Shown here in pieces: positions 1 to 64,000 of a stretch of 64,000 nucleotides of DNA. The stretch is from Synergistales bacterium (GTDB lineage Bacteria; Synergistota; Synergistia; Synergistales; JAFGMB01). The stretch is taken from positions 1,248,001 through 1,312,000 of the forward strand of contig OY762654.1 of the NCBI GenBank assembly GCA_963666205.1. Reading direction: 5' to 3'. Positions within the stretch are counted from its first letter, which is position 1; each line of letters opens with the position of its first letter. The translations under genes and the position numbers were made by a program. The notes under the pieces were generated by a model that was not told where the DNA came from, searched no databases, and was given only the letters and a program-made list of their open reading frames with translations.

Positions 1-420
1 CGCTCCTGTCACCAGGTCCATAGCCCCTCCCATGCCCGGGATAATCTTGCCTGGTATCCACCAATTAGCGATATTGCCATACTGGTCTACTTGAAGTGTC
101 CCAAGAACAGTGGCGCTGAGATGTCCTCCCCGGATCAGCCCAAAACTAAAATCACTTGCAATAAGTGATGCTCCGGGGAGCAATGTGAGGCACCTTCCCC
201 CAGCCCCTATGAATCTCAAATCTTCAGTTGCGGGTTTTGGACCAGCCCCTATAACTCCGTTTTCTGCCTGAAACACAATACTGATATCATCAGGAATATA
301 GTCTGACACCAGGGTAGGTATACCAATTCCCAGATTAACTACTGAACCATCCTCAAGATCAAGAGCAATCCTTTTTGCAATTCTATGCCGTACCTGTTCT
401 TCATCAAGTGCGCTCAGCAT
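1..420 (-). CDS. 3-oxoacid/acetate CoA-transferase subunit B (runs off the window edge)
   Basis: Manual translation from ATG at 420: MLSALDEEQVRHRIAKRIALDLEDGSVVNLGIGIPT...QAENG...GGHL...GNIANW..PG...PGMGGAMDLV, the family I CoA-transferase beta motifs including the catalytic Glu in AENG. Overlaps the stop of subunit A. Confidence 0.93.
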   Translation of the reverse strand, partial: MLSALDEEQVRHRIAKRIALDLEDGSVVNLGIGIPTLVSDYIPDDISIVFQAENGVIGAGPKPATEDLRFIGAGGRCLTLLPGASLIASDFSFGLIRGGHLSATVLGTLQVDQYGNIANWWIPGKIIPGMGGAMDLVTGA

Positions 421-1078
421 AATATGAATCCCCCTTCATAACTACAAAATCCACAAGTATACCTGGAGTAATAATTTCGTTGGGATCCAATTCACCCAAT
501 TCGACAACTTCATCCACTTCTGCGATAACAATATCGGCAGCTGTAGCCATAGCAGGATTAAAGTTTCTGTTAGTACCAAAATAAGTCAGGTTGCCTGCTT
601 TATCAGCCTTATGGGCCTTTACTAGTGCCACATGGGCCCGTAGCGGCAATTCAAGAATATATTTCTTTCCTTCTATTTCAAGGACTTGTTTACCTTCCTC
701 ATGAACAGTCCCCACACCAGTTGGGGTAAGGATTCCACCCAATCCAAAACCACCTGCTCTTATCCTCTCAACAAAAGTTCCTTGTGGTACCAATTCAAGC
801 TCGATCTTTCCTTCATTAAAAAGCTTACCTGTAATTTTATTGAGCCCAACATGTGATGCGATCACTTTTGCAACCTGCCCATTTGCGACAAGCTTCCCAT
901 GACCTACATCCTCATAGAGAGTATCGTTCGCAATAAGGGTGATATCCCTTACCCCACTTTCAATAAGAGCATCAACAAGGGTATAGGGAACCCCACCGTA
1001 ATTGAAGCCTCCTACCATTACCCTTGACCCATCTTTAATATGACTTACACTCTCTTCAGGTGCAACTATAGGTTTCAT
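404..1078 (-). CDS. 3-oxoacid/acetate CoA-transferase subunit A
   Basis: Motifs IKDG...MVGGF, SHVGLN, PQGTFVERIRAGG.G.GG.LTPTGVGT, NFNP.MATAA. Likely start MKPIV at 1078. Confidence 0.93.
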   Translation of the reverse strand: MKPIVAPEESVSHIKDGSRVMVGGFNYGGVPYTLVDALIESGVRDITLIANDTLYEDVGHGKLVANGQVAKVIASHVGLNKITGKLFNEGKIELELVPQGTFVERIRAGGFGLGGILTPTGVGTVHEEGKQVLEIEGKKYILELPLRAHVALVKAHKADKAGNLTYFGTNRNFNPAMATAADIVIAEVDEVVELGELDPNEIITPGILVDFVVMKGDSYYAERT

Positions 1079-1462
1079 GCGAATGGAAACCACCGTGCAA
1101 TCCCTCCTTTCAAAACATGAAATCGAAGATTTAACCAGTAAGCACAAGATTCTGAATTAGATGAATAAATGGAGCTTATCTTGCATTAGAATATCACTAT
1201 GCAAGGATTCTTGCAAGATTGCTTTTTATTGCTTTTGACAGGTATTTCTCTTCAACAACAATTTTGTGATGGTGGTAGAGATAAAAAATAGTGTGATCCG
1301 TAAAGGCGATAAGAGAGGATTTTATGGAATCAAGAGGAGAGTTTTCCAAAAATAAGGATACGATCAGATATTCCGATAACAGATCGTTTTTCTGAAAATA
1401 TAAATATCCTGACTCTCTAAATCAGGTTAGCTGAAATCTATTGTTAAAAAGACCGTGATAAC

Positions 1463-2035
1463 TTAGTCCCAGTAACCGATAACGTTATTTCTTCGTTCAG
1501 GACGACCAGGTTTTGAATTCAAATCTGAATATCCCAGGCAAACACAGTAATATGGTTTATAGCCTGTTGGAATTGGAATATCCGACATTTTCTCAGGATA
1601 CGCAAATAAATATTGCACAAAACCGATCCAACAGGAAGCAATTCCGAGGCTAAAAGCTGCCAGAAGCATATTCTGAATTGCTGCGGAGCATTCTGCAATA
1701 GGACCGAAATTCCCATTTGGATTTGATGTCACTTCATCCCCAGATACAATTACAATAGTTGGGGCACTATGGAGCACCTTATATTTCGGATTATTACCAA
1801 GTATCACTGCTCTCGGAATTTTGCTTTCCAACATACATTTCTTAATCCTCTGATCAAGATCCTCAATTTTCTCTTTATCCTGAATGACTAAAAAATTCCA
1901 CCTCTGCAAATTATGTCCACTAGGGGCATAAATTGCTGCATCCAAAATTGCCTCAAGTTTTTCGTCTTCAATTTGTCTTCGTTGATATTGCCTTATACTT
2001 CTGCGGTCTTTAATTGCATCAATAATAGGGTTCAT
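1463..2035 (-). CDS. Nitroreductase family protein
   Basis: RRSIR, APSGHN.Q.W.F and QNMLLAA.SLGI.SCW motifs. Confidence 0.92.
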   Translation of the reverse strand: MNPIIDAIKDRRSIRQYQRRQIEDEKLEAILDAAIYAPSGHNLQRWNFLVIQDKEKIEDLDQRIKKCMLESKIPRAVILGNNPKYKVLHSAPTIVIVSGDEVTSNPNGNFGPIAECSAAIQNMLLAAFSLGIASCWIGFVQYLFAYPEKMSDIPIPTGYKPYYCVCLGYSDLNSKPGRPERRNNVIGYWD

Positions 2036-2397
2036 TGATCACACACTTCCTTCCTCTGATCATTTTAGAAGCTATGAGAGAAATGCCACAGAACATATGA
2101 GAATATTGTTGCATATCCTTATCTCTATCATGCAATACTAATTGACCCCGCCCCCCAAACGAACTTTTTCCAAATGCTAATACATTATTACAACTTCTTA
2201 AGTAAAATCACCATTGAATCAACAATCAGGCTCATCAAGATACAAACACATAATTCTTCAGCAAAATAACAGGATAGGACGCTATTTCCGTCATACCCTG
2301 TTATTTTTACCTCATCGAACCGAAGGTCCGAATCAATTGTATTTTAGTATATCATTTGACTTTCTCATGTTTCAGATGGATCACTTTGGGGGGAATT

Positions 2398-2546
2398 AAT
2401 GTTTCGACTATTACTCTCAAAATTTCCAGAAGGTCTATTTTATTCCAGGAAAAGATCTATCTGCGGAATAAACTCAACTATATATAACGTTGGCATCATG
2501 TTATGTCCTTATTGATTACGATGTATTGCCTCCTATATCCATCAAT
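2398..2546. repeat. Degenerate intergenic repeat, copy A (full length)
   Basis: 2438-2490 matches 4636-4688 at 42/53 ungapped, and similarity extends back to 2398/4595. 2466-2514 matches 3134-3182 at 39/49 ungapped. Confidence 0.7.
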
Positions 2547-2647
2547 CCGGGTATCAGTCAAATTTTTCATATTTCAAGGCTTTCTGTTAAGCCCCCATAA
2601 GAAACATAGCCGATGTTTTCGTTCTTTGAGCTTCTCAACCGGAGAGC

Positions 2648-3115
2648 TTAATCACTGATGTCGTCCAACTGAAAGGAGATGATCTTTCGCAACTCGGAAA
2701 GTGACAGCTCTACCTGATAACCGATTTTTCCGGCACTGAAAATGATCGTTTCCAACATTTCTGCGCTGCTGTCGATCGTGGTATGGAAAAACTTTTTCAT
2801 GCCAATAGGGGAACAGCCGCCATGAACATACCCGGTAAGAGGCTGGAGTTCTTTTGCTTTCAACATATCAATTTTCTTTTCCCCCACAGCTTTTGCTGCT
2901 TTTTTTAAATTCAGATCTTTGCTGACAGGAACCACAAACACGTAGTATTTTTTAGAGGCGCTTACCGCTACAAGGGTCTTAAACACCTGGTCGGGATCCT
3001 GATGGAGCACCGAAGCCACATCCATTCCGCTGACTGCATCTGTATCAGCATAACAGTGGCTTTCATAATTAATTTTCTTTTGCTCCAATAGCCGCATTAC
3101 ATTTGTTTTTTCCAT
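2648..3115 (-). CDS. ybaK: Cys-tRNA(Pro) deacylase YbaK/EbsC
   Basis: KTN.MRLL, VFKTLV, TGYVHGGCSPIGMKK and SAGK.G.QVEL motifs. Confidence 0.95.
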   Translation of the reverse strand: MEKTNVMRLLEQKKINYESHCYADTDAVSGMDVASVLHQDPDQVFKTLVAVSASKKYYVFVVPVSKDLNLKKAAKAVGEKKIDMLKAKELQPLTGYVHGGCSPIGMKKFFHTTIDSSAEMLETIIFSAGKIGYQVELSLSELRKIISFQLDDISD

Positions 3116-3133
3116 AACTGCTCTCCAACTTCA

Positions 3134-3214
3134 GAATAAATTAAACTATTTATAATATTAACATCATGCGATGCCCTTATTGTATATGACAAATCGTATC
3201 CTATCTTTATTAAC
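3134..3214. repeat. Degenerate intergenic repeat, copy B (core plus right half)
   Basis: 39/49 identity to 2466-2514, with weaker similarity continuing to about 3214. Shares the core AAACTATTTATAA with copy C. Confidence 0.65.
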
Positions 3215-3362
3215 ATAGGATATACAGCTGGTTTTCTCGAACTACAAATAGACCATTTGAGAAAACCAGGTCAATATACTGTCAATCTTGATAGCAGATT
3301 CTTCAGTCACCCTCCAAATCAATCAGGTAATATAGAAGCAGATCTTTTCCTATTTCAAACAT

Positions 3363-4463
3363 TTAATCGATCAGAAATTGGAAAATTACAGGTAGTAATG
3401 TCAACACGCTGACAAGGCGTACTGTGTGCAGAACGCTTACCACCAGGGGGTCGGCTCCAACCTCATCGGCGATCATGCTCATCTGGGTCAGTCCTGCTGG
3501 CGATGAGGCTAGAAGACAGGTGCTGTAGTTCCAGTTAGTTATGCGGTAGAGGATCAGACTGAGGAGTATCCCCGAGAGGATCATTACAATGGCCAGGATC
3601 GAAACAGGGACTAACAATCCAGAAAGCATCATCATTGTTTCCCTTGTAATTTCCTGCGAGATGGCCAGCCCAACCCCGATTCGTGCCAGGATACGCAGAT
3701 TCGAGTGGACTCGGGTAAAATTACCCCAAATGACATTGCAGACCCCCACGGCAAACATGGACCCTAAAAGATCTCCCACTGGAATCCCAAGGATACGACC
3801 GGTCAATCCTCCTGCAATAGCGGTTACAGCAAGTCTGATAGCACCAATATAGCCGTTATTTCCAGTTTCAGTCTCTTTTAGATCCGTTATATGCTCTGGA
3901 AGGGGGATCTCTTCCTCAGGATCACGTCTTGACTCGACACCGCGGGCGATAAAGGGCATAAAGATCAGGAAGAAAACCACCCGGAAAAGTTGGAGAAAGG
4001 TAATACTGACCTGATCCTCCCCCAGAGAAATGCCTAATAGAGCCATTTCCGTAAGCCCTCCGGTACTCGACCCAAGGAGAGCTGTTCCAAGAGAAAGACG
4101 GGTTACCCATGAAAGCAGAAAGCCTGAACTGATAGAAAGGATCAGCATCCAGAGGGATACAAGGATCGCTGGCAGGAGGATTTTCCTCATTTCCCTCAGT
4201 GTAGACCTGTTGACTTTCAAGCCAATAAAGCTTCCGATCACTAATTTTGAGACAAAGGTGATCTCATTCGTGGGAAAGGCTAAATGCAAACCAAACATAC
4301 CTATGACTGAGCCCATAAAAAGGGCCCCCAACATGTCGGGTGCCGGGAAGCGCAAAAAAACGAAGAGCTTCCAGCCTAAGATTCCCATAAAGAAAAGTCC
4401 GAACATACCGGTAAGGATTCCGCCGTCCATATACTCTACTCTTTCACTCTGCTGGAGTGGCAT
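3363..4463 (-). CDS. AbrB-family duplicated membrane protein (putative ammonia monooxygenase-like family)
   Basis: Two homologous hydrophobic halves with P...LG and (T/P)(G/A)GL.(E/Q)M...Q/H..R motifs. Start at 4463 chosen from an upstream GGAGA. Confidence 0.85.
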   Translation of the reverse strand: MPLQQSERVEYMDGGILTGMFGLFFMGILGWKLFVFLRFPAPDMLGALFMGSVIGMFGLHLAFPTNEITFVSKLVIGSFIGLKVNRSTLREMRKILLPAILVSLWMLILSISSGFLLSWVTRLSLGTALLGSSTGGLTEMALLGISLGEDQVSITFLQLFRVVFFLIFMPFIARGVESRRDPEEEIPLPEHITDLKETETGNNGYIGAIRLAVTAIAGGLTGRILGIPVGDLLGSMFAVGVCNVIWGNFTRVHSNLRILARIGVGLAISQEITRETMMMLSGLLVPVSILAIVMILSGILLSLILYRITNWNYSTCLLASSPAGLTQMSMIADEVGADPLVVSVLHTVRLVSVLTLLPVIFQFLID

Positions 4464-4594
4464 CAGGTCTCTCCAGCTGGAATTGTTATCAGGATTTTGA
4501 CAGATGCTATTTGGGGATGTCCCTGTTCCCCGAAAAATAGTCCAGTTGGGATGTGACAAAGTTGCAAAAACCGGGCATATTGAAAAGGAAGATC

Positions 4595-4688
4595 AATGCT
4601 TCAACCATTACTTCTAATGATTCTAAAAGTTGCTTTTTTATTCCAGGAAAGGATGTACCCGTGAAATAACGAAAACTATTTATAACGT
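4595..4688. repeat. Degenerate intergenic repeat, copy C (left half plus core)
   Basis: 42/53 identity of 4636-4688 to 2438-2490. Similarity stops right after TATAACGT. Confidence 0.7.
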
Positions 4689-4789
4689 CGTGGAAGAGGA
4701 CATCTTAAAGGAAACAACGAAACAGTATAGAGGTACTTCACATAAAAGACCTCTGGATTAACCACGGGATTGATCCTGTACTCAATGGA

Positions 4790-5548
4790 TCAGGAAAGCC
4801 TGATATTCATATCCTTTACAGAAGCCACGACCTGACCCACAAGTTTCAGTTCCTCGTCGCTTCCCTCTTTATAGCGGAATCTGGGGAATGTCAGGCTTAC
4901 AGCCGCTACCGGCGCTCCGAATGAAAAGAGGGGAACGGCTATACATGCCAGTCCGGTCATGCATTCTTCATTATCCAAGGCATAACCGCGTTTTCGAACT
5001 TCCTTAAGTTCCTTTAGAAGGTCATCCAGTGAACTTATTGTTTTTTCGGTAAATCTGATGAAGGCCTCTTTTTCAAAGAAGCTTTTAACTTCACTTTCAG
5101 GCATATGGGCCAGCATAGCCTTTCCTACCCCAACGCTGTAGGCAGGAAAGGTTTTACCGATCTCCACATTTACCCTTATAGTATTTCTGGATTCAACCTG
5201 ATCTATGTATTGGACCTTTGCCCCTTCAAGGACAGCAAGGTGAACAGATTCACCTGTATCCTCAGAAAGGCTCTCCATGTAAGGCCGTACCTGGGAAATA
5301 AGACTCTGATTCCTGTCCTTTTCCCTGCCTATCTGGGAAAACTTGAAGGTCAGGCTATATTGTTTATTAGAAAGATCCTGCTGAACATAACCCAGAGAAC
5401 AGAGCGTGGCGAGAAACCTGTATACCGTACTCTTGTTCATATTCAGTTCTTCACTCAGATTCAAGATGCTCTGTTCTCCATTTTTCGAGAGATATTCTAT
5501 TATGGCAAATGCCTTATGGAGGGATATATTTTCTTTCATTGTCGTCAT
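4790..5548 (-). CDS. IclR family transcriptional regulator
   Basis: N-terminal HTH (KSTVYRFL.TL...GYV) and C-terminal GKAMLA / RGYALDNEE / CIAVP motifs. Confidence 0.93.
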   Translation of the reverse strand: MTTMKENISLHKAFAIIEYLSKNGEQSILNLSEELNMNKSTVYRFLATLCSLGYVQQDLSNKQYSLTFKFSQIGREKDRNQSLISQVRPYMESLSEDTGESVHLAVLEGAKVQYIDQVESRNTIRVNVEIGKTFPAYSVGVGKAMLAHMPESEVKSFFEKEAFIRFTEKTISSLDDLLKELKEVRKRGYALDNEECMTGLACIAVPLFSFGAPVAAVSLTFPRFRYKEGSDEELKLVGQVVASVKDMNIRLS

Positions 5549-5757
5549 CTCTTTTCATCTGGAAGAAATATTGTTAATAATGTTATTATGTGAAATCAGG
5601 TTTCGCTGGATGCAAAATCATACTAACACACTTTAAACTCCAGTCAATTATTATCTTATTCAGATGCCCTCTGATCTCAACTTCATCATTTCGTACAATC
5701 CTGAAAAACTTAAGCTTTTCCCTGATGGTTTACAGAAACAATGGAAGGGCATTATAT

Positions 5758-6492
5758 TCAGCATAAGGATAGGGGCCAGTTCATAGCCTCCTGCTCCAGC
5801 CTTCTGAAAAAAGTTTCTTCAAGAATATCGATCATCCAGCCCTCGTCAGGAAGATAACCGTCTCCCCTCCATTCAATCCCATGGGCAGTACCTAGCCAGA
5901 GTATTCGGATCTCCTTTGATGACAGCCTTCTGAGATGCATCCTTAATAACTGTCTTACGGATCTTTGACAGGCCTGATAATATTCTCCCTTTCCCCTCTG
6001 AAGCTGAAAGCAGTATTCCTCCCAGCAGTTCGAGAAAGAAAAGCTGGTATCAGCAGTCATGACCGTATTTTCAAGATCCATCAGTTCGTCCTTTATTTTT
6101 CCGGCAATGTTCCTGTAGTACTTATCTATTTCTTCTTTAATGATCACTGCAAGAAATATCTTTAATTTATTGCGTACTGTTTCAGAGAATCCAGGGGCTT
6201 CCCGACATTCACCAATTGTCCCTGGAGGGAAAGAAAGATCCCTGTCCGGGAAATCAGTGTCTTCACCGGACATCTTTTCCAGATAGATCCTGATCAGATG
6301 ATCAATTATGGAAGACCTTTCAGTTCCATCTTTCCAGAAGGAAAAATAAAAGTCATTCCAGCACTTATCAAGTTCCCCTTTATCCGTATTTTCATCAAGG
6401 ACTGAAAGAAGTGTATAAAAATCATTCCATACCAGACCAGCATAGTACCTGCATTTATCATTAATTATCTGATCGATATCAAGATCGGACAT
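5758..6492 (-). CDS. Hypothetical protein (aromatic/acidic, soluble)
   Basis: 244-aa ORF filling the gap co-directionally, with an AAGGA RBS. No family recognised. Confidence 0.65.
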   Translation of the reverse strand: MSDLDIDQIINDKCRYYAGLVWNDFYTLLSVLDENTDKGELDKCWNDFYFSFWKDGTERSSIIDHLIRIYLEKMSGEDTDFPDRDLSFPPGTIGECREAPGFSETVRNKLKIFLAVIIKEEIDKYYRNIAGKIKDELMDLENTVMTADTSFSFSNCWEEYCFQLQRGKGEYYQACQRSVRQLLRMHLRRLSSKEIRILWLGTAHGIEWRGDGYLPDEGWMIDILEETFFRRLEQEAMNWPLSLC

Positions 6493-6563
6493 TCTTTAAA
6501 ATCCTTCTTTCTTCCATGTTTTAATGAACTTTTATCTCATCAATTGGAATTTAAGATCTTTTT

Positions 6564-7364
6564 CTAAAAAACTGCATAATCATCATCTTTCCTGTCAGTA
6601 ATGAACATATAGCCGGGTGAATGGGTAAGAGCAAAAAAAGGCTTCGACCTCATAAGAGCTGCCTGAGGCGTAACACCGCATGCCCAGAAGACGGGTACTT
6701 CTCCCTCTTTAACGGTTACACTGTCACCAAAGTCGGGATGGCCTATATCCTTAATTCCTATCTTCCCAGGATCACCTATATGAACAGGCGCTCCGTGGAC
6801 TGAAGGAAACCTGGCAGTGGTGAGGACGGTTCTGGTTATCATTTCCGAAGGTACAGGTCGCATTGAGACCACCATGGGACCCTCAAGGGAACCTGCTTTT
6901 TCACATTGTATATTCGTAATATACATCGGGACGTTCCTGCCTTCTTCAATGTGGCGCACCGGAATCCCCCTTTTCAGAAGAGCTCCCTCAAATGTGAAGG
7001 AACAGCCAAGAAGAAAACCTACCATATCCCTGTTCCAGTACTTTCTGACTTCAATGGGTTCATCTATCAGTTCGCCCTTCTCCCAGACCCTGTACCTGGG
7101 CAGATCGGTCCTCAGGTCGCTGCCGGGAGCAGTGATCCGTGCCTCTGCCAGACCCGGTTCTGTAACATCCAGAAGGGGACATGGTTTCGGATTCCTCTGG
7201 CAGAACACCAGAAAATCGTATGCCAGGTCCCTGGGAAGCACCACCAGGTTAGCCTGAGTGTACCCTGCAGATATACCGGCTGTTGGACGGACCAGTTCTC
7301 CTCTGCGGCAAAGTTCCCTTGCCCTGGATGGCAGCATTATGGAAAGGTCTTCAGAATTCAGCAT
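6564..7364 (-). CDS. Putative hydro-lyase, DUF1445/D-glutamate cyclase family
   Basis: QANLVVLP...A.DF..FCQRNPKPCPLL, DLRTDLPRY, GCSFTFE, NVPMY, VVSMRP and FWACGVTPQ motifs. Confidence 0.92.
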   Translation of the reverse strand: MLNSEDLSIMLPSRARELCRRGELVRPTAGISAGYTQANLVVLPRDLAYDFLVFCQRNPKPCPLLDVTEPGLAEARITAPGSDLRTDLPRYRVWEKGELIDEPIEVRKYWNRDMVGFLLGCSFTFEGALLKRGIPVRHIEEGRNVPMYITNIQCEKAGSLEGPMVVSMRPVPSEMITRTVLTTARFPSVHGAPVHIGDPGKIGIKDIGHPDFGDSVTVKEGEVPVFWACGVTPQAALMRSKPFFALTHSPGYMFITDRKDDDYAVF

Positions 7365-7402
7365 TGATTTACCTCCCGAATGATAGTTTCAAAAGGATAT
7401 TG

Positions 7403-8071
7403 TCAGAATATCCATCTATGGTCAAGGAACCCCAGGGCAATAGCCCATGTTCCAAGACCGACTTTGACGGCAATGAGAATATTAAGAGAAGGGATCAGCC
7501 CCCCGCTGAGGAAAGAACCTGGATCACCACTGACCGGAACCGACATGAAAAAGGAAAGCATGGAGACAAATAATACAAGCAGCCAGGCCTCTTTTTCCAT
7601 GGCCTCGGGCCTTTCTTCCGAAAGATAGGCTCTAAGGCGACTGCTGTCATTTGTAAGTGACTGAATGACCATGGAAGTACCCAGGGCAACTCCTGCGGCA
7701 AAACCGCCTCCCGGAGAAAGATGTCCTGTAATGGCAAGAACTGTCCCGAACAGGAAAGCCAGGAACGATGCGGCTTTGAACATTATGGCTGTAGCTGGAT
7801 CCACGTGGAGATACCTTTCAAGGGTGAACTTGCTGCCTCTGTTAAGAAAATAAAGTGCTCCTGTTATGGAAATTGAAAATACAATGACCTCAAATATGGT
7901 GTCATAAAGCCTGTTCCGAAGATAGATAAGAGTTACTGTATTGGGGATACCCCCTTCCCGAAGCAGCTTATGCGATAAATATCCTCTTTCAGGCCCATCC
8001 CATCCTCCGGATGCAAGAAAGAGGAAAACGAGAACAATAGCTGCAAGGTACGATCTCTTGAGATATTTCAT
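7403..8071 (-). CDS. mnhB: Mrp/Mnh Na+/H+ antiporter subunit B
   Basis: RNRLYDT.FEV and GHLSPGGGF.AG motifs. Confidence 0.9.
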   Translation of the reverse strand: MKYLKRSYLAAIVLVFLFLASGGWDGPERGYLSHKLLREGGIPNTVTLIYLRNRLYDTIFEVIVFSISITGALYFLNRGSKFTLERYLHVDPATAIMFKAASFLAFLFGTVLAITGHLSPGGGFAAGVALGTSMVIQSLTNDSSRLRAYLSEERPEAMEKEAWLLVLFVSMLSFFMSVPVSGDPGSFLSGGLIPSLNILIAVKVGLGTWAIALGFLDHRWIF

Positions 8072-8784
8072 GCTCTCTCCCCCAGGTATCTGCTTCTCAG
8101 ATCTTCAAGGATGTGCCTTTCCTCACTGGTAAATTTCAAAAGCATATCCCTCAGATCGTGGGCATCCTCTGAAATAAGTATCGAATAAAAAGCGCTTTCA
8201 GACTCACCCTCCAAAGGGATATCTTCTCCGGACCGTCTTTTTTCAAGCACTCTCAGAATATCCAGCCATTCTCCACCAGCCATGGGATAGACCATTGTTT
8301 CAACAACAGGAAGGTTGAGATATCCATCTCCACTGTCATGAGGTCGAACAAAAGGACCGATCGCCATGTCCATTACCCCTTCCTGAAGGGCATCCTTAAG
8401 AGATTCCCTGTTTTCAAATAGAACGAACCTGGCTTTTATACCTGCCGAACCGCCAAAGGCTTCAAGAAGGTCCACCATGAATCCCTGAGGTTTCTCCTTA
8501 TCGGTATGGACAAGAGGGGAAAGTTCAACATATCCGACGCGAAACTCACCAGTGGAGGTAAATACCACCACATAGAGCAGAGTTACCAGAAGGGCTCCCA
8601 TAAGAGCCTCGGTAAGGGCCACATCCGGTGCCCCCATAAGTGCATAAGCTATCGCCGCTGCAACGCCGAGCATTCCCCTGGCTATTATGGCATGTAACAG
8701 ATGCTTCTCCCCCAGGGTTATAAGGGCCAGGAACGGGATAAGAAGGACAGTCCCTGCTACCAGAAGATCAGAGGCTGACATCAT
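8068..8784 (-). CDS. Mrp-associated DUF4040 (MbhD-like) membrane domain fused to a solute-binding-protein-like soluble domain
   Basis: GAPDVALTEA.MG motif in the N-terminal TM region. C-terminal RVGY...P......GF.VDL...F......L..AL..G.MD resembles family-3 SBP N-lobes. Confidence 0.8.
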   Translation of the reverse strand: MMSASDLLVAGTVLLIPFLALITLGEKHLLHAIIARGMLGVAAAIAYALMGAPDVALTEALMGALLVTLLYVVVFTSTGEFRVGYVELSPLVHTDKEKPQGFMVDLLEAFGGSAGIKARFVLFENRESLKDALQEGVMDMAIGPFVRPHDSGDGYLNLPVVETMVYPMAGGEWLDILRVLEKRRSGEDIPLEGESESAFYSILISEDAHDLRDMLLKFTSEERHILEDLRSRYLGERA

Positions 8785-9065
8785 TGTTCCTTCCCTTCTA
8801 TCAGACGTACCGCACCCCTGGCAATTATATAGGACACCATGGGCCCCCACATAAGTAAGGCCAGAAAGGCAACGGAAAGAGGGATTATCCTTTCAGGATG
8901 TAATATTACAAGTCCCGCCACTATAAGCATGGCACCAAGAGTATCGGACACTCCAAGTGTGTGAAGCTTGACGATGATCGGAACGGGTTTAAGAAGGTAG
9001 AGGGTTCCCCAGACCATCAGAAGCGCCCCCAGCCCCATCATGATATCTGCAAAAAGGATCATCAC
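8781..9065 (-). CDS. mnhG: Mrp/Mnh antiporter subunit G
   Basis: KLH.LGVSDTLG motif, 3 TM, and operon position. Confidence 0.88.
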   Translation of the reverse strand: MMILFADIMMGLGALLMVWGTLYLLKPVPIIVKLHTLGVSDTLGAMLIVAGLVILHPERIIPLSVAFLALLMWGPMVSYIIARGAVRLIEGKEQ

Positions 9066-9316
9066 CGGGGATTCCTCCTCTCCAGCACAATGGCCAGTAC
9101 CATGACACCCAGATCTCCCAGGATGAGAGCGGCAAGGGCCACAACAGTAATGGATGGATCACCTGTCATGGCAGATATCAGGAGGATAAGGACAGCACCT
9201 TTAATTGAAAGGGAGGAAAAGGCCATAATCTTCATCCATGCCCCCTCCGAAGAGTGAAATATCCATGCTGATAGGAAAAGGAGCGCCAGCATTATGAAAG
9301 AAACAGCGGGTATCAC
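9062..9316 (-). CDS. mnhF: Mrp/Mnh antiporter subunit F
   Basis: 84-aa 3-TM protein between E and G with overlapping start/stop codons. Confidence 0.75.
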   Translation of the reverse strand: MIPAVSFIMLALLFLSAWIFHSSEGAWMKIMAFSSLSIKGAVLILLISAMTGDPSITVVALAALILGDLGVMVLAIVLERRNPR

Positions 9317-9690
9317 TTTTTATCCTCCTCGAACCTGTGGATCAGGATCTCATTCAGATGATCCACGTGGATCGCAACAGTCTTTGGTGTAAGGGTAACA
9401 AGAAATACCCTTGTAAATATAGTCCACGGAGAAGCCTCATGAATCCTCTCTGTGAGATAACCTCTTCTGTATTTCCTGGAAAAAATAAGCACAAAAGCTT
9501 CTTTATAAGCTATAAAAATTGTCTTGGTCAAAAGCCACAGGAAATACACGAATTGTTTCCAGGGTAAAGATATGGACAGGATCCTGTCCAGGCAAAAGCA
9601 CAATATCAACCCGGTTACAATGAGGGGAATATCATGAAGCCCCGTCAATGCTACCCAAAGAAGAAATGCTGCCGCCACAAGAGGGGTCAT
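9313..9690 (-). CDS. mnhE: Mrp/Mnh antiporter subunit E
   Basis: LW..LTG N-terminus and VTLTPKT motif (variant of ITLTPGT). Confidence 0.85.
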   Translation of the reverse strand: MTPLVAAAFLLWVALTGLHDIPLIVTGLILCFCLDRILSISLPWKQFVYFLWLLTKTIFIAYKEAFVLIFSRKYRRGYLTERIHEASPWTIFTRVFLVTLTPKTVAIHVDHLNEILIHRFEEDKK

Positions 9691-11144
9691 GAACCGAACA
9701 CTCCTATCATTGCAAGTATGCAGAAAAGAGACAGACCAATTATATGTACAAGCTCTTCAGGCCATTTGGGGATTTTCCAGTATCTGTCAAAAAGAAACAC
9801 CCTGTAAATTGCCATCCCTGCTAAAACCATTAAGGTAGATTTAAAAACATTGGACCATTCTGGTTTCATATGGACGAACTCAAGAACCAGAATGGAGGAA
9901 AGAAAAAAGAGGTTGCGTAAATTTACCACTCCTGTCCATTTCCCTGATGGAAGAAGGGGAAGGAAAAGAAACCTGGATGCATACACACATGAACCCATGG
10001 CAGCCAGATATACCGGGTAAACCTGCCATGCTGAAAGCCCCTTGAATACTATTGCCTTGGCTCCCAAACCTCCGAGAAGGGGAAGGCCCGCAAGTGCAAG
10101 AGATGCAATAACCAGAGGAAGCCAGTTCTCCTTCTTCAAACCACGTATTTGAAGAATATGCAGGTCCCTTTCTTTAAGTTCACCCGCACAGAGGAAAAGC
10201 CATGCCTTTAAGAGACCATGTGCCAGGGCATAAATATGACCTGCTCCTGGTACTGCCAGGATAAAACCCGTCTGGGAGACAGAGCTGTAAGCAATGACCT
10301 TTTTTATATCTCTCTCTACTGAAGCATAGCACATTCCCCAGAGCGATCCTGCCGCCGCAAGAATCAGGACGATCCTGAAGGCAGTCGGGTTCAGAAGGGA
10401 GATGCGAAGCAGAGGGGCAAGACCTATCTTGACTATAACTCCCGAGAGAAGAGCAGATACTGCTGTTTCAGCTTCTCCATAAGCTTCCGGTACCCAGAGA
10501 CCCATAAGAAACACTCCTCCCTTGATACAGAGACCTGTTACCAGTAGATAAACAGGAAGCCCGGAAAGGTCCGGAAGGATCGACATAGAGAAAGATCCGC
10601 TCCGGTTATAGGCATACAGGCACCCCAGCAGATAGAGGATCATACCAACGTTACCAACCATGAGATAAATAACAGCTGACCAGGCCTGCCTTGGCTTTTT
10701 ACCCAGCCTTATGAGAAGAAAGGCCAGTATACTTCCAAGCTCAACACAGACAAAGACATTGAACAGGTCGTAACTTATGAATACAGCATTTGCCGTTCCA
10801 TGTAACATGGCCATGAGAGGGAAGGCGAAAAGAGGGAGAGCTCCTTTTTGCATAGAAATAGTTACTCCAAGAAATACCAGACAATTCATAAGCACAAAGG
10901 TCCATGCGAACCGGTCCAGCAGAAGCTCTACACCGAAGGAACCTTCCAGGGAAAAACGGATCTCCTTACCATAGGCAAGCATAAGAACGGCAAGAATGGA
11001 ACCGGATAAAAATACAAAAGAAAGGATCCTCTTCCCATGATCAGGTTTCTTGAGAAGTATCACTCCTGTAATCAGGGGTATCAATACTATCAGGCAGATC
11101 GAAAATAGACCTGTAAGGTTTTGCGGGGCCATCAACGCTTCCAT
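9687..11144 (-). CDS. mnhD: Mrp/Mnh antiporter subunit D, copy 1
   Basis: DLFNVFVC.EL, K.G....GLW.PEAY, SALLSG..VK, D.KK..AYS..SQ.G and AHG..KA.LFL motifs. Confidence 0.92.
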   Translation of the reverse strand: MEALMAPQNLTGLFSICLIVLIPLITGVILLKKPDHGKRILSFVFLSGSILAVLMLAYGKEIRFSLEGSFGVELLLDRFAWTFVLMNCLVFLGVTISMQKGALPLFAFPLMAMLHGTANAVFISYDLFNVFVCVELGSILAFLLIRLGKKPRQAWSAVIYLMVGNVGMILYLLGCLYAYNRSGSFSMSILPDLSGLPVYLLVTGLCIKGGVFLMGLWVPEAYGEAETAVSALLSGVIVKIGLAPLLRISLLNPTAFRIVLILAAAGSLWGMCYASVERDIKKVIAYSSVSQTGFILAVPGAGHIYALAHGLLKAWLFLCAGELKERDLHILQIRGLKKENWLPLVIASLALAGLPLLGGLGAKAIVFKGLSAWQVYPVYLAAMGSCVYASRFLFLPLLPSGKWTGVVNLRNLFFLSSILVLEFVHMKPEWSNVFKSTLMVLAGMAIYRVFLFDRYWKIPKWPEELVHIIGLSLFCILAMIGVFGS

Positions 11145-11482
11145 TTTATCTGTATCCTCTCTGTGTCAAGAGTATGGAAATACCTGGAAAGGTCCATAAC
11201 CACAACTACCAGAAGGGCAAGGATGGAAAAGCCGATGACAATGTCTGTGAGGATAACCGCCTGGGGAACGGGATCTGCCACGGGAACTCCCGCAGAAGGA
11301 TCGGTCATTATGGGTGACCTGGATCTTTGCCAGGCCGAAAGGACAAAGAGGCTTATTACGCCGGTATTCATTATATCCATGGCTATTACTTTCATGATGA
11401 GGTTCCTCTTGAAAAGAATACCTCCAAGACCAATGGCAACAACTGAAAGAAGTATAGTCCTCACCACGAATATAACGTCCAC
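11132..11482 (-). CDS. mnhC: Mrp/Mnh antiporter subunit C, copy 1
   Basis: NLIMK.IAMDIM.TG and DPVPQAVILT.IVIGF motifs. GTG start at 11482 after GGAGGT. Confidence 0.92.
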   Translation of the reverse strand: MDVIFVVRTILLSVVAIGLGGILFKRNLIMKVIAMDIMNTGVISLFVLSAWQRSRSPIMTDPSAGVPVADPVPQAVILTDIVIGFSILALLVVVVMDLSRYFHTLDTERIQIKWKR

Positions 11483-11633
11483 GAAAGGACCTCCCCTGCA
11501 GGCAAAAGTATTTTCATGCTTAGTCACTAGTGTAAATGGTTAAAGAGAAGTTTGCAATAACTTCGCGAACATTATCCTAACGATGTAACATGCAGAATTA
11601 ATACATGGATAGAGTAAAAAGGGAGGATGGATC

Positions 11634-11666
11634 ACGGAATGTATCTATCTGGATAACAACGCCACC
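11634..11666 (+). pseudogene. Relic of the first 11 codons of nifS
   Basis: GGAGGATGG RBS followed by ACG GAA TGT ATC TAT CTG GAT AAC AAC GCC ACC = [11 protein letters not shown], versus [11 protein letters not shown] of intact nifS. Confidence 0.85.
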
Positions 11667-11745
11667 TGTTACAAGCAGAGGAATATAATGAAACCCCGTC
11701 AAGGCTGTCCAGATCAGAAAAAACCTCTGTTACAAAGGGTGTCAT
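11667..11745 (-). pseudogene. Frameshifted relic of the first about 27 codons of mnhE
   Basis: Reads MTPFVTEVF/LIWTALTGFHY/IPLLVT with frameshifts, versus MTPLVAAAFLLWVALTGLHDIPLIVT. The ATG overlaps the mnhD copy 2 stop, as in copy 1. Confidence 0.8.
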
Positions 11746-13199
11746 GAACCGAACACTCCCATCATTGCGAGAATGCATAGAAGAGACAGACCGATGATAT
11801 GCACAAGCTCCTCAGGCCACTTTGGCAGTTCCATAAAGTTTTTTCTCATAAACAGCAGGTAAAACCCCCATCCTGCCATAAAGAACAAAGAAGCCTTTAT
11901 CATGGAGAAAAGGGAGAAATACCCGGATGAGATGTCAAGAGCGACCAGGGAAACCACAAAAAACATATCTGTCCTGTTCAGCATCCTGGAAACCGGACAT
12001 CCAGGGTTCAAAGGAATAAAAACAAGTTTTGCAAAGGAAAGGCATGTCCCTGTTGCTGCCAGGTACATGAAGGGAACCTGCCAGTACGCCAGCCCTGTGA
12101 ATATCTTCGACTTGATGGCATATCCGCCCAGAAGGGGCATTCCGGATATAGCCAGAGCTCCGATAAGAAGAGGAAACCTGAGATCAGCGTTCAATCCCCT
12201 GCCTTTAAGTTCCTTGAGATCCCGGGTATTCAATCTGCCTGCTGTAAGGAATAGCCAGGATTTGAAAAGACCGTGCGCCAGTGCATAAATATGTCCAAAG
12301 GCAGGTAAAACCATAATGAAACCCATCTGGGATATGGTGTGATAAGCGAGCATTTTTTTAAGATCCTTTTCAAATACGGCATAGATAACACCGTACAAGG
12401 CAGTAAAGATCGCCAGCACTGACACTACCTTCAGGATAGCTGGAGAAAGAGTGGACATTCTGAGCAAAGGGGCAATGCCTATTTTTACTATAACTCCTGA
12501 AAGCAGTGCAGAAACGGTGCTTTCCGCTTCCCCATGGGCCTCGGGAAGCCACAGCCCCATACAGAAAATCCCTCCCTTGACCGATAGTCCTGTTACCAGA
12601 AGGTAAACAGGAAGCCCGGAAAGGTCCGGAAGGATCGACATAGAGAAAGAACCGCTCCGGTTATAGGCATACAGGCACCCCAGCAGATAGAGGATCATAC
12701 CAACGTTACCCACTATAAGGTACATAACAGACGACCAGGCCTGTCTTGGTTTTCTGCCGATCCTTATAAGAAGAAAAGCCAGGATGCTTGCCAGTTCTAT
12801 ACATACAAAAACATTGTACAAATCGTAACTTATGAAAACGGCATTTGCCGTTCCATGTAACATGGCCATGAGAGGAAAGGCGAAAAGAGGGAGAGTTCCT
12901 TTTTGCATAGAAATAGTTACGCCAAGAAATACCAGACAATTCATAAGCACAAAGGTCCATGCAAACCGGTCCAGCAGAAGCTCTACACCGAAGGAACCTT
13001 CCAGGAACAGGTGTATTTCCTTTCCCTCTATGAACATAACAACTGCAAGGACGGCCCCCGTTAAAAACATCACAGGAAGGATCTTCCTGCCATAATCAGG
13101 TTTCTTTAAAAGCATAACTCCTACAGAAAATGGGACCAGTACTATCAGACAGGCAGGAATGAGCCCTGACATGTTATCCATAAGGCTCAACGCTTCCAT
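11742..13199 (-). CDS. mnhD: Mrp/Mnh antiporter subunit D, copy 2
   Basis: Same motifs and the same 485-aa length as copy 1. WLPEAH, LAYHT.SQMG and HGLFK are closer to the usual consensus. Confidence 0.92.
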   Translation of the reverse strand: MEALSLMDNMSGLIPACLIVLVPFSVGVMLLKKPDYGRKILPVMFLTGAVLAVVMFIEGKEIHLFLEGSFGVELLLDRFAWTFVLMNCLVFLGVTISMQKGTLPLFAFPLMAMLHGTANAVFISYDLYNVFVCIELASILAFLLIRIGRKPRQAWSSVMYLIVGNVGMILYLLGCLYAYNRSGSFSMSILPDLSGLPVYLLVTGLSVKGGIFCMGLWLPEAHGEAESTVSALLSGVIVKIGIAPLLRMSTLSPAILKVVSVLAIFTALYGVIYAVFEKDLKKMLAYHTISQMGFIMVLPAFGHIYALAHGLFKSWLFLTAGRLNTRDLKELKGRGLNADLRFPLLIGALAISGMPLLGGYAIKSKIFTGLAYWQVPFMYLAATGTCLSFAKLVFIPLNPGCPVSRMLNRTDMFFVVSLVALDISSGYFSLFSMIKASLFFMAGWGFYLLFMRKNFMELPKWPEELVHIIGLSLLCILAMMGVFGS

Positions 13200-13537
13200 T
13201 TTATCTGTATCCTCTCTGTATCAAGAGTATGAAAATACCTGGAAAGGTCCATAACAACAACTACCAGAAGGGCAAGGATGGAAAAGCCGATGACAATGTC
13301 TGTGAGGATAACCGCCTGGGGAACAGGATCTGCCACGGGAACTCCCGCAGAAGGATCGGTCATTATGGGTGACCTGGATCTTTGCCAGGCCGAAAGGACA
13401 AAGAGGCTTATTACGCCGGTATTCATTATATCCATGGCTATTACTTTCATGATGAGGTTCCTCTTGAAAAGAATACCTCCAAGACCAATGGCAACAACTG
13501 AAAGAAGTATAGTCCTCACCACGAATATAACGTCCAC
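13187..13537 (-). CDS. mnhC: Mrp/Mnh antiporter subunit C, copy 2
   Basis: Protein identical to copy 1 from the GTG start. Confidence 0.92.
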   Translation of the reverse strand: MDVIFVVRTILLSVVAIGLGGILFKRNLIMKVIAMDIMNTGVISLFVLSAWQRSRSPIMTDPSAGVPVADPVPQAVILTDIVIGFSILALLVVVVMDLSRYFHTLDTERIQIKWKR

Positions 13538-13667
13538 GAAAGGACCTCCCCTGCAGGCAAAAGTATTTTCATGCTCAGTCACTAGTGTAAATGGTTAAAA
13601 AGGAGTTTGCAATAATTTCACAAACAACAACTTAATGATGTAAAATGAAAGAGCGATACACAGATAG

Positions 13668-14849
<1,182 letters not shown>

Positions 14850-14892
14850 TGGACTTCTTCGGAAACAGATACTTTGAAAGAGGGTGATCCAT

Positions 14893-15858
14893 ATGGCAAA
14901 AAAAGATCTCATAGGAGGTTCCCTCTGGGAACAGTACTCGGATAAGGTTACCCAGAGAATGGTAAATCCTGCATTTATGGGAGATATAACAGAGGAAGAA
15001 GCTGAAAAACTTGGAGGAAAGCTCATTGTGGCAGATTGGGGAGCAGAGGCCTGTGGTGATGCGGTGCGCCTCTACTGGGTGGTAGATCCTGAAACAGACA
15101 AAATACTGAAGGCCAGGTTCAAGACCTTCGGTTGCGGAACCGCCATAGCTTCAAGCGACGTTATGGCTGAGATGTGTATCGGAAAAACAGTCGATGAAGT
15201 GCTTAAAATAACAAACCTGGACGTTGAGCGAGGACTGAGGGACTCCGAAGATACTCCTGCCATACCACCCCAGAAAATGCACTGCAGTGTAATGGCCTAT
15301 GATGTACTGAAAAAAGCGGCATCTCTCTACAAGGGTGTGGACATGGAAAGCCTTGAAGGAGAAGAGATCGTCTGCCAGTGTGCCAGGGTTTCTCTCAAAA
15401 CTATAAGAGATGTGATCAGGCTTAACGACCTGAAAACGGTAGAGGATATAATTCATTACACTAAAGCAGGGGCATTCTGCAAATCCTGCATAAGGCCGGG
15501 GGGACATGAACCTAGAAAGTATTATCTAGAAAACATCCTTCGTGAAGTACGTCATGAAATGGAAATGGAATCTGCTTCCGGACATACAACTGTAACCGAC
15601 TTCACACAGATGACACTGATACAGAAACACAGAGCAGTGGAATCGGTAATAGATAAAGAGATAAGGCCAATCCTGCTCCTCGACGGCGGGAACCTGGAGG
15701 TTGTGGACATGAAGGAACATGCAGACCTGGTGGAGATCTTCATCAGCTACAGCGGTGCATGCAAGGGCTGCCCGAGCAGCCAGACCTTCACCCTCCAGAG
15801 GATAGAAGATTCCCTGAAGGAAAACCTTTCTGAAAAGATAAAGGTCACTCCTGTATAA
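14893..15858 (+). CDS. nifU: Three-domain Fe-S scaffold NifU
   Basis: IscU domain (CGD, FGCG.AIASS, KMHCS), central CxC...CxxC [2Fe-2S] domain and C-terminal Nfu DGG...GACxGC domain. Confidence 0.95.
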   Translation: MAKKDLIGGSLWEQYSDKVTQRMVNPAFMGDITEEEAEKLGGKLIVADWGAEACGDAVRLYWVVDPETDKILKARFKTFGCGTAIASSDVMAEMCIGKTVDEVLKITNLDVERGLRDSEDTPAIPPQKMHCSVMAYDVLKKAASLYKGVDMESLEGEEIVCQCARVSLKTIRDVIRLNDLKTVEDIIHYTKAGAFCKSCIRPGGHEPRKYYLENILREVRHEMEMESASGHTTVTDFTQMTLIQKHRAVESVIDKEIRPILLLDGGNLEVVDMKEHADLVEIFISYSGACKGCPSSQTFTLQRIEDSLKENLSEKIKVTPV

Positions 15859-16126
15859 TTGCTCCTGAATAAGGATGCCACTATTGTGGGGAAAGCTTTC
15901 ATCTATAGTTTTCCCCTTTTTTTCTACAATTCAGGGACATGATTCCGGCAGAACATACAAGAAGGGAATGTTGCTTCAATAGAGGAAAATGGCCCTCGAA
16001 TGGGGGTGGAAAAAACAGGCATTCTTTTATCAACGAAAATTCCTGATCAGAAAGACAGTCAAATGAGCTACACTGGAAGGAAATTGCCATATTACGGAAA
16101 GTCCCTTCCGGTATAGGTGGAGTATC

Positions 16127-16474
16127 TTATTTGCTTCTGGTAAGTTTTATTGAAAGAAACATGCTTTTTTCGTCATAATCCAGCTCTGCATGATCGGACA
16201 TTATCCCTAGAAGGGCAAATTCAGATTCCACATCCGAATCCCCGGAAAGACTCCAGTAATATTCCTCCATCTGTGGATTCCTCGGCTGGTTTAATAATTT
16301 CTTTATCCTGTTCGCCTTTTCTCGGCGCATATCCTGACAGGATCCGGAAATGGTTATCACATATCGCTCCCTTTCTTCCAGTATCCTCAAATTCATATCC
16401 CTGCAATCATATTTCAAAAAATCGCTGATCAGTTCTTCTGCCATTCTGGCTATTCTCTGTTTGTAATGGATCAT
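16127..16474 (-). CDS. Hypothetical protein coupled to the DUF1576 gene
   Basis: 115-aa ORF overlapping the upstream stop (ATGA), with a conserved-looking R..QMEEYYW.L.G motif. Confidence 0.75.
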   Translation of the reverse strand: MIHYKQRIARMAEELISDFLKYDCRDMNLRILEERERYVITISGSCQDMRREKANRIKKLLNQPRNPQMEEYYWSLSGDSDVESEFALLGIMSDHAELDYDEKSMFLSIKLTRSK

Positions 16475-17736
16475 CTCGAATCCCTCCTGGTTATTACCTC
16501 TAATATTGGGACAAGGACCATTGCCACTATCCCCCCGGCAAAACCGTTGTTGTAAAGATTGAATCCGGAATGCAGAACCCCTACGTTAAGTACAACCGAG
16601 GAATGGACAAACCCTGCAAGAATCCCCCATTTCCACCCGAATTCACCGCTTATGGGGGCAAGGGTGGTTCCAAAAAGTGCAGCCAGCTGGATAGCGGGGT
16701 CTGTTATAGCCCAGGATTTAGTAAGTGCTCCCAGACCTACTCCAATGAAAATGGGAAGGCTATTCTTGAGGTGTTTGCCAAAAGCACTGAATCCAACAAG
16801 TGTAAATATTCCGGCCAGAGTCGGTCCGTTAAGATCTCCCCTGATAGCAATTATATAAAAAGTGCTGAAAAAACCCATGACACCCATGTTGAACAAGGTG
16901 GCCCCCCAACTTTCAAGGGCGATAAAATCCGTTATCAGGCGCCCGGAATAATGCCATATGGCTCTCTGGGATTTTATAATACCCCTTCCTCCTATAACTA
17001 TAGCCATTAATATCATGACTGAAAACAGGGATACAAGAAATACTCCCAGTATCAGGTTGTTCCCTGTGGTCCATATCATCCTGCTATCCGTCAGGAAACC
17101 GTAAGAACGGAAAATTGATACGTAAAGGGTACCCACTACCCCCGAAACGAAACCTATATTGTAGAGGTTGAAGCCATGATGGACCTTGAGCATCTGGCTT
17201 GCAAGGGTAGGCAGCACAAAACCTATGGAAAGTCCTGTTACAGAAGAGAGAATGATTCTCACTAATGGAGGTACAGATATGCCGAACATAAGCTGGCTGA
17301 CAAGAGGTGAAAGAGCCGTACCAAAGACAGCTACATAAACATATTTTGAAAAATTCTCCCTGCTGAAAACAGAAAAAAGGTAAACGCCGGTAATAATGAA
17401 CCATATGTTGAAAATATTCTTCCCCAGGAAACCAAAACCCGCCACAGTAAAGATAGAGGCCACTGATATCCCTGTTATCCGGGTTTTTTGAGTCAGGAAG
17501 AGAATACCAATTATGAGGGAAAGAAAACCACTATTGAAAAAGGCAGCTCCCATACCGCCAATACCAATGTAGTCACTGATGAGATAATCGGGGTCTTCGA
17601 TGATCAGAAGAACTCCTCTCAGAAGCTCCATTGAGGGTTCCATGAGAAGCCCCGTAGTGATAATAAGGAGTGAAAAGGAGAAAAGGAAAAAGTACGGAAA
17701 AAGCCATTCTCTTCTCTGTGAAAGATATATTGCCAT
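16471..17736 (-). CDS. DUF1576 family membrane protein
   Basis: Two repeats with GF.FLGKN/GFSAFGKH, FGT.L.P and H.GFNLYN.GF..G motifs. Confidence 0.88.
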   Translation of the reverse strand: MAIYLSQRREWLFPYFFLFSFSLLIITTGLLMEPSMELLRGVLLIIEDPDYLISDYIGIGGMGAAFFNSGFLSLIIGILFLTQKTRITGISVASIFTVAGFGFLGKNIFNIWFIITGVYLFSVFSRENFSKYVYVAVFGTALSPLVSQLMFGISVPPLVRIILSSVTGLSIGFVLPTLASQMLKVHHGFNLYNIGFVSGVVGTLYVSIFRSYGFLTDSRMIWTTGNNLILGVFLVSLFSVMILMAIVIGGRGIIKSQRAIWHYSGRLITDFIALESWGATLFNMGVMGFFSTFYIIAIRGDLNGPTLAGIFTLVGFSAFGKHLKNSLPIFIGVGLGALTKSWAITDPAIQLAALFGTTLAPISGEFGWKWGILAGFVHSSVVLNVGVLHSGFNLYNNGFAGGIVAMVLVPILEVITRRDSR

Positions 17737-18229
17737 CGTTTTAATAACCCCCTTTAGCCGCCACTCCAATACTGGAAAATTTAGAATTACAAATATCTCC
17801 TACTCAAACATACCCGAAAGGCTCCGTGGTTCTTCCCATCCATGGATCACTCTTTTCTAAAAAGCGGGAAAATCCAGGATATTCTTAACTTCATTCACTG
17901 ATAAGCCTGAAAGACGAACAACTTTTTCGATGGACCTCGGTCAGATATGCATAATTATCTTCAGGAACTTATCTAAAGGTTCAGAGACAATCAACAAAGA
18001 AGAAGCATAATGTACAAGTATCCTGCCATTGATTTCCATGGATCTGTCAGCATTTCTGAAACTATTAAGAACACCGGTAAGACCAATTTTGAACCTGACG
18101 GACTTGTTCCACCATTTCTTCGTTTCCATGCATGAATTTCAATAAGGATAGCACAGATGGACACCTGATTTCCAAAACCAGAAAAGCTATGATACGTTAA
18201 AATAGGAAGTATGGAGGTGATCACCCATC

Positions 18230-19186
18230 ATGCGAAAACGAACGCTGGTCTCCCTCGTTTCAGTTTGTCTGCTGCTCTGCTTCACCTTTTCCGCCAATGC
18301 AGCATCCCTGGCAAAGGTAATGTCCCTCCCCATATGGGTAGGAGAGGGCAAAGACAGGGTCAGGATAAGGGTGGGAGACATATTCAAAAACACCCTGGAC
18401 TGGGCTTTGACAACCGGGGGTTATGCTATCAATGACCCGTTGAGTTTTACCACAGTCCTTACGAACCTGCCCACAGAATTCAAAGGGGTTCTTCTGACAA
18501 AGATAGAGATGGAAAGACATTATGCCTACAGGCGCCTTATGGAAGCCGAAGATGAGGGATATGCACCCGATAAAAAGTACTTCGGCCAAATGGTGGAACG
18601 TCTCGAGGCTGCAAAAACCTGGGTTGCTACCGGGGACGGGAAAGACCTTGCCAGGCTCGTTGCCCGGGCAAAGAAGGAAACCACCCCTGGCCAAAAACAG
18701 AAGATAAGCACTGTATCCTCTGAACTCCTGCACTCCACCGGATACTTCAAGGCAAGAGAACAGCTTATGCTTCCCTTTAAGGATAACAGTCTCTTCTTCG
18801 AGGTATTTCTGAACGAACATGGAATACCCCAGATACGGGGAGACGGAAAGATAAAGATACAGATGGGAAGCGATTACGTTTATTTCTATTTCAGAATAAA
18901 AAGGGGAGAGATAAGAGACCCTGACCCCAACAAGACTTATCTTGACCTGTCTGAAATTCCCAAAAGGATCAGATGGGAAATATATGGCCGTATAGACCTT
19001 GAAATGAGCGGGCAGAATGCTCCCTTTGACGGAAGTATCCAGGGAGAGGCCTACCTGGACGGCAATACTATAACAGGAAACATCTACGGCCAGAGAGGCT
19101 ATATGAACAGGCTCTGGCCTGCAGGAAACCTTGTAATAGATGCACTTCCCGGAACCCTTGACTTCGAGACGAGCCACTACTTTTAG
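18230..19186 (+). CDS. Hypothetical exported protein
   Basis: GGAGGTGA RBS and signal peptide ending ANA. No family recognised. Confidence 0.75.
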   Translation: MRKRTLVSLVSVCLLLCFTFSANAASLAKVMSLPIWVGEGKDRVRIRVGDIFKNTLDWALTTGGYAINDPLSFTTVLTNLPTEFKGVLLTKIEMERHYAYRRLMEAEDEGYAPDKKYFGQMVERLEAAKTWVATGDGKDLARLVARAKKETTPGQKQKISTVSSELLHSTGYFKAREQLMLPFKDNSLFFEVFLNEHGIPQIRGDGKIKIQMGSDYVYFYFRIKRGEIRDPDPNKTYLDLSEIPKRIRWEIYGRIDLEMSGQNAPFDGSIQGEAYLDGNTITGNIYGQRGYMNRLWPAGNLVIDALPGTLDFETSHYF

Positions 19187-19204
19187 GCAAAGGAGGATCA
19201 GCTG

Positions 19205-20107
19205 ATGAAAAGATCAGAACTGAAGACTGTATTTCCGGCACTTCTGGTAATATGCTGTTTGATCATGGTTGTAAATATCCCCCCTGCCTCATGTGGCGAG
19301 GATGCTGATTCCCGATATAAACTTGCCAGGCAGTACCATAACGGTGAAGGCAAACCAAAGGACCGGCATAGGGCCTTCGAACTGTTTCAGGAAGCCGCAG
19401 AAAAGGGACATAAAGTGGCTCAGTTCTACATGGGTGTCTACTATGACTTCGGGTACATCTTCGAGAAGGACCTGAAAAAAGCAGCCTACTGGTACGGCAA
19501 GGCGGCCGATCAAGGACAGGAAAACGCCCAGTACAACCTTGCCAACATGTACCATTCAGGCAATGGAGTTTTAAAAGACAGGAAAAAAGCTTTCGCTCTT
19601 TATAAAAGTGCGGCAGAACAGGGGCATACCAGCTCTGAGTTCAAAGTGGGCCTTTATTATGATGAAGGTTATATAGCCCCCCCGGATTACAGAAAGGCAG
19701 CCCTGTGGTATGAAAAATCAGCCATGAAGGATCACGTTAGATCCCAGTACAACCTCGGATTTGTGTATTGGGGATTTGGAGATACAACTTTGAAAGACCT
19801 GGAAAAGGCCGAATGGTGGTTTATGATGGCCGCCCTTCAGGAAGATGTGAAATCCATGACCGAACTGGGCCTGTTATACGTAACCATGGGATCTGAAGGA
19901 AAGGTACAGTTATACTATGACAGGGGATATTACTGGCTGAGAAAGGCCTCTTTCAATGATGATGCAAGAGCCATGTACTACCTGGGCCTGATGTACTCAA
20001 AAGGGGATGGAGTTCAAGAGGACCTTAAGAGAGCAAAATCGTGGCTTGAAAAAGCTGCCGCCAAAGGAAATAAAGACGCGAAAAAGATCCTGACCGGAAT
20101 GAATTGA
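19205..20107 (+). CDS. Exported Sel1-like repeat protein
   Basis: About seven repeats of A(Q)Y.LG..Y..G.G...D...A..WY.KAA.QG, with a hydrophobic N-terminal signal. Confidence 0.92.
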   Translation: MKRSELKTVFPALLVICCLIMVVNIPPASCGEDADSRYKLARQYHNGEGKPKDRHRAFELFQEAAEKGHKVAQFYMGVYYDFGYIFEKDLKKAAYWYGKAADQGQENAQYNLANMYHSGNGVLKDRKKAFALYKSAAEQGHTSSEFKVGLYYDEGYIAPPDYRKAALWYEKSAMKDHVRSQYNLGFVYWGFGDTTLKDLEKAEWWFMMAALQEDVKSMTELGLLYVTMGSEGKVQLYYDRGYYWLRKASFNDDARAMYYLGLMYSKGDGVQEDLKRAKSWLEKAAAKGNKDAKKILTGMN

Positions 20108-20124
20108 TGGACGCGAAACTTTCA

Positions 20125-20153
20125 GCAGGGAGTAGATATATTTAACTCCCTGC
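20125..20153. terminator. Hairpin between convergent genes
   Basis: GCAGGGAGT...ACTCCCTGC inverted repeat. Confidence 0.6.
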
Positions 20154-20161
20154 TCTCTTCA

Positions 20162-20773
20162 TCAGATACGGGGGTTCTCCCGTTCAAAACAGGTAATGCA
20201 GAGAACCCGTCCACCGGAAAGCCTTGCCTTTGTCTCCATAACCATTTCTCCACAATCTTCACAGGAAACACTTTTTTTCATGGGAGCATATTCAGGAACT
20301 GGGAACTGGACTTCCTTCACCTCGAACAGGTCTACCAGGTCAGCCCCCAGTATCATGCCGGAATGTTCATCCCGAAGTTCCAGAAACCGGGTCCAGTCAT
20401 CTTCAGAGAGGGAACCTTCGTTACTTTTCTTCTGCAGTTCCCTATACTCCTCCCGTCCTTTATCGTCACCAGGGCGAAGGACTATCCTTTTAGACTTTCC
20501 ATCCCTCCGACGGTAGAAACTGAAAGCGACCTTTCCCAATGTCCTGACCACAAGATTACCCTTTCCCAGGGTACATCCTGTGAGGAACTGGATGGCATCC
20601 ACTCCGCAGAAGTCCGTCTCTGCAACTGTAACGATATCTTCATCCAGGCTGTGGCCAAATTCCTGCAGGGCAAATTCTGACGCCCTGATACCGATCGCCA
20701 GCCCCGGACACCAGTGGCCGTGAAAATCTATACATTTATGTATAAGCTCTTCGGTAATTATTTGTTTGGACAT
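20162..20773 (-). CDS. fmdE: FmdE family protein with C-terminal zinc finger
   Basis: FHGH.CPGLA.G, C.VDAIQ..TGCT.GKGN and C-terminal CxxCGE...CxxC motifs. Confidence 0.92.
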   Translation of the reverse strand: MSKQIITEELIHKCIDFHGHWCPGLAIGIRASEFALQEFGHSLDEDIVTVAETDFCGVDAIQFLTGCTLGKGNLVVRTLGKVAFSFYRRRDGKSKRIVLRPGDDKGREEYRELQKKSNEGSLSEDDWTRFLELRDEHSGMILGADLVDLFEVKEVQFPVPEYAPMKKSVSCEDCGEMVMETKARLSGGRVLCITCFERENPRI

Positions 20774-20814
20774 ATAACTATCCCTCCTGAAAAGACAATT
20801 TCGATATTGACAGT

Positions 20815-21660
20815 TTAAGATACGTTTTTCCTGAAGAGTGGAACCGGATCAGCTCCCGAAGAATGACTGTGGAAATCTTCTCCCTCCAGAGGACAGTCCA
20901 AAGCTGCAGAAGGGATGACTACGGGAACGTCTCCTGCAAATATAAGCTCGACCTTGAGTCCATATATATCTTCAATGACCGACGCATTTATCTCCTCTCT
21001 GCTCAATGAATAGGCGATACGTCCATCCTTGAGGAAGAGGAACCTGTGGCCAAAACGGAAAGCCGTGTTCAGATCGTGCATGGTAACCACCGCTGCCAGA
21101 CCATGACCTGTGACGATATGGTCAAGGATCTCCATGACCTCCACCTGGTTCTTGAGGTCCAGGCTGCTGGTGGGCTCATCAAGTAAAAGAAGACCCGGCT
21201 CCTGAGCCAGTGCCCTTGCTATCATAACCTTCTGGATCTCCCCTCCGCTCATTTCATCCAGACTTCTAAGGGCAAGGTCTTCCAGATGAAGGGTCTGAAT
21301 TATTCCATCAACAGCTTTCAGGTCATTTTCTGTTACGTGCCACCCCATGTGTGGTCTGCGGCCAAGAAGAATAGCATCAAAAACAGAAACCCTCCCCGAC
21401 TGATTCCTCTGGGGAACATAACCTACCAGCCTTGCTATTTCCCGCTGGGAGAGGGAGAAAAGATCCTTCCCGTCAAGTAACATCTTCCCCCGTCCGGGAG
21501 TCAGGATACCGTTCATACATTTGAGAAGCGTAGACTTGCCTACTCCGTTGGGCCCCATGATCATCACTGTTTCACCGGGAGAAACGTTCAGAGTGATATC
21601 GTTCAGTACAGGACGTGAAGGATATTGAAAGTTCATATCCATAACCTGAAGTATCATCAC
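20815..21660 (-). CDS. Metal-chelate ABC transporter ATPase
   Basis: GPNGVGKST, MSGGE.QK and LLLDEPTS.LD motifs, with a His-containing tail. Confidence 0.92.
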   Translation of the reverse strand: MMILQVMDMNFQYPSRPVLNDITLNVSPGETVMIMGPNGVGKSTLLKCMNGILTPGRGKMLLDGKDLFSLSQREIARLVGYVPQRNQSGRVSVFDAILLGRRPHMGWHVTENDLKAVDGIIQTLHLEDLALRSLDEMSGGEIQKVMIARALAQEPGLLLLDEPTSSLDLKNQVEVMEILDHIVTGHGLAAVVTMHDLNTAFRFGHRFLFLKDGRIAYSLSREEINASVIEDIYGLKVELIFAGDVPVVIPSAALDCPLEGEDFHSHSSGADPVPLFRKNVS

Positions 21661-22724
21661 CTGTTCCCCCTTATTATCAGGTAAATAAACAGAGGTGCTC
21701 CCAGAAATGATGTAAGGACCGAAACGGGAAGTATCCTGGGTGAAATAACCGTCCTGGCTGCCAGATCCGCTCCCAGAAGAAGCAGTGATCCAACTATTGC
21801 AGCTCCGGGGATAAGGAATCTGTGGTCATCTCCCACTATTTTCCGGACCATATGAGGAGCCACAAGACCCACAAAACCTATCACGCCCACACAGGAAACA
21901 ATAAGAGCTGAAATCAGGGACGCCATGAACATTCCAAAAAGGCGTACCCTTTGAACTTTTACACCAAGAGAATGGGCAGATTCCTCTCCGGCGTCTATGG
22001 CATTATAGTCCCAGGATCTCCAGAGAAAGAAAAACATGGACAGCATGGATGCCAGTGAGAGAAGGATTACCTGAAGCCAGTCAGCCCTTGCCAGATCCCC
22101 GAAGGTCCAGAAAACCATCGCTGCCAATTCCGTATCGTCGGCAAAGAACTGAAGGATAAGGGTCCCTGCAGTAAACAGAGATCCAATTGCAACCCCTGAA
22201 AGTACTATGGATTCAGGAGAAATATTTCTTCGTCTTGAAAGAGCGAGGATGACCACTGTAGCTATAATGCTGGAACCAAATGCAAAAAAGAAGGTCAGTG
22301 GCATATTATTTATGGTAACAGCATTGGCAAGAGTGCTCTGCATTCCCCCCGAACCAAGAAGGATAACAGAAAAGGCCGCTCCGAATGCCGCAGCCTGTGA
22401 TATTCCAAGGGTAAAAGGCGATCCCAGAGGATTTCTCAGCAGGGACTGCATTACCCCTCCCGATACAGCCAACCCCACACCTGCTGCTATAGCGGCAAGA
22501 GCCTGTGGAAGACGGATCTTCCAAACTATGAGGCTCGTCTGCCTTGAAACATCATGACCATACAGACTCTTGAGGACCTCGGAAGGTGCAAGACGGACAG
22601 GACCAAGACAGAGAGAAAGAACAAACAATATAAGCAGCAATGCTCCCCCTGTAAAAAGCCATGTTTTTTTCCTGACTATATAAGCCCTGTAAGCGGCAGG
22701 ATCATGACCTCGTTCAATATGCAT
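21657..22724 (-). CDS. FecCD/BtuC-family ABC permease
   Basis: IRLP, Q.LLRNPL.SP..LGI, GEE.A.SLGV and GVIGFVGLVAPH motifs. Confidence 0.92.
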   Translation of the reverse strand: MHIERGHDPAAYRAYIVRKKTWLFTGGALLLILFVLSLCLGPVRLAPSEVLKSLYGHDVSRQTSLIVWKIRLPQALAAIAAGVGLAVSGGVMQSLLRNPLGSPFTLGISQAAAFGAAFSVILLGSGGMQSTLANAVTINNMPLTFFFAFGSSIIATVVILALSRRRNISPESIVLSGVAIGSLFTAGTLILQFFADDTELAAMVFWTFGDLARADWLQVILLSLASMLSMFFFLWRSWDYNAIDAGEESAHSLGVKVQRVRLFGMFMASLISALIVSCVGVIGFVGLVAPHMVRKIVGDDHRFLIPGAAIVGSLLLLGADLAARTVISPRILPVSVLTSFLGAPLFIYLIIRGNR

Positions 22725-22727
22725 ATA

Positions 22728-23855
22728 TTATTTCAGCTCCAACCTTTCGAAGGCCATACCCTTGAAGGAATCCTTCATAACATGGAACACGTCCTTATCC
22801 ACAAGGAATCGGAATATCTCATCAGCCTTTGCTTCCGGATCAACATCCTGAAAACGGTCAGGATAAAGCATTTTACCTATAAAATAGGCATTTGCCAATA
22901 TACTCCCGAAATTCTGGCTATACCAGTTATAGGGAAGGACCCCATATACTTCTCCAGTTTTAACAGCCTTAAGTTCCTGCCAGATGGGATCGGTCCTTAA
23001 TTCTGCAAGGGCACTTGCATCTTTCGGAGCATTGAGGGTGGAAAGATCGATAAAGATCACTTCCGGATCCCATTGAAGTATCTTTTCCCTGGAAACATCA
23101 GCCTGTGAGGAGGATCCTGTAAGCTCTTCTCCTGCAAAAGCCACGTTAGGAGTTCCCGTAAAGGCAAAAGGTGGATAACCCTTTTCCGTGGATCGAAGAC
23201 CATGGGGACCCTTGTAGGCGATCCCTCCCACATAAGCAGTTTTCCTGGAACCCTCTTCCATACCCTTCATCCGTCTGGACAGGTCCGTTATGTTATCTTC
23301 CAGAAAATCAATTACTGCTTCTGCCCTGTCTTTTTTGTCCATTACCTGCCCCATTATTCTTATGGACTGATAAAGGTTATCTTTCTGGTTAAAGAGGTTC
23401 CCGTATTCAAGGGGTATAACGGGTATACCAGTAGATTCCTGAAGCTTTCCTGCCGGAGTTCCCATCTCAGGATAGGTTTTGAAAATAACCTGCGGAAGAG
23501 ACTCAAGGGAAACTACAAGCTCTGGCCTTGTAAGACCTCGAAATTCACCTGTCTGGGGCAGATTTCTGAAAAAGGGGTTAGCTAGAAAATAGGGTCTTGG
23601 ATCTATGGGGATGTTTCTTTTCTCGATATCCTCAACTCCCGAAATCGTGCGGTGAGCCTGAAGATAGGTAAGCAATCTGAGGCAACCGGGGCCGGAACAT
23701 AGCACTTTTTCGACTTTCCTGTCAGCACTCAGAACATTGCCAAAGGCATCTTTTACGTCGGGATCATTCTCTGCAGAGAGAATTCCTGAAAAAGAGATCA
23801 GTAGGATTAAAGCAATAATGGTTATATTACATATTTTTCTGGAAGACAAAACCAT
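22728..23855 (-). CDS. FecB/BtuF-type ABC substrate-binding protein
   Basis: Signal peptide and class III SBP motifs (W..L.AVK.G.VY, YP..F.D.D). Start is ATG 23855 or TTG 23849 after GAGGTG. Confidence 0.88.
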   Translation of the reverse strand: MVLSSRKICNITIIALILLISFSGILSAENDPDVKDAFGNVLSADRKVEKVLCSGPGCLRLLTYLQAHRTISGVEDIEKRNIPIDPRPYFLANPFFRNLPQTGEFRGLTRPELVVSLESLPQVIFKTYPEMGTPAGKLQESTGIPVIPLEYGNLFNQKDNLYQSIRIMGQVMDKKDRAEAVIDFLEDNITDLSRRMKGMEEGSRKTAYVGGIAYKGPHGLRSTEKGYPPFAFTGTPNVAFAGEELTGSSSQADVSREKILQWDPEVIFIDLSTLNAPKDASALAELRTDPIWQELKAVKTGEVYGVLPYNWYSQNFGSILANAYFIGKMLYPDRFQDVDPEAKADEIFRFLVDKDVFHVMKDSFKGMAFERLELK

Positions 23856-23905
23856 CACCTCGTAACAGGGATTAGTAAAAACAGATTCAGAACATTTCCA
23901 GTATT

Positions 23906-23933
23906 GTAGCACATATTATTGATTTCGTAGCAC
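23906..23933 (-). promoter_or_regulatory. GTGCTAC-N14-GTGCTAC direct repeat overlapping an extended -10 (TGCTACAAT); candidate metal-responsive repressor site
   Basis: Perfect 7-bp direct repeat two helical turns apart, just upstream of the ABC-fmdE operon. Confidence 0.55.
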
Positions 23934-23971
23934 GATAGATCCGATTTTCAAGCCCTTACTATCTCTAATAC

Positions 23972-24006
23972 AAAAAAAGAGGACACCCCTCTCCAGGGCT
24001 GTCCTC
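23972..24006 (-). terminator. Intrinsic terminator after rhodanese 1
   Basis: GAGGACA...TGTCCTC stem followed by T7 on the minus strand, about 35 nt after the TAG at 24040. Confidence 0.7.
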
Positions 24007-24039
24007 AAAAGTTTCCTCATCTGTACTATTTATGTAATA

Positions 24040-24441
24040 CTACTCTCTGGGTTGTACCGGGTAACCCGCCTGGATCCAGGCTTTCCAGCCTCCCTTGAGA
24101 ACCTGAATATTTTCGAAACCTGCATCGATCATTTTTCGCGCCACACTGGCGCTTGTGAATTCGAAGGGTCAGGCACAATAGATAACGTATCTCTTGTCCT
24201 TGGGATAATCTGGAATCCATTCTTCCGTCTTCCAGGGATCTCCTCTGAAAGAACCCTCGATCATCTCATCACTCTTTTTCCAGTCACTGGTCTTCCTTGA
24301 ATCAATTACCACAAGATCTTCTGTTCCCAAAACACTGTTGAGTTCATCTACAGTGATCTTTGGAACAGCTTCTGCGATCATGGGAATGAACAGAAATAGC
24401 GACAACAATAGAACCAGGAACAGGGGTTTTCTAATTTTCAT
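24040..24441 (-). CDS. Exported rhodanese-domain selenoprotein 1 (in-frame TGA at 24169-24171 = Sec, motif YCAUP)
   Basis: Read-through gives ...YCAUPFEFTSASVARKMIDAGFENIQVLKGGWKAWIQAGYPVQPRE*, a complete rhodanese C-terminus (133 aa). RBS AGGAGGTGAT and an AEA signal peptide are present. Confidence 0.88.
24138..24152 (-). promoter_or_regulatory. Candidate bacterial SECIS apical hairpin, gene 1
   Basis: GCGCCA-GUG-UGGCGC starting 16 nt after the UGA, with G first in the loop. Confidence 0.75.
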
Positions 24442-24621
24442 AAACAAAATATCACCTCCTTTCATATATTTTCACATTTTAACATAATACGTGTTTAAAT
24501 ACATATCTATATTCTCCCCGGGTTATTTATCCGGATCTACAGAAATAAGGAATTCCAATTTAAAATTTAACAAGTCCTGACTCAACTTTTGGACCTGATC
24601 ATGACTATTGAACTGCAAAGG

Positions 24622-24652
24622 AAAAGACAGCCCACTCTTCAGGCTGTCTTTT
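24622..24652 (-). terminator. Intrinsic terminator after rhodanese 2
   Basis: AAAAGACAGCC...GGCTGTCTTTT inverted repeat. Confidence 0.7.
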
Positions 24653-24686
24653 AAAGGATCTTCACATTACGCATTTTATAGAATGA

Positions 24687-25097
24687 TCATTCTCTTGGCT
24701 GTACCGGATAACCCGCCCTGATCCAGGCTTTCCAGCCTCCCTCAAGGGCCTGTACATTCTCATACCCCCCCTGGATCATTGTCTGCGCCACCCTGGCGCT
24801 GGTGAATTCAGAGGGTCAGGCGCAATAAAGAACAAATTTCTTATCCCTGGGGTATTTTTTCATCCACTCTACCGTCTTCTCCGGATCCTCCCTGACGGCA
24901 CCCTGGATCATTTTATCGCTCTCTTCCCAGTCGCTTTGTTTCCGGACATCGATAATAACAAGATTCTCTTCTCCCCAGATACTGTAGAGTTCATCTACTT
25001 TTATCTTTGGCACTGCTGCTTCAGAAATTACAGGTATCATAAAAAACACCATAAACACAAGAAAAAGGAGGAGAGGTTTTCCAGCTTTTTGAAACAT
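24687..25097 (-). CDS. Exported rhodanese-domain selenoprotein 2 (in-frame TGA at 24816-24818 = Sec, motif YCAUP)
   Basis: Read-through gives ...YCAUPSEFTSARVAQTMIQGGYENVQALEGGWKAWIRAGYPVQPRE* (136 aa), colinear with paralog 1. RBS GGAGGTGAT and a signal peptide are present. Confidence 0.88.
24785..24799 (-). promoter_or_regulatory. Candidate bacterial SECIS apical hairpin, gene 2
   Basis: GCGCCA-GGG-UGGCGC 16 nt after the UGA. A lower stem CCCUCUG/CAGGGGG is possible. Confidence 0.75.
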
Positions 25098-25314
25098 AGG
25101 ATCACCTCCATACCAGTATGCTTGTATTTTATCATACATAACTACCATATCATTGTTGCACACTTGTAAACCGAGCTTCAGAAATACCTGGACCATGATA
25201 GAAGTATAGCTATCTGTCATAAAACAAGAAAAGAGCGGACTCTTTATCAAGCCCGCTCAAATTAATAGACGGTATTTCACTTCAATATATTTCTCTCAAC
25301 TTATCATTGACACT

Positions 25315-26700
25315 TTATTCGGGTATTTCAGAATAATTTTCTCTTATTCCTTCATTTCCCACTTTATTTTCACCGTTCCACCATCCGGGAAGAAGCCTTG
25401 CAATTACTATTGTACCCAGGGCAAGGGCTGTAAAGAACATCCCGACATGCAAGATACCGTATTTCATCATCAGGAGAGGCATGAATGCAAAGATAAACCA
25501 TATGTAAAGAGAGGTAATGGCAAAGGCCATTGACCATGAACTGAGAGCCTCAGTCTTGAAATCCGGATCGACAAGTCGAAGCAGTAGAATACCTGTAGCA
25601 CCCACTCCGGTACATTGACCAAAGTTAATAATACTTCTTTCAAACCAGTCCTGGCGTGGTAGCATTCTCTTCCCAAAATACATGGTAATGAAAATAGTCA
25701 TTGCCAGACCCACACTACAAAGGACGGTTATGGGTATGATATAACCCATAACTGCTTTAACCGGCAGAGAAATGATCGCTGAAACGACGAGAAAATCGAC
25801 AAACATACCCATCAGTCTGGCCTTGACTACAGGATCTATCAGCCAGTCTAACCCCACCTTACACATGCCAAACCATATAAGGGCCATAAGGATGATCCCC
25901 CATGCCCATGGAGCCACTCGATGGATTATGCTGCCTGCGAATAATTCCCTGACCTGAAAAGCGGCACCTACCGTGATAAGGATAACTGCAAGCATGAAGG
26001 AGTATGGTTCAATCGCAGCAGGATACTGGATCTGTTTCCCTAGGTATTTTGCATTTTCCGGACGGCTATAGCCCTTGATGATCTCTTCCGGAAGATCATC
26101 CGGACTGGATAGAAAATTGGTATAGCCCTTTCGAGCCGCATAATTTATCATCACGATTCCCGCCAGGATCCCTCCCAGAATACCTACAGTAGCGGTAGTC
26201 AAACCGACACCCTGGCTGTCAAGCCACCAGTCAACCCCCATTTCTTTAAGGGATGATCCCAGCATAGCAGCTGTTCCATGCCCTCCGGCAAATCCGGCCC
26301 AGAGCTCGAAACCAAAAGTTTTATAGGTTACCTTAAGAAAGGCGGCTCCTGTTAGCAACCCTACCCCGATCTGGGCAAGAAAGTGGAGATTAAGGTGAAG
26401 GAATTGCCGCCCAACTCCCCCGGCAAGTTCTTTTGGTTTTGGGAGCTTGATTCCAAGAACTGATGCGGTGATAACAACCGTAATGAGAACCCCTGGAAGT
26501 TTTGAAAATTCTTTCATCCATTCTTCACTTACCGGTATTACTCCCAACACGTTAGGACACAGTATCAAACCTATTACTCCGCCGATAAGGCTTGCAGGAA
26601 GAAACAGTTTTCTAAGAGGTTTTACCCAGACCCTTACGACGTATCCAAGCAACAGAAAAACACTCAACAAAATGAACTGTTTGAGAATCGTTTCAGACAT
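25315..26700 (-). CDS. Sodium/glutamate symporter (GltS/ESS family)
   Basis: LFLPASLIGG, GF.GGHGTAA, AT.G...G...G and FGQ.TGV.ATG.LLLR.VDP motifs. Confidence 0.88.
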   Translation of the reverse strand: MSETILKQFILLSVFLLLGYVVRVWVKPLRKLFLPASLIGGVIGLILCPNVLGVIPVSEEWMKEFSKLPGVLITVVITASVLGIKLPKPKELAGGVGRQFLHLNLHFLAQIGVGLLTGAAFLKVTYKTFGFELWAGFAGGHGTAAMLGSSLKEMGVDWWLDSQGVGLTTATVGILGGILAGIVMINYAARKGYTNFLSSPDDLPEEIIKGYSRPENAKYLGKQIQYPAAIEPYSFMLAVILITVGAAFQVRELFAGSIIHRVAPWAWGIILMALIWFGMCKVGLDWLIDPVVKARLMGMFVDFLVVSAIISLPVKAVMGYIIPITVLCSVGLAMTIFITMYFGKRMLPRQDWFERSIINFGQCTGVGATGILLLRLVDPDFKTEALSSWSMAFAITSLYIWFIFAFMPLLMMKYGILHVGMFFTALALGTIVIARLLPGWWNGENKVGNEGIRENYSEIPE

Positions 26701-26820
26701 ATTTTCCCCCCCTATTATCTTCTGAGATTACGGATCACATAAATCTGCCTTTATACATAAACTCCCCCAAAGAATATTTCACGGGGGAAGCCTTCCCCTG
26801 GAAAAATGATTTATTAAGGA

Positions 26821-28017
26821 CTAACCGGAAACAGATTTCCAATCTGCACTTTTTATCGCAAGATATGTCTGCCATGCAGTTCCCCATGCAAGAATACTTT
26901 CATCGAAGATCATGGCCGGATGATGGACCCCATTTTCACCATTTACCCCAAGCATAATGAAACATGATGGTATCTCCCTGGAAAAGAAAGAAAAATCTTC
27001 TGAACCCATAAAGGGATTTTCCTTTTCGATGACTTCCTCCCAGAATTCCGGTCCCATTTCAAGAACTTTCTGGGTCAGGAATGGATGATTAATAACAGAT
27101 CTGTAGTTGCACTTATATTCGAAAGAGGTATCAAGCCCGTATGAATCTGCAGTTCCATGACATATCTCTTCGAGTCTCCTCTGGATAAGTCTCTGCACTG
27201 GGTCGGTAAAAGTTCTTACAGATCCTGAAAGAGAAGCAGATCCAGGAATAATATTCTCCCCGGAACCTGCATGGACCTGTCCTATTGAGACTACCGCCTC
27301 TTCGAAGGGGTCGATATTCCTGCTTACCAGGGTGTTAATGGCTCCTATCATCTGGCCAAGGGCTGGTATGGGATCTTTAACCAGGTGAGGTATGGATGCA
27401 TGTCCTCCCTTACCCTGGATCTCAATATAGAAACGGTCGCTATTCGCAGTGAAGGCATTTTTTCTTGTAGTGATGCTCTTGTGAGGCAGAAGGACCGGCA
27501 TTAGATGATGTCCGAAAATACAATCCATGGGATATTTTTCAAGGAGACCCTCATCGATCATCTTCTTTGCCCCCGCAAAACCTTCCTCAGCCGGCTGAAA
27601 AACAAGGATGACTTCTCCCTTTAAATCCTTTTTACGCTCAGCGATCAGTTCGGCGACCCCCAGCAGCATGGCCACATGTCCATCATGACAGCAGGCATGC
27701 ATAACCCCTCCAGAAACGGAAGAATAGGGTAAACCTGTTTCCTCTTTCATGGGCAGGGCATCCATATCCGCCCTCATCCCTCTTGCAGGCCCAGGTTTAT
27801 CGCCTTTAATTCTTCCGACAACACCAGTAACACCAATACCAGTAGAAACTTCATAACCCAGAAGATCGAGGACTTCTGCCACTATTGATGAAGTCCTGAT
27901 TTCCTCAAAAGCCAGCTCAGGGTGTTTATGGAAGTCTCTCCTCCACGAAATGATCTTATCCTCTATGGATAAAGCGCTTTGCAGAAAAGATCGAGCCTCT
28001 GTATTCATTACCTTCAC
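26821..28017 (-). CDS. M20D family amidohydrolase
   Basis: H.HPEL.F.E, RADMDALP, MHAC.HD.H, FQPAEEG, GKGGHA and SEDF motifs. Confidence 0.93.
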   Translation of the reverse strand: MKVMNTEARSFLQSALSIEDKIISWRRDFHKHPELAFEEIRTSSIVAEVLDLLGYEVSTGIGVTGVVGRIKGDKPGPARGMRADMDALPMKEETGLPYSSVSGGVMHACCHDGHVAMLLGVAELIAERKKDLKGEVILVFQPAEEGFAGAKKMIDEGLLEKYPMDCIFGHHLMPVLLPHKSITTRKNAFTANSDRFYIEIQGKGGHASIPHLVKDPIPALGQMIGAINTLVSRNIDPFEEAVVSIGQVHAGSGENIIPGSASLSGSVRTFTDPVQRLIQRRLEEICHGTADSYGLDTSFEYKCNYRSVINHPFLTQKVLEMGPEFWEEVIEKENPFMGSEDFSFFSREIPSCFIMLGVNGENGVHHPAMIFDESILAWGTAWQTYLAIKSADWKSVSG

Positions 28018-28024
28018 CTTTTTT

Positions 28025-29356
28025 TCAGTTGCTCATAAGATTTGGCAGGAATAGGGATATCTGCGGAAATAAAATAAGTATCCCAAGAACAACGAGTTCG
28101 CAGAAAATAAAAGGCCATACCCCCCTGAACACCTCTTCCAGAGAAGTATCCTTACCTGCCACACCTTTCAGGGCATAGACGTTCAGACCAACCGGCGGAG
28201 TGATTGCTGCTATCTCACCAAGTTTCATAATGATCACACCGAACCAGATAGGATCATAACCAAGAGATACGATGATCGGGAAAAAGATGGGCAGGGTAAG
28301 GGCCATGATGCCGGTAGGAATAACTATCATCCCAAGAAGGAACCAGATCAAAAGGATTCCTGAAAGCACAGCAAACCTGGGCATATCCCATCCTGTTATC
28401 AGGTTTGAAGCAAAAGAGGGAATTCTTGTAAGGGCAAGAAATCTGCCAAAGAACAGTGCTCCCACCATAATAATGAATATCATGGAAGTAGTATGGGCCG
28501 AATCCCTCATACCCTTCCTGATAGCCTGAATGGATCGGATCTTCCCCTGTTGAAACCCCAGGACCAGCGCGGAAAGGGCTCCTACTGCTCCGGCTTCGGT
28601 AGGAGTGAAGATACCTGAATAGATGCCACCCAGCACTATGGCTGCTATCAATCCAATTGACCACATCTTCCGTAACGAACCCAGTTTGCCTTTCTCCACT
28701 TTTCCGATTCTTTCACTTTCAGCAGAATCCCGAGGGGCAAGAGAGGGATTTCTAAGCACCCTTAGAATTATCATCACCGAAAAGGCGGCAGCTGTAAGGA
28801 TACCTGGAAGAATCCCTGCCATGAATAATTTTCCTATAGACTGTTCTGTAAAAATTGCATAGACAATAAAACCGGCACTTGGAGGGATCATTGCGGCAAA
28901 ACCGCCTGCAGCAGCGATACTTCCCAAAGCGAAAGGTTTATCGTACTTATAACGGGTCATCTCCGGCAGTACTATTTTCCCGAATAATGCTGCGGTTGCC
29001 AGGGATGAACCCGATACTGCCCCAAAAGCGGCACAACCGAAACAGGTGGCTATGGCCAAAGATCCAGGCAAGCCTTCGGTCAGATCATGTATACCTTCAT
29101 AAGCCTGCTGTGCAAAAGAACCCATGGCCGCAAAAGCTCCCATCAGGATGAAAAGAGGAAGGGCACAGAAGGTTGGCGTCGCAATGGTATAGTACATTGT
29201 CTGACTGAGAAAGCTCATAGCTCCCTGAAATCCCACCAGAACCGCGATCCCCAGAAATCCAACAACAAAGAAGTCAATAGCAATATGGATCCCCTTACCA
29301 AGCAATATCAACAACAGAAGGATACCTATCAGACCAACAGTTACAGGATCCATCAT
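28025..29356 (-). CDS. dctM: TRAP transporter large permease
   Basis: LPLFILMG, F.AVSGSS.A, MIPPS, FTPTEA and ITPPVG.N motifs. Confidence 0.93.
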   Translation of the reverse strand: MMDPVTVGLIGILLLLILLGKGIHIAIDFFVVGFLGIAVLVGFQGAMSFLSQTMYYTIATPTFCALPLFILMGAFAAMGSFAQQAYEGIHDLTEGLPGSLAIATCFGCAAFGAVSGSSLATAALFGKIVLPEMTRYKYDKPFALGSIAAAGGFAAMIPPSAGFIVYAIFTEQSIGKLFMAGILPGILTAAAFSVMIILRVLRNPSLAPRDSAESERIGKVEKGKLGSLRKMWSIGLIAAIVLGGIYSGIFTPTEAGAVGALSALVLGFQQGKIRSIQAIRKGMRDSAHTTSMIFIIMVGALFFGRFLALTRIPSFASNLITGWDMPRFAVLSGILLIWFLLGMIVIPTGIMALTLPIFFPIIVSLGYDPIWFGVIIMKLGEIAAITPPVGLNVYALKGVAGKDTSLEEVFRGVWPFIFCELVVLGILILFPQISLFLPNLMSN

Positions 29357-29868
29357 TTGCCATCTCCCCCCATCGCCGGTTTTGACCAGATATCAGAGAT
29401 CATTGACACTGCATTGATCACAAGTTGGAACAGGTAGAAGATACAGCCGATAAAAATAATGAATTTCACCGGGTAGACAGGAAGAGGAGTGGTCCCTGAT
29501 ATGGCTTCCCCAGTATCAAATGAAAAGATGGCATTAACATATGAAGCGTAGGAAGCAATGATCATGAAAAGAATGGCGATCCCATAATCGAAAAGATCGG
29601 ATATTTTTCTGGAACCAGGAGACAGCTTTTCAATAAAGAATTCCACTCTTATATGGCTTCGATTCTCCTCACAATGGGATAATCCCAGGTAAACCGTTGC
29701 TACAAGAGCAAATACAGCCATTTCACTTACCCCTTGGACAGGTTTTGAGAAGAACCTTGAAACAATATCGAATAAAAGTAAAGCCATTATGGCAGTAACC
29801 AGCCATCCACTAAGCTCGGCCAGAGCGTTATTCAGTCTATGAAGCAAATCAGAAATCGAGTTGAGCAT
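29353..29868 (-). CDS. dctQ: TRAP transporter small permease
   Basis: 4 TM with D..SR, E and HIRV motifs, located between dctP and dctM. Confidence 0.9.
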   Translation of the reverse strand: MLNSISDLLHRLNNALAELSGWLVTAIMALLLFDIVSRFFSKPVQGVSEMAVFALVATVYLGLSHCEENRSHIRVEFFIEKLSPGSRKISDLFDYGIAILFMIIASYASYVNAIFSFDTGEAISGTTPLPVYPVKFIIFIGCIFYLFQLVINAVSMISDIWSKPAMGGDGK

Positions 29869-29933
29869 GGTTGCCTCCTTTTGAACCCGAAGAAAGGGCA
29901 GGTCTGTTTATGACCTGCCCCTGGATCCAAAGA

Positions 29934-31019
29934 TCATTTTTTCTCTTTTCCTATTTCTTCAGAAATATATTTCTCCATTGTTCCGAGTATTTCACGTCCG
30001 TTGGCAATGCCCATTTCTTCAGCTTCAATGATCCAGCTTTCTTTCAGATCATGCCATACACCAAGTTCAACCCATTTTCGGATATCTTCTTTCGAAGCCT
30101 CTGTAACGGTACATCCCCTGTCTTTCTGTGACAGAGCTATTCTTTCCCACTCAAGTGTATAAAGATCAGAGAATCTTTCGATAACTGACGTATTTGCTCT
30201 CAGAATTCCCTGCTGGATATCTGCCGGAAGACTGTTCCATTTCTTCAGATTAATGGTCACAAAAATAGGCATGGGAACCCATAATTCTCTGGCAGTAAAA
30301 ATATGCCTGGCGGGTTCATCAAGTTTAGTGGCATAAATACCGTCATAGTTTGTAAACACCCCGTCTATCGTCCCGGTTTGAAGGGCCATGTAGCAGTCAC
30401 TCCAGGGGACCGAAACCGGAGTAGCACCGCAAGCCTTCAACGCTTTGAGATAATTTGCGCTTGAAGCACGGACTCTCAGGCTGGAAAAATCTTCAACCTT
30501 TGTAAAGGGGCTGGTTGAACAGAGTGCCATGGGGAGCATGAATCTCATGAACAGAACCTTCTGATTCCACTTCTCCAACTCTTTGCTGAAATCGGGTATG
30601 GAATCGTAACAGTTTGTTATGGCTCTGCTCAGATTAGAGAACTTCGTAGGTCCCTCAGGAAAAAGGGCAAAAGCATTATGCATGAAAAGCTGTTTGGGGT
30701 AATAGGCAGGGAGTACATATCCCATATCCACCATTCCGTTTTTTACACCATTCAGGATTTCCTTACCCTTCAACAGAGAACCCTGCCAATATATTTCAAG
30801 GGTCACCCGGCCATCGGTATTTTTTTCAATTTCTTCTTTCATTATCTGTACAAAATTACCGCCCAGTCCGGCAGGAGGACCAGATTCCGCATATGTAAGA
30901 GTAATAACCTTTTCTGCAGAAGCAGAACTCACCGTCAATGGAAAGACAGAAATGAGGATCGTAAAGATAATGAATCCAGAAAAAAGAAGAACACTCTTTT
31001 TAGATCTTTCACTAAACAT
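29934..31019 (-). CDS. dctP: TRAP transporter substrate-binding protein
   Basis: Signal peptide, plus LRVR, GATPV.VP..D.Y.ALQTGTIDG and W.SLP.D.Q motifs. Confidence 0.9.
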   Translation of the reverse strand: MFSERSKKSVLLFSGFIIFTILISVFPLTVSSASAEKVITLTYAESGPPAGLGGNFVQIMKEEIEKNTDGRVTLEIYWQGSLLKGKEILNGVKNGMVDMGYVLPAYYPKQLFMHNAFALFPEGPTKFSNLSRAITNCYDSIPDFSKELEKWNQKVLFMRFMLPMALCSTSPFTKVEDFSSLRVRASSANYLKALKACGATPVSVPWSDCYMALQTGTIDGVFTNYDGIYATKLDEPARHIFTARELWVPMPIFVTINLKKWNSLPADIQQGILRANTSVIERFSDLYTLEWERIALSQKDRGCTVTEASKEDIRKWVELGVWHDLKESWIIEAEEMGIANGREILGTMEKYISEEIGKEKK

Positions 31020-31065
31020 GTTTCATCCCCCTTTACTGATTTTTTAGACTGTCTTGATTTTACAT

Positions 31066-32166
31066 TCAGAAAAGTTCAAGGTATTTCCTCTGCAGGGAAA
31101 CTCCAAGACCAGGTTTTTCCCCGACGATCACCTCACCATTGTCAACTTCAAGTGGTGGTTCAAGAAGATCTTCCTCATAGAGTGGGACTGCAATCTGGTC
31201 ATTGTCATGACACATACAGACCTGACTGGCCGCGAAATGGACATTAGCCATCGACCCAAGACCTGCTTCAATATTGCTCCCGGCAACAGCAGTCAGACCT
31301 GCTGCTTCTGCTATGGCTGCAGTCTGTACTGCCCTGTAAAGTCCTCCAACCTTGGCTACTTTTATATTTAGGATATCGGCAGCTTCCATATCCACGATCC
31401 TTATGGCATCATGAATGCTGGAACAGCTTTCATCTGCCATAACGGGAACATCTATCTTATCCCGCACATATTTCAGACCTTTAAGGTCCCATCTCCTGAC
31501 AGGCTGTTCAACATATTCAAGACCAAGATCACTTATATCCTCATAGAAGGCGAGAGCCTCACATGCCGTAAAAGCCTGGTTTGCGTCAATCCTGAGTTTG
31601 AATTCATATCCAAATTCTTCCCGCAGCTTGTGAAGAAGTATCTTTTCCCTTTCTGTATCAGTCCCAACTTTAACTTTCAGAGTTCCATAACCATTCTCGA
31701 ACATGGCTCTGGCATCTGCCAGTCCATCTTCGATAGTCTGTATTCCGAGTACCCATGCCTGGCGAACAGAGTTTCTGACTTTCCCTCCTAAAAGTGAACA
31801 TACAGGAACCTGAAGTAATTTACCTGCAGCATCGTAAATGGCCAGATCCAGAGCTGTCTTTGCACCGTGACATTCAGCTGCTGTCCTGTCCATTCTCCGG
31901 TGGATATCAGATACATCAAGAACACTTATACCCTTAAGCTGGTGTTTGAGGTTCTTCTCGATAACCTCCTGGTCCGTGTACGCTGTTTCTCCCATGAAAG
32001 CCAGAGAGGGGGAGGCCTCTCCATAACCCAGGATACCCTCATCAGTTTCAACTCTTACCAGAAGATGAGGTCTGGTATTTGCTGCATAAAGTGATATCTG
32101 CCATGTTTTCCTGAAAGGCATTTCAACAACAACTGTCTTTATTTCTTTAATTCTACCCTGTTCCAA
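31066..32166 (-). CDS. Enolase superfamily, MLE subgroup (dipeptide epimerase / N-acyl amino acid racemase-like)
   Basis: KVKVG, DANQ, EQP, DES and NIKVAK catalytic set, with a DND near the C-terminus. TTG start after AAGGAGG. Confidence 0.88.
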   Translation of the reverse strand: MEQGRIKEIKTVVVEMPFRKTWQISLYAANTRPHLLVRVETDEGILGYGEASPSLAFMGETAYTDQEVIEKNLKHQLKGISVLDVSDIHRRMDRTAAECHGAKTALDLAIYDAAGKLLQVPVCSLLGGKVRNSVRQAWVLGIQTIEDGLADARAMFENGYGTLKVKVGTDTEREKILLHKLREEFGYEFKLRIDANQAFTACEALAFYEDISDLGLEYVEQPVRRWDLKGLKYVRDKIDVPVMADESCSSIHDAIRIVDMEAADILNIKVAKVGGLYRAVQTAAIAEAAGLTAVAGSNIEAGLGSMANVHFAASQVCMCHDNDQIAVPLYEEDLLEPPLEVDNGEVIVGEKPGLGVSLQRKYLELF

Positions 32167-32189
32167 TATATCGCCCCCTCCTTGTTTCT

Positions 32190-32213
32190 TCACAGGAAAC
32201 ACGTTTCTTGTGA
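32190..32213. promoter_or_regulatory. Inverted repeat; candidate operator of the divergent IclR regulator
   Basis: TCACAGGAAAC-AC-GTTTCTTGTGA (10/11 arms) between the divergent genes. Confidence 0.5.
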
Positions 32214-32326
32214 GAATACAGTGACAATATATAAATATCATGTTAAATTTATTAAGTCAAGAAAAGAGGACTGAGTTTTATGATTTTTCTGAAAACATCC
32301 AGCCTGACTGAAGAAGAGGTATTCCC

Positions 32327-33112
32327 ATGAACAGCATAGAAAAGATCACATGGATACTTAAAAGACTGGGAGAACCTCCTTATGAAATGGGGCTCTCCAC
32401 TCTTTCGAAGGAAATGGGCTATGGAAGAAGCGGCATTTTCAAGATCCTTGCAGTTCTGATCAAAGAAAACTTTGTAAGCCAGGATCCTGAAACAAAAAGA
32501 TATTCCCTTGGCCCAGTACTCTTCCGGCTTGGAAACATTTACAAAACAGAAAAGAACCTTCTTGAAATAGCAGAACCTGTCATGAGAAATTTATTAAAGA
32601 TCTCAGGTGAATCTGTAGGGTTATGCATTAGAGAGGGAGACAATGCAGTTCTGGCTCATCAGGTTGTGAGCGATCAGCATTTACGTTTTGAAGGGAAAAT
32701 TGGCACCAGACTTGCACCTAATAGAGGTGCTCAGGGAAAGCTTATGGCAGCATATGAAACGGAAGAGAGGATTAGAGAGATCCTTTCCACAGCTACTTTT
32801 GAAAAAAGAACTCCCCGAACTCTGACCAGACCTGAGGAGCTTGCGCAGGAATACGAAAAAATAAGGTCACTGGGATACTCCATCAGTGATGAAGAAAGTT
32901 ATCCTGGAATCAGGGCAATCGCAGCTCCCATACGGAATCGCCACGGGGAAATATGGGCAAGTATAGCCATAGCAGGACCAACTGTAAGACTATCACTAGA
33001 AACACTTCAGGAACTTATCCCGCAAGTCCTGGATGCCGCTTCAAAAATATCAGAGGGATTCGGATACCATCAGAAAACCACCGAAACTCAGGTAGAAATA
33101 TCCGAACAGTGA
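32327..33112 (+). CDS. IclR family transcriptional regulator
   Basis: HTH with Y.LGP, plus GE.V.L, GKL..AY, GYS.SDEE and IAAPI motifs. Confidence 0.92.
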   Translation: MNSIEKITWILKRLGEPPYEMGLSTLSKEMGYGRSGIFKILAVLIKENFVSQDPETKRYSLGPVLFRLGNIYKTEKNLLEIAEPVMRNLLKISGESVGLCIREGDNAVLAHQVVSDQHLRFEGKIGTRLAPNRGAQGKLMAAYETEERIREILSTATFEKRTPRTLTRPEELAQEYEKIRSLGYSISDEESYPGIRAIAAPIRNRHGEIWASIAIAGPTVRLSLETLQELIPQVLDAASKISEGFGYHQKTTETQVEISEQ

Positions 33113-33157
33113 TTTAAAATATCAGTCAGCCTTTGCACAAAAACTGACCCGGCTCTT

Positions 33158-33577
33158 TCACGAAACCCATTCAAGTTCGCCTGAAAGAACACCCTCTCTG
33201 CACTCCGGACAGGGAATTTTCTCATCCTCTTCAGGAGGCTCAAGCAGAAGATCCTCGCAGCCGCACCGGGCACATTTCATTGGATTCTGTTCCAGGTATC
33301 CATCTATATCTTCGTCGGCATGAAGCCAGAGGTCAAAAGCACTCTCCCTTGGAATTTCATATTCTACAAGAACCACCTTTGAGACCTTTCCGCATCGGGG
33401 ACAGAACATGTTTGCATATAAACCGTCTATTCCATGTTCTGAAGCCTCTTCCGAGACAGGGCAGGGATGACCGTAATCCTGCATATCTCCCTGGGTATTC
33501 CTGAAGAACTCCCAGGGTCCGTCCGTCTTAGCATCAAAAGAACAGTTTTTACATTGAATTACAAAACATGCACCCAT
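33158..33577 (-). CDS. Cys-rich hypothetical protein (four CxxC, putative zinc ribbons)
   Basis: CKNC, CPRC, CARC and CPEC motifs. GGAGGT RBS. Confidence 0.75.
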   Translation of the reverse strand: MGACFVIQCKNCSFDAKTDGPWEFFRNTQGDMQDYGHPCPVSEEASEHGIDGLYANMFCPRCGKVSKVVLVEYEIPRESAFDLWLHADEDIDGYLEQNPMKCARCGCEDLLLEPPEEDEKIPCPECREGVLSGELEWVS

Positions 33578-33653
33578 AAATATACCTCCTCTGCACCCTG
33601 AAACATCGTTCTGAATTCCCTACCTGAGAAAATACCGCACCATACCTGCGGAA

Positions 33654-34724
33654 CTACATTTTTCCCCTTTTTTCTCCCATGTTCCAGATCCTCTCGGCAT
33701 GGTGACCTATTACCCAGAAGCTGACAGCAAGGGCTGCAAAGAAAACTGCCTTGTGCAGGCTACCCCAGAAGAACTCGAAAAAGCGGGTGTAAAGGTTGAT
33801 GAGGATAAAGGTAATCCCAAATCCCCGGGAAATACTGTCGTCATATTTAACTCCATGATAGATACATGCAAGGGCAGCCGCACCGAAGAGCAGGGACCAG
33901 TGGAAAAGCTCCGCATGACCGGCATGCCTCCATATATTCATATCGCCATAATTGCCGAAGATAGACATTATCCACAGGGCCATAAAAAGGAACAGGTATC
34001 CCATTACCCTTGTAGGAACAGCAAGGCAAGCCAGCCTGCCGTAAAGCCCTCTGTCCTCTTCTCCACCCATCTTTTCCATGATAAAACCTGCAAGGGTGAG
34101 AGCCAGTCCAAAGATCACGACGCGAAGGGGGAAATTCATTCCGAAATAATAAGCTCCCCAGCCGGAGATATAAGCGGTTTGGGCTCCAAACCATGCTCCA
34201 AGTGACATGAGAGAAAAAACCCATACCTGTCTGGAAGATGCTGCCCAACCGATAATGGCATAGATGAACGATGCCATCAGGAACAGAAGGGAAATGCGGT
34301 CACTGCCCTTACCGATGGCAATACCCAGAAAACCCACAGAAGCCGCTATGGAAAGAACACCCAGGAAAACTATTGCTTCGTTGCTGAATCGCTTATGGGG
34401 TTTGTTTCTTATTCTGCGAAACCCGAAGAAGAGAAAAAGAGAGGCAAGAAGAGCAAAGAACAGTGATTTGACAAGAGCAGGTGCCAACAATAGCTGAACC
34501 AGAAAATCCATCAGCAGTTTATCGGTTATAACAGCAGAAACAGAGATCACAATACTGATAACGGCAAGAAGAAATGCATAACCTGCCAGTTTTTTCCAGT
34601 CAAAGGGAATTACTGTGATAGATCCCGATAATCTCTCTGCTTCCTCAGAACTGATGATCCCATCCTTATTCCATTCAGATATGGCACTGCGAACTATTCT
34701 GGATTTTTTCCTGGTCAGTTTCAT
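33654..34724 (-). CDS. DUF2157-like membrane protein
   Basis: N-terminal W...GIIS.E.A..L motif followed by about 10 TM segments. Confidence 0.75.
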   Translation of the reverse strand: MKLTRKKSRIVRSAISEWNKDGIISSEEAERLSGSITVIPFDWKKLAGYAFLLAVISIVISVSAVITDKLLMDFLVQLLLAPALVKSLFFALLASLFLFFGFRRIRNKPHKRFSNEAIVFLGVLSIAASVGFLGIAIGKGSDRISLLFLMASFIYAIIGWAASSRQVWVFSLMSLGAWFGAQTAYISGWGAYYFGMNFPLRVVIFGLALTLAGFIMEKMGGEEDRGLYGRLACLAVPTRVMGYLFLFMALWIMSIFGNYGDMNIWRHAGHAELFHWSLLFGAAALACIYHGVKYDDSISRGFGITFILINLYTRFFEFFWGSLHKAVFFAALAVSFWVIGHHAERIWNMGEKRGKM

Positions 34725-34825
34725 TCTCGATTCCCTCCCCTATGACTTACTATTCAAGAGTATAGGGTATGTGTCTGAGCATGGCAAAGGTTTTGCCGGC
34801 GGATATTATCATTCATATCAGAAGG

Positions 34826-35086
34826 TTATCCTCCAGCCCTCATGAAGGCCATCTGAAAGGCTGAAATAAACCCCTCAGACCTGTTTTCATCAACAGAAAA
34901 GGTTATACAGGTACGGGGGAATTTCATAACTCCAATGGTAACAATGTCCTGTTCAGAGAGTTCCACTTCCCAGAAATAACCGGAGAAATGGTTCTCTCCA
35001 TCTCCTGTTTCTGCTATAGCACGAAAATATTCAACAAAATATTTTCGGTCTGTACCTCTCATTTCAAGGGTTTTTTTCGTTCTCAC
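34826..35086 (-). CDS. Small protein resembling DUF1952 (MoaD-related C-terminal domain)
   Basis: E.RG......EYF...W...L......IG...F....ITF...F...F.RAGG pattern recalled for this family. GTG start after GGAG. Confidence 0.6.
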   Translation of the reverse strand: MRTKKTLEMRGTDRKYFVEYFRAIAETGDGENHFSGYFWEVELSEQDIVTIGVMKFPRTCITFSVDENRSEGFISAFQMAFMRAGG

Positions 35087-35200
35087 TCTGCACCACTCCG
35101 CTCGAAAGATAATTCCTCTCGAATTACAGTATAATGCCGGTGATCTGTTATGCAATAACAAGAGGGAGGGATCTCTCCCTCCCTATCATTCATAAAGTTG

Positions 35201-36082
35201 TTATTCTTTAGGTTTAAGAGGTATCCGGATCTCGGTTTCCATTTCTTCCGGAGTTACTTTGTCCGGATCTTTAAGATAAACCTCTATGGACGGTCCGCTT
35301 TCCACTTCCCTGCCGCTCTGGGGTAGCCATTCTCCGTAGAACCACCTATAACAGTCGATGAGCTTGTCAAATCCGCCCTTGTGGACCATTACCGCATACT
35401 CGCCACTATCTATCTTCTGCTTTTGGATCCCATTGCCCGACACAAAAGAACTATCCACCGTTACACAGGCATCATATCGGATCTTACCTTCATCGGTAAC
35501 ATCGGGATCATCGTAACCGATCCCTATAGCAAGGCTTTCCGACCCACTCTTTTCCCTGACCTGCTGGTCGGAACAGAGTTTCTCCCATGCTCCACCTACA
35601 TTTTTATATGAGCCAATATGTCGGACGAAGGCCACTGTCATTTCTTCGAAGTGCTTTATGGAAACATCCATCATATCCCCTCCCTGTCTCTGGATCGTAA
35701 GTACATATTTCCTATGCCCTGGAGTATTAAGAGTACCTTTCCTGAAGGTTTCCCGAAAACACTGTGGAGGCATACCGAAAAGCTCCCGGAAGATGCGTGC
35801 AAAGGAAGCATGATTCTCGTATCCCGCATCGAAAGCTATATCCTGTATGGACCTTTCTGAATGCCGAAGCTGAAGCGCTGCCCGCTCAACTCGCAGGCGC
35901 CTGACATATTCCTTTACAGACTCCCCCACCATTCCACGGAATATGCGGTGGAAATGAAAGGGGGAAAAACAGGCAACTTCAGCCAGATCTTCCAGTGAAA
36001 TATCCTCATCAAGATGTTCCTGGATATAGATCTGAACATGTAATATTCTCTCTTCATAGTATTCCCGGGTTCCCATGCGCAT
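35201..36082 (-). CDS. AraC family regulator with GyrI-like effector domain
   Basis: FSPFHFHRIF, F.R.F...FG.PP, YDDP..T....RYDAC and G.YAV..H.G motifs. Confidence 0.93.
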   Translation of the reverse strand: MRMGTREYYEERILHVQIYIQEHLDEDISLEDLAEVACFSPFHFHRIFRGMVGESVKEYVRRLRVERAALQLRHSERSIQDIAFDAGYENHASFARIFRELFGMPPQCFRETFRKGTLNTPGHRKYVLTIQRQGGDMMDVSIKHFEEMTVAFVRHIGSYKNVGGAWEKLCSDQQVREKSGSESLAIGIGYDDPDVTDEGKIRYDACVTVDSSFVSGNGIQKQKIDSGEYAVMVHKGGFDKLIDCYRWFYGEWLPQSGREVESGPSIEVYLKDPDKVTPEEMETEIRIPLKPKE

Positions 36083-36127
36083 GGCCTCAACCTCCATTTA
36101 GCATGATACCGGAAAGAGGAAAAACCT

Positions 36128-36161
36128 GCTTTACCGTTTTTGCTGAAAATAAGATAAAAAA
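36128..36161. repeat. 34-bp direct repeat, left copy
   Basis: GCTTTACCGTTTTTGCTGAAAATAAGATAAAAAA; 32/34 identical to 39149-39182. Confidence 0.85.
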
Positions 36162-36227
36162 ATCGCTGAAACGTATCATTTATAACTACCTCCTTCTTTA
36201 TCTCTATCGTAAGCAGCTTCATGACGG

Positions 36228-36416
36228 TTACATGGTTCCCATGCTCTGACTGTAGATAAGGTTGTCTTCAGGAATGGGATATATGGAGGGTGATCTTTTC
36301 TCTTGGGAAGATAATCTTTTCAACTCTTCCATCTGATGGGAATAACATACCGGACCTATTCCTCTTGCAACGGATACGGGGTTACTCAACTCACGACCAC
36401 AGATCATGCACTTCAT
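36228..36416 (-). CDS. Small zinc-finger protein, DUF6011-like
   Basis: CxxCGR.L..P.S..RGIGPxC motif and strong AAGGAGG RBS. Confidence 0.8.
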   Translation of the reverse strand: MKCMICGRELSNPVSVARGIGPVCYSHQMEELKRLSSQEKRSPSIYPIPEDNLIYSQSMGTM

Positions 36417-36579
36417 GAATGATTCCTCCTTAAAAATATATTAAGAGAGACGGGACATGTAAGCCTCGCCTTTCACAGGAGGTATATAGAAAATAATTAT
36501 GCAGTGGCTAAAGTTCCTGGATCTCGTGAAATGAAGGCTTAATTTCCCACTTTAAGATTGAGCTGAGCATCTTGCCACT

Positions 36580-36610
36580 AAAAAGGGCTCCCCTTCCGGG
36601 AAGCCCTTTT
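36580..36610 (-). terminator. Intrinsic terminator after the surface protein gene
   Basis: AAAAGGGCT-CCC...GGG-AGCCCTTTT hairpin. Confidence 0.7.
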
Positions 36611-36643
36611 ATATAACCAGCAGATTCAGTAAATTGTTGCCTT

Positions 36644-38854
36644 CTATTTCTTAAGTAGTAATGCCAACGGTGTAATCAGCAACAGTGAGAAGGGCACCAG
36701 GGACATGGAGTTACATCCGCCGCCACTGCCTGATGTGGAAGTAGTTATATCATCATCGTCGTCATCATTGTCTCCGACTGGACTGGATCCGTACTCATAA
36801 GCTCCCATGTCGACCGCTCTCCCGTACACCCTGGCGTTTCCGTCCAGGTCAATTTCGGGAAGGGACGGCGCAAGGGAGTTTCCGTCATCTATTACAGGAG
36901 AGCCTGCCTGGAGATGGGAGTCAGCAGTGGAGACGAACATGGGATCAACATCCACATTTGAGTCTTCGTAGAGGTAGCTTTCTCCCCCTGAAAAGTCTGT
37001 GGACAGGACTGAGAAATCGTTGTCATAGACATAGAAGTAGTTCAGGTAGGAGTTGTCGTAGAGATAAATGTCATTGCCGTCGGATGCACTGTTGTTCCAG
37101 ATAATATTGTTGTAAAGGGAGTAAACGGTATTATCGTCACCGCAGTAAATATACATACCTCCTCCGTAATATCCTTCCTCAGAGACGGTATTTCCAGTGA
37201 CGGTGTTGTTCACTATATCAGCATATCTTACATATTCCGGGTAGAAATATGCTCCGCCACCTTCGTAGATAGAGGTGTTCCCTGCCACAAGGTTGTTTCT
37301 GAAGATGAAATCTCCGTAGTAAGGATAGATATAGACACCGCCACCGTTGTACCCACAGGAGTTGTTGGTGAAAGAGCAGTTTTCCACCGTCATATCGCCG
37401 TATTCACATTCAAGATATGCTCCGCCACCGTAATAGTCACTTGAAACAACATTCTGGTCAAAGGTGTTGTTACCTACGTAAAGATTGCCCTCATATACGT
37501 ATGTATACAGACCTCCTCCGTCTCCATATGAATCGTTACTGGAGAATTCATTTCCTGACACAAGACAGTGAGCACCACCATAGCTCAGATAAAGATATGC
37601 TCCACCACCATATCCATCAGTGGACCTGTTGTTCTGGAAAAGGGAATTGGTCAGGGTTATTGTTTCAGCAGCTCTATATCCGCCATCGGTGTAACACAAT
37701 CCTCCACCATCAGAATAAGATTCGTTTTCACGGAAGGAGCAGTTGTCTACAGTAAATGAGCTTCCGTCATCATATACATACAGATATGCCCCACCACCGT
37801 AAGAATCAGCTATATTCTGGTAGAAATCGTTGGATACCATGGTAAGCAGGTCTCCGTACTCCATTTCTAAGAAGGCGCCTCCTCCATCTGAACCACATGT
37901 ATTGCCACTGAAGGAATTATTGAAAAGGTATGCGTTGGTATTGTAATCACCGTCCAGGTAAAAGGCACCGCCGTCTGAATCGGAATGGTTGTTTTCGAAG
38001 GTGTTGTTCAGGCAGTTAACTGTATTTCCACAGTAAGGATTCAAGTAAAGAGCACCGCCATCACTTACAGCCGTGTTGCCATTAAAAAAGTTGTCGTCCA
38101 GTGTGATTGTCCCGGAGTAGTCCTGGTAGATATATAATGCTCCACCATAATATGAGGCGACATCGTTACTGGTGAAGGTGTTACCTATGACATCAATATC
38201 TCCCACGTAAGCTTCTACATAGGCTGCGCCTCCATATTGATCTGCAGAGTTTAATGTGAAAGTGTTACCCTGAAGTGTAATGTCGCCGGTTTCCGAGATA
38301 TATGCGTAAACGCCTCCGCCATAGTAATATGCATAATTTCCGTTGAAATCACAGTTAGTCAGGTCTATATTTCCGCTAGAGCTTATGTAAGCATAAAGCC
38401 CTCCTCCGTAATTATCGCCTACGTAATTATCCCTGAAGGAACATTCCACCACATTGATGTTGCCTGCATCAATATTTATGTATGCTCCTGCGCCATCATC
38501 GCTTAGATTTCCGTTCTGAACGGTGAGGTTCTGTAGTGTGATATCCGTCATATAATCAGAATTGATCTCTAATACTCGATCTGATCCACCACCATCAAGG
38601 ATAACCTCTCCAGTTCCCGTAATAGTGAGACTGCCTTCATCTGGCGAACCTGCCGAGTAAGTAAAGGTGACTCCTCCAGTAAGGTATGTACCTTCCGAAA
38701 GAGTTATAGTATCGTCCTCTCCATTTGATTCTGCAGTGGTAAGGGCCGTCCTAAGTCCGTCTGCATCCGTTACAGGAAACTCTGCCGCGTAGCTGCAAGT
38801 GCAAAAGGCCAAGACAAGCATGAGAATGCTCAACGTTAAGAATTTCTTCCTCAT
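36644..38854 (-). CDS. Large exported beta-helix (Pmp-like repeat) surface protein with choice-of-anchor-Q-like domain and Synerg-CTERM-type tail
   Basis: Signal peptide, about 17 repeats of F..N.....GG(G/A).Y, and D.DGN.R.....VDMGAYE. C-terminus: DDDDD linker, SGGGCN, hydrophobic stretch, KK. Confidence 0.88.
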   Translation of the reverse strand: MRKKFLTLSILMLVLAFCTCSYAAEFPVTDADGLRTALTTAESNGEDDTITLSEGTYLTGGVTFTYSAGSPDEGSLTITGTGEVILDGGGSDRVLEINSDYMTDITLQNLTVQNGNLSDDGAGAYINIDAGNINVVECSFRDNYVGDNYGGGLYAYISSSGNIDLTNCDFNGNYAYYYGGGVYAYISETGDITLQGNTFTLNSADQYGGAAYVEAYVGDIDVIGNTFTSNDVASYYGGALYIYQDYSGTITLDDNFFNGNTAVSDGGALYLNPYCGNTVNCLNNTFENNHSDSDGGAFYLDGDYNTNAYLFNNSFSGNTCGSDGGGAFLEMEYGDLLTMVSNDFYQNIADSYGGGAYLYVYDDGSSFTVDNCSFRENESYSDGGGLCYTDGGYRAAETITLTNSLFQNNRSTDGYGGGAYLYLSYGGAHCLVSGNEFSSNDSYGDGGGLYTYVYEGNLYVGNNTFDQNVVSSDYYGGGAYLECEYGDMTVENCSFTNNSCGYNGGGVYIYPYYGDFIFRNNLVAGNTSIYEGGGAYFYPEYVRYADIVNNTVTGNTVSEEGYYGGGMYIYCGDDNTVYSLYNNIIWNNSASDGNDIYLYDNSYLNYFYVYDNDFSVLSTDFSGGESYLYEDSNVDVDPMFVSTADSHLQAGSPVIDDGNSLAPSLPEIDLDGNARVYGRAVDMGAYEYGSSPVGDNDDDDDDITTSTSGSGGGCNSMSLVPFSLLLITPLALLLKK

Positions 38855-39148
38855 AATATATATTCCTCCCTTAAATGATTTGGAACTTTGCTTTGTATGG
38901 TCTTAAATTAAACTATAATTAAAATATAAAATATTCTTGAAACAAACCGTTTGTAAAAAAAACGTAAGGCAAAACAATTAGTTCTGGAATATACAGACTA
39001 CCCTTGAATACTTTACTGAAGATTAGGATTTATTATCAATATTTAAATTGCAATGTCAAGTTAATTCACGAACTGAAACATACACTCCACCCGTAAAATT
39101 ACTGACGGGTAATTCGGGATATTTCCCATCTCTTATGTCCAACAACTC

Positions 39149-39182
39149 GCTTTACCGTTTTTGCTGAAAAGGAGATAAAAAA
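39149..39182. repeat. 34-bp direct repeat, right copy
   Basis: GCTTTACCGTTTTTGCTGAAAAGGAGATAAAAAA; abuts the terminator at 39179-39204. Confidence 0.85.
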
Positions 39183-39204
39183 GGAGGCCCGAAGGCCTCC
39201 TTTT
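39179..39204 (-). terminator. Intrinsic terminator after the cyclodeaminase-family gene
   Basis: AAAAGGAGGCC-CGAA-GGCCTCCTTTT. Confidence 0.85.
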
Positions 39205-39226
39205 AATAAATATCCTACTTTTTAAC

Positions 39227-40222
39227 TCAGGCAGTAAAATCGAAGGAACCGCCAAGTCCCTGTTCTTCTGCCTTCTGCAATGCCACAGCTGATACTGCTA
39301 TATCCACAGCTCCGGTACCAATGGGAATACAGAGGATCCGTTCCTGGTCTGAAAGCTGGATAGTCTTCTTTCCTGCTGCCAGTTCTCCAAGGGTGGCATA
39401 AATATCCTTTTCGGTGACTCTGCCATGCTCTCCCAGTTCTTTAAGAGCGCCCCGGTGAAGGCACTGGCCGATATGGTCCACAACTATTTTGTCTGCAGAG
39501 AGGAGTGCTTCCTCCTGGCATTCCTGGTAGGAACCCATGGGGAACAGAATAGAACCAGGTCTGAACCATTCTTTCTTAAAAAACTTGTCCTTGGCGTGGG
39601 TAACGGTTATGACCACATCGGAATTCGCAGGTTCCTGGGGCTCTTTTGCGATGATTATGTCTCCCAATACGAATTCTTTCATTTCTTCGGCAAATTTCTC
39701 GGCTGCTTCAGGGGAAAGATCATAAACCTTAAGGGCTTCGATATCGAAGAGTTCGGAAATGGCCCGAGTCTGGGTCCGCCCCTGGACTCCCGCACCGTAA
39801 AGCCCTACTGACAGTGACTTTTTCCCAGCACATAGATATTTGAGGGCCACTGCTGTCTGTGCACCCGTCCGCAGATTGGTGATGAGGGTCCCGTCCAGAA
39901 CTCCTGTGAACATGCCGTTCTGGGGATTGACCATCATGATCATGGCACTTACATAGGGAAGGCCTTTCTCCGGGTTCTTCAGCCACCCCCCTGCCCATTT
40001 TATTCCTGCAGCATCGACCCAGCCGACGTAGGCCGGCATGGAGTTTATATCCGCAGAATAGGGAGGATAGGGATTACTTTCACCAAGATCAAGGGTACCC
40101 TTGGTCGGATTGATGACAGTTCCTTCTCCCATTCCCTGATAAGTCTTGTCCAGAATGTCGATAATATCTTTCATGGATAGAACTTTTTCAATATCCGATG
40201 TACTCAAAAGCCTGGTCTGCAT
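39227..40222 (-). CDS. Ornithine cyclodeaminase/mu-crystallin family protein
   Basis: MPAY, GIKW, N...GLP, T.LRTGA, GAGVQ and G....D motifs. Confidence 0.92.
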   Translation of the reverse strand: MQTRLLSTSDIEKVLSMKDIIDILDKTYQGMGEGTVINPTKGTLDLGESNPYPPYSADINSMPAYVGWVDAAGIKWAGGWLKNPEKGLPYVSAMIMMVNPQNGMFTGVLDGTLITNLRTGAQTAVALKYLCAGKKSLSVGLYGAGVQGRTQTRAISELFDIEALKVYDLSPEAAEKFAEEMKEFVLGDIIIAKEPQEPANSDVVITVTHAKDKFFKKEWFRPGSILFPMGSYQECQEEALLSADKIVVDHIGQCLHRGALKELGEHGRVTEKDIYATLGELAAGKKTIQLSDQERILCIPIGTGAVDIAVSAVALQKAEEQGLGGSFDFTA

Positions 40223-40295
40223 TAATACCACTTCCTTCATAACTTAAAGTAAAAATAAAGCCTTAATTTTTCCTATCCCTTGTTAAAAACGAAAA

Positions 40296-40325
40296 AATGG
40301 GGATAACAGACGATATCCCCATTTT
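40296..40325 (-). terminator. Hairpin after the SBP gene
   Basis: AAATGGGGATA...TATCCCCATTT. Confidence 0.65.
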
Positions 40326-40361
40326 AATATGTATTGTGAAATTGATCGGTAAATTATTTTT

Positions 40362-41129
40362 CTAGTCTATCTGATATTTTACTTTAAGTTCATGGAGCTC
40401 GCCGCTTTTTTCCATCTCTGCAAGAGCTTCGTTAACAGCATTTAGGAAAGCTTCATCCTCCTTTGGTAACCCAAGGGCTATGCCTTCACCAGGTTTATTG
40501 ATAAAATTCCTGAAACCTATTTTGAGCTTCCCCTTAAAGGCTTCGCTTTCACGAAGAAATGAGTTTGCAACGGTCAGATTCAAAACGGTGAAATCACCAC
40601 GTCCAAGGAGAACTTCCCTGAGGGCATCATCATTTTTCTGAAAACGTTTGACCTCTTTAGCAGTTCCCAGTTTGGTAACAAAGGTATCCTGGGCCGTTCC
40701 TATCTGGACAGTAGCGATCTTGCCATCAAGATCTTCGAGACCTTTGATGCTGTCATCATCAGCTCGGACCACGAAGGCATTTTCGATATCGTAATAAACG
40801 TTTGAGAAATTGACCTTTTTCTTACGCTCAGCAGTATTGGTCATTCCGGCAGCCACCATATCGATCTTTCCGGTCATGAGGGCAGGGATGAGACCATCAA
40901 AAGCCATATCAACGATCTCGACCTTCTTGCCGATCTTCTCTCCGATAAGGGTGGCTATATCGATGTCGTAACCTACGACCTGGTTTTCCTTATTGCGATA
41001 TTCAAAGGGAGGATAGGTAGCTTCCGTCCCAACCCTGATAACATCTTTATCCATAACTGACCCCGCAAAAGCGGCTCCTGCTCCGATGAACACAAGAGAA
41101 ACCACAAGAAACGCAAAAAACTTTTTCAT
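40362..41129 (-). CDS. Polar/basic amino acid ABC substrate-binding protein (orphan in window)
   Basis: VGTEATYPPFE, GYDIDI, FDGLIPAL..GKID and T.ERKK.V.FS..YY motifs, with a signal peptide. Confidence 0.93.
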   Translation of the reverse strand: MKKFFAFLVVSLVFIGAGAAFAGSVMDKDVIRVGTEATYPPFEYRNKENQVVGYDIDIATLIGEKIGKKVEIVDMAFDGLIPALMTGKIDMVAAGMTNTAERKKKVNFSNVYYDIENAFVVRADDDSIKGLEDLDGKIATVQIGTAQDTFVTKLGTAKEVKRFQKNDDALREVLLGRGDFTVLNLTVANSFLRESEAFKGKLKIGFRNFINKPGEGIALGLPKEDEAFLNAVNEALAEMEKSGELHELKVKYQID

Positions 41130-41280
41130 TCTTCTCTCCTCCTCAAAATTGTAGGTTGATAAAATATTCCAGAAGTACCATACTTGGTAAAAGTGAATTA
41201 TAACCCTGTTCAATAACAGTGTCTATAAAGAACTCAGGTTTATATAGAATATCAAACACATTTCACAGGAGGAAACAGAT

Positions 41281-42375
41281 TTGAAAAGAATTACTGTTCT
41301 CGGAGCCGGCAACGGCGGCCAGACCATGGCAGGATACCTGGCAGCAAAGGGTAACCAGGTAACACTTTTTGAACATCCGAATTTTGAGGATAAACTTTTA
41401 AAGATAAGGGAAAAGGGAGAAATAACCCTCCAGGGATCCTTGAACTGCTCTGGAAAACTGGAAGCGGCAACATCAGATCCCAGGGAAGCAGTCAATGGCA
41501 CAGATATAATTTACCTTGTGGCCCCCACCTTTGCGCAAAAACCTCTTCTGGAACTTGTCGTCCCTTTCCTGAAAGACGGACAGATCATAGTGTTACTCCC
41601 AGGCAATTTCGGGAGCCTCTCTTTAAAAAAACTGCTGAGAGAAAAAGAAATCAACATTTCCCTCGGTATAGCTGAAGCTGATACGATCCCCTTTGCCTGC
41701 AGGCAGATAGAGCCAGGGTTGATAGATGTCTGGGGAATGAAAAAGACCATGTCCCTTGCATCTTTACCAGGAAAGGATATTGAAGGGATCATCAGTGAGA
41801 TCCAGGACTACTTCCCGTTACCCCTGGAACCAGCCCCCAACGTAATAGCCATAGGTCTTTACAATACAAATATGATCCTCCACTGCCCCACCATGATAAT
41901 GAATGCAGGCCGGATAGAATCAGACCTGGATGGCTTTCAGTTCTACAAGGACGGCATGTCAGATTCTGTCTGCAAGGTAATGGAAGCCATGGATGAAGAA
42001 AGAATGAATGTAGGTAAGGCCCTGGGTATTGAGCTTCTTTCGACAATGGATGACATGCAGAAGATCTATCAGCTGAAGGGAGAGACCCTGAGGGAGACCA
42101 TCCTCAATAACCCTGTCTACTGCGGACATGGCAAAGATTCTCCTTCTTCCATAAATCATAGATACCTTAACGAGGATGTCCCTTACCTTCTTGTGCCCGT
42201 TTCAGGTTTCGGCAGACTGTTGAACATCCCTACGCCTGTTATAGACAGCATTATTCTCCTGGCAGGCATCGTGAACGGGAAAGACTATTTCGAAACCGGG
42301 GTAAATCTTGAGAAACTTGGACTCAAGGAACTTCCGAAAGAAGAAATAATAAAAATGGTTCACCAGGGTAAGTGA
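41281..42375 (+). CDS. NAD(P)-dependent opine/octopine dehydrogenase family protein 1
   Basis: GAGNGG, PG.FG, E.DT.P.ACR, N.N...H, FY..G, D.ER and RY..EDVPY motifs. TTG start after AGGAGG. Confidence 0.92.
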   Translation: MKRITVLGAGNGGQTMAGYLAAKGNQVTLFEHPNFEDKLLKIREKGEITLQGSLNCSGKLEAATSDPREAVNGTDIIYLVAPTFAQKPLLELVVPFLKDGQIIVLLPGNFGSLSLKKLLREKEINISLGIAEADTIPFACRQIEPGLIDVWGMKKTMSLASLPGKDIEGIISEIQDYFPLPLEPAPNVIAIGLYNTNMILHCPTMIMNAGRIESDLDGFQFYKDGMSDSVCKVMEAMDEERMNVGKALGIELLSTMDDMQKIYQLKGETLRETILNNPVYCGHGKDSPSSINHRYLNEDVPYLLVPVSGFGRLLNIPTPVIDSIILLAGIVNGKDYFETGVNLEKLGLKELPKEEIIKMVHQGK

Positions 42376-42395
42376 TCTTTCCTCCCCTTCAGAAA

Positions 42396-42434
42396 AAAAC
42401 AAGGGGCTATCCTCAAAGGTTAGCCCCTTGTTTT
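42396..42434. terminator. Bidirectional terminator
   Basis: AAAACAAGGGGCTA...TAGCCCCTTGTTTT between convergent genes. Confidence 0.8.
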
Positions 42435-42504
42435 ATAAACCTGGTTTTACTGATAAGAAATGGACGGGATTTCACAGACAGACTCAACTCCCGTCCTTCC
42501 TGGA

Positions 42505-43509
42505 TCATCCGGCACAAAGAACAGGTCTGGTCTCTGCCTTTTCCGGAATTTCAAAGGAAGCAATATCTTCTCCTGAGTTAACCTGTGATACAGATGTCCA
42601 TATTTCATCGGTATCTTCAAAACCTTCAGGTTCCACATGAACACTTGTAAAAACGTGTCCTTTATGAATTTTTTTCAGCCTTTTTTCGATCAGGGTGGCA
42701 ATATTATGAGCCTCCACCAGGTTCATATCAGGGGAAAGAATGACCTTAAGATCTACAGCGAGATCTCCCCCTATTCTCCTTGTCCGGAGAGAGTTAAGGC
42801 CTTTGACCTCTGGAAGGCTGTTGATATCTTCCATTATAAATCTCTGAAGTTCCTGGCCTGCTGAAGATTCCATAAGTTCATTCAGGCTTCCAAGGGTAAT
42901 TGGTATGGATACTTTAATTATTATGAGACCTACCACCACAGCCGCAAAAGGATCGAGGATGATCCACCTCGGACCCAGAAAAATAGCTCCGCCTATCCCC
43001 AGAAGGGTCCCTACTGAAGAAAGAGCATCTGAGCGGTGATCCCATGCCTTAGCCACAAGGGCCTCGCTCTCCAGTTTCTTTGCCCGCTTTATGGTATATC
43101 TATACAGCAACTCCTTTGAGATCACAGATATGACGGCAGCCCACAGTGCGAGGATCCCGGGTCTCGACAGGGGTTCTCCTCCCAGAAAATCCACCAGCCT
43201 GTGAAGCCCTGACCAGACAATTCCGAATCCCACTACGGCAAGGGAGATCCCTATGATAAGAGAAGCTATTGTTTCCGCCTTACCGTGTCCATAGTTGTGA
43301 CTTAGATCAACCGGTTTTTTTACAACCCTGAAACTTATGACAGCCACTATATCCGTTGCAAAATCTGAAAGTGAATGTACTGCATCTGCAACCATGGCGG
43401 CACTGTTGCCAAGTATACCCGCACAAAACTTGAAAAGGGTCAGGATCACATTAACCCACAGTCCTGCCCAGGACACTTTAAGAGCCTCTTCATTTCTATG
43501 ATTTTTCAT
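42505..43509 (-). CDS. Cation diffusion facilitator (FieF-like)
   Basis: S.AM.ADA.HSLSD, H.YGHGK.E, HRSD and VHVEP motifs. Confidence 0.93.
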   Translation of the reverse strand: MKNHRNEEALKVSWAGLWVNVILTLFKFCAGILGNSAAMVADAVHSLSDFATDIVAVISFRVVKKPVDLSHNYGHGKAETIASLIIGISLAVVGFGIVWSGLHRLVDFLGGEPLSRPGILALWAAVISVISKELLYRYTIKRAKKLESEALVAKAWDHRSDALSSVGTLLGIGGAIFLGPRWIILDPFAAVVVGLIIIKVSIPITLGSLNELMESSAGQELQRFIMEDINSLPEVKGLNSLRTRRIGGDLAVDLKVILSPDMNLVEAHNIATLIEKRLKKIHKGHVFTSVHVEPEGFEDTDEIWTSVSQVNSGEDIASFEIPEKAETRPVLCAG

Positions 43510-43600
43510 TTTACCTGGATCCTTCCCTATGGTTCATTTTTTTGTTTCTTAATCTATGATCAAAACTGAACAGGAACCCTTTTCTCTGGAAACTGTATTT

Positions 43601-44308
43601 CTATAAGAAGCCCTGTTCCCTGAGCCTGGCTCCAACGATCCCTTTGTAATCCCTTTCAGAAGAAAGAGGAACCCAGGCCAGGCCATCCATCATTACCTGG
43701 AGAGCATCCGGAAAGAGATTCTTAAAGTCTATTCCCGGGAAAACATGCCTGTCATCTACATCTGAAAAAACCATATAGGCACCTATAGCCATCGACCAGC
43801 CAGCTGCAATGATATTTTCCTTCTGTTCCGGACAAGAGAGGACCAGTTCCCCATTTTCCAGAGCTTCATCCAGGAGTTTTTCTATAATGGAAATAAGTTC
43901 ATGATGAAGATCGTGAATGGTCTCCAGTTTTTCAGGAGATACTTTCTCCCTTAAAGAACCTATCCGCATAAGCTCATAGGTCCTTAAATGTCCCGGATTA
44001 AGGATCATGAAAGGCCCAAGAACAAGCCCTATGGCTGTCATTCTCTCCCTGGCAGTGCCGCCGATCCCTACAGCCTTGAGGATAATTTCCCGGATCTTCA
44101 TGAGTGTTTCTATCATCAGCCGGCCCACAAGATCTTCCTTGCAGCAGAAATGCTTGTAAATGGTTCCCTTGGAATACTCTATTTCCTCTGCTATCCGTTC
44201 CATATTAAGACCAAGATACCCCTTTTCCAGAAGCATATTTCTTCCGGCCTCAAGGATCAACTCTTCTCTTTTTTCAAACTCTCTCTGTTTCCTGCTATAG
44301 GTTCCCAT
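43601..44308 (-). CDS. TetR/AcrR family regulator
   Basis: N-terminal HTH: GY....M..IA.....SKGTIY.HF..KEDL. Confidence 0.92.
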   Translation of the reverse strand: MGTYSRKQREFEKREELILEAGRNMLLEKGYLGLNMERIAEEIEYSKGTIYKHFCCKEDLVGRLMIETLMKIREIILKAVGIGGTARERMTAIGLVLGPFMILNPGHLRTYELMRIGSLREKVSPEKLETIHDLHHELISIIEKLLDEALENGELVLSCPEQKENIIAAGWSMAIGAYMVFSDVDDRHVFPGIDFKNLFPDALQVMMDGLAWVPLSSERDYKGIVGARLREQGFL

Positions 44309-44316
44309 AACAAAGA

Positions 44317-44346
44317 AGTATATGACGTAACGTCATTTTATGTCAA
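44317..44346 (-). promoter_or_regulatory. Sigma70 promoter with palindromic operator in the spacer
   Basis: TTGACA-18-TATACT, with ATGACGT-N-ACGTCAT at 44322-44336. The -10 is only 8 nt before the ATG. Confidence 0.75.
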
Positions 44347-44383
44347 TTAGTTAGATTACCTTCAGGGAGACCTTTCTCCTCAG

Positions 44384-44415
44384 AAAAAAAGACCTGTCCC
44401 GGAAGGACAGGTCTC
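44384..44415 (-). terminator. Intrinsic terminator
   Basis: AGACCTGTCC...GGACAGGTCT stem plus T7 on the minus strand. Confidence 0.8.
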
Positions 44416-44456
44416 AGGCTGAAAGCAAATGTTTTCAGGAACTTTTCCATTTTATA

Positions 44457-44651
44457 TCAGTCGTAATATAACCTTTCGGACGGCACCTCAGTGGGATCAT
44501 GAAAAAAATGTCCGAGGCCTGCATCGACCATTTCCTGGTAGGAAGGGATCCCCCTGACAACTATAGCCCTGGAAGGTTCCATCTGAGAGAAGACCTCCAG
44601 TTCCTTGATAAAAGTGGTCATATGACGGGCAACACGAACTTTCATGGGCAT
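44457..44651 (-). CDS. Possible small protein (64 aa)
   Basis: Fills the gap between the DUF89 gene and the terminator in the same orientation. No clear RBS. Confidence 0.4.
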   Translation of the reverse strand: MPMKVRVARHMTTFIKELEVFSQMEPSRAIVVRGIPSYQEMVDAGLGHFFHDPTEVPSERLYYD

Positions 44652-44690
44652 AACAGAATGAAGTTACCGTTAGACTTCAGCCTTAAAACC

Positions 44691-45575
44691 TTACAGAAGA
44701 CTTCCCCGTCCCTGCTGAAATACAATAGAATTCAGGGGAAAACCCAGTCTTTTTGAAAGGTTCCCGCACTTGACAATAAAAAGGTAAAAAAGGCGTTCAT
44801 CCCCAAAGGGTGAACTTTCGAAATTACCTACACCCTTGCAGAGAACAACAGGGCTCTCATGGTAGATCCTGGAAAAATCGGAGGGACAGTTTCCAGGATC
44901 AAAACCGGCAATTCCGCTTCCTGAAGAAAGGACTTTACAGAGTCTGTCCAACCCGACATATACAGCATCTTCAATGGTTGCATCGTTCAATATGGGTCTG
45001 CCTCTCACTGCACAGGTAATTGAAATATCAGGAAAACGTTTCTTAAGTTCCCTGACGAGGATCTTGTCCAGTACTATCTCTCCGCAGTTATCACAAAGGA
45101 TCAGAAGGGAACGGTATTTGTCGACAAGTCCAAGAAAACTCGCATATGTATTCTCTGGAAGAATGGTGTTTTTCATATGTTCGGCAAGGACAGAGAGAAC
45201 CCTCTCACTGGAAACATTATGAAAGGCACCGAAATCAATGAGATTAGCTGAACCGGCGAGAACAAGAGCAGAATGAAGGGGATCATCTTCATTTCTTACC
45301 AGATCGCCATAACTTTCCTCAAGATCCAGCATAAGGGTATTGAATTCCTCCTTAACATCATGAAAAGGATCTTCCACTCCTGACATTTCTCTCAATACCG
45401 AATAAGCTATTTCTGTGAGGATGGGGGCCGATGAATCTGTCCTTAACTCCGGACTGAATCGTTCCATTACTTTCTTCAGCAATATCATCTGTGCTTCAGG
45501 ATCAGGAAGAACCCTTTCTGCAACATGGAGAAGGTTGTTAATTACACAGGTTATACAGTCTGGATAAAGCTCCAT
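44691..45575 (-). CDS. DUF89/ARMT1-like damage-control phosphatase
   Basis: CxxC, DP....K, N.IDFG, DNCGE...D, P.LNDAT..DA and KG.GNFE motifs. Confidence 0.9.
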   Translation of the reverse strand: MELYPDCITCVINNLLHVAERVLPDPEAQMILLKKVMERFSPELRTDSSAPILTEIAYSVLREMSGVEDPFHDVKEEFNTLMLDLEESYGDLVRNEDDPLHSALVLAGSANLIDFGAFHNVSSERVLSVLAEHMKNTILPENTYASFLGLVDKYRSLLILCDNCGEIVLDKILVRELKKRFPDISITCAVRGRPILNDATIEDAVYVGLDRLCKVLSSGSGIAGFDPGNCPSDFSRIYHESPVVLCKGVGNFESSPFGDERLFYLFIVKCGNLSKRLGFPLNSIVFQQGRGSLL

Positions 45576-45695
45576 GGATATACAAACCCCTTTTTTCAGG
45601 TATTCTTTAAACATCATTGGACAGGTTGAACTATAACATAAGAGAAAGATCATTTAAAAAGGCGATCCTGCCAGGGACCGCCTTTGATTATTCTT

Positions 45696-46835
45696 TTATA
45701 TATCCTTTACAGAAACATAGTCTGGTATGGATGAAGGCAGATCTATATTACTGCCTGTTGCATCATCAAGTATCTGAACTGCCCGGGCCTTGAAAATGAA
45801 GACTGCCTCCGCCCCTTGATCAAGTTCAAGGGATTCATATGAACTTACAGTGACCACTGCATGAAGGACAAGCTTTCCACGCATACCTGTCAGCCATACA
45901 AGAGGTCCTCTTCTCTCCGTTTCCGTAATAATGACCCTCATCTGGTTCCTGGAAGATATGATCATCTCTTCTTTTGCCACCATGATATCCTCCGGCCGAA
46001 CCGAAAAGATAACCTCCGAATCCTTCTGCAGTTCCGTTCCGGCAGAATAAAAACATTCACCATGGGTTCGTATCACCGAATTGCACAAGTCATCACATTC
46101 TGCTACCAATCCACTCAGAACATTTCTCGCACCAACCAGTCCTGCTACATATCCCGGCCTGGGGCAGCTGAAAACCTGTTCTGGTGTTCCCTGCTGAAGA
46201 AGTTCTCCTTCATGGATCACAGCAACCTGGTCAGCCAGGGCCCAAACGTCTTCGCTATCATGGGTAACGTGAAGGACTGTAATACCCAACTCCTGAACTG
46301 TTGACCTGACAAGTTTCCTCATTCTTTCCCGGGACGACAGGTCCAGAGCACTGAAAGCTTCATCCATCAGAAGTATTTCAGGCTTTGTGATAAGAGCCCT
46401 GGCAAGGGCTGTTCTCTGCTGCTCTCCTCCGGAAAGAGTTGAAATATCACGATGAAGCAGATCCTGAATATGAAGCTGGGTTGATATCTTTTTTACATTT
46501 TCTTCACATTCAAGGCTGGATATCCCTTTATCTTTAAGCCCGAAGGCAATATTGTGGAAAACATCCAGATGGGGGAAAAGCATGTAATCCTGGTAAACAA
46601 TACCCAGTTTCCGCCTCTCGGGAGGCCAGCTGGTAACGTCTTTTCCCCGAAGGAAAACCTTTCCCTTTCTGGGGTAGAATCCTCCCATGATCGTTTCCAG
46701 GAGAACACTTTTTCCTGCACCGGAAGCTCCGAGAAGACAGCAGTAAGATCCTTCAGGTACTTCGAATGATACATTTTTTAATGAAAATTCTCCGAGATCG
46801 ACAGAGAGTCCCTTTACTGAAAGAATATCCGTCAA
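45696..46835 (-). CDS. modC: Molybdate/tungstate ABC ATPase with C-terminal TOBE region
   Basis: GASGAGKS, LSGGEQQR and DEAFSALD motifs, with SSRN and FKA..V in the TOBE region. Confidence 0.85.
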   Translation of the reverse strand: MTDILSVKGLSVDLGEFSLKNVSFEVPEGSYCCLLGASGAGKSVLLETIMGGFYPRKGKVFLRGKDVTSWPPERRKLGIVYQDYMLFPHLDVFHNIAFGLKDKGISSLECEENVKKISTQLHIQDLLHRDISTLSGGEQQRTALARALITKPEILLMDEAFSALDLSSRERMRKLVRSTVQELGITVLHVTHDSEDVWALADQVAVIHEGELLQQGTPEQVFSCPRPGYVAGLVGARNVLSGLVAECDDLCNSVIRTHGECFYSAGTELQKDSEVIFSVRPEDIMVAKEEMIISSRNQMRVIITETERRGPLVWLTGMRGKLVLHAVVTVSSYESLELDQGAEAVFIFKARAVQILDDATGSNIDLPSSIPDYVSVKDI

Positions 46836-47617
46836 AGGACAACCTCCTTATTCAGCATCTCAAACACTATTATGGCAGCAAGGGAGATAGTGATGAGTAT
46901 GATACCGGAGGTCATTGCCATGGCCAGATTACCATAGGAAATGTTGAGATAGAGGGTTATGGGAAGGGTTTCAGTGTACATTCTTGTCCCTCCCGCAAGG
47001 ATGAGAACTGTTCCGAAACAGCCCATACATCTGGCAAAGGCAATTACCGCAGCAGCAAATATTCCACCCCTTGCCATAGGAACAGAAACCCTCAGAAAGG
47101 CTTTCATCTGACTGCATCCCAGGCTCCTTGCAACAAGCTCATACCTCGGACTTATGCCCCGGAAAGTACCATAGACGACCCTGATGGCATAGGGAGCGGC
47201 TGTAAAAACCTGGGCAATAACAATAGCCCATTTACTGAAAACCACATGGATACCCATTCCTTTAAGCCAGTCTCCAAGGGGACCATGTCCAAAAAGGAGA
47301 AGGAGACAGAGTCCAAGGACGAGTTCCGGGAAAGCCATGGGTAGATCCACAATGGTCCGTAGAAGATGATGTCCCGGGAAATGGAATCTGGCGAGCACAT
47401 AACCTATGGAAACGGCAAGGAACATAACGATCAGCACAGAAAGCAGACTTGACAGGAGAGAAAGCTTTACACTGTAGATCATTTCACTGGAAAGGGCGCT
47501 CTCGATTATTTCCTCCCCTTCCGGCATTAATACCAGTGATAAGATCGACCATATGAGCAGCCCCGAGAAGAGAACCGTAATTCCTCCCAGGGCTGCCCTG
47601 AAAATCCTGTTACCCAT
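46832..47617 (-). CDS. modB: Molybdate/tungstate ABC permease
   Basis: LAR..FPG, DLP..FP..V.G, ARSLG, FAR..G.FG and T.TLP..LY motifs. Confidence 0.88.
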   Translation of the reverse strand: MGNRIFRAALGGITVLFSGLLIWSILSLVLMPEGEEIIESALSSEMIYSVKLSLLSSLLSVLIVMFLAVSIGYVLARFHFPGHHLLRTIVDLPMAFPELVLGLCLLLLFGHGPLGDWLKGMGIHVVFSKWAIVIAQVFTAAPYAIRVVYGTFRGISPRYELVARSLGCSQMKAFLRVSVPMARGGIFAAAVIAFARCMGCFGTVLILAGGTRMYTETLPITLYLNISYGNLAMAMTSGIILITISLAAIIVFEMLNKEVVL

Positions 47618-47619
47618 TC

Positions 47620-48402
47620 CTATAAAGGCTTTTCAAGGGGGAATCCCCATTTGTTCCAGATCGTCTTACCTTCATCGGACGTGATGAACTGAATGAACCT
47701 CTCTGCCGTTTCAGGCCTCTGGCTGTAGGATACCACGGAAGCCGGGATGGTTTTGATTATATTCTTTGAAGGGTCTATATGAACGATATCCACCTTGCCC
47801 TTCGACTGGGCCCATGTGGACTGATCTTCCCATGCTATTGTACCGTCCACCTGGGAAGTGGCGGTATAAATGAGGAGCTGATTTGTGGTACTCGGACTGG
47901 TTACGACATTCTTCATTATCGATTCTTTGAGCCCGTTCTTTTCCAGGATCTTGATCCCCACCTGGCCTATGGCTGCAGCTTTTGGATCTGCCATTGCAAG
48001 TCTTACTCCATCCCTGGCCATGTCTTCCAGGCATGTAATGTTACCCGGATTTCCCTTTGGGGTCAGGATAACGGGAACGTGGTAGCAGATCGTGGCACTC
48101 CCTTTTTCAACTACCATTCCCTTGTTGAGGGCATCTTTGGTATACTTTTCAGCACCAGGGATATAAACGTCTCCGGCCTTCCTTGTGGCTATCATTCCGA
48201 AAAGCTCACCAGAACCTGCATAGATCATACGAACCTGACAGCTTTCCTTCTCCTGGAACATCACCTGAAGCTCGTCCATGGGTTTCATCAGACCCGCCCC
48301 GCAATATACAAGGAGGGGTTCCTCCTCCGCTACGGCCGCAAGGGTCCCTGCAAAACACACAGCTACAAGAATTAAAAGAATAAACAATGACACTTTTCGC
48401 AT
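47620..48402 (-). CDS. modA: Molybdate/tungstate-binding protein
   Basis: Y.GAGL, Y.GSG.L, GNP.NI..L.D and DP..AAIG motifs, with a signal peptide. Start at 48402 after GGAGGTG. Confidence 0.88.
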   Translation of the reverse strand: MRKVSLFILLILVAVCFAGTLAAVAEEEPLLVYCGAGLMKPMDELQVMFQEKESCQVRMIYAGSGELFGMIATRKAGDVYIPGAEKYTKDALNKGMVVEKGSATICYHVPVILTPKGNPGNITCLEDMARDGVRLAMADPKAAAIGQVGIKILEKNGLKESIMKNVVTSPSTTNQLLIYTATSQVDGTIAWEDQSTWAQSKGKVDIVHIDPSKNIIKTIPASVVSYSQRPETAERFIQFITSDEGKTIWNKWGFPLEKPL

Positions 48403-48418
48403 AAATACCTGCACCTCC

Positions 48419-48458
48419 AAAAAAGAATGGCCCTCTCCAGAGAAAAGGAAGAGAGCCA
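48419..48458 (-). terminator. Riboswitch expression-platform terminator
   Basis: UGGCUCUCUUCC...GGAGAGGGCCA followed by UUCUUUUUU, upstream of the modA RBS. Confidence 0.8.
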
Positions 48459-48478
48459 GGCATGGACAATGGCTATCC

Positions 48479-48575
48479 TTCTCCTTTCCAGACGTGGGAG
48501 GCAATTTCCATTTCGGAAATTACCCATTGGCCTTCTACCATAGGTAACCCCTTAGGCATAAAGGCTCGGAGAGAG
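48479..48575 (-). ncRNA. Moco-motif riboswitch, P3-less (Tuco-type) variant
   Basis: UCUCCGAG-GCC...CCUAAG...UAUGG...GGC-CAAU-GGGUAAUUUCC GAAA UGGAAAUUGCCU-CCC...UGGAAAGGAGA, upstream of modABC. Confidence 0.88.
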
Positions 48576-48684
48576 TTGATATTCATAGATAATAATCATT
48601 ATCAATATATAACACAAGGGTACATGGAATCAATTCGCAAAGAAAGATCGTGGGGAATCTTATCCGGGGAGAATAACTGGAGAT

Positions 48685-49962
48685 CTATTTATGACAAAGG
48701 GTATATATGGAGTTGAAAAGGACACGGACACCCTTGTAAAGAACGGACTCATCGAAATCAAAATACTCGTTGTGGTGCCCGGCCTTAAGATCTGAACCCA
48801 GAATAATGTAAGTGGATCTGCCTCCTCTATCCTGGACTCTTTTCATCATACCGACAGCATCATCACTCCATTTTACCCATACATACCTGTCAACTGAATG
48901 GAATAATCCAGATGATCCCGCAGCTTCACAGACCACATCCACCAGGTCTTCATCACTTCTGGTCGAAAAGGATTCACCCATCGTTTCAACATCGCAGGCA
49001 ACTTCATACATCTCGGCTGCTGATCTTACAATCTGGACAGCTCTTGCATATACAAAATCATTTATCTCTTCAGTCTGTCCCCTGACTTCGATCTTCATAA
49101 AGGAATCCGGAGCTATGACATTTCTTCCTTCACCTGCTGTCAATACTCCTACATTGACACGGGAAGCACCACCTCCATGACGGGAAATGGCATGAAGGTT
49201 CAAAGTGGCAGTTGCAGAAGCAAGAAGAGCGTTATGCCCTTCGTTTGGTGCAAGACCGGCATGGGAAGACCTGCCCCGGTAATGAACATCCAGTTTTCTG
49301 GTACAGAGAAAACCCAGGGAACCTCCGAAGATCGTACCGGAGGGAATTCCCATACCCAGATGGATAGCAAGAAAATGATCCGAATCATCGAGAATACCCT
49401 TTTCAATAAGAGCCTTACTGCCTCTCACTCCCTCTTCGGCAGGCTGGAAGATCAACTGTATCTTCCCGGTGAGACTTTCTTTCCTCTCAGCAAGGATTTC
49501 AGCAAGACCCAGTCCCATGGCAGTATGGCCATCATGGCCGCATGCATGCATAACACCAATGTTCTGCGAAGAGAATCCTTCCCTGAAAGGCAGATGTTCA
49601 TAATCACTCGCTTCGGTCGTTTCAACGGCATCAATATCAAAACGGCATGAAATGACCGGTCCTCCTTTGCCTGTATCCAGGATCCCCACAACACCGGTAA
49701 ATCCCTGCATTCTTTCCAGCCATTTTTTCTCGGCTCCCTGATTCAGGGCTCTTTCCATATGTTCGGGAATTATCTCCTTATTTCTACCCATGATGAAGGA
49801 TTCATCTATGATATCCTTACCTGGAAGGACCTTGAAACCGAGGAAATCCAGGATCCCGGCCACCTTCGAAGTTGTCCTGAATTCAGTCCATCCCGCCTCG
49901 GGGAAGGAGTGGAAATCTCTCCTGTAACAGACTATTTTTTTCTGCAGCATTTCCCAATTCAT
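48685..49962 (-). CDS. M20 amidohydrolase, AbgA-like
   Basis: RRDFH.FPE.GWTEFRT, RFDIDA, MHACGHDGH, FQPAEEG.RG and GHHN..FDFDE motifs. Confidence 0.92.
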   Translation of the reverse strand: MNWEMLQKKIVCYRRDFHSFPEAGWTEFRTTSKVAGILDFLGFKVLPGKDIIDESFIMGRNKEIIPEHMERALNQGAEKKWLERMQGFTGVVGILDTGKGGPVISCRFDIDAVETTEASDYEHLPFREGFSSQNIGVMHACGHDGHTAMGLGLAEILAERKESLTGKIQLIFQPAEEGVRGSKALIEKGILDDSDHFLAIHLGMGIPSGTIFGGSLGFLCTRKLDVHYRGRSSHAGLAPNEGHNALLASATATLNLHAISRHGGGASRVNVGVLTAGEGRNVIAPDSFMKIEVRGQTEEINDFVYARAVQIVRSAAEMYEVACDVETMGESFSTRSDEDLVDVVCEAAGSSGLFHSVDRYVWVKWSDDAVGMMKRVQDRGGRSTYIILGSDLKAGHHNEYFDFDESVLYKGVRVLFNSIYTLCHK

Positions 49963-50274
49963 AAGAATACCTCCTGGGATAGACCTGGAATAAGATATTA
50001 TTTCCGAAAAGAGTCCTAGGATTCATATACCCTTGAATGTATAATGATACCATTCACTTGAAAGCCTCTTAAATAACAAGAGAGAATAGCATTATTCTCA
50101 ATCAAATTATGTTGAATGAAACCATAATTACACCTGATACATAAATTCAACACAAACTTGACAAGCTGATCCTCGAAAGCTAAAGTGATTCGAAATATTC
50201 TGCGAATTACTTATTTTATTAAAAGTTCTTTGTATTTCCAACAAACAATTAAACTATGAAAAGGAGGACAAAAA

Positions 50275-51273
50275 GTGAAGAAAAATACTCTGGCAATAGT
50301 ATTGACAGGTTTATTTATTTTTTCCGCAGTTCTGCTGTCAGGTTCACCTGCAAGGGCAGAAGAACCCCTGGGTATCGAAAACCTCAAGCTTTCCGCGGGC
50401 AGTGTTGGAGGCAGCTGGTATCCCCTTGCAGGCGCCATGGCTGACCTGCTCAACAAGACCTTTGAAGGTGATCCTGCAACCGGAATTCCTGGAGGCTCCG
50501 TAGCAAATCCCGGCATAATCGCCAAGGGACAGGCAGAAATAGGTTTCTCCTATTCTTCTTATCTTGCTGCAGCAGCAGAAGGGATGGATCCCTACAAATC
50601 AAAGATCACCAATCTCAAGGGTATTATGAAGATACTTCCCATGTATGTTCAGATCCTTGTTGAAAAGGAGCAACCCTTCAATACTCTCGATGAATTCTTC
50701 GAGATGAAACCGGCTATTAAACTTTGCCCTCTCAAGCCTGGTGTCGGAGATTTCTGGGTTGCACAGAAGATCTTTGAATTCTACGGCTACAAACTTGAGG
50801 ATGTGAAAAAATGGGGCGGAAGCATGCAGTTCGTAGGCTCCAGTGAAGCTGTAAACCTCTGGAGAGACCGTCACATCAATATGTACACAAGGCAGGGAGG
50901 TTCCCCCACTTCTGATATATACGAAATGATGATTTCAGTTCCGGCCAAGATCCTTCCAATAACCGGTGAACTCAAACAGACCCTGATAGACAGATTCGGG
51001 ATGTCCCCCCAGGTCATTCCGGCAGGAACCTATCCTGAGCTCAATGAAGATGTGGAAACAGTGGGTATGTCTGCGGTTCTCTTCTGTACGGAAGACCTGC
51101 CGGAAGATGTGGTTTATAAATTCACCAAAACCATGCTTCAGAACATGGATCATCTTGCCAGTGTCTACAAGGTCCTTGGTACCCTTGATCCTTCTACTCT
51201 CTGGAAAAACCTTGGAGCAGAACAGCATCCCGGAGCAAGAAAGGCCTTCGAGGAACTTGGCTATCTCAAGTAG
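50275..51273 (+). CDS. TAXI-family TRAP substrate-binding protein
   Basis: AGS.GGSWY, GGS..N, IPAGTY and HPGA motifs, with a signal peptide. Confidence 0.92.
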   Translation: MKKNTLAIVLTGLFIFSAVLLSGSPARAEEPLGIENLKLSAGSVGGSWYPLAGAMADLLNKTFEGDPATGIPGGSVANPGIIAKGQAEIGFSYSSYLAAAAEGMDPYKSKITNLKGIMKILPMYVQILVEKEQPFNTLDEFFEMKPAIKLCPLKPGVGDFWVAQKIFEFYGYKLEDVKKWGGSMQFVGSSEAVNLWRDRHINMYTRQGGSPTSDIYEMMISVPAKILPITGELKQTLIDRFGMSPQVIPAGTYPELNEDVETVGMSAVLFCTEDLPEDVVYKFTKTMLQNMDHLASVYKVLGTLDPSTLWKNLGAEQHPGARKAFEELGYLK

Positions 51274-51301
51274 GATCCTTTTATTCAACATTCTGCAAAA
51301 T

Positions 51302-51333
51302 GAAGGGACAGGAAATTTCTCCTGTCCCTTTTT
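51302..51333 (+). terminator. Intercistronic hairpin/terminator after the TAXI SBP gene
   Basis: AAGGGACAGGA...TCCTGTCCCTTTTT. Confidence 0.7.
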
Positions 51334-51364
51334 GTAATTACCACGGGAAAAGGAGTTTTCCGAC

Positions 51365-53314
51365 ATGACAAGCAATATCAGAAAAGAACAGCCCCCCATT
51401 CTGGAAACTAATATCCGTTCTCTTAAAGGAAAAACAGGATATCTGATAACAGGACTCCTGGTGACCATGTCCCTGGTCCACCTTTATCAGATAGGTTTCG
51501 GAGTTTTTGAAGCTACCCTGGAACGATCCTTACACCTATGTTTTGCAATCCCCCTGGTCTTCCTTGGCTCATCATACGCAAAAAACAGATCACTCAAAAA
51601 AATACCCTGGTATGACTGGACCCTTGCCCTACTTGGAGTCGCAGCGTTTGCCTGGGTTATGTTCAACCATGGAAGATTTATGTGGAGAATGCCCTATCTG
51701 GATGAACCTCTGCTGCTCGACCTGATCTTTGGTGTTTCCGCTGTCATCCTTGTGCTGGAAGCAACGAGAAGGACCGTCGGACTGGCCCTTACCCTGGTTA
51801 CCCTAACCTTTATCCTTTACAGTTTTCTGGGAAACTATCTGCCTGGAATTCTTGGCCATGAAGGAGTACCTCTTCCTCTCTTCATTGACCATATCTACCT
51901 GACCACTGAAGGTCTTTTCAGCAAGATTATCGGCGTCATTTCCATATATACATTTATTTTCATATGCTTCGGCGCTTTCATGGAAATATCCGGCGTAGGC
52001 AACTTCTATATAGCTTTCTCGAATTCAATTATGGGGAAATACAGCGGGGGAGTCGCCAAGACTGCTGTTTTCAGCAGTGCCCTTATGGGCTCCATTTCCG
52101 GAAGCAGCGTAGCGAATACGGCCACGACCGGGGCCTTTACCATCCCCTTGATGAAAAAAACAGGCTTTAGCGCTGAAGAAGCAGGTGCAGTAGAGGTAGC
52201 CGCTTCGACAGGGGGACAGATACTGCCTCCCATCATGGGTGCCGGAGCTTTCATAATGGCAGAATTCACGGCTACACCATATATCCAGATCGTGGCCGTA
52301 TCAATACTTCCAGCCCTTATCTATTACATCTCTGTTTTTACAGCAGTTCATATTATGGCAAGAAAAAATGGCCTGCGTGGACTCCCTGAAGAGGATAGAC
52401 CCCAACTGATCCCCACCCTTAAAGAGGGATTTCATCTGCTCCTGCCGCTGGTAGTTCTAATATACCTTCTGGTTGAAGGGTTCACACCATACTATGCAGG
52501 TTTCCTGTGCATAATCTTTCTGCTTATAGTCACAGCATTCAGGAGCGCCACCCGTTTTAATATTCCCATGATACTGAAGAGCCTGGAACTGGCCAGCGCA
52601 AGGATAATACGTATATCTCCCGCCGCTGCGTGTGCAGGAATAATCCTCGGAGTCTCCACACAGACAGGAGTAGCCCTGAAGATCTCCTCCATCATACTTT
52701 CAGCATCAGGAGGACATCTGTTACTGGCCATCATTCTCGTAGGCGTAATATCCTATCTCCTCGGGATGGGACTCCCGGCCACAAGCGCCTACATAATCGC
52801 AGCCATTCTGGCATCTCCCGCCCTTGTCAAACTTGGTGTTCCCATGCTGGCGGCCCATCTCATCGTTTTCTGGTTTGCCCAGACTTCAGGCTTTACTCCT
52901 CCCGTGTGCCTCTGTGCCTATACAGCAGCGGCCATAAGCGGCGGAGATCCCATGAAAACAGGAATTAAATCAACCAAACTGGCCCTGGGAATACTGGTTA
53001 TACCCTTCCTGTTCGCCTATTCTCCGATCATCTTTACTGAACATAGTGTCAGTCCCATGACTATTGCAACAGTCTTTGTAACAGCTACTGCCGGAATGAT
53101 CGCAATTAACATTGCCATTGAAGGATTCCTGCACAACAATGCCGTCGCTTCATGGGAAAGGTCAGCCCTCATACTGGCCGGGATAATGCTCTACCTTCCT
53201 GAGCAGATAAGCAACCTCATCGGTGGATTGATCCTCGGTGCCTTCCTGGCAAAGAGATTCTCCAGAAGGAACAATAAAGGAGGAGGATCCAAAAATGTAC
53301 AGCATTCTTCTTAA
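51365..53314 (+). CDS. TRAP 4TM/12TM fused permease
   Basis: EATRR..G, SGSSVAN..TTG.FTIP.MK..G, ASTGGQ..PP.MGAGAF.MAE, LGMGLP and TPPV motifs. Confidence 0.94.
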   Translation: MTSNIRKEQPPILETNIRSLKGKTGYLITGLLVTMSLVHLYQIGFGVFEATLERSLHLCFAIPLVFLGSSYAKNRSLKKIPWYDWTLALLGVAAFAWVMFNHGRFMWRMPYLDEPLLLDLIFGVSAVILVLEATRRTVGLALTLVTLTFILYSFLGNYLPGILGHEGVPLPLFIDHIYLTTEGLFSKIIGVISIYTFIFICFGAFMEISGVGNFYIAFSNSIMGKYSGGVAKTAVFSSALMGSISGSSVANTATTGAFTIPLMKKTGFSAEEAGAVEVAASTGGQILPPIMGAGAFIMAEFTATPYIQIVAVSILPALIYYISVFTAVHIMARKNGLRGLPEEDRPQLIPTLKEGFHLLLPLVVLIYLLVEGFTPYYAGFLCIIFLLIVTAFRSATRFNIPMILKSLELASARIIRISPAAACAGIILGVSTQTGVALKISSIILSASGGHLLLAIILVGVISYLLGMGLPATSAYIIAAILASPALVKLGVPMLAAHLIVFWFAQTSGFTPPVCLCAYTAAAISGGDPMKTGIKSTKLALGILVIPFLFAYSPIIFTEHSVSPMTIATVFVTATAGMIAINIAIEGFLHNNAVASWERSALILAGIMLYLPEQISNLIGGLILGAFLAKRFSRRNNKGGGSKNVQHSS

Positions 53315-54698
53315 AAATGGCATTATGGTAGATCCCTTTTCGGGAACAAAACAGAAAATGGATGTTGCTATCGAAGGAAACAGGATCGCTGCACTGGGAG
53401 ATGACATTGATCCCGGGAGCTCCAGGATAACTCTTGAAATGGACGACAAGATCATAGCTCCAGGGATCATAGATCCTCATGTACACCTTACCAGGAGACT
53501 TGGAGGACATGAAGGTTTCTACATGTTGGCACAAGCCGGCATAACTACAGCCGTAGATTTTGCAGGACCTGTATCCGAGATAAGAGACTGTTTTCAGGCA
53601 GAAGCCTGCGGTTTGAATATAGCTTCCCTGGAAGCCATAATACCCGGAGACAATCTTTCCGGCAGCGACCCTTCAGTTTCAGAACTGGAGGAAGTGATCC
53701 AAAGATCTCTACATGATGGCGGACTGGGGATCAAGATCATGGGAGGACATTACCCCCTTACCCCGGAAGCAACGATAAGCGCCATAGATGTGGCCAATAA
53801 AAATTCGGCTTATATAGCTTTCCATGCCGGTACCACAACGAAAGGCAGCGATCTGGAGGGGGCACTTCAGGCTCTGGACCTGATAGGTAATAATTCAGCC
53901 CACCTTGCTCATATAAACAGTTACTGCAGGGGGGCGATAAAGACTCCCCTTGAAGAAGTCCTGGAACTTCATGAAAAGCTGAAGATAAAGAGGAATATAG
54001 TCAGCGGCTCCTACCTGGCCATGGTCAACGGGACCAGTGGCAAGTGCGTAGATGGCAGACCCGAAAGCAATGTAACCCGGAGATGTCTCAGGATGGGCGG
54101 ATATGAACAGACAGCCCGGGGATTGGAGAAGGCCATCCTTGATGGATTTCCAGGAGTCAGCATCAGAAGGGGCAGGGCTAACATCCTCCTGTACGGAGAG
54201 GAAGCCAGGAATATCTGGTTGAAAAATGATAATCTACCCTTGAGCTTTCCCGTCAATTCTCCAGAAGCAATACTGCTCTGCGCCATATCAAAAAAGGAAG
54301 ACGGAAGTTTTATAGTCCCTTCCTTCGTCTCGGACGGAGGAGCCATAGCCCGGAATTGCATTATAGAAAAGGGGCTGACCCTCGTTAAAATGAAATATCT
54401 GAAACTGGAGGATTTTATACTTAAGACATCCGTTAATCCCGCCCGCATGTTCGGTTTTACCACCAAGGGTTTCTTAAAGGAAGGTATGGATGCCGACATA
54501 TCTGTCCTGGATCTGGATGCATGTAAAGCCACAATGAGTATCGCAGGCGGTCAGATGATCATGGTGGAAGGCAGAGTTATCGGTTCCGGAGGAACTCTTC
54601 TGACTACAGCAAAAGTATCAGATACACACAGGCAAAAAACGAATTTCAGAAAGATAGATATGACAAAAAGCTCTCTTTACAGCGATAAAACAGCTTGA
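53295..54698 (+). CDS. Metal-dependent amidohydrolase (dihydroorotase-like fold)
   Basis: PG.IDPHVH, GITT..D, SDGG, NPARMFG and G.DAD motifs. ATG at 53295 after AGGAGG. Confidence 0.88.
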   Translation: MYSILLKNGIMVDPFSGTKQKMDVAIEGNRIAALGDDIDPGSSRITLEMDDKIIAPGIIDPHVHLTRRLGGHEGFYMLAQAGITTAVDFAGPVSEIRDCFQAEACGLNIASLEAIIPGDNLSGSDPSVSELEEVIQRSLHDGGLGIKIMGGHYPLTPEATISAIDVANKNSAYIAFHAGTTTKGSDLEGALQALDLIGNNSAHLAHINSYCRGAIKTPLEEVLELHEKLKIKRNIVSGSYLAMVNGTSGKCVDGRPESNVTRRCLRMGGYEQTARGLEKAILDGFPGVSIRRGRANILLYGEEARNIWLKNDNLPLSFPVNSPEAILLCAISKKEDGSFIVPSFVSDGGAIARNCIIEKGLTLVKMKYLKLEDFILKTSVNPARMFGFTTKGFLKEGMDADISVLDLDACKATMSIAGGQMIMVEGRVIGSGGTLLTTAKVSDTHRQKTNFRKIDMTKSSLYSDKTA

Positions 54699-54778
54699 AC
54701 TTCATGCCCCTTATCGCAGAATAATCATTCAGAAGCAGGAAGAGGTACTTAAAGTATCCTCTTCCTGACCCTTTTAAA

Positions 54779-55075
54779 TTAAAACAACTCATCACCGCTT
54801 CTGTTATCAAGACCGGGATGTCCATCGAAACGAACGACCCCGACTTTCGCCTTCCCCTCCACTGCAGCTGCCACCCTTGCCGTACCCACATGCCCGAAAC
54901 CTCCGCAGAGCTCTATGGCTTCAACCCCTTCTTCCACCAGCTGTCTGGCTACATTAACCGCCTCGGCATAATTATTAACGGCCACACTGGTCAGTTCGAC
55001 TTTGGGGGTTATTACAGTGCCCCTGTCCTTTGAGGGATCTACATCGGGTGCTACGAAAATAAAGGCTGCTTTCAT
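54779..55075 (-). CDS. DUF6506-like small protein
   Basis: AFIF..P and G...IELCGGFG motifs. GGAGGAG RBS. Confidence 0.75.
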   Translation of the reverse strand: MKAAFIFVAPDVDPSKDRGTVITPKVELTSVAVNNYAEAVNVARQLVEEGVEAIELCGGFGHVGTARVAAAVEGKAKVGVVRFDGHPGLDNRSGDELF

Positions 55076-55290
55076 CTGATCTTCTCCTCCCATTAAAGAA
55101 TCAATTGTTTTTTGATGATCTGAATGTTCAAAGAATTTCCAACTTGCATTATCATACTATCAGTCTCAGGAATAAAAACTCGCATATCCAGAGAATTACG
55201 GGATTAAAAACCGGAAAAAGATAATATAATGCTATGGACAGATAGATCTGTGTGTAATTAACGGTATTTTATCAAAACCATGGAGGTAAT

Positions 55291-57219
55291 ATGATGGAAT
55301 CATTCTTGCACAAAGCTCTGGTTACACTCGTCTTGTCAGGACTTCTGGTCCTTTTGATAATACTAGCAGCGGAAACTCCTATTCGGGCCGGGGAACTTCC
55401 TCCCCGGATCCCGATGGAGGATTTTTTCAGAAAACCGGATATGACCGGTTTTCAGATCTCCCCCGACGGAAGACACTACTCATTCCTGAAACCATGGAAA
55501 GATCGTCTCAATGTTTACGTTAAAAAGATCGGTTCCGATGAGGAAGCTGTCCGGATAACATCGTCCGAAGCAAGGGATATTTACTCCTACGGGTGGCTTA
55601 ATGACAGCAGGCTTGTTTATTTTCAGGATAAGGGAGGAGACGAGAACTCCCATGCCTATGCTGTAGACATTGACAGCACCAATTTCAAGGATCTTACACC
55701 CTTCGAAGGGGTAAAGGCCATGCTGGAGGATGTCCTTGAGGATGACCCTGATCACATCCTTCTTACCATGAACAGAAGAGATCCAAAGGTATTCGACGTT
55801 TACAGGGCCAATGTAAATACCGGGGAAATGGATATGATAGCGGAAAATCCAGGAAACATTGCCGGCTGGGGAACTGACCACGACGGGAAACTCAGGCTTG
55901 CCGTTACTGTGGATGGTCTTAAGGAGACCCTTCTTTATCGTAAAACGGAGGCAGATAAATTTGAACCCCTTATCACGACAGACTTCACAGATAGCGTCTC
56001 CCCTGCTCTTTTTACGGCAGACAATAAAAAGCTCTACGTCCTTTCCAACCTGGGCAGGGATAAACTTGCCCTGTACCTGTATGACCCTGAAAAGAGAAGT
56101 TTTCTCGACCTGATCTATGAAAATGACGAGGTCGACCTGGGTGGAGTAATATGGTCAAGGGAAAGAAAAAAACTCCTTGGAATAACCTACTACACGGACA
56201 AACTTCATAGACATTTCTTCGACAGGGAAACTGAAGACTTCTTCAACATGCTCAAGGCAGAGTTCCCCGATTATTCCGTGGGTATAAGCAGTATGAGCAG
56301 GGATGAAACGAAAATGATAGTCTATATGGCCAGTGACCGGATGCCGGGAAGACTGTATTTCTACGATAAAAATAGACCCGGAGAATTCACTCTGCTTACT
56401 GACCTTTATCCCTGGCTCAAGGAAGAATGGCTGGCAGAACGCCGTCCCGTAACCTACAAAACACGGGATGGATTGACCATACACGGCTATCTGACACTGC
56501 CTGAGGGCAGGGACCCCGAAAAACTCCCAGTAATAGTCAATCCTCATGGAGGCCCTGAAGCCAGGGACAGGTGGGGATACGATGCAGAGGCCCAGTTCCT
56601 TGCGAACAGGGGGATCGCTGTCTTCAACATGAATTACAGGGTTTCCACCGGTTATGGAAAGGAATTCTGGATGGCCGGATTTAAAGAATGGGGACAGAAA
56701 CAGCAGGATGACATTACTGACGGAGTTAAATGGCTTATCAGTGAAGGAATAGCAGACCCCGAAAGAATAGCTATCTACGGAGCCTCCTACGGCGGCTATG
56801 CTACTCTTATGGGACTCATCAAAACGCCTGAACTTTACGCATGCGGGATAGACTATGTAGGCGTGACGGATCTTTTCACACTCTTTGAATCCATCCCTCC
56901 CTACTGGGAAATACTCAAGGAACGCATGTACCACACCATCGGACACCCCGAAAAAGACAGAGATATGTTCAGGGAAAATTCCCCTGTCTTCCATGCAGAC
57001 AAGATAAAGGTGCCCCTCTTCATTGCCCAGGGAGCCAACGATCCCAGGGTCGTAAAAAAAGAATCGGACATGATGGTGGAAGCCATGCGAAAAAGGGGAA
57101 TAGAGGTTCAGTACATGGTTAAGGATAACGAAGGACACGGGTTCAGGAATCAGGAGAACCAGTTCGATTTTTACCGTACCATGGAAGAATTTTTGACCGA
57201 ACACCTTAAACTGCAGTAG
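55291..57219 (+). CDS. Exported S9 family serine peptidase
   Basis: ISPDG, HGGP, GASYGG (nucleophile), GANDPRV and EGHGF triad motifs. Confidence 0.95.
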   Translation: MMESFLHKALVTLVLSGLLVLLIILAAETPIRAGELPPRIPMEDFFRKPDMTGFQISPDGRHYSFLKPWKDRLNVYVKKIGSDEEAVRITSSEARDIYSYGWLNDSRLVYFQDKGGDENSHAYAVDIDSTNFKDLTPFEGVKAMLEDVLEDDPDHILLTMNRRDPKVFDVYRANVNTGEMDMIAENPGNIAGWGTDHDGKLRLAVTVDGLKETLLYRKTEADKFEPLITTDFTDSVSPALFTADNKKLYVLSNLGRDKLALYLYDPEKRSFLDLIYENDEVDLGGVIWSRERKKLLGITYYTDKLHRHFFDRETEDFFNMLKAEFPDYSVGISSMSRDETKMIVYMASDRMPGRLYFYDKNRPGEFTLLTDLYPWLKEEWLAERRPVTYKTRDGLTIHGYLTLPEGRDPEKLPVIVNPHGGPEARDRWGYDAEAQFLANRGIAVFNMNYRVSTGYGKEFWMAGFKEWGQKQQDDITDGVKWLISEGIADPERIAIYGASYGGYATLMGLIKTPELYACGIDYVGVTDLFTLFESIPPYWEILKERMYHTIGHPEKDRDMFRENSPVFHADKIKVPLFIAQGANDPRVVKKESDMMVEAMRKRGIEVQYMVKDNEGHGFRNQENQFDFYRTMEEFLTEHLKLQ

Positions 57220-57232
57220 ATCAGAACCTTTC

Positions 57233-57262
57233 AGGGCCGGGTCTTCCCGGCCCTTTTCTTTT
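57233..57262 (+). terminator. Intrinsic terminator
   Basis: AGGGCCGGG-TCTT-CCCGGCCCT followed by TTTCTTTT. Confidence 0.85.
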
Positions 57263-57431
57263 CCTGCCATCATGTGTATGTGAAAATCCTGCTGCTGAAT
57301 TTCAACTCAGACAAACTTTACGGTACAATAGTAAAGTAACGTTACTGTGATTATTTTTATAGAAGAAATAAGGATCTTCTATTCTGCATCCAGGAGCGCT
57401 TAACTGCCTGATCCGAAACGGGGGGATAGCG

Positions 57432-59027
57432 ATGAGAAGGAAAAAAGAATTATTCAATATCAGAAGAAAGGATTTCGATGCATTGCTTTTTGATCTGGAC
57501 GGAGTTATCACTAAAACCGCCCGGGTACACTCAATGTCATGGAAACAGCTTTTCGACGAATATATCAGGGATACGGATAGAATTCCTGAAAAAGATAAAA
57601 AACCCTTCGACCCTGAATACGACTATCACACCTTCGTAGACGGGAAACCGCGCTATGAAGGTGTAAAGAGTTTCCTTGAATCACGGGGCATATCCCTTCC
57701 CTTCGGGAAACCGGAGGACTCTCCGGAAGAGGAAACCGTCTGCGGCCTGGGAAACAGGAAAAACAGGTATTTTCAGGAGTATCTGAAACATGAGAACGTG
57801 GAAGTCCTTCATGGTTCCCGGGAATTTCTGGAACTTGTCAAAGACAAGGGATTCAGGACAGCGGTTGTAACTTCGAGCAGGAACTGCTCTATAGTACTGG
57901 AATCCGCCGGTCTTTCAGATATTTTCGATATACAGGTTGATGGACTCACTGCGGCCAGCCTGAATCTTAAGGGAAAACCCGAAGCCGACACTTTTCTTGA
58001 AGCTGCCAGAAATCTTCATGTCAATCCTGAAAGGGCAATTGTATTCGAGGATGCCCTTGCCGGTGTCCAGGCAGGCAGGGCGGGACATTTCGGCTATGTT
58101 ATAGGTGTGGACAGGGCTAACCAGGGAAAAGCACTGAAGGAAAAAGGAGCTGATCTTGTGGTTAAAGATCTGACAGTATTGTCAGTAGAGGGGCAAATGC
58201 CTGTCACAACCATGCCTATGGGAAATATTCCTTCAGCCATGAAAATACTGAAACATCTTGAAGAAGAGCTACTGGAATCAGATCCTTTCATAGCCCTGGA
58301 TTACGACGGAACTCTGACTCCAATCGTAGAAAGACCGGAACTTGCGGTCCTCTCCCCTGAAATGAGATCAACCCTTAAAAAGCTTGCCGAAAGATTTCCA
58401 GTGGCCATCATAAGCGGCCGGGACCTTAAAGATATAAAAGAGTTTATCAGGCTCGATAACCTCATCTATGCGGGAAGTCACGGTTTTGATATTTCCAGTC
58501 CTCCCCGAATAAACCTGGCCTTCCAGATGGGAAGGGAATTTATTCCCATACTGGACAGGATCCAGAGATTCCTTGAACAACAGGTCAGGAATATAGACGG
58601 TGTCATCCTTGAAAGAAAAAAGTTTTCCCTGGCTGTTCATTACCGCATGGTTGCGGAAGACCAGGTCAACGAGGTTGAACTTCTGGTGGATATGGCTCTT
58701 ATAAAAGAACCGAAACTCAAGAAGGGCCTGGGAAAGAAAGTCTTTGAACTTAAACCCGATCTGGACTGGGACAAGGGACAAGCCCTGTTGTGGCTTATAG
58801 AGGGTCTGGGAATGGATATGGATGAAACATTACCCCTCTATATTGGAGATGACATCACCGATGAAGATGCCTTCAGGACCCTCCAGAACATGGGTATGGG
58901 AATAGTTGTAAGAGAAGGAGAAAGGGAACGCAGATCCATGGCGGAATACAGCCTGGAGAATACCATGGAAGTCAGGATTTTTCTGGAAGAATTAGCCGGA
59001 ATTCCCTCGAAAGGAGAAAAACCATGA
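57432..59027 (+). CDS. otsB: Fusion of a beta-phosphoglucomutase-like HAD domain and trehalose-6-phosphate phosphatase
   Basis: First HAD domain: FDLDGV, DGKPR, GKP, EDA. Second domain: LDYDGTLTPI, SGR, YAGSHG, HYR, WDKG, GDD.TDEDAF. Confidence 0.9.
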   Translation: MRRKKELFNIRRKDFDALLFDLDGVITKTARVHSMSWKQLFDEYIRDTDRIPEKDKKPFDPEYDYHTFVDGKPRYEGVKSFLESRGISLPFGKPEDSPEEETVCGLGNRKNRYFQEYLKHENVEVLHGSREFLELVKDKGFRTAVVTSSRNCSIVLESAGLSDIFDIQVDGLTAASLNLKGKPEADTFLEAARNLHVNPERAIVFEDALAGVQAGRAGHFGYVIGVDRANQGKALKEKGADLVVKDLTVLSVEGQMPVTTMPMGNIPSAMKILKHLEEELLESDPFIALDYDGTLTPIVERPELAVLSPEMRSTLKKLAERFPVAIISGRDLKDIKEFIRLDNLIYAGSHGFDISSPPRINLAFQMGREFIPILDRIQRFLEQQVRNIDGVILERKKFSLAVHYRMVAEDQVNEVELLVDMALIKEPKLKKGLGKKVFELKPDLDWDKGQALLWLIEGLGMDMDETLPLYIGDDITDEDAFRTLQNMGMGIVVREGERERRSMAEYSLENTMEVRIFLEELAGIPSKGEKP

Positions 59028-61435
59028 CCACCTGGAATTTCACCTATCAGACGTACGAACCGGAAAAAGAAAAGCTCCGTGAAGCCTTATGCACCCTTGG
59101 TAACGGTTATTTTGCAACAAGAGGTGCCTCCGCAGAGAATGGCGCCAGCTCTGACCATTATCCCGGTACCTACCTGGCCGGAGGATATAACAGGCTCAAA
59201 ACAGAGATCGCCGGGAGAACAATTGAAAATGAAGACCTGGTCAACCTTCCCAACTGGCTTCCCCTCAGTTTTCGCATAAATGACGGAGACTGGTTCGAAC
59301 CGGGATCTGTAGAGATCATCTCCTATGAGCAGAAATTGGACATTCGAAAGGGTATCCTCCACAGAAAAGTTCATTTTCGCGACCATAAGGGAAGGAAAAC
59401 CGCACTCATAAACCGCAGGATAGTGCATATGGGCAACCCCCACATAGCTGCCCAGGAAACGATAGTAAGGGCCGAGAACTGGTCCGGAAAAGTAGAGTTT
59501 CTCGCTGCCCTGGACGGAAGGATCATTAATGCCGGTGTGCCCCGTTACAAATCTCTCTCCAATCATCATCTTGAACCTCTTTACGAAGGTGAAATAAACA
59601 GGGAAACCATACTCCTTAAAGTACAGACAAACCAGTCCGAGCTCAGGATAACGGAAGCAGCAAGAACACGCGTCTTCAGGAACGATCAGCTGATAAATCC
59701 CGAAAGGGGAAAAATTATAGAACCGGGATACATCGGGCAGATCTTTTCCCTTGAAATTGATGAAGATGACGAAATACGACTTGAAAAAATAGTGGGTCTA
59801 TATACTTCAAGGGATAAGGGGATTTCCGAGAGCGGTCTTCAGGCGGAAACAACCGTGGTTGAAGCTGATTCATTCGAAGAACTTCTGGAAAGCCACGTTA
59901 TGGCCTGGGATCATCTCTGGCGCAGATTCGAGATCGACTACTGTCCCGCGGACCCCCATAAGGGTGAATGGACATCCCGTATCCTCCACCTTTACACCTT
60001 TCACCTGCTACAGACGACTTCCAGACACACCATGGATCTCGATGTAGGAGTTCCCAGTCGGGGCTGGCACGGCGAGGCCTACAGGGGGCACATTTTCTGG
60101 GATGAGATATTTATATTCCCTCTCCTCAACTTCAGGATGCCCGAAATAACCCGGTCCCTTCTCATGTACAGATACCGGCGGCTCGATAAAGCACGCAAAG
60201 CTGCGAGAGACAGAGGATACCAGGGGGCAATGTACCCGTGGCAGAGCGGAAGCAGCGGAAGGGAAGAAACCCAGCAGATCCATCTCAATCCTAAATCCGG
60301 GAGATGGAACCCGGACAACTCCCACCTTCAGCGGCATGTTAATGCCGCCCTTGCATACAACATCTGGCAATACTACCAGGTTACTGAAGATCTTGAGTTT
60401 CTCTCCTTTTACGGAGCAGAGATGTTCATGGAAATTGCCCGTTTCTGGGCAAGCAAGACAAGTTTCAACAAGCAGATCGGCCGGTACGAGATACTCGGAG
60501 TAATGGGACCTGACGAATATCATGATGCCTATCCAGGCGCAAATGAACCCGGTCTGAATAATAATACCTACACTAATATAATGACTGTCTGGATACTTAA
60601 CCGTGCGTTGGAAATATGTGAACTCCTCGCCGAAACAGAACGGAAACCCCTATGCGAAAAAACCGGTTTCACAGAGAAAGAGAAGGAACACTGGAAGGAT
60701 ATTACCCGTAAGATGAAGATCGTTTTCCAGAAAGACGGTATCCTGAGCCAGTTTGAGGGTTACGAAGAACTGGAGGAACTTGACTGGGATGGTTATAGGA
60801 AAAAGTACGGGGACATACAGAGGCTGGACCGCATACTGGAAGCTGAGGGAGATACAGCCAACAGATACAAGGCCTCCAAGCAGGCGGACGTCCTTATGCT
60901 CTTCTATCTTTTTTCATCGGAAGAGCTCGTGAGTATCTTCGATCAGCTGGGATACGACTTCCCATCCGAAACCATTCCCCGAAATATTGACTATTACCTG
61001 AAACGCACATCACATGGATCCACCCTCAGCAGGGTGGTCCATTCATGGGTACTGGCAAGATCCAGTCGCAGCGAATCCTGGAAACTCTTTCTGGAAGCCC
61101 TGGAAAGCGATGTAGCGGACATCCAGGGAGGGACAACACCCGAAGGGATACACCTTGGTGCAATGGCGGGAACTATAGATATCCTCCAGAGAGCCTATAC
61201 GGGGATCGAGGCCAGAGGAGGCATGTTACACTTCAATCCATCCATACCTTCCGAACTGGGAGAACTCCACATGCATATCCGTTACAGGAGCTATCCCATG
61301 GAGATAACCATAACCCCTGAAAAACTTACCATCAGAACCCTGCCATGCCCCAGAGGACAGGTAAAGGTAGCCTTTCGTGACAAGGTCACGGACCTGAGGA
61401 TCGGCTGCGGAGAGATCATTGAGTTCCAGCTTTAG
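59024..61435 (+). CDS. Glycoside hydrolase family 65 (trehalose/T6P/maltose phosphorylase-like)
   Basis: LGNGY..TRG, Y.GH.FWDE, GPDEYH, NN.YTN, KQAD and HGSTLS motifs. Confidence 0.93.
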   Translation: MTTWNFTYQTYEPEKEKLREALCTLGNGYFATRGASAENGASSDHYPGTYLAGGYNRLKTEIAGRTIENEDLVNLPNWLPLSFRINDGDWFEPGSVEIISYEQKLDIRKGILHRKVHFRDHKGRKTALINRRIVHMGNPHIAAQETIVRAENWSGKVEFLAALDGRIINAGVPRYKSLSNHHLEPLYEGEINRETILLKVQTNQSELRITEAARTRVFRNDQLINPERGKIIEPGYIGQIFSLEIDEDDEIRLEKIVGLYTSRDKGISESGLQAETTVVEADSFEELLESHVMAWDHLWRRFEIDYCPADPHKGEWTSRILHLYTFHLLQTTSRHTMDLDVGVPSRGWHGEAYRGHIFWDEIFIFPLLNFRMPEITRSLLMYRYRRLDKARKAARDRGYQGAMYPWQSGSSGREETQQIHLNPKSGRWNPDNSHLQRHVNAALAYNIWQYYQVTEDLEFLSFYGAEMFMEIARFWASKTSFNKQIGRYEILGVMGPDEYHDAYPGANEPGLNNNTYTNIMTVWILNRALEICELLAETERKPLCEKTGFTEKEKEHWKDITRKMKIVFQKDGILSQFEGYEELEELDWDGYRKKYGDIQRLDRILEAEGDTANRYKASKQADVLMLFYLFSSEELVSIFDQLGYDFPSETIPRNIDYYLKRTSHGSTLSRVVHSWVLARSSRSESWKLFLEALESDVADIQGGTTPEGIHLGAMAGTIDILQRAYTGIEARGGMLHFNPSIPSELGELHMHIRYRSYPMEITITPEKLTIRTLPCPRGQVKVAFRDKVTDLRIGCGEIIEFQL

Positions 61436-61521
61436 GGTCAGAGAATCTCTCGTAAAGGATAAGGGGCTTTATTTAACTCAGAATAAAAGATCCCCTCATC
61501 CTGGAATTACAGGATCTCTTC

Positions 61522-61552
61522 AAAAAAAAAGACCTCCCGCCAGGGAGGTCTT
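61522..61552 (-). terminator. Intrinsic terminator oriented for the minus strand
   Basis: AAGACCTCCC...GGGAGGTCTT followed by a long T-tract on the minus strand. Confidence 0.8.
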
Positions 61553-61602
61553 CGAACTGCTTACTCAGGTGGGACAGAGATGTCCCTCTGGGAGTCAGTA
61601 TA

Positions 61603-61767
61603 TCAGTCCTGGAGGGAAGCTGTATTTCCAAGGATCTGTAGTCCATGGGAAGTACGAAGCATGATCCGTTCCACGACTCGCCCGTTACGGAGTTCTGCTG
61701 CTTCAAAACGACCCTCGGGGGTCATCCAGAAGGGATCTCCGTCGACGTAAACAAGTTTGTTACTCAT
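61603..61767 (-). CDS. Small protein, 54 aa, below the ORF-track cutoff
   Basis: MSNKLVYVDGDPFWMTPEGRFEAAELRNGRVVERIMLRTSHGLQILGNTASLQD, preceded by GAAAGGTAAGGT and followed by the terminator at 61522-61552. Confidence 0.55.
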   Translation of the reverse strand: MSNKLVYVDGDPFWMTPEGRFEAAELRNGRVVERIMLRTSHGLQILGNTASLQD

Positions 61768-61864
61768 TCGGTGTTACCTTACCTTTCCTGCATATTCCGA
61801 AAATAACGGCACAAGAGATATGATGTTTCGGTACCATCGTAACTGCATGGCGGGAAGTGCCGCT

Positions 61865-61901
61865 AAAAGAAAAGGCCGCTCTGGCTTTCCAGAGCGGCCT
61901 T
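61865..61901 (-). terminator. Strong intrinsic terminator
   Basis: AAGGCCGCTCTGG-AAAG-CCAGAGCGGCCTT followed by TTCTTTT. Confidence 0.85.
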
Positions 61902-62010
61902 CAGACTTTCTGGTTAGAACATGTGTATTATAACACAAAGAGAAAGAAGAGCCTATTCTGACCCTTTCCGGCTCCAGTGTAAGGGGTTTTTCTGCAGATC
62001 TTTAACCGTA

Positions 62011-63093
62011 TCAGGAGATCATTCCTGTTATGTCTTCCAGTGAAAGTCCTTCAAGTCCAAGCCGGGAAAGATTTCTTCCTTCTTCCCTGTAATTATCACC
62101 ATTGATCGCAGAAAGAAGATTGATAAGGCTGTCAGTAAGGGGGGTATCCACTCCTGCTACCCTGGCAAAACTCACTACAGGTACAAGCAGATTGGGAACA
62201 TCTTCGGTCACATAGCGGTGTTTTACCGTTTTAGGAGCATCCGATCCATGTTTCGCATATACGGGGTTCTTTGAAAGGAGTTCATAAATACTGTCCCCTT
62301 CCAATGGATATGCACTTTTGATCCATTCAACAGCAGGGACCAGATCCAGGCCATAAGCATCTCCGACCTTGACCCTCTCTGCATCCAGAAGTTCTTCCAG
62401 TCTTCCCACCGCAGGGGTTATACCATCGGTGTAAAAACGGAAATCGCCATTGGTACCTTCTATGCGTCCTGCATTGAGAAGGACCGCAGCACAATGAACT
62501 ATCATATTGAGATTTGAAAAGGCTATGTTAAGTACATTCTTTGCCGCTCTAAGGGGAATGGGAAATACATCCTGAATATCCCTGATAAGTTCTTCTGTTC
62601 TGGAAGCAGAAAATGCAGCTATGGACATACCGGTCTTTAAACCCCAGACATGGACCTTCCCCGGGGCATCTGCCCTGCATGCATAGGGGAGGGTATCTGT
62701 TTCACAGAGCAGTACATCCGCTTTAGAACCGCTTTCCTTAAGAAGCTTTGCCGCCTCAAAAGAAGCGAAATTACCAGGAATAAAAACAAACTTCATCCCA
62801 TCTTCAAGATACGGTATGGCTTCTTTCATTATGGGCATCTGTCCGAATGAGGGAACTACCACGTATGCGATCTCCGCACCTTTAAGAACTTCTTCCATAT
62901 TGGATGAGGCTTTCAGTTTTGCAAACCCTTCGATGGCACCATGAAGTTCAATGCCTCCCTTTTCTTTTATTATCTCCAGTTTTTCCGCAAAAGCAGGATG
63001 CTCATAGAGCCTCACGTCATTACCCTTAAGGGAAAGATGGGCACTTAAGGCCTGTCCTCCGTTTCCAGCTCCCAAAACAGCGATTTTTTTCAT
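62011..63093 (-). CDS. NAD(P)-dependent opine/octopine dehydrogenase family protein 2
   Basis: GAGNGG, ETDTLPYACR, NLN.IVH, FY.DG, D.ER and RY.TEDVP motifs. Confidence 0.92.
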   Translation of the reverse strand: MKKIAVLGAGNGGQALSAHLSLKGNDVRLYEHPAFAEKLEIIKEKGGIELHGAIEGFAKLKASSNMEEVLKGAEIAYVVVPSFGQMPIMKEAIPYLEDGMKFVFIPGNFASFEAAKLLKESGSKADVLLCETDTLPYACRADAPGKVHVWGLKTGMSIAAFSASRTEELIRDIQDVFPIPLRAAKNVLNIAFSNLNMIVHCAAVLLNAGRIEGTNGDFRFYTDGITPAVGRLEELLDAERVKVGDAYGLDLVPAVEWIKSAYPLEGDSIYELLSKNPVYAKHGSDAPKTVKHRYVTEDVPNLLVPVVSFARVAGVDTPLTDSLINLLSAINGDNYREEGRNLSRLGLEGLSLEDITGMIS

Positions 63094-63125
63094 AATTTAT
63101 ACCCCCTTGAAAATTAAATGTCTTG

Positions 63126-63175
63126 ATGTCCTACATTTATACAGATAGAATATACATATCATTTATACTTGTCAA
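63126..63175 (-). promoter_or_regulatory. Sigma70 promoter of opine dehydrogenase 2 with candidate GntR/FadR operator
   Basis: TTGACA-17-TATTCT (63175-63147), and palindrome ATGT-CCT-ACAT at 63126-63136. Confidence 0.6.
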
Positions 63176-63314
63176 CGATGGTATGGATCCCAGATAACCC
63201 AAGATCTACGGATAGATCTGCCTGTTTGTTATAATTAGCTGATTTGCTTATTAACGACAATTTCCAGATATCCTGATCCCTTGTGGTAAAACAATAATGA
63301 GAAGGTGGAAAATA

Positions 63315-64000
63315 TTGTTCAAACCTGCAAATAAATCGACCCTCTACGAGGACGTACTGCACCAGATCCTGGACGCGGTCAAAGGCGGTAAATGGCATCC
63401 AGGCGAAAAGATCCCCGGAGAAATAGCCCTTGCCGAAAAATTCGAGGTAAGCCGGAACTGCATAAGAGAAGCTCTGAAAGCCCTTTCCATACTTAACATC
63501 CTGGAAGCAAAACCTGGACAGGGGACCTTTATAGCTGAAGATGCGCTCCGGCAGATAACCAATCGGGAACTCACCGAACACCTGTCCGAAAATGTTTCCA
63601 TCATCGAATTGATGGAGATAAGGATCCTCCTGGAAACCCAGATCATCCGCTGGGCTATCGAGAGAGGAACAGATGAAGAATTTGATCGACTCAAATCAGT
63701 TATAAATGAAGAACGTCGATTCGGGCGGGAACTGTCAGAGTCAAGCCTCAAACCAAGGGCAGAATTTCACAGGATCCTGGCCGAGATAGCAGGAAACAGC
63801 CTTGCCGTCAAATTTCTGAACTCGATCCGGGGAGAGTTCGATGCCCAGAGAACAAGATACCTTGATATACCCATCGAGACATGGGAAGACATGATGAACG
63901 AACATGAAAAGATCCTGGAGCTGATCGTCAGACGTGATTCTGCCAAAGCAATAGAAGAAATGGAGAACCACCTTAAGCGGATGAAGATCGTCATAAAGTG
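63315..64000 (+). CDS. FadR/GntR family regulator (stop falls at or just past the window edge)
   Basis: Manual translation LFKPANKSTLYEDVLHQI...PGEKIPGE.ALAEKFEVSRNCIREALK...GQGTFI, followed by an FCD domain (FH..LA..AGN, EH..I). Absent from the ORF track. Confidence 0.92.
   Translation, partial: MFKPANKSTLYEDVLHQILDAVKGGKWHPGEKIPGEIALAEKFEVSRNCIREALKALSILNILEAKPGQGTFIAEDALRQITNRELTEHLSENVSIIELMEIRILLETQIIRWAIERGTDEEFDRLKSVINEERRFGRELSESSLKPRAEFHRILAEIAGNSLAVKFLNSIRGEFDAQRTRYLDIPIETWEDMMNEHEKILELIVRRDSAKAIEEMENHLKRMKIVIK

Follow-up and report, generated by a model that had tools for sequence, protein, structure and literature searches.

The two tandem genes examined here most probably (about 0.88) encode genuine selenocysteine (Sec)-containing members of the NCBIfam family NF041203 (rhodanese form 3, CxU). 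They lie in a 64,000-nucleotide stretch of Synergistales DNA, hereafter the window (Table 1). Sec insertion itself is predicted from a conserved in-frame UGA, a covarying hairpin downstream of it, the Sec machinery of the host genome and family membership. The Sec-containing CxU rhodanese as such is already known, since it has been catalogued and is built into the annotation models of NCBI under the name rhodanese_LYCAU, "rhodanese-related (seleno)protein". In a 2026 review (PMC13188914), the family appears under rhodanese form 3, motif type CxU, and its discovery is attributed to Zhang and Gladyshev (2005). A 2022 review places it among the predicted selenoproteins and calls the functions of most such predictions unclear. 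Given the curation of NF041203 and these review entries, the novelty implied by the first-pass annotation of this DNA is absent.

Under translation table 11, the two open reading frames (24169-24465, 98 aa, and 24816-25250) both end at YCA-TGA. The first-pass annotation had placed these ends in the rhodanese active-site loop and had held that standard gene callers truncate the pair; exactly such short proteins are obtained. When TGA is translated as U, gene 1 (U99, counted from the ATG at 24465) and gene 2 (U94) each continue for 42 sense codons, up to a TAG and a TGA, respectively. This extension had also been claimed beforehand, and it completes the rhodanese domain in both proteins. The proposal that gene 2 uses TGA twice, once recoded and once as the true stop, agrees with the folding of the 63 nt past the second TGA, which reach only -7.1 kcal/mol (z +0.39). 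In the family as a whole, TGA is the true stop of 42 of the 84 complete members. The start of gene 1 is most likely the TTG at 24447, because it shares GGAGGTGAT and the 3-nt spacing with the start codon (ATG) of gene 2 and because it is kept in a genome of the same genus, where the ATG at 24441 is a CTG. The Sec residue would be number 93 from this TTG and number 99 from the upstream in-frame ATG at 24465, a start that would give a protein of 141 aa.

Table 1. Features of the two genes and their surroundings, in window coordinates.
Feature	Position	Strand	Remarks
Gene 1 CDS	24040..24447	-	135 aa including predicted Sec; NF041203 149.1 bits
Gene 2 CDS	24690..25097	-	136 aa including predicted Sec; NF041203 161.5 bits
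Gene 1 in-frame UGA	24169..24171	-	predicted Sec, motif YCAU; TGA kept in all relatives
Gene 2 in-frame UGA	24816..24818	-	predicted Sec, motif LYCAU
Gene 1 SECIS-type hairpin	24138..24152	-	GCGCCA/GUG/UGGCGC; begins 16 nt past UGA
Gene 2 SECIS-type hairpin	24785..24799	-	GCGCCA/GGG/UGGCGC; begins 16 nt past UGA
Gene 1 true stop	24037..24039	-	TAG, from translation
Gene 2 true stop	24687..24689	-	TGA, no hairpin at SECIS distance
Gene 1 Shine-Dalgarno	24455..24459	-	GGAGG, read from sequence
Gene 2 Shine-Dalgarno	25105-25109	-	GGAGG, read from sequence
Gene 1 intrinsic terminator	23972..24006	-	GAGGACA...UGUCCUC then U7; scanner hit 23994-23974
Gene 2 terminator-like hairpin	24632..24662	-	12 bp; folds, not called by scanner
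Gene 1 extended -10-like motif	24476-24484	-	TGnTAAAAT; by eye, none from scanner
Gene 2 promoter-like site	25126..25153	-	ATGATA-16-TAAAAT with TG; scanner and sequence
Terminator of the gene upstream of gene 2	25258-25233	-	scanner

With TGA read through, the scores of both proteins against NF041203 (Table 1) exceed the curated equivalog cut-off of 115 bits, and the match extends over profile positions 4/5-125 of 126; a six-frame search of the genome gives 141.8 bits for gene 1 and 154 bits for gene 2. The likeness to the family includes the (L/I)YCAU motif, a single Sec, an N-terminal hydrophobic leader and the rhodanese domain. The loop motif reads VIYCAU in gene 1 and VLYCAU in gene 2, where U stands for the in-frame TGA. 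Nothing essential differs from the family: the window contains two tandem paralogues, and gene 1 has an isoleucine in place of the leucine of the motif. TsoB, a rhodanese/DsbD fusion-like selenoprotein, also includes a Sec-containing rhodanese domain but with a different motif (UxxxxU); against its model NF045694, the window proteins score 20.7 and 29.9 bits for a cut-off of 805, and they have no DsbD part. A UxU form, described as a rhodanese-related sulfurtransferase selenoprotein, is found in symbionts of Olavius algarvensis (PMC1976440). It has the same loop with Sec at the third position, whereas its first residue is Sec and that of the window proteins is Cys (TGT/TGC). A UxU copy (FYUAU) is also present elsewhere in the same genome (G000:C1, about 2315837-2316007).

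Both products contain a single full-length Pfam Rhodanese domain (PF00581, E = 1.4e-10 and 2.5e-13), a match that needs the read-through part to span the profile (positions 1-101 and 2-101 of 102). The AF2 model has a rhodanese fold (mean pLDDT 90.2), and among solved structures it is matched best by rhodanese domains (6mxv, 3gk5, 3ilm and GlpE 1gmx). The closest solved structure is the two-domain rhodanese-like protein 6mxv (sequence E = 7.9e-29, Foldseek E = 1.9e-9), which has the C-terminal motif GGW..W..YP in common with the window proteins but differs in the loop: 6mxv displays the canonical CGGGFRS / CGSGFRS with Arg, while the window proteins display C-A-U-P-x-E-F-T-S without it. The canonical catalytic rhodanese loop is C-X4-[R/T]-[S/T/A], with the Cys at a strand end, a six-residue cradle and a basic residue; compared with it, the family loop has two extra residues and no Arg. 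The residue that takes the catalytic position depends on the alignment. In a gapless HMMER alignment to both 6mxv domains, U94 of gene 2 falls on the catalytic Cys. C92 occupies the canonical position in the alignment with 6h98, in the family-profile alignment (at least 223 of 283 domain rows, with Cys on the U column only in 33) and in the AF2 secondary structure (strand 87-91, helix from 98). The "sulfide dehydrogenase" 1qxn (family profile E = 1.7e-5) and YnjE (2wlr, 3ipo; E = 2.5e-10), which we take to be periplasmic sulfur carriers, combine a rhodanese fold with a leader as the window proteins do, but they have the catalytic Cys only, with neither Sec nor C-x-U, and they are devoid of the two extra strand-helix residues of the family.

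Both proteins probably carry cleavable signal peptides and may be secreted. By eye, a basic N-terminus is followed by a hydrophobic run of ~16 residues and then by AEA|VP or SEA|AVP, i.e. classic small-x-small cleavage sites located straight after the hydrophobic run, and the basic and hydrophobic N-terminal pattern is conserved family-wide. These features argue against real selenoproteins whose leader is an uncleaved membrane anchor, or which stay in the cytoplasm instead of being freely secreted or periplasmic, an arrangement that we consider rather unlikely. It would nevertheless accommodate the AF2 model, in which the N-terminus is one helix (residues 6-19, low pLDDT), and the fact that CAU rhodaneses lacking a signal occur elsewhere in the phylum (L033, L034). 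Several relatives also display lipobox-like sequences (...GGC, ...GCA, ...SC), which suggest lipid anchoring for those relatives.

All 80 metagenome loci compared, the best 80 of at least 496 relatives, have the TGA at this codon; 78 were read by a motif script and two (L044, L059) by hand. It is likewise present in 8 of 8 other genomic copies (two each in G001 and L032, one each in G003, G004, L033 and L034), including two, L033 and L034, that fall below the NF041203 cut-off. A search of the genome contigs with one of the proteins returned one related locus, L032. Past the UGA, nucleotide differences are mostly at third codon positions (7/4/19 between gene 1 and L030). Homologues have TGA or Cys at the U position. 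Of the 52 representatives that are full-length and single-domain, 29 show Cys, and P0004 and P0005 read YCACP; because U is written as C in the protein data, an annotated Sec entry may hide among these. C-x-C is seen in 30 of 283 domain rows. Trp occurs in only 2 of the 52 representatives, plus P0006, and the simplest reading of these forms is that a metagenome gene caller applied another genetic code to a TGA. In metagenomes from anoxic sediments and wetlands, the family is widespread.

Bacterial SECIS elements are stem-loops located just 3' of the UGA at a set distance, as defined in the bSECISearch literature, and their apical loop contains a G. Both genes have such a stem-loop with a loop G, and the shared 6-bp hairpin pointed out in the first-pass annotation is real and, in addition, conserved with covariation. 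Single-sequence folding forms both hairpins as predicted, but with z-scores of -1.3 and -1.2 that are not unusual, so the case that they exceed chance comes from comparative evidence. Among 79 distinct 72-nt family sequences, the hairpin 16 nt past the UGA is kept in all 79. The stem pairs 26-40, 28-38, 29-37 and 30-36 show their commonest pair in 78 of 79 sequences each and a G-U-type pair in the remaining one. Pair 27-39 is U-A in 52 sequences, C-G in 15 and U-G in 11, and it is broken in a single one. Both of its columns fall on the third base of a codon (Ser AGY, Ala GCR), which means that the covariation takes place at synonymous sites. The associated Fisher p of 1.9e-8 ignores kinship and concerns one variable pair only; it overstates the signal because the compared sequences are related. 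Wobble positions within the hairpin are nearly fixed, with C in 78 of 79 at the Ala codon (column 30) and G in 79 of 79 at the Val/Leu codon (column 36), against G in merely 9 of 79 at a Val wobble outside it (column 72). The loop G32 is invariant even though its codon specifies different residues (R 55, S 20, G 2, W 2), in each case with G as the middle base. RNAalifold returns the hairpin as the sole consensus structure with a 5-bp helix retained. A longer lower SECIS stem is not conserved in the family, two added pairs past an A-A mismatch occurring in some relatives only. The window hairpins have a 6-bp stem and a 3-nt loop, whereas most of the family has 5 bp and a 5-nt loop. An Rfam gathering scan of the window, with a library holding described families only, detected no SECIS family; its sole match is a Moco riboswitch.

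These data bear directly on whether the UGAs could be plain stops, leaving truncated fragments of ~93-98 aa or decaying pseudogenes followed by a remnant frame. The table 11 calls do yield precisely those proteins, and public predicted proteins end at YCA as well: 32 of 44 short representatives stop at YC[ASDT], which amounts to 32 of the 149 top representative clusters. Yet a remnant would not keep TGA in all 80 of the distant relatives examined, nor an intact 42-codon frame with third-position-biased change and a covarying hairpin, and the truncated product would be left without half of the rhodanese fold. We thus regard plain termination as very improbable.

The predicted recoding to Sec is matched by the gene content of the host. 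The genome encodes tRNA-Sec (selC, 77.1 bits, anticodon TCA), selA (564.7 bits), selB (364 bits) and selD (333.7 bits, itself with one in-frame TGA); the search for selA, selB, selC and selD, suggested together with the initial annotation, thus recovered all four genes over their cut-offs. Insertion of a standard amino acid (Trp, Cys or Gly, through near-cognate or reassigned decoding) could draw on the few Trp forms mentioned above but is hardly credible in view of this full machinery, of the conserved hairpin of the SelB-binding type and of the use of TGA as the stop codon found most often in the window (24 of 46 ORFs of at least 200 aa) and as the true stop of gene 2, the former indicating no genome-wide reassignment.

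The initial claim that each gene has its own terminator stands for gene 1, where the scanner call coincides with a fold of -26.8 kcal/mol over an 81-nt stretch (z -4.05, 0 of 200 shuffles as stable). For gene 2 it is only plausible: the hairpin at 24632-24662 folds, but the scanner is silent, and the U run is partly within the stem. RNA-library contigs from two sediment studies bridge both UGAs, although such contigs cannot prove transcription or show transcript ends. They cover 24015-24370 and 24687-25107 (X1), 24016-24337 and 24761-24918 (X2), 24016-24431 (X3), and 24102-24378 and 24692-24857 (X6). Each gene is covered, with no contig over the spacer 24432-24686, below 24015 or above 25107. 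These gaps fit two transcription units, and the genes may be transcribed separately.

The neighbourhood of the family was scanned in 112 of the 117 ORFs that flank the metagenome loci most closely, the five dropped ones belonging to the duplicate loci L037, L038 and L086. The flanking ORFs include DndB-like (18), cyclophilin (11), DUF547 (7) and amidase (6) genes, besides DUF6982, flavodoxin-like and GntR/FCD (3 each). Across these 112 ORFs, no gene partner is conserved in the family; those seen are lineage-specific, and none is common to the window. On one side, the window genes are flanked by a Peripla_BP_2/FecCD/ABC transporter and an FmdE protein; the neighbour on the opposite side matches Glt_symporter weakly, below the cut-off. 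Since no partner is conserved, the chemistry proposed below is without gene-context support.

Following standard bacterial Sec decoding, a ribosome would meet the in-frame UGA, and SelB with Sec-tRNA(Sec) would be recruited by the G+C-rich hairpin of 5-6 bp lying 16 nt downstream with its loop G. Sec would then be inserted, and translation would go 42 codons further to the true stop. The predicted product is a protein of ~135 aa with a putative N-terminal signal peptide and one rhodanese domain bearing the loop Y-C-A-U-P-x-E-F-T-S. Its Cys and Sec, one residue apart, would most likely constitute a joint selenylsulfide or per(seleno)sulfide-carrying centre. Outside the cytoplasmic membrane, this putative Cys-x-Sec centre may serve in sulfur (or selenium) transfer or in redox chemistry of the thiol type. 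The two copies are old paralogues; each has a ribosome-binding site of its own and probably also a separate promoter and terminator.

It is tempting, although speculative and on balance doubtful, to view the pair as the extracytoplasmic sulfur-handling part of the sulfur/thiosulfate reduction route of Acetomicrobium-type Synergistota. According to a published account (PMC6025917), the elemental-sulfur and thiosulfate reduction pathways of these organisms are unknown, and cytochromes b and c are lacking. If this were the case, the Cys-x-Sec loop would accept sulfane sulfur, supplied by thiosulfate or polysulfide, in the form of a Cys-S-S(n)-Se-Sec bridge before handing it over, and selenium would make the carrier faster than the known Cys-only carriers. 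Such a role is compatible with the leader peptides, the rhodanese fold and the sediment RNA-library contigs of the two studies.

To conclude, the products of both genes should be annotated as selenoproteins, with genes ~45% longer than the table 11 calls, and truncated forms of this kind abound in public collections of predicted proteins. With a probably exported Cys-x-Sec centre, the pair is a reasonable target for study.

Both tandem rhodanese genes (gene 1, 24040-24447; gene 2, 24690-25097; minus strand) are ordinary members of an already known selenoprotein family, since they exceed the 115-bit cut-off of the NCBIfam equivalog model NF041203 (rhodanese_LYCAU, rhodanese-related (seleno)protein) with 149.1 and 161.5 bits, respectively, and the family is catalogued in the literature. 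Passages of a 2026 review (PMC13188914) credit it to the bSECISearch paper of Zhang and Gladyshev (2005), and excerpts of a 2022 review describe Synergistetes as rich in selenoproteins and the functions of most such predicted selenoproteins as unclear (PMC9312934). An Acetomicrobium genome is the example entry in a 2026 database paper (PMC13326102), and the supplementary selenoprotein lists of these reviews or this database may already name the two genes.

Translation reproduced what the first-pass annotation had described, namely two ORFs stopping at YCA-TGA and a frame running on for 42 sense codons. With TGA read as U, gene 1 carries U99 and ends at TAG (24037-24039), and gene 2, read from the ATG at 25097, carries U94 and ends at a second TGA (24687-24689). 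The complete Pfam Rhodanese match is given by the read-through forms only (profile positions 1-101 and 2-101 of 102). The most likely start of gene 1 is TTG 24447, which is preceded by GGAGGTGAT plus 3 nt, a spacing identical to that of the gene 2 ATG; side by side, the N-termini read MFMKIRKP... and MFQKAGKP.... In a same-genus genome, this TTG is retained and ATG 24441 is replaced by CTG.

Features of the two rhodanese genes, their surroundings and related loci of Synergistota genomes (G000, the window's own genome)
Feature	Position	Strand	Remark
Table-11 ORF, gene 1	24169-24465	-	ends ...YCA then TGA
Table-11 ORF, gene 2	24816-25250	-	ends ...YCA then TGA
Hairpin gene 1, GCGCCA-GUG-UGGCGC	24138-24152	-	16-nt spacer after UGA
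Hairpin gene 2, GCGCCA-GGG-UGGCGC	24785-24799	-	16-nt spacer after UGA
Terminator of gene upstream of gene 2	25258-25233	-	scanner
Promoter-like site of gene 2, plus Shine-Dalgarno sequence	25153-25126	-	
12-bp hairpin after gene 2	24632-24662	-	folds; no scanner call
TGnTAAAAT motif, gene 1	24476-24484	-	by eye; kept in same-genus genome
Strong terminator after gene 1	23972-24006	-	scanner; fold z -4.05
Peripla_BP_2/FecCD/ABC_tran transporter, then FmdE-domain protein with DksA/TraR zinc finger	20162-23912	-	
selD (L018)	G000:C1:2905894-2906826	-	one in-frame TGA
Third leader-bearing rhodanese, …IIFY-U-A-U-PEEAS… (L026, G000:C1:2314337-2317507)	G000:C1:2315837-2316007	+	two in-frame loop TGAs
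Short CAU rhodaneses, …FYCAUPAEHTSASVA… (L033; L034)	G030:C1:146410-146619; G266:C63:103106-103315		other Synergistota families
C-x-S paralogue, …VFYCDSENESVST… (L025, G000:C1:920899-924096)	G000:C1:922399-922596	+	leaderless

Five independent lines of evidence support that the in-frame UGA is truly recoded in both genes. TGA is not reassigned in the genetic code of the window, where it is the stop of 24 of the 46 ORFs of at least 200 aa. Among the best 80 of at least 496 confirmed relatives kept from the metagenome contig scan, a motif script whose pattern was also open to Cys or Trp found TGA at the aligned codon in 78; loci L044 and L059 fall outside the pattern for other reasons, yet have TGA, making 80/80 of these best relatives. 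All eight other genomic copies have it as well (two in genome G001, one each in G003 and G004, two at locus L032, and those at L033 and L034, both below the NF041203 cut-off). A further observation that fits recoding, beside the five lines, is Cys in place of Sec in 29 of 52 representative clusters (full-length, single-domain); the proposed look at homologues returned Cys or TGA there. Beyond the UGA, the frame is under protein-level selection, most of the changes relative to orthologues being third-position ones (for gene 1, 7/4/19 by codon position versus L030 and 7/4/20 versus L036). The genome also holds selA, selB, selC and selD, as the first-pass annotation had asked: a tRNA-Sec (77.1 bits, anticodon TCA), adjacent selA (564.7 bits) and selB (364 bits), and selD (333.7 bits), which is probably a selenoprotein itself given the TGA inside the gene.

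The hairpin announced 16 nt past each UGA is present in both genes and is conserved at the RNA level across 79 distinct sequences of 72 nt that align without gaps. Four stem pairs each show their commonest pair in 78/79 and a G-U-type pair in the remaining one; the fifth (columns 27-39) is U-A in 52, C-G in 15, U-G in 11 and broken in 1. Because both columns are wobble bases, of Ser (AGY) and Ala (GCR) codons, the sites that covary here are synonymous (Fisher p = 1.9e-8, with no correction for relatedness). In-stem wobbles are C for Ala in 78/79 and G for Val/Leu in 79/79, compared with G in only 9/79 at the Val wobble beyond the hairpin. Loop G32 is invariant while the encoded residue varies (R 55, S 20, G 2, W 2), the middle base being G in every codon covering it. 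RNAalifold returned the 5-bp helix as the sole consensus structure, and an extra A-U pair gives the window copies a 6-bp stem with a 3-nt loop. By standard bacterial Sec decoding, SelB with Sec-tRNA would bind this hairpin and deliver Sec at the UGA, which lies 16 nt ahead of it. The double use of TGA proposed for gene 2, recoded at U94 and a true stop at its end, also stands, a fold of the stretch downstream of the latter giving no hairpin at SECIS distance. The original observation is confirmed and the selenoprotein interpretation supported. As for true stops of family members (L028-L115), TGA ends 42 of 84 complete genes, TAA 23 and TAG 19; use of UGA for both Sec and termination in a single short gene, as seen in gene 2, is therefore common in the family.

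An AF2 model (Cys substituted for Sec, 61-row alignment) reached a mean pLDDT of 90.2, its first ~30 residues being low (65-76) with a helix at 6-19, and the top Foldseek matches are rhodanese domains (6mxv, 3gk5, 3ilm, 2hhg, GlpE). Both proteins have a basic start, a ~16-residue hydrophobic run and AEA|VP or SEA|AVP; since all complete relatives share this pattern, some with a lipobox-like Cys, export is suggested to be a family trait. In gene 2 numbering, the loop reads Y91-C92-A93-U94-P-x-E97-F-T99-S100. Canonical rhodaneses have two fewer strand-to-helix residues and a loop Arg that is absent from the rhodanese_LYCAU family. Gapless alignment to both 6mxv domains places U94 on the catalytic Cys and T99 on the Arg; alignment to 6h98 places C92 on the catalytic Cys. 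In a family-profile alignment of 283 domain rows, C92 is at the canonical position in at least 223 and a Cys lies on the U column only in 33. The strand at 87-91 and the helix starting at 98 in the AF2 model agree with C92, as does the first Cys being kept in homologues whose U position is S, T or D. We modestly favor C92 as the canonical Cys; Sec would then lie within the loop, two residues on, in line with the first-pass annotation.

Gene 1 has a Shine-Dalgarno sequence besides its TGnTAAAAT motif. No bridging contig for the spacer between the genes was found among the RNA-library contigs, a result compatible with two separate transcription units. Of the terminators claimed for each gene, that of gene 1 was recovered; the hairpin after gene 2 folds but drew no scanner call. 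Both UGAs are spanned by contigs from four RNA libraries of two studies, which indicate presence and not transcript ends. RNA-library contigs X1, X2 and X3, which come from two studies, all end at 24015 or 24016, ~22 nt beyond the stop codon of gene 1 and 9-10 nt short of the terminator hairpin, one with an adapter-like loose end there; this hints weakly at an RNA end or at a reverse-transcription stop caused by the hairpin.

Directly downstream of gene 1, beyond the terminator, lies the transporter/FmdE set, which showed no association with rhodanese genes in other genomes; no conserved neighbor pointing to a specific pathway was found among flanking genes of the window and metagenome loci. 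In one large clade of metagenome loci (L041-L111), a divergent DndB-like gene lies on one side (18 loci) and a secreted-type cyclophilin (11 loci) or an abutting or overlapping DUF547 gene (7 loci) downstream, an arrangement that is lineage-specific. Elsewhere in the window (45696-48583, minus strand), a ModABC-type transporter (SBP_bac_11, BPD_transp_1, ABC_tran with TOBE) follows a riboswitch of the Moco family (molybdenum/tungsten cofactor; 48468-48583, 64.6 bits).

Gene 2 is 89% identical to its closest named record, from a MAG labelled Acetomicrobium hydrogeniformans, and the window is thereby assigned to Synergistota. Over-cut-off matches occur in 4 of 268 genomes of the phylum sample, each from the taxonomic family to which the window belongs, where three of the four other genomes searched had one. 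The products of the pair are 61% identical (gene 1 from TTG 24447; 63% from ATG 24465). In a midpoint-rooted ML tree of 61 rows, all nine Synergistota-type copies form one clade (100/96), the node uniting both paralogue types being supported by 85/79 only. The sister of the gene-1-type copies is the one copy found in a second genus (100/93), and the duplication is therefore old rather than recent. Outside the window, the same genome encodes the L026 rhodanese (37.4 bits, below cut-off), of the same UxU form as the variant described from Olavius symbionts (PMC1976440). The L033/L034 proteins (MAVEKV… start, no hydrophobic leader; 65.7 and 64.3 bits, below cut-off) look like a cytoplasmic sister of the family, and the L025 paralogue keeps the first Cys with Ser at the Sec position.

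The exported Cys-x-Sec pair would form a selenylsulfide or, alternatively, might bear a mixed S/Se chain that carries sulfane sulfur or selenium, and the proteins could serve as sulfur or selenium carriers or as thiol-type redox centers. As relatives of the organism reduce sulfur, thiosulfate and cysteine/cystine to sulfide by unknown routes, according to excerpts of two papers (PMC6025917, PMC3739175), it is an attractive idea that the rhodanese pair may act in this reduction.
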